A stretch of 32,000 bases of DNA from Calothrix sp. NIES-2100 (GCA_002368195.1 AP018178.1:4873039-4905038); one strand, 5' to 3'; numbered from the stretch's first letter, positions 1 through 32,000 are shown. Numbers and translations: made by a program. Notes: a model not told the origin generated them from the sequence alone.

Positions 1-1994
1 GGAATAATCAAGGCGTTGTAAATTAAAGCGGAAATAATTGCCGATTGGGCGCTTTTGAGTCCCATAATATTTAGTGCGCCAATTCCAGCAGCGGCGAAGA
101 TTGTCGGGATGATGGCGAAGTATTTGGCGATATCATTAGCAATAGAAAAGGTGGTTAATGCGCCACGGGTAATGAGCAATTGTTTCCCAATGGTGACTAA
201 ATCAATTAATTTGGTGGGGTCGGAATCTAAGTCCACCATGTTAGCAGCTTCTTTGGCGGCTTGAGTACCGGAGTTCATGGCTACCCCTACGTTGGCTTGG
301 GCTAATGCGGGTGCGTCGTTGGTACCATCGCCTGTCATGGCGACTAGTTTACCTTGGGATTGTTCGTTGCGAATAACGCCAATCTTGTCTTCTGGTGTGG
401 CTTCGGCGATAAAGTCATCTACGCCAGCTTCTTGCGCAATTACACCTGCGGTGATGCGATTGTCTCCTGTCAGCATGATGGTGCGCACACCCATACGGCG
501 GAGTTGATCGAATCTTTCCCGTAAACCTGGTTTGACTATATCTTTGAGATAGATAACTCCGAAAATTTGGTCATCTTGACAGACTGCTAAGGGTGTACCA
601 CCTAAGCGGGAAACTCGCTCGTAGGCTGCGTCTACATCATCGGCAATTTTACCACCACGCGATCGCACAAAGCCTTTAATTGCATCGACTGCTCCTTTAC
701 GCACTTGTTTCCCACTGGGTAAGTTTGTTCCACTCATCCGGGTTTTGGCGGAAAATTCCACACCTTCGGCTTGTTTGGTGTCGAAATCAACCGTGATTCC
801 TGAATTTTCGGCTAGTTTGACAATTGATCTGCCTTCTGGTGTTTCATCAAATACACTGGCTGTGAGAGCAACTCTGGCGACATCTTCCACTGTATAACTA
901 TTTACAGGGATAAACTCATCAGCCATGCGGTTTCCCAAGGTAATTGTACCAGTTTTATCTAGCACTAAGGCGTTGATGTCACCACAGGCTTCTACTGCTC
1001 GCCCAGAGGTGGCGATAACGTTAAACTGGGCGACTCTATCCATGCCAGCAATCCCAATTGCACTGAGTAAACCACCGATGGTTGTGGGTATTAAAGCTAC
1101 CAACAGGGAAATTAAGATGGCAACGCTAGCACCTGCACGTAAACTGTTTGCGGCTTCCGCACCAAATACTGTACTGATGAAGTTAGCGATGTAGTTGACA
1201 AAGGGAGACATGGTTGCAACTACAATTAAAAAGACTTGGGTAAGTACGGCTAATAATACTGTTAAGGCAATTTCGTTAGGTGTTTTAGTTCTTTCTGCTC
1301 CTTCTACTAAGGAAATCATCCGATCGATAAAGCCTTGACCAGGATCGGCGGTGATGCGTATTGTTAATTCATCTGAAAGTAGGCGTGTACCGCCGGTGAC
1401 GGAACTAGCTATATCTGTACCTGGTTGCTTGAGTACAGGGGCAGATTCTCCAGTAATTGCTGACTCATCTACCGAACCGATACCTTGAATTACTTCGCCA
1501 TCTGCCGGAATCAGATCATTGGCAATGACTTTTACTAAATCGTTACGGCGTAATTCTGGAGAATTGACTTGGACAATTGTACCATCGGGCAGGATTTTGC
1601 GCGCGATCGCATCGGTACGGGTTGACCTTAAAGAATCTGCTTGGGCTTTACCTCTTCCTTCAGCAACAGCCTCGGCAAAGTTGGCAAACAGAACTGTGAA
1701 AAAGAGAATGAAGGTAATCAACCCATTTAATAAGCGTTGCTGGTTGACATCCGCCTGTAATGTACCAAATAAATTGGGGTCAATAGTTACTAAGAATGTA
1801 ACAATTGTCCCTACCCAAACCACAAACATCACAGGATTCTTGACAGCAATGCGGGGATTGAGCTTGACAAATGACTCTTTTATTGCTTTTTGATAAAGTC
1901 CCCGCATATCTGCTTTCGGCGTGTGTCTGCGGGAGTCACGAGTGCCGTGGGGAACACGGGGCGGGCGGGGGGATGAGTCGATGTTGGTTGTCAT
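1..1994 (-). CDS. kdpB: Potassium-transporting P-type ATPase subunit B (KdpB); the 3' end runs off the window
   Basis: It is absent from the ORF track because it has no stop inside the window. My minus-strand translation from ATG 1994..1992 reads MTTNIDSS...[13 protein letters not shown]...MLTGDN...[18 protein letters not shown]..., which carries the P-type ATPase phosphorylation and hinge motifs in a KdpB-like layout. The + strand ORFs at 55..1893 are antisense shadows. Confidence 0.95.
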
Positions 1995-2004
1995 AAAGGG
2001 GAGT

Positions 2005-2050
2005 GGGGGGGACAAGGGGGACAAGGAGGACAAGGGGGACAAGGGAGAGG
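2005..2050. repeat. STRR, 9-bp unit GGGGACAAG x ~4
   Basis: The sequence reads gggggacaa gggggacaa ggaggacaa gggggacaa ggg directly upstream of the kdpB start. A near-identical block occurs at 28305..28345. Confidence 0.85.
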
Positions 2051-2069
2051 TGATTGGGGTAAAATGCGT

Positions 2070-2384
2070 TGAGAATTTATGATGTCTGTTGCGGTTTTGA
2101 TGGAGAAAGTTGAGGCTTTGAGGCTGAAAGTTGAGGCTTTGAACTTGAAAGTTGCGGCTTTTATGCTGGAATTTGCACCTTTGAGCCTAAACGTTGCAGC
2201 TTTGATGTCGGAATTTGCTGTTTTGAACATGAACGTTGCAGCTTTGAACCTGAATGTTGAGGCTTTGAACATGAACATTGCAGCTTTGAACCGGAACGTT
2301 GCAGCTTTGAACTGGAATTTTGAGGTTTTGAACCGGAACATTGCAGCTTTAAACCTGAACGTTGCACCTTTAAAACTAAAACTT
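2070..2384. repeat. 21-bp tandem repeat array, 14 clear copies plus 1 degenerate copy (consensus GCAGCTTTGAACCTGAACGTT), lying between kdpA and kdpB
   Basis: Copies stay in exact 21-nt register from 2091 to 2384 (2091, 2112, 2133 ... 2364), with a degenerate copy at 2070..2090. Confidence 0.95.
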
Positions 2385-2392
2385 CGAGTTTG

Positions 2393-2427
2393 ACAACAGA
2401 CAACAAACAACAGACAACCAACAACTA
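2393..2427. repeat. STRR heptamer array ACAACAG/ACAACAA x5
   Basis: The sequence reads acaacag acaacaa acaacag acaacca acaacta and ends 1 nt before the kdpA stop codon. Confidence 0.9.
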
Positions 2428-2428
2428 A

Positions 2429-4174
2429 CTACCCAATCCCTTTCGCAATCCAAAAAGCCTCGCCGATGGGGCCGAATGCTAAAACGGGGAAGAATGTTAG
2501 TGCGCCGAGAATTAAAATTACGCCGGCGGTGACACCTGTGAATAATCCGGTGTCGGTGCGCAATGTGCCTGCGGTGAAAGGGACTTGTTGTTTGCGAGAT
2601 AGACTATCTGCAAGTAACAGCAACCCGATAACCGGGATGTAGCGTCCTGCAAGTAAACTAAAGCAGGTACTGAGGTTCCACCACAAAGCTGTTACGGTGG
2701 TTTTTGCACCGGTTGCAATAGCGATTGGTGATGGTTGAGAATCTCCTAAACCTTCAAATCCTGAACCATTATTAGCCGCAGCGGAGGCGTATTCGTAGAT
2801 AACTTGCGCGAAACCGTGAAAGCCGGGATTGCTGATTCCTGCGAGTTGGTCGGGAAATGCTAACGTGATGCCCGCAGGTATCATAATGGCAATGGGGTGA
2901 ACTAAGAGAATCAAAAAACTCGCCAGCACCACTTCACGCTTTTCAATTTTCCGTCCAAGAAATTCTGGTGTGCGCCCTACCATCAAACCTGTGACAAATA
3001 CTGCCAAAATCAAGTAAGCAAACAAGTATGCTGTTCCCGTACCTTGTCCACCCCAAATGATTTGCAGAAACATATTTGACAGAGTGACAAAACCACCGTT
3101 AGGCATGAATGAATCATGCATACTATTAACAGCACCAGTCATAGTCCCTGTTGTCAATGTGGCAAACAGCGCCGACTGTGCCCAACCAAATCTAACTTCT
3201 TTGCCTTCTAAATTTGGTTGTGTACTGCCCAACAGTGCATTTACAGCCGGATTACCGTTATATTCGCCAATGGCGTTAACCGTCAAAAATGTTAGGAAAA
3301 GTACACTCACCATCCCGTAGACTAACCAAGCTTGTTTGGTGTTATTAGCAAACAAACCATAGGTGTAAATCAGAGATGTGGGAATTGAAATCATCGCCAC
3401 AATCTCAATTAAATTTGTGAAGGGGTTGGGATTTTCAAAAGGGTGGGCTGAGTTGATAGCGAAAAAGCCGCCGCCGTTTTCTCCCAATTCCTTGATGATT
3501 TCAAAATGAGCAACCGGGCCGCGCGCGATCGCCTGACTAATATTAGAATCTTCTAAGGTGGGGAAGACAACTGGCCCTGCTAAGGTTTCGGGAACACCAG
3601 CCGCCATCAAAGCAATACCACCGACAATACAAATAGGTAACAAAATCCGCGTGATTGAACGAATTAAATCTACATAAAAATTGCCCAAAGATCTACCAGT
3701 CAAACCTCGGATAAAAGCAATCCCCACCGCCAACCCAGTCGCCGCCGAGGTAAACATATGATATCCCAGCCCCCACATTTGGCTGGCATAACTGAGGTAG
3801 GTTTCACCCGAATAATGCTGCTGGTTGGTGTTAGTAATAAAAGATATGGTTGTGTGTAATGCTGTATCCCAAGTTGGCGCACCTATCTTAGTCGGGTTTA
3901 GGGGTAGCCATCCTTGATTCATGATGATGAAAAATATCAGCAAACCCATCACTACATTGCTGTACAATATGGCTCTGGCATACTGCCAACCTGTCATATC
4001 TGCTTTAGTGGGAACGCCTACCAAAGAGTAAAGCAATCGTTCAACTGGGTTTAAAGTTGGGTCGAGAAAAGTGCGCTGTTCTTGATAGACACGCGCCATA
4101 TATCTGCCAAAAAATGGAGTTATTACTACTACAATTATTAGCGTTAATGCTATCTGAATCCATCCCTGTAGCAT
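2429..4174 (-). CDS. kdpA: Potassium-transporting ATPase subunit A (KdpA)
   Basis: The 581-aa polytopic membrane ORF is collinear with KdpA (…[15 protein letters not shown]…, …[18 protein letters not shown]…, …[14 protein letters not shown]…, …[12 protein letters not shown]…) and lies immediately upstream of kdpB on the same strand. Confidence 0.95.
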
Positions 4175-4347
4175 GATTTATACCAATCGATAATTCGTAA
4201 CTTGTAATACAAATTGTTAATTTACTTTCATCATCAATTGTTTTGCTAAGAGATACAAGATATAGAAGATATAAAAACAGGCTTATTTTTGATATAGGTA
4301 GCGTTTATGATGCCTATATTTATCGTTTAGAGCGTTTAGATCCTTTC

Positions 4348-4457
4348 CTAGTGGTTCATCCCATTAATTCTGATGAGTCGCGGATGTTCAGATCCCCGAC
4401 TTCTTAAAGAAGTCGGGGATCTAGCAGCCTCGCAAAATTAATGGGACAGACCACTAG
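4348..4457. mobile_element. MITE-like palindromic element
   Basis: The outer inverted repeats are ctagtggttcatcccattaatt (4348..4369) and aattaatgggacagaccactag (4436..4457). They enclose a perfect 31-nt palindrome, gatccccgacttcttaaagaagtcggggatc (4391..4421). Confidence 0.6.
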
Positions 4458-4530
4458 TAGTCTGGGCAATGCCCACCCTACAGATACTCCTTAAAATGAG
4501 ATTAATAGTGAAATTGCCGTAAATCAAAAT

Positions 4531-5247
4531 ATGATTACACGTCCTGGCACAATTATCATACCTCTCTCAACCCTTCCACCTTTGGAAAACGGTGATAAAC
4601 TCACTCGCGCTGAATTTGAGCGTCGTTATCATGCTATGCCTGAAGTGAAAAAAGCAGAACTGATTGAAGGAATTGTGTATATGGCATCTCCGTTACGAGT
4701 TACAGGTCATGGTGAACCCCATGCTGATATTATCATTTGGTTGGGACTTTACAAAGTGGCTACACCAGGCGTTAAACTCGCTGATAATTCCACTGTACGT
4801 CTAGATGCAGATAACGAACCTCAACCAGATGTCTGCTTGAGAATTGCCAATGGGGGACAGACGCGTGTTAGCGATGATGACTATATTGAAGGTGCGCCAG
4901 AGTTAATTGTGGAAGTTGCAGCTAGTAGTGTTTCTCTAGATTTACACGACAAGTTAAAAGTATACCGCCGTAATCAAGTGCAAGAGTATTTAGTATGGCG
5001 AGTTTATGACGGTGAATTTGATTGGTTCAAGTTACAGGAAGGCGAATATATTCAGCTAACACCGAATGCTGATGGTGTGATTTGTTCCCAAGTTTTTCCG
5101 GGTTTATGGTTAGATAAAGCAGCATTATTAACCGGAAATTTAGCTAAAGTCTTAGAAGTTTTGCAGCAAGGTTTGGCAAGTGCAGAACACCAGAGTTTTG
5201 GAGAACATCTCGCTAGTAAGGGGAGGGGGGATGAGGAGACACGGTGA
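4531..5247 (+). CDS. Uma2-family (DUF820) putative restriction-type endonuclease
   Basis: The 238-aa ORF has the family layout (…AELIEG.VYMASP…, …D..VRLD….PQPDV…, …APELIVEV.S.S….D…K...Y….V.EY…) that is typical of the abundant cyanobacterial Uma2 proteins. Confidence 0.85.
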   Translation: MITRPGTIIIPLSTLPPLENGDKLTRAEFERRYHAMPEVKKAELIEGIVYMASPLRVTGHGEPHADIIIWLGLYKVATPGVKLADNSTVRLDADNEPQPDVCLRIANGGQTRVSDDDYIEGAPELIVEVAASSVSLDLHDKLKVYRRNQVQEYLVWRVYDGEFDWFKLQEGEYIQLTPNADGVICSQVFPGLWLDKAALLTGNLAKVLEVLQQGLASAEHQSFGEHLASKGRGDEETR

Positions 5248-5312
5248 CGCGGTGACGTGGTGACGCGGAGAATGACAAATAACAAATAACAAATGCCCAA
5301 TGCCCAATAACT
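5243..5312. repeat. STRR cluster (GGTGACGC x3, ACAAATA x2-3, ATGCCCA x2)
   Basis: The sequence reads ggtgacgc ggtgacgt ggtgacgc ... gacaaat aacaaat aacaaat gcccaat gcccaat. The called kinase ATG (5300) lies inside the ATGCCCA units. Confidence 0.85.
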
Positions 5313-6376
5313 CTCAAGTGAGTAGAATTACAGTCATCTTGGCGCTATTTCTCACTGTCATGTTCATGGAGTTTTCTACCCCGACTGAATATGTATTTGG
5401 CTATCTGTATACAGGCCCTATATTATTAGCAAATTCATGGTTTGGGAGAATTGCAACTTTTCAAGCGACAGTGGTTGCTGTCTGCTTAACTATGTTGAAT
5501 ATTTGGTTACCAGAAGGTGGAGTAATCAAAGCATCCACAGTTGCAAGTCGCGCGATCGCAGTTTTGGCTTTAATTGTCACAGGTGTGTTAAGCGATCGCC
5601 TGCGTCGTTCCCAAGAAGCGATCGCTCTGGCTCGTGCCAAGTTAGAATCGCAAGAGGAATTAGTCAAAGTCCGCGAAGATTTTGCTTCGACACTCACCCA
5701 TGATTTAAAAACGCCGTTGCTGGGCGCAATGGAAACCATCAAAGCCTTTCAACAAGAAAAATTTGGCTCTGTGTCACCTACCCAGCAACAAGTCTTAGAT
5801 ACAATGGCACGCAGCCATAAAACTTCCCTGCAACTTTTAGAAACTTTATTAGATATCTATCGCAACGATACTGAAGGCTTAAAGCTGGAGTTAGCACCTG
5901 TAGATTTAGCGAACTTAGCAGAAGATGCAGCTGCTAGTTTGATTGAATTAGCCGCCAATCGTCGTGTTCATCTCTCGGTGAATTATGGTGATTCTGATTG
6001 GCGACGCGCCTTATGGGTTCAAGGTGATGCACTGCAACTGCAACGAGTTTTTAATAATCTGTTAGTGAATGCAATTAATCATTCCCGGCGCGGGGGAAGG
6101 GTGGAAGTAGTTTTAGAACCCCAAACTACTTACCAGGTTGTAAAAATTTTAGATACAGGTGCGGGGATTGAGACAGAAGAGTTATCCCATATATTTGAAC
6201 GATTTTATCAAGGACATAGCCAGCGCCAAGCCAAAGGTTCAGGATTGGGGCTTTATCTCTCTCGCCAAATTATTTCAGCTCACAGAGGTATAATTTGGGC
6301 AGAGAACAGAATACCCACTGGTGCAATATTTGCTTTCAAATTGCCCATTTACCCGTTTCAAGGGGATAGGGGATAG
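5300..6376 (+). CDS. Membrane-bound sensor histidine kinase (HisKA + HATPase_c)
   Basis: The N-terminal ~100 aa are hydrophobic. The H-box is FASTLTHDLKTPL, and the N/G boxes are NLLVNAINHS, LDTGAGI and GSGLGL. The exact start is uncertain (ATG 5300 or a downstream GTG). Confidence 0.9.
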   Translation: MPNNSQVSRITVILALFLTVMFMEFSTPTEYVFGYLYTGPILLANSWFGRIATFQATVVAVCLTMLNIWLPEGGVIKASTVASRAIAVLALIVTGVLSDRLRRSQEAIALARAKLESQEELVKVREDFASTLTHDLKTPLLGAMETIKAFQQEKFGSVSPTQQQVLDTMARSHKTSLQLLETLLDIYRNDTEGLKLELAPVDLANLAEDAAASLIELAANRRVHLSVNYGDSDWRRALWVQGDALQLQRVFNNLLVNAINHSRRGGRVEVVLEPQTTYQVVKILDTGAGIETEELSHIFERFYQGHSQRQAKGSGLGLYLSRQIISAHRGIIWAENRIPTGAIFAFKLPIYPFQGDRG

Positions 6377-6379
6377 GGA

Positions 6380-6513
6380 GTGTTTTCAAAGTCTTAGATC
6401 CCCCATTATCCCCCTTTACAAGGGGGACTTTGAAGGATTTTTTGCCCCCCTTAATAAGGGGGGTTGGGGGGATCGGCGCGGAATCTTAGGAATAACGATG
6501 AGTTTGAAAACAC
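6380..6513. mobile_element. MITE-like element between the kinase and its regulator
   Basis: The termini are gtgttttcaaa (6380..6390) and tttgaaaacac (6503..6513). Internal G/C hairpins are ccccctttacaaggggg and ccccccttaataagggggg. ORF 6321..6587 is an artefact running through this element. Confidence 0.5.
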
Positions 6514-6616
6514 GCCCTAGGGAAGAAGACAACGGACAACTGTACGGGCGGGTTGACAGATATCCTCACCGATCAGCGATGATCTAAATAAACCCGCCCC
6601 TACTGACAACTGACAA

Positions 6617-7276
6617 ATGATCAAAATTCTCCTTGTTGAGGACGATGAACTCTTCCGCTTGGGTTTGCGTGTGCGATTGCAACAAGAACCAGGTTTAGAG
6701 ATTGTCGCTGAAGCTGAAGATGGTGAAACAGCTATTGAGTTAGTTAAGCAAACTCCTCTAGATGTGGTGCTGTTGGATGTGGGTTTACCAGGAATTGGCG
6801 GAATTGAAGCTTGTAGAGAAATTAAACAGCAAAATCCTCTGCTACCAGTTTTAGTTTTAACTTCCCATTCGCAAAAACCTTTAATTACAAGATTAATTGA
6901 AGCAGGCGCACAAGGCTACTGTCTCAAAGGAATTGCGGCAGAAAAATTAGTTTTAGCCCTGCGTTCTGTAGCGGCTGGTGCTTCTTGGTGGGATGCAACT
7001 GCAACTAAAGAAATTCGTTCTTCGTTGAGTTCTGAACCATCGCCTCCGGAGTTAGAAAACATCACAAAGCCTGTCAATCCCCTAACTGGGCGCGAACAAG
7101 AAATTCTCTCGCTGTTAGCCGCCGGCAAAACTAATCAAGAAATTGCCCATGAATTATATATTGCACCGGGAACAGTGCGCGTTCATATTCATGCAATTTT
7201 ACAGAAATTAGAAGTAAGCGATCGCACTCAAGCCGTCGTCGTCGCCTTCCAAAAACATTTGATTAAAAATAGTTAG
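6617..7276 (+). CDS. NarL/FixJ (LuxR-type HTH) response regulator
   Basis: The receiver reads MIKILLVEDDELFR…VLLDVGLPG…. The C-terminal LuxR HTH reads LTGREQEILSLLAAGKTNQEIAHELYIAPGTVRVHIHAILQKLEVSDRTQA. Confidence 0.92.
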   Translation: MIKILLVEDDELFRLGLRVRLQQEPGLEIVAEAEDGETAIELVKQTPLDVVLLDVGLPGIGGIEACREIKQQNPLLPVLVLTSHSQKPLITRLIEAGAQGYCLKGIAAEKLVLALRSVAAGASWWDATATKEIRSSLSSEPSPPELENITKPVNPLTGREQEILSLLAAGKTNQEIAHELYIAPGTVRVHIHAILQKLEVSDRTQAVVVAFQKHLIKNS

Positions 7277-7378
7277 TTGTCAGTTGTCATTTGTCATTTG
7301 TCATTTGTCATTTGTCATTTGTCATTCTCCCTGTCCCCGCGTCCCCGCGTCCCCGCGTCTCCCTCATCCCCCTCATCC
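7277..7378. repeat. STRR cluster (TTGTCAT/TTTGTCA x ~7, then CCCCGCGT x3, CCCTCAT x2)
   Basis: The sequence reads ttgtcag ttgtcat ttgtcat ... followed by tccccgcg tccccgcg tccccgcg. It fills the convergent gap between the LuxR regulator and the CheY-like gene. Confidence 0.9.
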
Positions 7379-7753
7379 TCACCAACCCAAAGCCGTCGCA
7401 ATCTGTCCAGCCAATTCTAGGGGATTGAACGGTTTTGCGATCGCAGTTGCCATTCCCATCTGTGCATAACGGCGACGATCCGCAGCCTGGATTTTTGCGG
7501 TTAACAAAATCACGGGAATGCTTTTGGTGGCTGGATTTGCTTGTAATTTCTCAAAGGTAGCGATCCCGTCCATATCTGGCATCATTACATCTAACAGGAT
7601 TGCATCTGGTTGCCAAGTTTCGGCTTTCATTATGCCTTCTCTACCAGAACTGACTGTCATCACTTCCCACGCGGCGACGGTTTCTAAGCAAATTTTGGCA
7701 ACTTCTTGAATATATTCTTCGTTATCAACAACGAGAATTCGCTTTTGTTTCAT
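7379..7753 (-). CDS. Single-domain CheY-like response regulator
   Basis: The motifs are MKQKRILVVDNEE…ILLDVMMPDMDG…LLTAK. The ORF track starts it at GTG 7762, but ATG 7753 (MKQKR) is more likely. It overlaps the 3' end of the upstream giant gene (stop at 7725). Confidence 0.85.
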   Translation of the reverse strand: MKQKRILVVDNEEYIQEVAKICLETVAAWEVMTVSSGREGIMKAETWQPDAILLDVMMPDMDGIATFEKLQANPATKSIPVILLTAKIQAADRRRYAQMGMATAIAKPFNPLELAGQIATALGW

Positions 7754-10700
7754 CACCACCACCTTCTTGTTGATTTTGTGTCATCCTTTGAAGTAGCTCC
7801 ATGACGCGGTGTTCAAATTCTTGAGTTGTTACACGTCCTTTGGTTAAAAATTCTGTATGTCCTAATTTGAGTCGATTGCGTTCTGATTCGTCCAAATCTT
7901 TCGCTGAATAAACCACTACAGGGGTGCTACATAATTGATTGTGCTTTTTTAACCAATCTACCACTGCAAATCCATCGCTTTCTGGCAAAATTAAGTCAAG
8001 AATTAATAAATCTGGGTTGACTTTTTGGCTGAGATGAATTGCTTCCCTTCCCGTTTGGGCGAGGAAGGTTTCAATGTCGTGTCTTTCAAACAAGGTAATT
8101 AGCAGTTGGGCTAAATCGTTATCGTCTTCAACAATCAGAATCCGCATTCGCACTGAAGATTTAGCGACTACTTGTCTGAGTGACTGTAACAAGTAATTTT
8201 CGGGGACTGGTTTGCTTACCCAATCAGCAAAGTCTACACTGGGTTGATTCTGGGAACTGGGTTTGTAGACGCTACAAATCACAATCGGAATATCCTTGGT
8301 ATCTGCCCGTTCTTTTAATACTGCCATTGTTTCCCAACCATTCATCCCAGGCATTAACAAATCCAATAAAATCACATCTGGATGTTGACTTGCGGCTAAG
8401 GCGATCGCTTCTTCGCCGGTAGTCACTGTTACTACCCGATAACCACCTGTTTCCAGTAGGGTTTGCATTTCCTGTGTAATTACCGGATCGTCGTCGCAGA
8501 TTAGCACCAGGGGTGAGTAGTGATTCTTCATCTCTGGGTGCTGAGTTGTCGGGACTATTTCTACAGCCTGGGGCGATCGCACTATGGGAATACTAAAGTA
8601 AAAACTACTACCTTCCTCTAGTCTACTTTCCACCCAGATGCGTCCGCCATGCTGTTGAACAATGCTTTGGCAAATTGCTAAACCTAAACCTGTACCGTCA
8701 TGGTTGCGTGAATCTGAGGAGTCAACTTGTTGAAAGCGCTCAAATATACTATCCAGTTTGTCTTCTGGTATTCCCCGTCCGGTATCTTTAACTGTAAATA
8801 AAACTTCATTTTCTTCCTGTGCTGCTACTAACCAAACCGTTGCGCCCGCAGTCGAAAATTTAATGGCGTTACTCAGCAGATTTGTGAGAGTTTGGACAAT
8901 TCGGTCTGGATCTATCCATAGCTCAACTGATAAGCTCTCAATTGAGAGTTTTACCCCAGCTTTCTCTGCTAAAGGCTGCATAATATTCACTGCTGACTCA
9001 ATTAACTCAGCAACATTGCGGGTTTCCCGTTCCATTTTTACCCTACCCGACTCGATGCGCTCTATATCCAAGATGTCGTTAATCAAGCGAACTAGGCGAT
9101 CGGTGCTATCGGTAGCAATTTGCAGTAGACGTTTTCCCTGCTCTGATGTGGCTGTCAGTAAACCACTGGTGAGCATTCCTAAGGAACCGTGAATTGAAGT
9201 TAGTGGTGTGCGGAGTTCGTGGCTGACAACGGAAACAAACTCATCTTTCATCCGTTCGATTTGCTTACGCTCTGTAATATCACGCAATATTACTGTATAA
9301 TATACTTTGTTTCCCTGATCTAATTTCGAGATCGAAGCTTCAGCCGGAAATTCTGTCCCATCCCGACGACGACCAAATATTTCTCGCCGTTCTCCCATTC
9401 TCCGAGCCAGGTTAGGAGATGTACCAAAGTCAACGACATGGTGACGATGGGCTTGAGCAAAGCGTAATGGTAATAGTAAATCTAGGGGCTTGCCGATGGC
9501 TTCAGAGGCAGTATAGCCAAAAATCTTTTCGGCTCCTTGGTTAAATAATGTAATTTTTTGCTGGGCATCGATGGAAATAATGGCATCATCAGCAATATCT
9601 AAGATGCGGGCAAATTTTACTTGGGAGATCCGCAGTTGTTCTTGAATTTTTTGGCGTTCATCCAATTCTGATTGTAATTTGCGGTTGAGGCTAATTAACT
9701 CCGCCGTGCGTTGGGCAACGCGCAATTCTAATTCGTTATTAGCTTTATGTAAAAATGCTTCGGTTTGCTTGCGTTTGGTAATATCCCGGGCGATAAATTG
9801 CGAAGCTGGTTGACTTTGGTAGATACAAGGGGCGGCGGCTATTTCCAGAGCGATCGCAGTTCCATCCAACCGCAGAAATTGTACTTCATGTAGGGGAATT
9901 TCTTGGTGAAATTCTTTTAAAAGTCGGAAATTTTCGCTCACAGCCTGTTGTGAGTCGGGGTGAACCAAATCAAGTATTTTTTTACCGAGTAATTCTATGG
10001 GTACTGTTGCGCCAAACAGCTTGACTGCGGCACTATTGACAAAGACAAAATTTCCGTCGCCTTCAATAAATATCGCTTCTGGGCAAAGTTCTACTAGCTG
10101 TTGGTAGCTTTGCTGACTTTGTTGGAGTGCAATTTGGGCGAGTTGGCGATCGCGTTGATTGCGCAATGCCATAATCCCATAAGCTAAGTCTGCGGCTAGT
10201 GCTTGCAATAATTCTACTTCATCGCTATCAAAGGAATTTGGTTCAGTGGCGTAAATATTCAACGCCCCAAATACTTGATGTTCGGCAATTAACGGTAAAG
10301 ATATCGATGCTGCATAGCCTTGCTTACTTGCCTGACACCGCCAAATTTCGTAATTAGGATCAGTTAAAATATTTTGGATAATCGCGGTTTGACCTGTGCG
10401 AATCGCTGTCCCCGATGGGCCTCTACCATGAATTGTATCAGCCCAGGTGAGGTTGAGAGATTGCAAATATCCATCTTCATAACCTGCTTGCGCGATCGGG
10501 CGAATAGTTTTTTCGCCATCATTTTCAGCAAAACCAACCCACGCCAAGCGATAGCCACCCACTTCCACAATCATTTGGCAAATTCTGTGCAGCAAATCTA
10601 ACTCATCTTTGGCACGCACAAGTACTTGCGAGCAATTACTCAACGCCTGAAGTGTCCGATTTACCCGGCGAATTTCTGTTTCTACTCTTCTATATTCTGT

Positions 10701-12983
10701 AATGTCTCGCGTAATTGCCAAATTTACTATTTTTCCACCCGTTTCGCTGGCTAAGGGTACACCGTGAGTTTCCATCCAGCGACGATTACCTTGACAGTTC
10801 ACCATCTCAAACTGTAAAGTCCCCTTATTTCCCTCACAGATACTGGCGTGGAATTGGCGAAATGCTGTTTGATATTCTGGTGTAATCAAAGAATAAACTG
10901 ATTTACCAATCACCGCTACGCTGCTATCAGCCTCTAGCATCACAATTCCGGCGGGGTTGATTTCCAATAAAGTCCCATCGGCGGCAATAATTTTGACACA
11001 ATCTGGTTCAGCATCAAAAATTGCCCGCCAGCGATTCTCTGGTTCAGCTACTTTATCACACAAGGCAGTGTCCAGAGGGCAGGAGGCAGAAGGAATACCT
11101 GCAACGTTTGCCTCACTTTGGGTACTCTGACTATTAGTGACGCGCCGCAACAATTTAATCCGCTCTAAGCGATTGATAATCCGAGTTACAAGTTCCGGGC
11201 CGACAATCGGCTTACTCACAAAATCATCAGCACCAACACTAAATACTTGGTTAACAATTTCCGCATCACTATGAACTGTGAGAAATAATATCGGCAATTC
11301 ACTCCAATGGGGATCATTCCGTACTACTTTGCAGATTTCAATCCCATTGGTGTAAGGCATTTCCACATCCAGAATCAGCAAATCTGGAGACACCGTTTGC
11401 AAAGTTGTCCAAAACTGTCGCGGATCTTCCAAGCCGATGACTTTCAAACCCCAAGGACTGAGTAAAGTTTGTAACAATGCCAGAATTTGCGGATCGTCGT
11501 CTACAGCTAATATCTTGGCTTCCGCATGGGGAGCTTGTTGCAGTACTTGGGTAATTGCTTCTAACACCTGTGGTGTCGGCATCGGCTTCTGCAAAAAGGT
11601 GTGTCCGCCGTTACGCGCTAGTTGTAAACGATGAGTAAAATCACTCTGCTCAGTCAACACTAGCACAGGTACAGGAGGCTGATTCTGGGAAAGTTCTGCT
11701 AGTAAACTCCAACTTTCTTCTTGATTATCAGAAACACTAGGATCAAGCAGCACCACACTGGGATGCTCGCGGTAGATTACATGTCTGGCATTTTCAATAC
11801 TAGTGGCAATTGTCACTTGGAGATTGCCGTTAGCAGACTCTGTTTCGAGATTTGCGGCTAAAGATTGTTCGCGATCAACCACCAATACTAAAGGCCTCTC
11901 ATCAGCAGTTACTGGGGGAGATGTCGATTCCTGCTGTTTGCTTTCAATTTCTTGACGTAATTGCTGCACCCAAGTTTTTAATTTACTGGTATCTGATTGC
12001 GTCAAAGTTTTATCAGATTTCAGTAGTTGCTCAATTTTACGTGCTAGTTTCGAGCCTAGAGGTAAGCCAAAAGTACCCAAAGAGCCTGCTAAGGTGTGGG
12101 CTTCTTGGGCTGCTTGCGATCGCAATTCTGGACTTAAACTCTTATAGTTAACTGTTGCAGCTTGCTCGAGCAGCCCCACCTGCTCTTTGACTCGTCCTTG
12201 AAATCGCTGCCAAATTCCTGCAACTGCTGCGAGTGTTTGTTGCTGTGATTTGCTTATATTTGCAGATTTTGGGCGGTCTAATCCTGCTTTATTTCCCTGC
12301 TCCTCTACTGTTTGGGGCTTGAGGCGATAGCCAATACCATAAACTGTTTCGATGAAATCACCAGGCGCTCCCACATGGCGCAGTTTCATCCGCAAGCCCT
12401 TGATATGGGTGCGGACAGCTTCTTCCCCTGGAGTATCATCATAAGACCAGAGATGCTCCAAAATCATGCCGCAACTAAATACTCGGCGACTATTGCGCAA
12501 AAATAATTCTAACAGGGCGTATTCTTTAGGAGTTAATGACAGCAACTCGCGATCGTAAATTACTTCACAGCTACTAGGATCGAGGCGTAAATTACCCCAC
12601 TCCAGTACCGGTTGCGCTGTAGTTCCCCCCCGACGTAATAAAGCACGGACACGAGCCACCAACTCTTCTTGGTCAAACGGTTTAACTACATAGTCATCTG
12701 CGCCTGCATCTAGCCCAATTGCTTTTTCATGACTGCTATCACATCCTGTTAGTAATAGCACGGGCATTTGCAAACCACGGGAGCGGATATGACGACAAAG
12801 ACTGATGCCATCTAACTTAGGCAACACGACATCCAATAAAATTAAATCATAGTCATAAGTTTCAATTAAATCCCTACCAGCTTTACCATCATTAGCAACT
12901 TCGACAGCATAGTTTTGGTTAGTGAGAATTTCTCTGAGTACCTCTGCGAGTAACTCGTCATCCTCGACAACTAAAATTTTCAT
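7725..12983 (-). CDS. 1752-aa multidomain signalling protein: REC + OmpR-type winged helix, HPt, two REC, PAS, GAF, PAS, PAS, HisKA/HATPase, two REC
   Basis: The N-terminus, MKILVVEDDELLAE…DVVLPKLDG…VVKPF plus LTPKEYALLELF…GIGYRL, is an OmpR-family module. EAHTLAGSLGTFG is an HPt motif (His codon 12096..12098). The H-box is SHELRTPL (His codon 9219..9221), with GTGLGL as a G box. The C-terminal receivers read LICDDDP…LLDLLMPGMNG and ILIVEDDNDL…ILDLILPESDG. Confidence 0.9.
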   Translation of the reverse strand: MKILVVEDDELLAEVLREILTNQNYAVEVANDGKAGRDLIETYDYDLILLDVVLPKLDGISLCRHIRSRGLQMPVLLLTGCDSSHEKAIGLDAGADDYVVKPFDQEELVARVRALLRRGGTTAQPVLEWGNLRLDPSSCEVIYDRELLSLTPKEYALLELFLRNSRRVFSCGMILEHLWSYDDTPGEEAVRTHIKGLRMKLRHVGAPGDFIETVYGIGYRLKPQTVEEQGNKAGLDRPKSANISKSQQQTLAAVAGIWQRFQGRVKEQVGLLEQAATVNYKSLSPELRSQAAQEAHTLAGSLGTFGLPLGSKLARKIEQLLKSDKTLTQSDTSKLKTWVQQLRQEIESKQQESTSPPVTADERPLVLVVDREQSLAANLETESANGNLQVTIATSIENARHVIYREHPSVVLLDPSVSDNQEESWSLLAELSQNQPPVPVLVLTEQSDFTHRLQLARNGGHTFLQKPMPTPQVLEAITQVLQQAPHAEAKILAVDDDPQILALLQTLLSPWGLKVIGLEDPRQFWTTLQTVSPDLLILDVEMPYTNGIEICKVVRNDPHWSELPILFLTVHSDAEIVNQVFSVGADDFVSKPIVGPELVTRIINRLERIKLLRRVTNSQSTQSEANVAGIPSASCPLDTALCDKVAEPENRWRAIFDAEPDCVKIIAADGTLLEINPAGIVMLEADSSVAVIGKSVYSLITPEYQTAFRQFHASICEGNKGTLQFEMVNCQGNRRWMETHGVPLASETGGKIVNLAITRDITEYRRVETEIRRVNRTLQALSNCSQVLVRAKDELDLLHRICQMIVEVGGYRLAWVGFAENDGEKTIRPIAQAGYEDGYLQSLNLTWADTIHGRGPSGTAIRTGQTAIIQNILTDPNYEIWRCQASKQGYAASISLPLIAEHQVFGALNIYATEPNSFDSDEVELLQALAADLAYGIMALRNQRDRQLAQIALQQSQQSYQQLVELCPEAIFIEGDGNFVFVNSAAVKLFGATVPIELLGKKILDLVHPDSQQAVSENFRLLKEFHQEIPLHEVQFLRLDGTAIALEIAAAPCIYQSQPASQFIARDITKRKQTEAFLHKANNELELRVAQRTAELISLNRKLQSELDERQKIQEQLRISQVKFARILDIADDAIISIDAQQKITLFNQGAEKIFGYTASEAIGKPLDLLLPLRFAQAHRHHVVDFGTSPNLARRMGERREIFGRRRDGTEFPAEASISKLDQGNKVYYTVILRDITERKQIERMKDEFVSVVSHELRTPLTSIHGSLGMLTSGLLTATSEQGKRLLQIATDSTDRLVRLINDILDIERIESGRVKMERETRNVAELIESAVNIMQPLAEKAGVKLSIESLSVELWIDPDRIVQTLTNLLSNAIKFSTAGATVWLVAAQEENEVLFTVKDTGRGIPEDKLDSIFERFQQVDSSDSRNHDGTGLGLAICQSIVQQHGGRIWVESRLEEGSSFYFSIPIVRSPQAVEIVPTTQHPEMKNHYSPLVLICDDDPVITQEMQTLLETGGYRVVTVTTGEEAIALAASQHPDVILLDLLMPGMNGWETMAVLKERADTKDIPIVICSVYKPSSQNQPSVDFADWVSKPVPENYLLQSLRQVVAKSSVRMRILIVEDDNDLAQLLITLFERHDIETFLAQTGREAIHLSQKVNPDLLILDLILPESDGFAVVDWLKKHNQLCSTPVVVYSAKDLDESERNRLKLGHTEFLTKGRVTTQEFEHRVMELLQRMTQNQQEGGGDETKANSRC

Positions 12984-13320
12984 CTCAAAAATTCGCTTGC
13001 GATAGTGATTTGCTAGATAACGAGCCGTAAAAGTTTAATTTAAAATAAAAACAATTGATATTAATTTTTCACTTAAATGCATATTAAATTATAAATCTTT
13101 AAATCTTGGCTCGGCATTAACAAATATCAATATTTTTGCGATCGCCTGTAGTCATTTCTTTGATGCGTATAAGCGTAACAGCAACTCTACAGACATCGCC
13201 TTTAGGAAAATATCAATAGAAGCCAGAATAAGTTATAGCGCCTATGTATGAGCAAATAAGCTAAATAAAGATATTTTTCGTAAAATTTGCTTTAATTCGC
13301 AATTTTTTCAATTATGATGC

Positions 13321-13400
13321 TAAATTGCGATTCGCAAACTTAAATTCTGATTTGTAAACTTAATTTACGAGTCGCAAACTTAATTTACGAGTCGCAAACT
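13321..13400. repeat. 20-bp tandem direct repeat x4 (TAATTTACGAGTCGCAAACT)
   Basis: The four units are taaattgcgattcgcaaact / taaattctgatttgtaaact / taatttacgagtcgcaaact / taatttacgagtcgcaaact in exact 20-nt register, and the last two are identical. Confidence 0.9.
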
Positions 13401-13657
13401 AGATTTTCCGCAATACTCACCCTTGGAAAAACTCAATAACGGACTTACAAAAAATAAATTACCCATATTCTGTAGTGCGAGCATCTTGCTCGATGAATGA
13501 ACATCAGCGAGCGAGACGTTTGCCCTTCCCTGCGGGAGGCTGCGCCAACGGACACGCTACGTGAACGCACTCCAAATTTATTGGGTATTTAAAAAATTGG
13601 ATGTCCCTAACCAATAAATCCAGTCCGTCACCTACCAAGGGTGCGGCGAATCAAACA

Positions 13658-13888
13658 TTGTAGGGGCGGGGAAACCCCCATTGGTGTTAACTTAAGTTAA
13701 AAGGCTTATCCCACAGGCATTTTACCCCACCCCTCAATCCCCTCCCCGCAAGCGGGGAGGGGACGTTTTGCGTCAGCAAAGCTGGGGTGGGGTAGGGCGG
13801 ATCTTGATGGGAAGCGTGAAAAGGCAAAATCATTTCTTGATAAGGGTTTCACGTTAAGTTGACACCAATGGGTTTCCCCGCCCTACAA
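13658..13888. mobile_element. MITE-like element (~230 bp) with ~35-nt terminal inverted repeats
   Basis: The left end is ttgtaggggcggggaaacccccattggtgttaacttaa (13658..13695). The right end is ttaagttgacaccaatgggtttccccgccctacaa (13854..13888). An internal hairpin, cccctccccgc-aa-gcggggagggg, lies at 13739..13762. Confidence 0.65.
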
Positions 13889-13963
13889 GTGATAGGATAG
13901 GCAAATTTATGATTGGGATGTTTTTTATTTGTCAGCTACGCCCAAGGTTGGCGAAGGTAATGT

Positions 13964-15310
13964 TTATAAAGCAGCCTTTTTGCTAGGAAAACCTGGAGAT
14001 TTTACTCCAGCCCAAATAGTTAAAGGCTGTCTAACCTGTTTATACAGCAAACTCTCAAGAATTAATCCATTATTATTAGCCGTCCAAATTTGAATCGGTT
14101 GCTTGAGAGACTCATAAAAGCCGTTATACCAACCCTTATGAGTATTGAGATTTCTTTGGACAAAATTAAATAGCTGACGCGTGTAAGCCGTATTATAAAG
14201 TACATGCCAGCCAACAGCTGCTTTGGTACTAAGGAACCGCAAATTATTGTATTTTGTTTGAGTATCTGTAATAGTTGCCCAAGCTTCTCCATTGACAAAC
14301 AAGCTGCTGTAAACAAAGTAGGGAGGACGATCTAAGTAGTCTCCTGTAACGGCTGTTAATTGTTTTGTCGTGAGATAGCGAGCTTCCTGAGCGGCTAAAA
14401 TCCTGTCAGCGTAAGCTTTAGGCAAAGATTGAAATCCGGTTTCAATCCCATCGAGGATATAAGGTTCGCTCAGAACGTAGTTATTAGCTCCCGAATTTTC
14501 GTGGTTCCGCTGATCGTAAGGTACACCTTTGCCGTAAAGATTGGCAAAGGCAACATGGGATTGATAATTTAATGCTTGATCAACATTCAATCCCCAGAGT
14601 TTTAACCCATAGGCGGCGTAATTCTCATAGCCTAAGCGTCCTTCTTGGTGGTACTGTTCTTTACCGTTGATGACGGTAGTACCATACATTTGTCCGTTGC
14701 GGGTGAGACGTTGAACTTGCCAATGTTGCCAAACAGCTTCTATTTTGGGTTGGAAGGATGGATATTTTGCGCCGACAATCTTCAGCCAGATTGCCAATCG
14801 TCCGATATCAATAGCTGACCAGCCAATTTCTTCTCTGGTCTCTAGTTGACCATAATTCACTGGTTCTAGAGTTTGAGAATTGTAAACTTTGTTAGGTAGT
14901 TCCCCTTTATATAAAGCCATAGAAGCTAGAGTCTGCAACATTCTGCTCATTTTGGCTTCAAATTCATATCCAGATACCAAATTGAGTTCTCTAACGCTCA
15001 CCAAAGCCGCGATCGCAGTTGCGATATCCCAGATTGTCGCCGAATTCATTCCCTCAACCGAATTCACCAAGCCGGTTTCCTGGTTCCAGTTACGCTGGAA
15101 ATATAACCAAGCTTGATGAGCGATCGCAGTTTCTTCGAGAGTTAATGCTCCTAATCCTGGGGCGAGATAGGGAGTTTTACTGATGAGCGCCTGACTAGGG
15201 CTAATCGGCGTACCAGGTAAAACTAAGGATTGAGCATCAAAGTTAGCAAGTGCTTCTGTTGCATTGCCAGTGGTATCAGAGTGAGATGACGAAATTTCCG
15301 TTTTTAGCAC
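13964..15310 (-). CDS. Conserved hypothetical protein, DUF3131-like (family assignment from memory only)
   Basis: This is a 448-aa uninterrupted ORF with ordinary amino-acid composition. Segments such as SATIWDIATAIAALVSVRELNLV resemble my recollection of cyanobacterial DUF3131 proteins. No N-terminal signal peptide or TM segment is visible. Confidence 0.7.
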   Translation of the reverse strand: MLKTEISSSHSDTTGNATEALANFDAQSLVLPGTPISPSQALISKTPYLAPGLGALTLEETAIAHQAWLYFQRNWNQETGLVNSVEGMNSATIWDIATAIAALVSVRELNLVSGYEFEAKMSRMLQTLASMALYKGELPNKVYNSQTLEPVNYGQLETREEIGWSAIDIGRLAIWLKIVGAKYPSFQPKIEAVWQHWQVQRLTRNGQMYGTTVINGKEQYHQEGRLGYENYAAYGLKLWGLNVDQALNYQSHVAFANLYGKGVPYDQRNHENSGANNYVLSEPYILDGIETGFQSLPKAYADRILAAQEARYLTTKQLTAVTGDYLDRPPYFVYSSLFVNGEAWATITDTQTKYNNLRFLSTKAAVGWHVLYNTAYTRQLFNFVQRNLNTHKGWYNGFYESLKQPIQIWTANNNGLILESLLYKQVRQPLTIWAGVKSPGFPSKKAAL

Positions 15311-15636
15311 AGTATCAGTACTATAAAGCTGCTTCTATCAATAATTTAGACCAAAATATCGATTCTAGCTGTAACTATCACCCTCATATAAGCTACGATA
15401 GACAAGCTTTTGAGTGGTAATGTCCAATGATATGACATTTTTTTTGATATTTTTCTGTATTAAATAACACTTTTAGCAAAATTAAGTGTTAATTTTCCAG
15501 AAAAATAATAATTAATACATAGTATATACATGATTTTCCCCATCAGTGCCAGGGAAAATACTGATTCGAGACCAGAGGGGCATGTATGCTTCATGCCTGA
15601 TTGCAGCGCGTAAATATTGATCGTTGATACAAATAA

Positions 15637-15673
15637 GGCGGGGTTTCCCTGGATTAAATCAGCAAACCCCGCC
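15637..15673 (-). terminator. Candidate intrinsic terminator downstream of queF
   Basis: On the minus strand, GGCGGGGTTT-(17 nt)-AAACCCCGCC is followed by TTATTTGTAT, about 80 nt after the queF stop. The large loop and interrupted U-tract keep confidence moderate. Confidence 0.45.
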
Positions 15674-15703
15674 CAAACACGAAAATTCATATTTCCGTCA
15701 GCT

Positions 15704-15760
15704 AATTACGAATTACGTTAGCGAAGCGGTAGCGAGGAACGAGCGTCATTACGAATTACA
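15704..15760. repeat. AATTACG heptamer STRR interrupted by a ~30-nt insert
   Basis: The sequence reads aattacg aattacg, then ttagcgaagcggtagcgaggaacgagcgtc, then attacg aattaca. This looks like a small dispersed element inserted into a heptamer array, and it overlaps the queF stop. Confidence 0.7.
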
Positions 15761-16148
15761 CTGACTTCTGATGCCGCACTTCGACAACAGTATGCACATT
15801 ACCGCGAGGAGTAAAATCTGCCTTCACCGTCACTGCTAAAGGATCGCAAGCGGCAACAAAATCATCGAGAATTTGATTAGCAGACTCTTCGTGAGAAATA
15901 TAGCGATCGCGGTAACTGTTAATGTAAAGCTTAAGCGCTTTTAATTCCACTACTCGTTCATCAGGAACGTAGCTAATATAAATCGTTGCAAAATCGGGGT
16001 AGCCAGAAAACGGACATTTACAGGTAAACTCCGGCAAAGTAATGCTAATGTCATATCGCCTACCCACACGCGGATTTGGAAAGGTAATTAATTGTCCTTC
16101 CTCAATCTCGCGTTCGCCATACTTCATTTGTGTGGTGTCAGTTGTCAT
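15756..16148 (-). CDS. queF: NADPH-dependent 7-cyano-7-deazaguanine (preQ0) reductase QueF, unimodular type
   Basis: The 130-aa ORF has FTCKCPFSGYPDFATIYISY (catalytic Cys plus the QPDFA-like motif) and VELKALKLYINSYR (the QueF motif E-x-K-x-x-K-x-Y). Confidence 0.92.
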   Translation of the reverse strand: MTTDTTQMKYGEREIEEGQLITFPNPRVGRRYDISITLPEFTCKCPFSGYPDFATIYISYVPDERVVELKALKLYINSYRDRYISHEESANQILDDFVAACDPLAVTVKADFTPRGNVHTVVEVRHQKSV

Positions 16149-16210
16149 TTGTCATTTGTCATTTGTCATTTGTCATTTGTCAAGATGGTAACTGTCAACA
16201 GTCAACAGTC
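16138..16210. repeat. STRR cluster (TTGTCAT x6; GTCAACA x2)
   Basis: The sequence reads cagttgtcat ttgtcat ttgtcat ... then ctgtcaacagtcaacagtc. The queF ATG (ATGACAA) is itself one repeat unit. Confidence 0.9.
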
Positions 16211-16229
16211 TCCCCTACTCCCTCATCGC

Positions 16230-16637
16230 CTACTCTTGCTCCCAGTCTGGGCAATTACTATCATCCCAACCGTTGGGATGCATGGCACAAACTAACAGGT
16301 TACCACCATATACTTGACCGTGGTAGTGAGTGCAACCAACGCAGGCGGGGTTTTTGTCTGGTGTGGCTTCAACTGGATAAGGAAAACCCAAATCTACATC
16401 TGCTACTACGTCTTCTAGTTCCCAGTAAACCTCTAACATGGGTTCTGTTAAGTCGTGTAAATACTGGTCAACTTCAGTAGCAATTGTCATTTGTACTTGT
16501 TCTGTAATTTCTTCTGTGAGTTCCAAAACAGCATCTACTATCTCATCTACTATGTCACTCATGCCGAGGAAAAAGTCCTCTACTTCATCAGCCACTGTCT
16601 CAATGATGTCCATCAAATCTTTCTGCCAATTGTCCAT
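16230..16637 (-). CDS. Hypothetical protein: acidic helical N-terminal part plus a C-terminal Cys/His cluster
   Basis: The ORF track gives 16230..16742. The upstream 35 codons run through AATTACG heptamers, so ATG 16637 (MDNWQKDL…) is the more plausible start. The C-terminus reads ACVGCTHYHGQVYGGNLLVCAMHPNGWDDSNCPDW. Confidence 0.65.
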   Translation of the reverse strand: MDNWQKDLMDIIETVADEVEDFFLGMSDIVDEIVDAVLELTEEITEQVQMTIATEVDQYLHDLTEPMLEVYWELEDVVADVDLGFPYPVEATPDKNPACVGCTHYHGQVYGGNLLVCAMHPNGWDDSNCPDWEQE

Positions 16638-17022
16638 AAACTTAACGCCTTTACTAGCTATAAATACAGCGCTTTGTGTGGCCTGGCTGGAAGTAATAGT
16701 ACAGATGCGTTGGAATTCGTAATTCGTAATTACTTTTCGCAATGGTTTGTTTATTTCCGCCGCGCTCCTAGATCAAGTATATTCAAAAATTGGCGATGTA
16801 TAAACGGGGGTTAAGCTCATCCCACCTCTTGAAAAAGTCGGCTTCCCAGCGCTTGGATGATTTTATGGATTTATATAAAATTTTTGCGCCTAATCAAGCA
16901 GGTTTGCCTTAAGGCGTTCTCGTGGAGGTAACCGCTACGCTTCTATGCATAAAACATAGAAACAATCAGCACAACCCATATATTGACAGGGTTTTGTGCG
17001 ATCGCTCTTTTGCTGCTATTGA

Positions 17023-17415
17023 CTACTCGTTGCGTTGCAGCCGTTTTAACTCTTCTTGCAGTTTTTGCACTTGGTCACGCAATCCACCGACATCATCATC
17101 ATCATTGGTTGCGGAATTTTTCACCGTCGGTTCTTCATCGTCTTCTAAAATTTCAATGCGGCGGGGTTCAGCAGGTGGTGTTTTTTCTGTATCTGCACCA
17201 GATGATTGGGGCTGTTGCGCTTGCTTCATCATATCTTCGACAAAGCGACGGGCTTCATCTGTGGTCATTTCGCCCTTTGCCACCATTTCATCTGCCAGTT
17301 TTTGGACTTGCGATCGCAGTTCCGCTAATTTTCCCCCAGCTTTCTCACCTGCGTAAGAAGCTAAGCCAACACCGAGGTAAAAAGCTTTTTGAACAATATC
17401 TCCAAAACCAGGCAT
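17023..17415 (-). CDS. Phasin-like (COG3937-type) small helical protein
   Basis: MPGFGDIVQKAFYLGVGLASYAGEKAGGKLAELRSQVQKLADEMVAKGEMTTDEARRFVEDMM matches the phasin-family N-terminal pattern. ATG 17415 is preceded by GAGGAG, whereas the track start 17472 adds 19 unlikely residues. The + strand ORFs 16922..17501 are shadows. Confidence 0.7.
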   Translation of the reverse strand: MPGFGDIVQKAFYLGVGLASYAGEKAGGKLAELRSQVQKLADEMVAKGEMTTDEARRFVEDMMKQAQQPQSSGADTEKTPPAEPRRIEILEDDEEPTVKNSATNDDDDVGGLRDQVQKLQEELKRLQRNE

Positions 17416-17574
17416 TGCTGCTGAACGCTCCTCAAAATAGGGCGACCCGGAGTCTACGCCTACCACAAGCATCCCGTATTGCTGCTACCTTCCGGTCCTG
17501 ACAAGATTTGGGCGTTGAAGTCGCATAGGTCCAGGTCTCTTAACAATATAACACTAAAATTCCGTAATTGGATG

Positions 17575-17841
17575 TTATTCCACAACAATTCGCCATTCGT
17601 GTAACTGATAATTCACACAACCGTTTTGTACCAATGGGTCAAGGGCTACAATTGCTTGGGCTTCGGCCATTGATTCCGCCTCAAACAGCATCATCCCGCC
17701 GCCGAATTCTGCCCAATAACCTGATTTGGCTTTGTGTCCTTTGGCAATCAAATCCTCAATGTAAGCTTTATGGGCGGGGATGTATTGGTCAAAGGTAGGT
17801 TTATCAACTTTACCTGCTTCAATTTTCACAAAAGTCGGCAT
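17575..17841 (-). CDS. YciI-family protein
   Basis: The 88-aa ORF has the YCII-like pattern (…AHKAYIEDL…G.....G…GGMMLFEAES.AEAQAIVALDP…). Confidence 0.8.
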   Translation of the reverse strand: MPTFVKIEAGKVDKPTFDQYIPAHKAYIEDLIAKGHKAKSGYWAEFGGGMMLFEAESMAEAQAIVALDPLVQNGCVNYQLHEWRIVVE

Positions 17842-17902
17842 CTACTTCCAACCTCTAGAATTTTGGTATTGGTATTGTAATTTAAGTAGACCAAAAAATT
17901 CT

Positions 17903-17931
17903 GCGATGCCTGAGGCGGGCTACGCCTACGC
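17903..17931. repeat. Small dispersed repeat (GCGATGCCTGAGGCGGGCTACGCC…)
   Basis: The reverse complement of 25872..25895 (gcgatgcctgcggcgggctacgcc) matches this 24-mer with one mismatch. Confidence 0.6.
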
Positions 17932-18084
17932 TAAAAAATAGTAGTTTATGGTACCATTTTTGCAGAAATGTACAAAAGCTGATTTCTCTAGGTGAATGAT
18001 AAACTCAGCTTATAGAATCAGATCTAAAGATTTCAGTCTACTGACAATAGCTCCCCCACTCGTCGTGAGAGATCCTCTTAAAAT

Positions 18085-18693
18085 CTAATTCAAATAACTA
18101 CTTAAATATAAATTTAGCATAACTAATTCTGCTTGTTCTTCCGGCATCTCTAAATATTTTAGGTTAACAATTTTGCCGTTATTTTCCAAGTCAAATAAAT
18201 CATAACCTGCAATTAGAAAAGGCATTCTTTGATAAAAATTTTCAGCTTCTTTTACAGAATTTAAAGCTATTCTTCCTTGAAAGCCTAAACTAAAACTACG
18301 TAAAATTGCGAAGAACAGTAGAATAGTTCCTACTCCTTTATAATTCCTTATTTCTTGAATAGATGCACGGTTCCAAGGAGCTACATTTAGTAAGTTTACA
18401 TAAATTAAATTTTTACCTATTTCTAACCTAGAATAGTGTTTGGTAATTTGTAAAACTATTAAACCTTGAGCAATTGAGTCGTATTCCAGTACACAGACTT
18501 CATAAGTTCTCGGCTCATTTAAATATTGGCTTATATCTAAGTTTTTATCCCAACATTTTTCATTTTGAAGTTGAGGCTTCCAACTTAATTCAATTTGTTG
18601 AATATGTCTTAATGAAATAGGTACAATCTTAGCTTGTACATATTCGTTATGAAAATTATCAAAGATTTTTACAGCTTCTTCTCCTGCTAACAT
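18085..18693 (-). CDS. GNAT-like acetyltransferase-fold protein in an AT-rich islet
   Basis: LLNVAPWNRASIQEIRNYKGVGTILLFFAILRSFSLGFQGRIALNSVKEAENFYQRMPF resembles GNAT motif A (beta4-alpha3, x-x-G-x-G) plus the C-terminal FY…GF-like element. ATG 18693 is preferred over the GTG 18738 used in the track. Codon usage is strongly A/T-biased. Confidence 0.6.
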   Translation of the reverse strand: MLAGEEAVKIFDNFHNEYVQAKIVPISLRHIQQIELSWKPQLQNEKCWDKNLDISQYLNEPRTYEVCVLEYDSIAQGLIVLQITKHYSRLEIGKNLIYVNLLNVAPWNRASIQEIRNYKGVGTILLFFAILRSFSLGFQGRIALNSVKEAENFYQRMPFLIAGYDLFDLENNGKIVNLKYLEMPEEQAELVMLNLYLSSYLN

Positions 18694-18880
18694 AAATCTT
18701 CCACTTAGATTACAAATATTGGCAAGCAGAATTATCACCCACTACAAGTACCCAGATGTCCTACAGAGAAAAAGATAAAGCTTTCTACTATCTCCTGAGT
18801 TTCGGCATCTAGTTATATACCAGAAGGCTGAGAAAAGTTATTGGGGTTATTAACTTTATACTGATAATTTATGATTTATT

Positions 18881-18910
18881 TGTGACTATGGTGTGACTAA
18901 CTTAGTCACA
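18881..18910. promoter_or_regulatory. Triple GTGACTA site: one direct copy plus a 19-nt perfect palindrome TGTGACTAACTTAGTCACA
   Basis: TGTGACTA lies at 18881..18888 and the palindrome at 18892..18910, about 180 nt upstream of the GNAT-like start. Confidence 0.3.
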
Positions 18911-19000
18911 AGTTTTTGTCTAATTCTTTAAAAATCAAACTCTATACTGTGCATTAACTATTTTCATGGCTGCCTACTTTCACTGCCAAATATTTCAACT

Positions 19001-19045
19001 TTAAAAAGTAAAAAACCCTACGTATATTAGGCTCATACAGTAGGG
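19001..19045 (-). terminator. Candidate intrinsic terminator (minus strand) inside the AT-rich non-coding stretch
   Basis: The minus strand reads CCCTAC-tgtatgagcctaatatac-GTAGGG followed by TTTTTTACTTTTT. The plus-strand orientation has no U-tract. Confidence 0.35.
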
Positions 19046-19234
19046 AAAAGCAAAATTGACTTTGTTAGTTTCAATCACCATATAAAAAATTAACTATATT
19101 TTTATATAGGTTTTAAATTTTAATATCAACACAGCTACGTTATTTATACTTTCCCAGTGTTCTCATGGAATGATCAACCCAAATTTCTCACAAAAGGCGT
19201 AATATCTTCCCACCAGTCTTTGCTGCTCAATGTT

Positions 19235-19269
19235 AAAATCTAAAATCCAAAATCTAAAATCTAAAATTG
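19235..19269. repeat. STRR heptamer AAAATCT x5
   Basis: The sequence reads aaaatct aaaatcc aaaatct aaaatct aaaattg and ends at the ATG of the next gene. Confidence 0.9.
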
Positions 19270-19270
19270 A

Positions 19271-19825
19271 ATGAGCCTGTTTTTCATTGCCTTGCTACCA
19301 CCGCCAGATATTCAAGATGACGTTAACCAAATCAAGCAATACTTTGCTGATAACTACGCCAGCCGACACGCGCAAAAGTCCCCGCCTCACATTACCCTGC
19401 AACCGCCCTTTGAATGGGCACATAGGGATATGTCACAACTAGAATCTTCTATTTTGGAGTTTGCTAACCAGCAACAGCTGCTACCTATTACATTAAGTGG
19501 GTTTGCGGCATTTGCACCGCGCGTCATATATATAGATGTAGTCAGAAGCCAAGAACTGTTAACCTTGCAACGAGATTTAACGGCTCATGTAGAAGCAAGT
19601 TTGGGAATTGTTGACAAGGTTGGGAAAACCCGCCCCTTTGCACCCCACATGACAGTTGCTTTTCGGGACTTAACGCGACAGAATTTTCAAGCTGCTTGGG
19701 CTGAATTTGAAAATCGGCAATTATATTTTGAGTTTACTGCTGACAAGTTGACTTTATTAATTCACGACGGTAGGCGTTGGAATATTAAATCGGAGTTTGG
19801 TTTTTTAGGAGTCAATAGTCAATAG
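19271..19825 (+). CDS. 2H phosphoesterase / 2'-5' RNA ligase (LigT-like) family protein
   Basis: The 184-aa ORF carries the two H-x-T/S-x motifs, PPHITLQPPF and APHMTVAF, at the expected spacing. Confidence 0.85.
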   Translation: MSLFFIALLPPPDIQDDVNQIKQYFADNYASRHAQKSPPHITLQPPFEWAHRDMSQLESSILEFANQQQLLPITLSGFAAFAPRVIYIDVVRSQELLTLQRDLTAHVEASLGIVDKVGKTRPFAPHMTVAFRDLTRQNFQAAWAEFENRQLYFEFTADKLTLLIHDGRRWNIKSEFGFLGVNSQ

Positions 19826-19860
19826 TCATTTGTCATTTGTCTACCTTATCCCCCTTATCC
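19811..19860. repeat. STRR cluster (GTCAATA x2, GTCATTT x2, CCTTATC x2)
   Basis: The sequence reads gtcaata gtcaata gtcattt gtcattt gtc taccttatc ccccttatcc. It spans both convergent stop codons. Confidence 0.85.
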
Positions 19861-21876
19861 AGACACAATACGAGACTGGACTTGAGATTTACTTAATTCA
19901 CTGACTAAACGATGTGCTTGGTGCTTGTAAAGTGGATATTGTAAAGTTCCAGGCAGTCGGTTCATTAATGTTCTGGCTGTATGCATATCACAGCCAGAAA
20001 TCCGTGAAATTACTGCTGCGCCTTCAAATGCAGCTTCTGATGTCAGCGCCGATTCTACTCGGACTTGCAATTGCCCAGGTGCGATCGCTCCCCGTTCTAC
20101 TTTTTGCAATCCTTCAATAGTTGCTAAAACTACCAAGCGATCGCCTACAGCTAGTTTGATATCATCAGAGGGCATCAACTTAGAATTGGATTGGCTAGCT
20201 TTGGCATGGAGAATTGGTACTATCCCATAACCATAAGCAATCTCAGCCAGCAATTTGCCATTGAGAGTATCATCAGCTTCAATTTGATATTCAGTCACTA
20301 GTGTAGTTTGTCCGTTGAGGCGAAACAAATTCAGGACATTTTCCCCAAACGCCGCCGCTGCAAAAGCTTCCGCAGCCAGAGCATAAACGCCTAAAACCCG
20401 AGCATAAGGTAGTAATCTCGCCACATTCTCACTAAAATGGGGGTCGTAGGTGCGAATTACTAAATTAGCTGTCGGATTGCTAGCATGGGCTGTCAATGCA
20501 ATTTCTAAATTAGTTACTTCATCATCGGTTACAACAATAACGCTTTTGGCAGTTGCCAGATTGACTTGGCTGAGAGCATTTTTAATATTGCCAATAATCA
20601 ACGGCATTGTGGATAATATCTCTGAGTCTAGTTCAGTGGCATGAACACCTACCAAAGGTTGTTTGAGTTCTTGCAATAGCTGGGCTACACCCTTACCAAC
20701 TCTCCCTAAACCAACTAATACTATATGCTCGGCTTTGGGTACTGGGAGACGCCGCCGAGAAAACTGGAATTTAGCAGCTAAGACACGTTCAGTCATAATG
20801 GCATAGAGAATGCCGACAAAAACTGTACCTGCTACAGTCTGAGTGATGCTGAATAAATGCAGCCACCAAGGAATTTCAAAAGGTAGTTGTAGCTGTCCAA
20901 ATAGGTTATCATAGCCGCCGATGCTTAAAACTAAAGAGACATTCAGGGCATCTTGGAAGCTGATTTTGGGATATTGTAGCTTGTATAGTAAAGTCCCGCA
21001 GAAAAACCAACTCAGCATCAGAAAACCGCCAACCAAAGCTACACGCCGGGTTTGGCTACTATCCTGCCAAAATTGACTCAGCTTGTGGCGCAGATTTTGC
21101 CATCTCATACCAACGATCAGTGCCCAAAAGAATTGCTTGCGACTGGTAACAGGTTGTGCTGTGCGAGTAGGGAGGCGTAGACGCTTCGCGTCTTGTCCCC
21201 AGACATCGCTGACTTCAATATATGCAACAGTATCTCCGCGTAAAATTTGCGTGTTCGGCTCCCATTGATAGAATGCTTTTGGTACAGGTTCTCCGGCTCT
21301 AGCATGAGCTAAAACTCGGCGATGAGCAGTATTAATTTCATGAATTTGGGGATGAGTACCCCAACGATGGGAAACATCTACAGGTACTCTAAAAACTCGT
21401 AGTAACTGATTTTCTAGAGTGAAAAAGCCTCTAGTTTCACTGCTTAAGCCGGCGATCGCAAAGCTTTTGGCTGGTAATTGGGTAGCGTCAAAAGCGACAA
21501 AATTACCCAAATTTTGACTGAGTAATTCATTGAGATTTTCTTGTGCGGAGCGAATCACCAGACGAATTTTCGGATTGAGCGATCGCGCGGCAAATGCAGC
21601 AGCAATATTCACCCGCTCATCACTAGTTACAATCAAAATTGCCCGACACTGTCTAATTCCTGCCTGTTCTAATATCTTCGGTTGGCGACAATCACCAATT
21701 ATGAGTTTGTCTACTAAATCAGGTAATTCGGGAATTTCCCATCTTTGAATATTTGCAACTTCAATCGCATTTACCTTGACACCAAACTCTTTGAGAACAG
21801 ACACACAATACTGTCCTAAATTGCCAAGCCCACACACTAAAAATAAGTTGGCATCGATAGTTGCATTCTGTACCAT
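19855..21876 (-). CDS. Ion-channel protein with RCK/TrkA-N domains on both sides of a 2-TM pore module
   Basis: The Rossmann motifs are LVCGLGNLGQ (N-terminal) and VLVGLGRVGKG (after the pore). The hydrophobic pair flanks FQDALNVSLVLSIGGYDNLFG, a K-channel-like pore helix and filter (codons 20896..20925). Confidence 0.85.
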   Translation of the reverse strand: MVQNATIDANLFLVCGLGNLGQYCVSVLKEFGVKVNAIEVANIQRWEIPELPDLVDKLIIGDCRQPKILEQAGIRQCRAILIVTSDERVNIAAAFAARSLNPKIRLVIRSAQENLNELLSQNLGNFVAFDATQLPAKSFAIAGLSSETRGFFTLENQLLRVFRVPVDVSHRWGTHPQIHEINTAHRRVLAHARAGEPVPKAFYQWEPNTQILRGDTVAYIEVSDVWGQDAKRLRLPTRTAQPVTSRKQFFWALIVGMRWQNLRHKLSQFWQDSSQTRRVALVGGFLMLSWFFCGTLLYKLQYPKISFQDALNVSLVLSIGGYDNLFGQLQLPFEIPWWLHLFSITQTVAGTVFVGILYAIMTERVLAAKFQFSRRRLPVPKAEHIVLVGLGRVGKGVAQLLQELKQPLVGVHATELDSEILSTMPLIIGNIKNALSQVNLATAKSVIVVTDDEVTNLEIALTAHASNPTANLVIRTYDPHFSENVARLLPYARVLGVYALAAEAFAAAAFGENVLNLFRLNGQTTLVTEYQIEADDTLNGKLLAEIAYGYGIVPILHAKASQSNSKLMPSDDIKLAVGDRLVVLATIEGLQKVERGAIAPGQLQVRVESALTSEAAFEGAAVISRISGCDMHTARTLMNRLPGTLQYPLYKHQAHRLVSELSKSQVQSRIVSG

Positions 21877-21998
21877 AATTAAGGCTAATGCTAATCTATT
21901 AGATATTTAACTTTTTAATTGCTAATTCGGTGTGATATATTTCCGAAATACACAGAACTGTATTTGTATCTCCCAGTGCCATTAACTATTTCATTATT

Positions 21999-22457
21999 AT
22001 GGAACCTGTAACATTAACAGCAGTTGCAACAGCGATCGCTACTATAGTTTTAACTAAGGCTTTAGAAAAAACTGGCGAAAAGCTTGGGGAAGCTGCATTA
22101 GACAAAAGTCGTGAGTTAATTGAACAGCTACATCATAAAAATAAGTTACCCTGGCTAGCGGATGGGACACAGCAAAATTCACAGCAGCCGTTAGATTATG
22201 GCAAAGCAGTGCTGGAGTTGAAAGCAGCAGCAGATAAAGATGACGACATTGCTCAACGAGTGCGAGAAGTAGAAGCAGCCGTTAACAATGAACAGTCTCA
22301 GGGTGCTGAAGAAATTCAAAAATTAGTAACAAAAATCCAAGCGCAGCCATCTATTGTCAATAACTTTGCCAAATTAGCGGATGAAATCAAAGTCGAGAAA
22401 GGATCAACGGTTGCCCAACAAGTCATAATTGAGCAACAGCACAACACTTACAACTGA
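21999..22457 (+). CDS. 152-aa helical protein, candidate N-terminal effector domain of (or partner to) the downstream STAND NTPase
   Basis: It starts with the uncharged hydrophobic helix TLTAVATAIATIVLTKAL, continues with charged helices, and ends in a Q/N-rich tail, VAQQVIIEQQHNTYN. Its TGA (22455..22457) is in frame with the next ORF. Confidence 0.7.
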   Translation: MEPVTLTAVATAIATIVLTKALEKTGEKLGEAALDKSRELIEQLHHKNKLPWLADGTQQNSQQPLDYGKAVLELKAAADKDDDIAQRVREVEAAVNNEQSQGAEEIQKLVTKIQAQPSIVNNFAKLADEIKVEKGSTVAQQVIIEQQHNTYN

Positions 22458-22532
22458 CTACCGTCGCCTGGAGGAGAACAGGTAAAGTCAAATCTCGCTA
22501 ACGAAATACCGCAAAATTTACCCCTGAGTGGG

Positions 22533-25500
22533 GTGGTGGAATTTGTCGGACGCGCCACAGAATTGCAAAAACTCCACGAACTTTTGCTGCAAAATCAACA
22601 AGTGGTTACTGAGCGTAGTCGAAGTATAGCCATTGCAGCTATTGCGGGGATGGGGGGAGTTGGGAAAACAGAACTCGCCTTACAATATGCCATCCAGTAC
22701 CGCGAAACATACAACGGTGGGCTTTGCTGGTTGTTGCCAAAATCTGGAGATATAGGTATTCAAATTGTCCAGTTTGCCAGAACGCAGCTTGATTTAAACC
22801 CGCCAACAGATGTAGGTTTACCCGCCCAAGTGCAATATTGCTGGCGGCGTTGGCGAGAGGGTGAGGTGCTGCTGGTGTTGGATGATGTCAGCGACTATGA
22901 AGAAGTCAAGCCTTATTTACCGTCATCATCTTCTCGGTTTAAAGTGCTGATGACTACGCGCCAGAAATTGGGGCGGATAGCACAATTATCTTTGGATGTG
23001 CTGCAACCAGAGGCGGCGCTGGAATTATTAAAGTCTTTACTCAAAGAAACACCGGGGCGAGTTGAAAAAGAATTAGCTTTAGCAAATCAGTTGTGTGAGT
23101 GGCTGGGATATTTACCTTTGGGTGTGGAATTAGTGGGGCGCTATCTGGCGCGGAAACAGGATTTATCTTTAGCAGAAATGTTGCGGCGGTTGGAGAACAA
23201 GCGATTAGATGAGCGTTCTTTGTCTAAATCTAAGTCGGAAGCCGACATGACAGCACAACGAGGTGTGTTAGCAGCCTTTGAGTTGAGTTGGCAAGAATTA
23301 GAGGAGAATGATCAACAACTGGGCTGTTTATTAAGTTTATTTGCCGCCGCACCCATACCTTGGGTGTTGGTGGAACAGTGTTTACCAGAGGAAGATGCCG
23401 AAGATTTAGAGGAAATTAGAGATGATAGTCTGCTGAATTTGCATTTACTCCAGCGTAAAGGTGAGGGAATCTATCAACTACATCCACTATTGCGGGAGTT
23501 TTTCCAATATAAGCTTACAGGTTTAGAACAGGCAGAGGAATTTAAGCGATCGCTTTGTCGGGTAATGGTAGCAGTTGCAAAAGATATTCCTGACTCCCCC
23601 ACCCTTGAGAAAATCACTACAATCTCCCCTGCAATACCTCATCTAGATGAAGTAGCGAATAATCTCATTCAATACGTCAGCAATGATGATTTACCCTGGC
23701 CTTTTGTCGGTAACGGTAGATTTTATGAAGGTCAGGGATTGTATAATCAGGCATTACCTTGCTACAAGCGGTGTCTAGAAGTTACCAAAAAATGTTTGGG
23801 AGAAGAACATCCAGATGTCGCCACTAGCCTCAACAACCTCGCAGTACTCTACAAATCCCAAGGCAGATACAGCGAAGCTGAACGCTTGCATATCCAAGCT
23901 TTAGGACTTAGGCGCAAGCTGCTGGGAGAACGACACCCCGATATCGCACAAAGCCTCAACAACCTAGCATTAATATACCGTTTCCAAGGCAGATACAGCG
24001 AAGCTGAACCCTTGTACATTCAAGCTTTGACACTATGGCGCAAGCTACTGGGAGAAGAACACTCATATGTCGCCACTAGCCTCAATAACCTAGCGCAAAT
24101 CTACAGTTTCCAAGGCAGATACAGCGAAGCCGAACCTTTGTGCATTCAAGCTTTGGCACTCAAACGCCAGTTGCTGGGAGAAGAACACCCAGATGTCGCT
24201 ACTAGCCTCGGCAACCTAGCGCAAATCTACAGTTTCCAAGGCAGATACAGCGAAGCCGAACCTTTGTGCATCCAAGCTTTGGCACTATGGTGCAAGCTAG
24301 TGGGAGAAGAACATCCAGATGTCGCCACTAGCCTCAACAATCTAGCGGCACTCTACCATTTCCAAGGCAGATACAGCGAAGCCGAACCTCTGTACATTCA
24401 AGCTTTGGCACTCAAACGCCAGTTGCTGGGAGAAGAACACCCAGATGTCGCTACTAGCCTCAACAACCTAGCAAAACTCTACGAATCCCAAGGCAGATAC
24501 AGCGAAGCCGAACCCTTTTTAATCCAAGCTTTGGCACTCAGGCGCAAGCTGCTAGGAGAGGAACACCCAGATGTCGCCTCTAACCTCAACAGCCTCGCGG
24601 GAATCTACTATTCTCAAGGCAAATACAGCGAAGCCGAACCTCTATACATTCAAGCTTTGGCACTCAAACGCCAGATGCTGGGAGAAAAACACCCAGATGT
24701 CGCCACTAGCCTCAGCAACCTAGCGAAAATCAACGAATCCCAAGGCAGATACAGTGAAGCCGAACCTCTGTACATTCAAGCTTTGGCACTATGGCGCAAG
24801 CTGCTAGGAGAGGAACACCCAGATGTCGCCTCTAACCTCAACAGCCTCGCGGGAATCTACTATTCTCAAGGCAAATACAGCGAAGCCGAACCCTTTTTAA
24901 TCCAAGCTTTGGCACTATGGCGCAAGCTACTGGGAGAAGAACACCCAGATGTCGCCGCTAACCTCAACAATCTAGCAAAACTATACTATTCCCAAGGTAG
25001 ACACAGCGAAGCTGAACCACTGTACATTCAAGCTTTGGCACTATGGCGCAAGCTGCTAGGAGAAGAACACTCAAATGTCGCCACTAGCCTCTATAACCTA
25101 GCAGAACTCTACGAATTCCAAGGCAGATACAGCGAAGCTGAACCACTGTACATTCAAGCTTTGGCACTATGGCGCAAGCTACTGGGAGAAGAACACTCAA
25201 ATGTCGCCGCTAGCCTCAACAGGCTAGTAAAACTCTACAAATCCCAACGTAAATACAGCGAAGCCGAACCATTTTTAATTCAAGCTTTGGCGCTATGGCG
25301 CAAGCTGCTGGGAGAGGAACACCCATTTGTCGCCACTAGCCTCAACAACCTAGCAGAACTCTACGAATTCCAAGGCAAATACAGCGAAGCCGAACCTCTT
25401 TACATCCAAACTTTGGCGCTCACACGCAAGTTAGTGGCAGAAGAACACCCAGATGTCGCCACTAGCCTCAACAACCTAGCGGTACTCTACGAATCCCAAG

Positions 25501-25913
25501 GCAAATACAGCGAAGCCGAACCCTTTTTAATCAAAGCTTTGGCACTATGGCGCAAGCTACTGGGTGAAGAACACCCAGATGTCGCTACTGGTGTCAGCAA
25601 CCTAGCGGTACTCTACAAATCCCAAGGCAAATACAGCGAAGCTGAACCTCTTTTCATCCAAGCTTTGGCACTCAGGCGCAAGCTACTGGGTGAAGAACAT
25701 CCACATATCGCTGTTAGCCTCAACAACCTAGCGGTACTCTACAACTCCCAAGGCAGATACAGCGAAGCCGAACCCCTTTACATCCAAGCTTTAGATATTC
25801 TTGAGCAATGCTTAGGCGCTAATCATCCCAATACTGTTACTGTACATCAAAATTTAGCAGATTTGCGCTCCGGCGTAGCCCGCCGCAGGCATCGCCTTAC
25901 CTCAGAGCAGTAA
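22533..25913 (+). CDS. NLR-like STAND NTPase: NB-ARC domain plus ~17 TPR (42-aa) repeats
   Basis: Walker A is GMGGVGKTELA and Walker B is VLLVLDDV, with NB-ARC-like MTTR and GYLPLG segments. After these come tandem units of the form EEHPDVATSLNNLAxLYxSQGRYSEAEPLYIQALALWRKLLG. The track start is a GTG, and the frame is open back to 22458. Confidence 0.9.
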   Translation: MVEFVGRATELQKLHELLLQNQQVVTERSRSIAIAAIAGMGGVGKTELALQYAIQYRETYNGGLCWLLPKSGDIGIQIVQFARTQLDLNPPTDVGLPAQVQYCWRRWREGEVLLVLDDVSDYEEVKPYLPSSSSRFKVLMTTRQKLGRIAQLSLDVLQPEAALELLKSLLKETPGRVEKELALANQLCEWLGYLPLGVELVGRYLARKQDLSLAEMLRRLENKRLDERSLSKSKSEADMTAQRGVLAAFELSWQELEENDQQLGCLLSLFAAAPIPWVLVEQCLPEEDAEDLEEIRDDSLLNLHLLQRKGEGIYQLHPLLREFFQYKLTGLEQAEEFKRSLCRVMVAVAKDIPDSPTLEKITTISPAIPHLDEVANNLIQYVSNDDLPWPFVGNGRFYEGQGLYNQALPCYKRCLEVTKKCLGEEHPDVATSLNNLAVLYKSQGRYSEAERLHIQALGLRRKLLGERHPDIAQSLNNLALIYRFQGRYSEAEPLYIQALTLWRKLLGEEHSYVATSLNNLAQIYSFQGRYSEAEPLCIQALALKRQLLGEEHPDVATSLGNLAQIYSFQGRYSEAEPLCIQALALWCKLVGEEHPDVATSLNNLAALYHFQGRYSEAEPLYIQALALKRQLLGEEHPDVATSLNNLAKLYESQGRYSEAEPFLIQALALRRKLLGEEHPDVASNLNSLAGIYYSQGKYSEAEPLYIQALALKRQMLGEKHPDVATSLSNLAKINESQGRYSEAEPLYIQALALWRKLLGEEHPDVASNLNSLAGIYYSQGKYSEAEPFLIQALALWRKLLGEEHPDVAANLNNLAKLYYSQGRHSEAEPLYIQALALWRKLLGEEHSNVATSLYNLAELYEFQGRYSEAEPLYIQALALWRKLLGEEHSNVAASLNRLVKLYKSQRKYSEAEPFLIQALALWRKLLGEEHPFVATSLNNLAELYEFQGKYSEAEPLYIQTLALTRKLVAEEHPDVATSLNNLAVLYESQGKYSEAEPFLIKALALWRKLLGEEHPDVATGVSNLAVLYKSQGKYSEAEPLFIQALALRRKLLGEEHPHIAVSLNNLAVLYNSQGRYSEAEPLYIQALDILEQCLGANHPNTVTVHQNLADLRSGVARRRHRLTSEQ
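23800..25800 (+). repeat. Intragenic 126-bp tandem repeat array (16 near-identical TPR-coding units)
   Basis: Units are in 126-nt register. Positions 24541..24640 are identical to 24793..24892 (100 nt, offset 252). Confidence 0.95.
25872..25895. repeat. Small dispersed repeat inside the last codons of the NLR-like gene
   Basis: The sequence ggcgtagcccgccgcaggcatcgc is the reverse complement of the 17903..17926 element with one mismatch. It encodes the odd C-terminal tail GVARRRHR. Confidence 0.6.
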
Positions 25914-25956
25914 AATTGAAGCTTTCAGTCTAATCAATCAAGCTTTTATCTGCAAG

Positions 25957-26160
25957 TTCCGTGTTCTGAACTCCAAGTTTCCTGTTCCAAACAAGAACGT
26001 TCCTGTTCCAAGTGAGAATGTTCCTGTTCTGAACGAGAACGTTCCTGTTTCAAACGAGAATGTTCCTGTTCTGAAAGAGAACGTTTCTGTTTCAAGTGAG
26101 AATGTTCCTGTTCTGAGCTAGTAGTTCCGAGTTCTGAGGTGGAATGATGGTGTTCTGAGT
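25957..26160. repeat. 21-bp tandem repeat array, ~10 copies (consensus GTTCCTGTTCYRAACGAGAAY)
   Basis: Copies are in exact register at 25957, 25978, 25999, 26020, 26041, 26062, 26083, 26104, 26125 and 26146, and they decay at both ends. Confidence 0.9.
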
Positions 26161-26422
26161 GCGATCGCTCCCTGAAAATTCTCTGTGATCTACTGTGCGA
26201 TCGCAAATCCTCAGCCTACATCAGTCTCATTTTACTGAATAAGCGCGATCGCTCCCTGAAAATTCTCTGTGATCTACTGTGCGATCGCAAATCCACACTC
26301 AACATCAGTCTCATTTTACTCAATAGGCGCGATCGCTCCCTGAAAATTCTCTGTGATCTACTGTGCGATCGCAAATCCACACTCAACATCAGTCTCATTT
26401 TACTCAATAGGCGCGATCGCTC
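26161..26422. repeat. 84-bp tandem repeat, 3 full copies plus a 10-nt start of a fourth; each unit is punctuated by HIP1 (GCGATCGC) sites
   Basis: Units start at 26161, 26245, 26329 and 26413. Copies 2 and 3 are identical by eye, and copy 1 differs in a ~9-nt patch. Confidence 0.95.
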
Positions 26423-26537
26423 TTGTTGAGATGGTAAAATCACAAGCGTAGACGCGCAGCGGCTTGTCGTCAGACATCGCCTCGGCAACAAAAAATCAGC
26501 TACGATCAATCATATAATTCTCTTCACAACCACAGTA

Positions 26538-26756
26538 ATGTTAATTACATACACTGCAAAATATACAAAAACTAATAGCGGATATATGGGACAACTCATT
26601 GAATGGCAAGAAGTGATCACAGAAGGAGAAACCATAGAAGAATGCAGAGCTATGTTGCAAGATGCAACGAAAGAAATGATTCTTGCCTATCGTCAACAAA
26701 ATAAAGAAATTCCCACAGGTGATGCTTTGCTGGAACAAATTCCTATAGAGGTTTGA
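26538..26756 (+). CDS. hicB: HicB-family antitoxin (UPF0150 fold)
   Basis: The 72-aa ORF reads YTAKYTKTNSGYMGQLIEWQEVITEGETIEECRAMLQDATKEMILAY, which is the HicB N-terminal-domain pattern. It is followed 2 nt later by a hicA-like reading frame. Confidence 0.8.
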   Translation: MLITYTAKYTKTNSGYMGQLIEWQEVITEGETIEECRAMLQDATKEMILAYRQQNKEIPTGDALLEQIPIEV

Positions 26757-26758
26757 GT

Positions 26759-26947
26759 GTGTCAGTCAAACGAAAAGAGCTAATTAAATATTTAGAAGCA
26801 AATGGCTTTTATTTATGAAGAGAAGGAGGAAATCATTCCATTTATACTAATGATATCAAAACTATTCCTGTAAAACGCCATCGTACCATCGATCGGATTA
26901 CGGCTAATGAGATTTGTAAACAAGCAGGTTTATTACCTAATTTTTAA
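26759..26947 (+). pseudogene. hicA: HicA-family toxin interrupted by an in-frame TGA (26816..26818)
   Basis: It is not in the ORF track. My translation from GTG 26759 is VSVKRKELIKYLEANGFYL*REGGNHSIYTNDIKTIPVKRHRTIDRITANEICKQAGLLPNF*. This is a full-length HicA pattern (…G-x-H…, …KQAGL) with one nonsense codon where Leu or Trp is expected. Confidence 0.8.
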
Positions 26948-26974
26948 CTGCTCTGTTGACGAAAATCTGCTGGC

Positions 26975-27030
26975 GCGATCGCACTTCCCACACATAACAG
27001 CAGTCTTATTTTACTTATATAGGCGATCGC
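26975..27030. repeat. Diverged solo copy of the second half of the 84-bp unit
   Basis: The sequence gcgatcgc-acttcccacacataacagcagtcttattttacttatatag-gcgatcgc aligns at roughly 80% with gcgatcgc-aaatccacactcaacatcagtctcattttactcaataggc-gcgatcgc from the array. It lies on the far side of hicBA. Confidence 0.7.
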
Positions 27031-27121
27031 CTGACTCGTAAAGTTTCCCTAGACAAATATAATGATTTAACGTGGCAGCGATATTGCTCCACAATTAATA
27101 TATGAATTCGCTACATTAAAC

Positions 27122-28291
27122 ATGCGCACAATTGCGGAAATTAATGAGAAAATCAGCTGCCAACGTGCGGTGGTGTTGACAGTTGAAGAAGTAAAAGCAC
27201 GAGTAGCCGAAGTTGGTGTGACAAAAGTTGCTCAGGAAGTTGATGTGATTACCACGGGCACTTTTGAACCGATGGAATCGAGTGGTGCAATTATTAATCT
27301 AGGCCATACAGATCCGCCGATCAAAATTCGCCGTTGTTGGTTAGATGGTGTTCCAGCATACCCTGGTTTTGGCGCAGTAGATTTATACCTTGGTGCTAGT
27401 TCTGCTGTGGAGGCGAACGATGGTGAAGAAGTGAGGGAACGGGGCGGCGGTCATGTGATAGAAGATTTAATCGCCGGGAAAGCTGTCCAAGTACGCGCCC
27501 AAGGACAAGTTACAGATTGTTACCCACGCGCCACCTTTGAAACTACTATCATGCGGGAAACGATAAATCAGTTTTATTTATTTAACCCGCGTAATCTGTA
27601 TCAAAATTTTATTGTAGGGGTAAATGGAGGCGATCGCCCATTGTTTACTTATCTTGGGCCTTTACAACCACGGTTAGGAAATGCTGTTTATTCTAATCCC
27701 GGTGCGATTTCGCCTTTATTCAACGACCCAGATTTACAACTTATTGGTATCGGAACGCGAATTTTTTTAGGCGGTGGTATTGGTTATGTCGCCTGGGAAG
27801 GTACTCAACACTTCCCCTTACAAAAACGGTTAGCCAATCATACGCCCATTGGGCCTGCTGCCACATTAGCTTTAATCGGTGATGCCAAGCAAATGGATGC
27901 TCGTTGGGTGAGGGGATGTTACTTCAAAAGCTATGGTCCTTCATTAATGTTGGGCGTAGGTGTTCCATTTCCGGTATTATCCGCCCAAGTAGTAGAACAT
28001 TGCGCAGTACAAGATAAAGATTTAGTCGCGCCCATTGTAGACTTTTCTATTCCCCGGCGCGTTCGTCCCACATTTGGTTTGGTGAGTTACGCCCAACTCA
28101 AGTCTGGGCGTGTCACCATTGAAGGTAGAACAGTGCGTGTTGCACCTCTAGCAAGTTTGTTTCTTTCTCGAAAAGTTGCCCTAGAGTTGAAACAGTGGAT
28201 CGAAGCTGGCAAATTTACCCTGACAGAAGCAGTTTCCCCAATTCCGATGGAGCGTTCTTTTCTACCTCAAGACCGCTGGACGGAATTTTGA
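27122..28291 (+). CDS. COG1900/DUF39 homocysteine-biosynthesis protein (aspartate-semialdehyde sulfurtransferase-like)
   Basis: The 389-aa ORF has the family's conserved stretches (VDVITTGTF.PM.SSGA..N…, GGGHVIEDL..GK, …FLGGGIGYV.WEGTQH…, …KSYGPSL..G.G.P.P.L…). Confidence 0.85.
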   Translation: MRTIAEINEKISCQRAVVLTVEEVKARVAEVGVTKVAQEVDVITTGTFEPMESSGAIINLGHTDPPIKIRRCWLDGVPAYPGFGAVDLYLGASSAVEANDGEEVRERGGGHVIEDLIAGKAVQVRAQGQVTDCYPRATFETTIMRETINQFYLFNPRNLYQNFIVGVNGGDRPLFTYLGPLQPRLGNAVYSNPGAISPLFNDPDLQLIGIGTRIFLGGGIGYVAWEGTQHFPLQKRLANHTPIGPAATLALIGDAKQMDARWVRGCYFKSYGPSLMLGVGVPFPVLSAQVVEHCAVQDKDLVAPIVDFSIPRRVRPTFGLVSYAQLKSGRVTIEGRTVRVAPLASLFLSRKVALELKQWIEAGKFTLTEAVSPIPMERSFLPQDRWTEF

Positions 28292-28304
28292 TATTGGGAG
28301 CTAG

Positions 28305-28385
28305 GGATGAGGGAAGGGGGACAAGGGGGACAAGGAGGACAAGGGGGACGAATGCCCCATGCCCAATGCCCCATGCCCCATCCCC
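28305..28385. repeat. STRR cluster (GGGGACAAG 9-mers; CCCCATG heptamers)
   Basis: The sequence reads gggggacaa gggggacaa ggaggacaa gggggac, then atgcccc atgccca atgcccc atgcccc, lying between convergent genes. Confidence 0.9.
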
Positions 28386-29410
28386 TATTCTTGGGTTGGT
28401 TTCGGACGCTTAATCGGCTTAGGAGCCGGCGTTTTTGGTACAGGTTTAGACACAGCTGAGGAATCGCCGCCTATTTTTTTGATTGGGCGTGGAGTTTCTG
28501 AACCGCGTCTGGGGGGGAATGGTCTTCTACCACCACCACCACCACCACCGCCACCACGGAAACCACCTTTGTTGAATGGTGGTCTGCGCTTTTTGGGTAA
28601 GTCAGCGATCGCTTCTGCACTTTCTATTAGTAATAGGTCAGCTTGTCGCTTAACTTGAAAATCCCAAAACTTGCCTACTGCTTTGGTAGTTAAAACACCC
28701 GTCAGTTTCAATTTAAAATATTTGGGTTTGTCAGTTGGTTTGCGCGGAGCCTGTTTGATTTTTACCACTAAGCTCTTGGCATCAAAAGACTGGTAGACTA
28801 CTTCACCACGAACGGAAAAACCACCATCAGGTATGTCTGATGAGGGTTTGAGGTTACTTGTAGATTCTTGGGAACTAGCAGATACAGTATCATCTAAGAT
28901 CTGTAATTCTTCTAATTCCGAATCTTCCTCATCCTCCTCTGTCAAATGTTTAGCCAGTTTTTCCGGCTCCCAAACTCCGACAATTTGGAGGTGCAATGTG
29001 TCATTTTCTTGTCTTGTCCGTGGATAAACTACCCACAGATGTTCTTGTTCTAAATCCAAATGATTCTTAACTAAACTCATAATCCGTCCTAGGAGAACGG
29101 CATTGAGTTCTACACCATCTGTGGTTAGCAGATCACCTTGAGTAAATTGTTCATCGCTGGCACGGTAACGACCTCGGACTAAGCCGATGGCGCGGTACTG
29201 CATGGGTTCACTAGGCGGCGGAATCGGTTGCTGCCGATTGGCTAGGTTCCCATTGGAGCTAGTGTCGCTGGGGTTAACAGTCGAATTGTCTAATTTAGAG
29301 TCATTGGTTGCTACTGTAGGAACACTAGCTGTTGTCTCTACTTGAGTTGGACTCTGGTCAGAGACAGAAGAATTGGAAGATTCAGGCGACGGCATCAGGT
29401 CGGAATTCAT
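28385..29410 (-). CDS. Hypothetical protein with an S/T/N-rich N-terminus, an acidic linker and a Gly8/Arg/Pro/Lys-rich basic tail
   Basis: ATG 29410 is preceded by AAGGAG 7 nt upstream, and the track's 29509 start adds 33 unlikely residues. The core contains QYRAIGLVRGRY…LWVVYPRT and a second beta-rich half. The tail reads FNKGGFRGGGGGGGGGRRPFPPRRG…KPIKRPKP. Confidence 0.75.
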   Translation of the reverse strand: MNSDLMPSPESSNSSVSDQSPTQVETTASVPTVATNDSKLDNSTVNPSDTSSNGNLANRQQPIPPPSEPMQYRAIGLVRGRYRASDEQFTQGDLLTTDGVELNAVLLGRIMSLVKNHLDLEQEHLWVVYPRTRQENDTLHLQIVGVWEPEKLAKHLTEEDEEDSELEELQILDDTVSASSQESTSNLKPSSDIPDGGFSVRGEVVYQSFDAKSLVVKIKQAPRKPTDKPKYFKLKLTGVLTTKAVGKFWDFQVKRQADLLLIESAEAIADLPKKRRPPFNKGGFRGGGGGGGGGRRPFPPRRGSETPRPIKKIGGDSSAVSKPVPKTPAPKPIKRPKPTQE

Positions 29411-29788
29411 AAAAAACTCCTTGCGGCGGAGACACATCCCATTGTGGGATTTTACGAAGGCAGCTGAAAAGAGCGTTTGTGCGGCTGATGAAAGTATATT
29501 TGCTTTCAACCAACCACTTTAGAACGCCCATTAGCATTCTAAAGACGCACTTCTACACTAAATGTGTAATTTAGCGTCTTTAGACTAGTTTCGGGAAGCA
29601 TATCATAGCTAGAATTCTGACGGCTCCTCCTAAAGTCATCACTTACTTTAGCAGCGTGGATAGTTATTTGTTATAAAATTCACAGGCAATCGACGGTATT
29701 CCGCAAAGTTTTGGAAATTTTTAACTTTCGGATTTACTCGGATTTATGTGGATGATAATGTCATTAAAGTTCAGGAGAAAGAAGTCTT

Positions 29789-30664
29789 GTGTCTCAACCG
29801 CGCAGCTGGATAGTTAAGGTCGTCTTGGCTTTGGCAGTTCTTACTTTTGTGGGAATTTCAATGGTTCCCTTAATTTCTGCATTTAATAATAATACACAAA
29901 CCCCAGCCCAGAATAACAACGCCAGCACTAAGGGTAATTCGCCTTCGCCTGACCAAAAATCAAAATTGCAAGACGAAGTTCGGGGTTATCAGTTGGTTTT
30001 GCAACGGGAACCAGAAAATCAGACTGCTCTTAAAGGGCTGCTACAGGCACGGTTAGAACTCTTAAGTATCAAAGAAGGTGATATTCAGGGAGTGATTGAA
30101 CCTTTAGAAAAGCTAGCCAAGCTGAATCCAGAACAGACAGAATATGCAGTACTACTGGCTCAAGCAAAGCAGCAAATTGGTGACAAAGAAGGCGCAGCCC
30201 AAGCTTACCGTACTGTTTTGACCACAAAACCAGGTGATTTGAAGGCTTTACAAGGTATGGTGTCTCTGTTGTTAAGCCAACAACGCCCCGAAGCAGCTAT
30301 TGGTTTATTGCAAGAGACTTTGACTGCTGCACCGCAAGTGAATAAAATCCAGCCGGGAAGTATAGATACAGTCGCCGTACAGGTACTTTTGGGTACAGTT
30401 CACGCTTCCCAAAAACGTTATACTCAAGCTCTCGCTGCATACGACCAAGCAACTAAGAAAGATCCCAAAGATTTTCGCCCAGTTTTAGCTAAGGCAATGC
30501 TATTGAAGCAACAAGGCAAAGTCGCGGAAGCTAAACCTTTGTTTAATACTGCTTCAGCTTTAGCACCTGCTCAGTACAAAGACGAAATTAATAAAGCCGC
30601 CGAGGCTTCGCCAACTCCTACTCCGCCTACATCCCCGACACCCACACCTGAAGGTAAAAAGTGA
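29789..30664 (+). CDS. Membrane-anchored TPR-repeat protein
   Basis: It has a GTG start and an N-terminal TM helix (IVKVVLALAVLTFVGISMVPLI). Several 34-aa TPR-like units follow, and the tail is Pro/Thr-rich (PTPTPPTSPTPTP). Confidence 0.8.
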   Translation: MSQPRSWIVKVVLALAVLTFVGISMVPLISAFNNNTQTPAQNNNASTKGNSPSPDQKSKLQDEVRGYQLVLQREPENQTALKGLLQARLELLSIKEGDIQGVIEPLEKLAKLNPEQTEYAVLLAQAKQQIGDKEGAAQAYRTVLTTKPGDLKALQGMVSLLLSQQRPEAAIGLLQETLTAAPQVNKIQPGSIDTVAVQVLLGTVHASQKRYTQALAAYDQATKKDPKDFRPVLAKAMLLKQQGKVAEAKPLFNTASALAPAQYKDEINKAAEASPTPTPPTSPTPTPEGKK

Positions 30665-30667
30665 AAA

Positions 30668-30785
30668 TAGGGGCTAGAGGCTAGGGGCTAGGGGCTAGGG
30701 GGGATGAGGAAGACAAAGCAGACAAGGAAAAATTCTTGACTGTTGACTGTTGACTGTTGACTGTTGCCCCATGCCCCATGCCCAA
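30668..30785. repeat. STRR cluster (GGGGCTA x4, TTGACTG x4, CCCCATG x2)
   Basis: The sequence reads ggggcta gaggcta ggggcta ggggcta gggg ... ttgactg ttgactg ttgactg ttgactg ttg ccccatg ccccatg ccc. Confidence 0.9.
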
Positions 30786-30787
30786 AA

Positions 30788-31405
30788 TTATGCTCCTTCA
30801 ATTGCTGCAACAACACCAAAGATTAAAAACAAGCATCCACCAATTAAAGTGAGTTGACGTTCGGAGATTCTGCCGGCAATTAATTTGCCACCAATGACTG
30901 CGATCGCAGCACAAATGGCGTGTCCTAAAACTGCACCCACACTCACCCCAATGGGGTTATTTCCGGCTGCTAGGGCAATTGTCGCAATTTGTGTGCGATC
31001 GCCCCACTCAGCCATAAATGTCAAAATAAAGGCTTCGGTTAAAATTGCCAGTGGTGTTTTGCGTAGTGGTAATTCTAAATCGGCTTGCTTTACCGCAGCT
31101 TTGGCTTCTTCTACTACTTCCTCGCTACTTGCACGGGACATCTTACTACCTTGATACAAAAGCTTGATACCAAAGGCAATAAATAAAGCGATTTCCGCAT
31201 AATGAATATAAACCTTGGGCAACAAAGATGCTGTTTGTCCTAACATCACCGAAAGGATTGTCATTGCCGCTAAAGCCGCTACCACTCCGGTAAATACCAA
31301 GCGTCGGGGGTGGTGCATTGCTAAAATCACGGCGATAAAAAATGTTTTATCACCTAACTCGGAAACTGTAATTAGTAACAAACCTGCGGTAAAAGCTGTT
31401 AGCAC
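30788..31405 (-). CDS. mnx: UPF0016 / GDT1 / TMEM165-family cation (Mn2+/Ca2+) transporter, Mnx/SynPAM71-like
   Basis: The 205-aa ORF has two copies of the family signature E-x-G-D-(K/R)-T (SELGDKTFF and AEWGDRTQI), each at the start of a 3-TM half. It has a GTG start with AGGAG 10 nt upstream. Confidence 0.9.
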   Translation of the reverse strand: MLTAFTAGLLLITVSELGDKTFFIAVILAMHHPRRLVFTGVVAALAAMTILSVMLGQTASLLPKVYIHYAEIALFIAFGIKLLYQGSKMSRASSEEVVEEAKAAVKQADLELPLRKTPLAILTEAFILTFMAEWGDRTQIATIALAAGNNPIGVSVGAVLGHAICAAIAVIGGKLIAGRISERQLTLIGGCLFLIFGVVAAIEGA

Positions 31406-31497
31406 TCTTTCAAGCTCCTAAAGAATCGTTAAACGATGTGAAGCTTGATGAAAGCCCTAAAACTTCACCAAGCTCCACACTTTTTGGTGTGAACTTA

Positions 31498-31616
31498 GTG
31501 AAGGTCTCGCTTGCAAATACAAATATTTTATACTTGTCATCTGAACCAGGCTCATCGCCAGTATGTTGATTCAGATGGGCTGGCGATTAATTACCAGCAG
31601 CTACTCCCCTTCTTTA
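31498..31616 (-). promoter_or_regulatory. yybP-ykoY (Mn2+) riboswitch aptamer in the mnx leader
   Basis: The minus-strand RNA is GAAGGGGAGUAGCUGCUGG…CCAGC CCAUCUGAA…UUCAGAUGACAAGUAUAAAAUAUUUGUAUUUGCAAGCGAGACCUUC. P1 is GAAGG/CCUUC. The conserved L1 is GGGGAGUAG, the conserved 3' element is UUUGCAAG-GAGACC, and the hairpin ACAAGUAU-AAA-AUAUUUGU sits in the position of the GACAUAC…GUAUG stem of characterised members. Confidence 0.8.
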
Positions 31617-31624
31617 CAATCTGA

Positions 31625-31653
31625 ATTGTATAGCTGTCTGAGGAATGAGTCAA
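31625..31653 (-). promoter_or_regulatory. Sigma70-type promoter for the riboswitch/mnx transcript
   Basis: The minus strand reads TTGACT (31653..31648), a 17-nt spacer, then TACAAT (31630..31625). This places a transcription start about 10 nt upstream of the P1 stem. Confidence 0.6.
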
Positions 31654-31703
31654 GACTGTAGGCGATCGCTCTGATAAGGTGAAGTGGTGAATGTGACTTT
31701 ACC

Positions 31704-31847
31704 CATAAGTTTGCCGCTGCTGGAACCATAACTTTGCCGCCACCAACGTTATAACCCTCATTCTTGCGTCAGCTAATTTTGGATGAAATTTAGAGTTTGG
31801 AACCATAAGTTTGCCGCTAGTCCTAATTGGAAGGATAAGCTTGCCGT
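31704..31847. repeat. Dispersed 14-nt motif CATAAGTTTGCCGC x4
   Basis: The copies are cataagtttgccgc at 31704..31717, cataactttgccgc at 31727..31740, cataagtttgccgc at 31804..31817 and gataagcttgccgt at 31834..31847. The related ttgtttgccgc sits inside the adjacent hairpin. Confidence 0.7.
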
Positions 31848-31871
31848 GAGTCCAATCAAGCATAGAAAGCT

Positions 31872-31922
31872 GTGACTTAAAGGAATTGTTTGCCGCAACG
31901 GCAAACAATTCCTTTAAGTCAC
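31872..31922. other. Perfect 24-bp inverted repeat with a 3-nt loop (51 nt)
   Basis: The sequence is gtgacttaaaggaattgtttgccg-caa-cggcaaacaattcctttaagtcac. It is followed at about 31927..31947 by ctgg-aaagcg-ccag plus T7. Confidence 0.9.
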
Positions 31923-32000
31923 AAAAGCTGGAAAGCGCCAGATTTTTTTAGAATGCAGCAGAAGCGGTTCATGTTGGTATAGGATAGAAACTTTCGGCTA

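Follow-up and report, generated by a model that had tools for sequence, protein, structure and literature searches.

Gene organization of the locus

The window analyzed here is a stretch of 32,000 nucleotides from Calothrix sp. NIES-2100, and the sequence of the locus within it is 100% identical to NIES2100_39740 of that strain. A small open reading frame (ORF) ends at a TGA, after which the same frame runs through a short linker into a large ORF (Table 1). The large ORF is conventionally called from the first of two consecutive GTG codons (22533/22536), which are codons 26 and 27 after the TGA and lead into VVEFVGRATEL and then the Walker A motif. Its product combines an NB-ARC domain carrying Walker A with a C-terminal array of approximately 17 TPR_10/TPR_12 repeats (Pfam; TPR_12, 1.5e-251), the composition of a STAND or NLR-like NTPase, in which the TPR array would be the ligand-sensing repeat domain. 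There is no canonical Shine-Dalgarno sequence before GTG 22533, and the sole GGAGGAG (22470-22476) sits in the loop of a hairpin. No promoter-like or terminator-like site was found between the two ORFs, and a search of the window for tRNA genes found none. The coordinates, the shared frame, and the missing Shine-Dalgarno sequence all agree with a preliminary description of the locus.

Table 1. Features of the effector-NLR locus, numbered from the first nucleotide of the window
Feature	Position	Strand	Remarks
Small ORF, 152 aa	21999..22457	+	ATG 21999, TGA stop 22455-22457; Bell-like helical domain and C-terminal tail
Hydrophobic helix 1, residues 6-25, LTAVATAIATIVLTKALEKT	22014..22073	+	Follows MEPVT; most conserved block (alignments A1, A3); helix in model
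C-terminal tail, EKGSTVAQQVIIEQQHNTYN	22395..22454	+	Tail type A; candidate amyloid signaling motif; ends directly at TGA
In-frame TGA, proposed recoding (read-through) site	22455..22457	+	Followed by C, in a CTA Leu codon
RNA element	22455..22490	+	Outer helix, 8-nt spacer, and inner hairpin; covariance model
Outer helix	UGACU 22455-22459 / AGUCA 22486-22490	+	Conserved; GU/GC variation only
8-nt spacer, CUACCGUC	22458-22465	+	Between TGA and inner hairpin
Inner hairpin	22466-22483	+	GCCUG 22466-22470 / loop GAGGAGAA / CAGGU 22479-22483
Linker, 25 stop-free codons, LPSPGGEQVKSNLANEIPQNLPLSG	22458..22532	+	Read as pre-NOD linker; would be translated only if TGA is read through
NB-ARC/TPR STAND NTPase (NLR-like sensor)	22533..25913	+	Conventional start call GTG 22533; Pfam
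NB-ARC domain	~22617-23252	+	Pfam PF00931 (NB-ARC), 3.1e-15
Walker A, GMGGVGKT	22647-22670	+	Inside NB-ARC
TPR repeat array	23797..25792	+	126-nt period, 15.8 copies, 83% identity

A Bell-like effector candidate with a variable tail

The small protein begins with MEPVTLTAVATAIATIVLTKAL, and a start of the form MEP[VLI][TS] is kept throughout its family (197 homologs, nearly all of 130 to 160 aa; 341 representatives). Judged by sequence, the region of helix 1 may correspond to the "MEPIS" motif, or putative pore-lining region, of Bell and Hell domains (bioRxiv 10.1101/2024.11.07.622273). An AF2 model (pLDDT 71) contains seven helices and a disordered tail, with helices at residues 6-25, 31-46, 67-80, 82-97, 101-114, and 117-134. 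The 152-aa protein had no match among the family models of Pfam, NCBIfam, and PADLOC; a profile search of PDB sequences gave spurious helical-repeat matches only, and a Foldseek comparison of the model with the PDB gave nothing significant (best E value, 0.8). The putative relationship to Bell domains is based on the short motif at the N terminus and on the general layout. Specifically, a Bell-like assignment is supported by the MEPVT start, the hydrophobic first helix, a helical domain of approximately 130 aa, a tail rich in Q, N, G, V, and I, and the neighboring NLR. Bell/BASS effectors are likewise recognized by a helical domain of approximately 100 aa that has a MEPIS-type start and a hydrophobic helix at its N terminus. 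The Bell/HeLo-type effector proposed in the preliminary description is supported by these sequence features; the profile and fold searches did not confirm it.

Among the homologs, at least eight discrete tail types occur on one constant domain. Tails consist of Q, N, G, V, I, and T to 69%, versus 36% in the domain body, and K, P, L, E, D, and R make up 9% of the tails versus 40% of the body. This composition agrees with the rule given for bacterial amyloid signaling motifs, which are approximately 20 to 25 aa long, rich in Q, N, G, V, and I, poor in K, P, and L, and of beta propensity (Dyrka et al. 2020); fibril formation by the tails is a prediction. The effector candidate has a collinear NLR beside it, which is NB-ARC/TPR in the window and either NB-ARC or NACHT in the homologous loci. 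The NLR of the window carries no copy of a EKGSTVAQQVIIEQQHNTYN-like motif, since the TGA is followed by LPSPGGEQVKSNLANEIPQNLPLSG and then directly by NB-ARC. Because the N terminus of the NLR is without a matching motif copy, the locus would be classed as a variant and not as a canonical BASS pair.

A conserved TGA in a leaky context

We compared 81 homologous gene copies from genomes of Nostocales. The stop codon is TGA in 78 of them, whereas TGA accounts for 29.5% of background stops. The +4 base is C in 77 of these 78 copies but after only 14 of 119 background TGA stops, C being the rarest +4 base after ordinary TGA stops of the same loci, and the next codon is CTA or CTG in 74/78. Leakiness is known for both UGA-C and UGA-CUA (PMC7026636). 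In 77 copies the frame continues without a stop into a STAND NTPase (0/77 loci with a frame-0 stop). In contrast, the two other frames are interrupted between the TGA and the NTPase in 55/55 and 46/55 loci of the NB-ARC class and in 22/22 and 22/22 loci of the NACHT class. The layout recurs in approximately 44 metagenome loci, in relatives of 30 to 40% identity, and in a Coleofasciculus locus. Altogether, more than 120 loci keep the TGA together with its context and the frame; they span two NLR classes, comprise at least eight tail types, and reach down to approximately 30 to 40% protein identity, and none of them has a sense codon at the site. An apparent Trp in one homolog (P0031) is a code-4 gene-calling artifact. 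The arrangement is far beyond chance.

The linker itself bears marks of a coding sequence. Every indel in it is a multiple of 3 in length, the FVGR anchor staying at codon 25 to 28, and pN/pS is only moderately below 1, at 0.46 to 0.59 outside the hairpin and approximately 0.9 within it. In related NB-ARC proteins, the same "IPQNLPxSG..FVGR" linker comes after directly fused N-terminal effector or adaptor modules. This equivalence and the absence of frame-0 stops bear out the earlier reading of the segment as a pre-NOD linker.

An RNA hairpin downstream of the TGA

The covariance model of the RNA element scores 59.5 bits at the locus, which is its sole match in the window and the sole position matched in 1.2 Mb. 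Strains of the Anabaena/Nostoc sp. PCC 7120 type carry the cassette of TGA and hairpin as well. The inner helix is 97 to 99% paired and shows compensatory changes at three of five pairs (alignment A2, replicated in A4), with counts of CG45/UA19, CG27/UA23/UG9, and GC50/CG10; the covariation partly tracks clade boundaries and may reflect few evolutionary events. None of 500 shuffles reached the score of the hairpin in either alignment. The hairpin is short, and the single-sequence fold (-10 kcal/mol; z = -1.19) is not significant alone. Features expected of a read-through site are thus found together: a leaky UGA context, a stop-free downstream ORF in the same frame with moderate pN/pS, and a structure after a spacer of approximately 8 nt.

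The preliminary description had passed over the hairpin, the missing NLR start codons, the motif-less NLR, and the canonical two-gene sister loci.

Two genes or one translational unit

The conventional interpretation is of two ordinary genes, with full termination at the TGA and separate initiation of the NLR at GTG 22533/22536 and, elsewhere, at near-cognate codons. Initiation might then proceed by termination-reinitiation coupling, and the hairpin would serve in coupling, stability, or processing. Gene callers routinely predict two genes, Bell/NLR pairs normally comprise two genes (Dyrka et al. 2020), and most loci of the NB-ARC class have a GTG at codon 26/27, as in the window, so that in this class the NLR may be initiated independently. 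Yet other loci offer the NLR little or no place to start. The NACHT class has no in-frame ATG, GTG, or TTG within 16 codons of the TGA, the earliest in any locus being at codon 24. In L051, L059, and L075, no start codon precedes Walker A (codon 113), and the first appears at codon 139 to 147. Likewise, L057 has no in-frame ATG, GTG, or TTG before FVGR, and in L050, L058, and one copy of L054 only a TTG at codon 20 or 21 replaces the usual GTG. Many partner genes are tagged "partial" by NCBI despite long contigs, and gene callers differ on their starts.

Sister loci that belong to the same Bell family but have the canonical form provide a second comparison. There, the NLR starts from an ATG of its own and repeats the tail motif at its N terminus (in L139, for example, KLAEKIGQVVMPGGKGKIENQ versus MSEDSRKFAEKIGQVVMPGGQAYIGTQ), and the effector gene ends with TAA, TAG, or a TGA without the cassette, with extra stops and no hairpin. 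Homologous NLRs of the two locus types differ solely in having the putative read-through cassette in place of "Met + motif." Separate initiation leaves the missing motif unexplained, given that separately initiated sister NLRs possess it, and it also leaves unexplained the constant UGA-C stop, the multiple-of-3 indels, and a frame that is stop-free in all 77 loci when the alternative frames are interrupted in 46 to 55 of 55 and in 22 of 22. We regard two independent genes as unlikely.

A different possibility is that UGA is recoded efficiently, by a dedicated suppressor tRNA or another factor recruited by the hairpin, so that the fusion is the main or only product and the short protein a by-product. 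The evidence for read-through would serve equally here, and natural fusions are known, including Avs2 and bNACHT proteins with MEPIS N termini. Another is L162, a table-11 fusion of a Bell remnant, a tail, and NACHT. Because this natural fusion exists, a Bell-tail-NLR architecture is viable, but L162 is preceded by a free Bell-tail gene, which suggests that both species are needed. For a fusion alone, moreover, a sense codon would be simpler, yet it occurs in 0 of the more than 120 loci once the P0031 artifact is set aside, and the window encodes no tRNA gene. Efficient recoding consequently appears decidedly improbable.

Selenocysteine insertion, with the hairpin as a bacterial SECIS, is very improbable. 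As in bacterial selenoprotein genes, an in-frame UGA is followed within a few nucleotides by a conserved hairpin, and a stem-loop with a G-rich apical loop at approximately +12 formally resembles bSECIS geometry. Unlike selenoprotein genes, however, the family has no Rfam SECIS match, a Cys codon occurs at the site in none of more than 120 loci, and the site is a noncatalytic position in a disordered interdomain linker without redox context; the Sec trait is reported in the literature as undetected in cyanobacteria. Lastly, a lone in-frame stop between halves of a plausible protein might suggest a recently pseudogenized fusion or a sequencing error, as the preliminary description had considered, but this has practically no chance of being correct and is refuted by conservation, since the TGA and its flanks recur over more than 120 assemblies and metagenomes independent of each other, in both NLR classes and with eight or more tail types; of the options considered there, read-through or reinitiation stands, and the data favor read-through.

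Proposed mechanism

With the hairpin, the start-less and motif-less NLRs, and the canonical sister loci taken together, the split becomes a mechanism. We think that programmed UGA read-through probably joins the small gene and the NLR into one translational unit that yields an abundant effector and a rare fusion sensor. The majority of ribosomes would stop at TGA 22455 and release the free 152-aa Bell-like effector with its prion-like C-terminal tail. A minority would decode UGA, most likely as Trp by means of near-cognate tRNA-Trp, promoted by the leaky UGA-C(UA), the 8-nt spacer, and the conserved hairpin, which would sit where mRNA enters the ribosome. These ribosomes would proceed through the linker into NB-ARC/TPR, producing a Bell-tail-NLR fusion of approximately 1,300 aa, such that a single copy of the tail serves both the effector and the fusion sensor. 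We infer that the NLR, upon sensing a trigger, would oligomerize, and that the clustered tails of the fusion could nucleate an amyloid fold. This fold would act as a template for the free effector present in excess, which may release hydrophobic helix 1 and damage the membrane. The outcome would be abortive infection or programmed cell death. Structure-stimulated read-through is not known as an established mechanism in bacterial chromosomal genes, and we found no earlier description in the literature of an effector-TGA-NLR read-through arrangement.

Relationship to known systems

Among the closest systems are the Bell/BASS effector-NLR pairs of filamentous bacteria (Dyrka et al. 2020, bioRxiv 10.1101/2020.01.06.895854) and the Bab/Agp Abi system of Escherichia coli (bioRxiv 10.1101/2024.11.07.622273), neither of which report mentions read-through or in-frame stops. 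Features in common with the present locus are a small helical protein whose N-terminal helix is hydrophobic, with a MEPIS-like start and a short C-terminal motif rich in Q, N, G, V, and I; a collinear, closely linked NB-ARC/TPR or NACHT partner; and an occurrence in multicellular cyanobacteria. Indeed, canonical BASS-type pairs occur among sister members of this Bell family. Unlike those of BASS pairs, the NLRs described here have no motif copy, often have no start codon, and lie in one frame with the effector behind a UGA-C and hairpin cassette, so that read-through would be the only way for the motif to reach the NLR.

The fungal HET-S/NWD2 and HELLP/PNT1 systems follow the same logic: upon oligomerization, the NLR acts as a template for the prion-like motif of a helical killer domain that targets the membrane. 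As these amyloid signalosomes and the "all-in-one" HeLo/Hell-NLR fusions illustrate, evolution has maintained split versions alongside fused ones. Fungi encode the two forms as separate genes or as true fusions, whereas the present gene would give both by recoding; beyond the N-terminal motif, no similarity to the fungal systems was detected in sequence or fold. In layout, the predicted long product resembles the antiphage NLRs Avs2/Avast2 and bNACHT02/11/23, which also run from a MEPIS-type helical domain through a STAND NTPase to repeats; each of these, unlike the present locus, is a single ORF that has neither an internal stop nor an amyloid-type motif.

The signal itself can be compared with programmed read-through signals, such as murine leukemia virus (MuLV) gag-pol, with a stop, an 8-nt spacer, and a pseudoknot; the UGA-C of alphaviruses; the UGA-CUA context; and A1 of phage Q-beta, made by UGA read-through at approximately 5%. 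Shared with these signals are a leaky UGA, a +4 C, CUA, the 8-nt spacer, and a structure (PMC7026636), together with two products that have a common N terminus in a set ratio, which in our case are predicted. Unlike the viral signals, the present one belongs to a bacterial chromosomal gene family, and its putative stimulator is a simple hairpin of 5 to 7 bp.

Screens that demand matching motifs on both proteins would have missed the loci described here. If our interpretation is true, one message would yield the effector both in free form and fused to the sensor, which would be a rarity on bacterial chromosomes.

The window locus and its neighborhood

The preliminary description had placed a short and a long ORF in one shared frame, separated by a TGA and 25 stop-free codons, and these coordinates proved correct on the window sequence. 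The long ORF encodes an NLR (a STAND NTPase sensor) with an NB-ARC domain (3.1e-15) and about 17 TPR_10/TPR_12 repeats in Pfam. The small protein matches NIES2100_39740 of Calothrix sp. NIES-2100 without a difference and had no family match in Pfam, PADLOC, or NCBIfam. No promoter-like or terminator-like site was found between the two ORFs. Upstream of the GTG, the linker peptide is SNLANEIPQNLPLSGVVEFVGR, and the same segment (IPQNLPxSG..FVGR) is an internal linker in related NB-ARC proteins to which an N-terminal module, be it an EAD-type domain, a peptidase, or a short motif of the protein's own, is fused directly. This argues that the window linker is translated. The peptide across a read-through junction would be GSTVAQQVIIEQQHNTYN-X-LPSPGGEQVK, where X is the residue at the TGA and would be expected to be W.

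Features of the window at and around the effector/NLR locus
Feature	Position	Strand	Remarks
Small ORF, 152 aa	21999..22457	+	ATG 21999 to TGA 22455-22457
Stop-free linker, 25 codons, LPSPGGEQVKSNLANEIPQNLPLSG	22458-22532	+	Between TGA and GTG 22533
8-nt spacer CUACCGUC	22458-22465	+
Inner stem, 5' arm GCCUG	22466-22470	+
Hairpin loop GAGGAGAA	Between 22470 and 22479	+
Inner stem, 3' arm CAGGU	22479-22483	+
Possible outer helix UGACU/AGUCA	22455-22459 / 22486-22490	+
Conventional NLR start, GTG	22533	+	In frame with small ORF; then VVEFVGRATEL
Walker A GMGGVGKT	22647-22670	+	In NLR
TrkA-type protein, 673 aa	19855-21876	-	Divergent upstream neighbor; two TrkA_N, one TrkA_C, membrane segment; K+ channel/transport-like
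2'-5' RNA ligase/LigT-family gene	19271-19825		Adjoins TrkA-type gene
HcyBio-family enzyme	27122-28291
Multi-receiver hybrid histidine kinase, 1752 aa	7725-12983

The TPR array of the NLR (23797-25792) is a near-perfect DNA tandem repeat with a 126-nt period (15.8 copies, 83% identity) and a 378-nt super-period. Internally homogenized repeat arrays of this kind have been described in NLR sensor domains that diversify rapidly. Downstream of the NLR lies a noncoding tandem array (25956-26134; 21-nt unit, about six copies, with further periods of 42, 63, and 84 nt), and a second noncoding array (26161-26422) consists of 3.1 copies of an 84-nt unit at 96% identity with GCGATCGC (HIP1-like) cores. 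A 72-aa ORF (26538-26756) has a match to UPF0150 (E 5e-7), which has a HicB-like antitoxin fold, and has no intact HicA partner in the window ORF list, in agreement with the hicBA remnant noted previously. There is no obvious defense-island gene among the TrkA-type, LigT, HcyBio, and histidine kinase neighbors in the window.

Conservation of the stop codon, its context, and the frame

Homologs of the small protein nearly always stand alone. This was true of the best 120 of 197 protein homologs, all of about 100-200 aa, and of nearly all of the 341 representatives from an exhaustive HMM search. We fetched 79 Nostocales genomic loci and inspected each, which gave 81 copies of the small gene with the window included. 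TGA terminates 78 of these copies, compared to 29.5% of ordinary long ORFs at the same loci, which otherwise end in TAA (51%) or TAG (19%). The three exceptional copies are disrupted or orphaned: in two, the small gene is interrupted by premature stops while the cassette of TGA, spacer, and hairpin is retained (L042 and L072), and one is without an NLR (L079). The base after the cassette TGA (position +4) is C in 77 of 78 copies, whereas C is the rarest +4 base after ordinary TGA stops (14 of 119), and CTA or CTG comes next in 74 of 78. Furthermore, the frame is open from the TGA into the STAND NTPase in 77 copies, with no frame-0 stop before the nucleotide-binding domain in any of these loci. 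The other two frames are interrupted by stops in 55/55 and 46/55 loci of an NB-ARC class (over 75 nt) and, for each frame, in 22/22 loci of a NACHT class (over 330 nt). Linkers differ in length among loci, the FVGR anchor falling on any of codons 25, 26, 27, and 28, and loop size in the hairpin varies by +3 or -3 nt; all of the length differences in linkers and loops are multiples of three.

The same design was present in relatives that are only 30-40% identical (L080, L081, and L083), in a Coleofasciculus locus (L085), in PCC 7120-type Anabaena/Nostoc strains, and in about 44 loci from a metagenome scan run with our alignment of the small-protein family (A1), which partially overlap with the MAG contigs of the genome set. 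In the PCC 7120-type sequence CP183817.1, the pair falls inside the fetched interval 4,562,265-4,572,723 and its cassette is identical. In three distant metagenome members (L111, L112, and L115), the +4 base is A (TGA ATA ...) and the spacer, hairpin, and frame are retained, so that C at +4 is not an absolute feature of the cassette.

As judged from these comparisons, the split between effector and NLR is ancient, regular, and no accident. Because it is conserved across genomes, distant relatives, and metagenomes, two options raised in the preliminary description, a gene recently interrupted by a nonsense codon and a base-call error, are excluded.

A conserved RNA hairpin behind the stop codon

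The cassette consensus is TGA-CTR-NNN-TCG, followed by a hairpin and then AAAG. Across 65 distinct sequences, the inner helix was paired in 97% of cases, with two-sided changes at three of the five pairs (CG 45/UA 19; CG 27/UA 23/UG 9/GC 1; GC 50/CG 10). None of 500 column shuffles reached the observed covariation, and shifting the partner by one column reduced pairing to 39-45%. A second alignment, which drew 46 more instances (39 of them distinct) from metagenomes and from distant loci and, being fitted to the model, is biased toward the structure, was 99.5% paired with compensatory changes at three of five pairs. Several compensatory changes switch the encoded residues (P/S with V/T, Q/R/P), which indicates that the constraint acts on the RNA. 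The pN/pS ratio was about 0.9 in the hairpin codons versus 0.46-0.59 in the remaining linker. It is covariation that carries the structural claim, since single-sequence folding of the window hairpin gave an unexceptional stability (-10 kcal/mol, z = -1.19, not significant). The outer helix is also conserved, and we treat it as a candidate since its variation is of the GU/GC kind only. In about 1.2 Mb of fetched sequence, the covariance model matched only the cassette position, with one match in the window. Rfam had no family at the cassette, its sole match being CRISPR-DR57 at chance level (E 0.38).

Other roles for the hairpin were considered and rejected. The purine-rich loop is not consistently Shine-Dalgarno-like among loci (AAGAGAAA, AAGACAAA), and a start codon at a distance usable for reinitiation is absent; an ATG does occur in the loop of the NACHT class, in another frame, and it meets a stop four codons on. 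A terminator or attenuator can be dismissed given that there is neither a U-tract nor a terminator-like match.

Start-less partner NLRs and their annotation

NLRs of two classes are found joined to the small gene through the cassette, an NB-ARC/TPR class with the signature ...PQNLPLSGVVKFVGRE...GMGGLGKT and a NACHT-type class with the signature ...TKLTPDDWREICREIL...YVPLGLVERK...GEPGAGKT, where the last element lies at codon 113. In the NACHT class, the peptide is conserved directly from the TGA onward, and an in-frame ATG, GTG, or TTG is absent from the first 16 codons after the TGA at every locus. The earliest such codon of any locus is codon 24, and at L051, L059, and L075 the first one occurs at codon 139-147, past Walker A. 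GTG GTG occupies codons 26/27 at most NB-ARC loci, the window among them. Among the others, L057 has no in-frame ATG, GTG, or TTG ahead of FVGR, and in L050, L058, and one copy of L054 the only such codon is a TTG at codon 20-21. On this sequence evidence, a large number of the partner NLRs cannot be produced independently.

Annotation pipelines systematically misannotate cassette loci in that NLRs are truncated, skipped, or have the stop translated under the wrong code. Many partner genes are labeled as partial though they lie inside megabase contigs, and start calls disagree between assemblies of one strain, with one assembly lacking an NLR call. On near-identical PCC 7120-type chromosomes (L087, L088, and L089 [AP018216.1]), the NLR starts at 5529 and 5541 or is uncalled, in which case small spurious ORFs stand in its place. 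A chimeric query (small ORF, W, and NLR N terminus) for natural sense-codon alleles gave a single apparent case, protein record P0031 (L086, ENA contig k141_596624), which has a W at the stop position and continues into the NLR. This record is an artifact: the DNA reads TGA, and the gene caller had applied genetic code 4. Records of this kind could pass for natural sense-codon alleles.

Identity of the small protein

The family begins with MEP[VLI][TS] and a hydrophobic helix (window residues 6-25), after which come the blocks TKALEKTGEKLGE, PLDYGQAVLE, and KLAE.I, all conserved, and a short C-terminal tail that varies. At least eight discrete tail types are found on an otherwise constant domain. 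Tails are 69% Q/N/G/V/I/T versus 36% in the body, the composition reported for bacterial amyloid signaling sequences (Dyrka 2020, bioRxiv 10.1101/2020.01.06.895854). The N terminus matches the MEPIS motif, which reportedly links the Bell, Hell, and Babybell domains with one another and with several antiphage NLRs; among these subfamilies, homology hardly extends beyond the N-terminal region according to the authors, who showed that the Bell-type effector system Bab/Agp of Escherichia coli acts in abortive infection (bioRxiv 10.1101/2024.11.07.622273). Together, the features of the small protein fit a Bell-domain/BASS effector as described by Dyrka et al., whose canonical effector-NLR gene pairs carry a matching motif on both proteins.

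An AF2 model built on 107 sequences (pLDDT 71, pTM 0.61) has seven helices and a tail that is disordered from about residue 135; a model from 26 close homologs was unusable (pLDDT 39.6). Foldseek of the former against the PDB returned nothing significant (best E 0.8), and a PDB sequence-profile search returned helical-repeat noise only, so that neither search found fold-level kinship to Bab, HeLo, or MLKL. The Bell/HeLo reading proposed earlier thus stands with respect to the N-terminal motif, hydrophobic helix, and tail, and draws no support from structure and profile searches.

Canonical sister loci

Canonical two-gene members of the same Bell family occur in the metagenome set (L127, L130, L139, L155, L145, L102, L108, and L131). 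There, the small gene ends in TAA, TAG, or a cassette-less TGA, more stops follow, and the NLR has its own ATG and repeats the effector tail at its N terminus, as in L139 (KLAEKIGQVVMPGGKGKIENQ versus MSEDSRKFAEKIGQVVMPGGQAYIGTQ) and L145 (KLAEKIGLLVQGGTVNIDNLS versus KLADKIGVVVQGGTVNIGRLS). An NLR requires this motif for signaling to its effector. In contrast, the sole motif copy of window-type loci lies directly 5' of the TGA. The NLRs of the two arrangements are homologous, and comparison of canonical L102 (M-motif-...AINWHEICRQLLESHRRLTSNPLMQDESAKL) with L009 of the putative read-through type (TGA-LQSPDGENRVKSTPINWQEICRQLLESQRRLTSNPLMQDESAKL) indicates that the cassette occupies the exact place of the start codon and motif copy in canonical pairs.

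One locus, L162, follows the same logic in another form. Its complete free Bell-tail gene (267-701) is followed by a stop-less fusion (1018-3327), in which a Bell domain that is degenerate at its N terminus is joined through a similar tail to a NACHT NTPase ending in a multi-TM region. L162 may be intermediate in evolution between the putative read-through type and the canonical two-gene type. The tail type of the window (type A) is joined to NB-ARC partners in 11 loci and to NACHT partners in 11, which suggests that the conserved cassette is a site of module shuffling. Two tandem cassette systems with different tail types were seen in L054 (1786-2262, 6757-7230) and L069 (204-248), and two Bell-like genes lie back to back in L144 (1269 onward). 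These arrangements suggest local duplication and tail diversification.

Proposed mechanism and alternatives

We think it rather probable that, in filamentous cyanobacteria, a dedicated, structure-assisted UGA read-through cassette is a portable joint that turns any effector gene with a Bell domain and prion motif, and any NLR with a naked N terminus, into a two-product immune module, in which the single amyloid motif is both template, in a rare fusion, and substrate, in the abundant free effector, with the sensor:effector ratio set by how efficiently the stop is recoded. Translation of the whole unit would begin at ATG 21999. For the majority of ribosomes the UGA would end translation, freeing the 152-aa effector, and a fraction would decode the UGA and continue into the NLR. 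Near-cognate decoding of UGA usually inserts Trp via tRNA-Trp. UGA followed by C at +4 and CUA is a classic leaky context (PMC7026636). When the UGA occupies the A site, a spacer of 8 nt is predicted to bring the hairpin up to the mRNA entrance, an arrangement shared with viral read-through signals, and there it would stimulate recoding. The rare Bell-tail-NLR fusion would then act as the sensor: upon oligomerization, its clustered tails would nucleate an amyloid fold that templates the free effector and leads to membrane attack. We infer toxicity and a defense role for the module.

Independent initiation or reinitiation of the NLR is a possible alternative for the window's NB-ARC class, where a GTG is available, but it leaves unexplained the frame, the stop identity, and the start-less and motif-less NLRs. 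A variant of the read-through idea, in which recoding is efficient and the product mainly the fusion, is spoken against by the total absence of sense-codon alleles. Selenocysteine insertion, which the combination of UGA and hairpin formally resembles, is disfavored because the literature reports the Sec trait to be absent from cyanobacteria and because of the lack of Cys homologs and of an Rfam match, as well as the linker position.

Programmed stop-codon read-through is textbook knowledge in viruses and known in eukaryotes; to our knowledge, in bacteria it is essentially confined to phage Q-beta and scattered anecdotes. Bell/BASS-NLR signaling and programmed read-through are individually known. 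The Dyrka 2020 preprint (bioRxiv 10.1101/2020.01.06.895854) makes no mention of read-through or stop codons, and the combination of the two, in which effector and NLR are joined by a conserved UGA-hairpin cassette, share one motif copy, and the NLRs are start-less, was found neither there nor in the 2024 Bab/Agp preprint, nor in most of the full-text literature searches, although such absence is no proof of novelty.

If our reading is correct, the cassette would be unprecedented among bacterial chromosomal genes as a programmed read-through signal that is both conserved and widespread, and its family of conserved cis-elements, at well over a hundred loci, would provide the recoding field with a cellular bacterial model. 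It would account for many Bell-domain genes that lie beside NLRs without a matching motif and for many NLR genes labeled as partial or start-less. More generally, it would represent a new wiring of NLR-amyloid signaling. The presence of only one motif copy suggests an economical answer to the problem that paired prion-like motifs must coevolve, and the stoichiometry of sensor and executioner would be built in.
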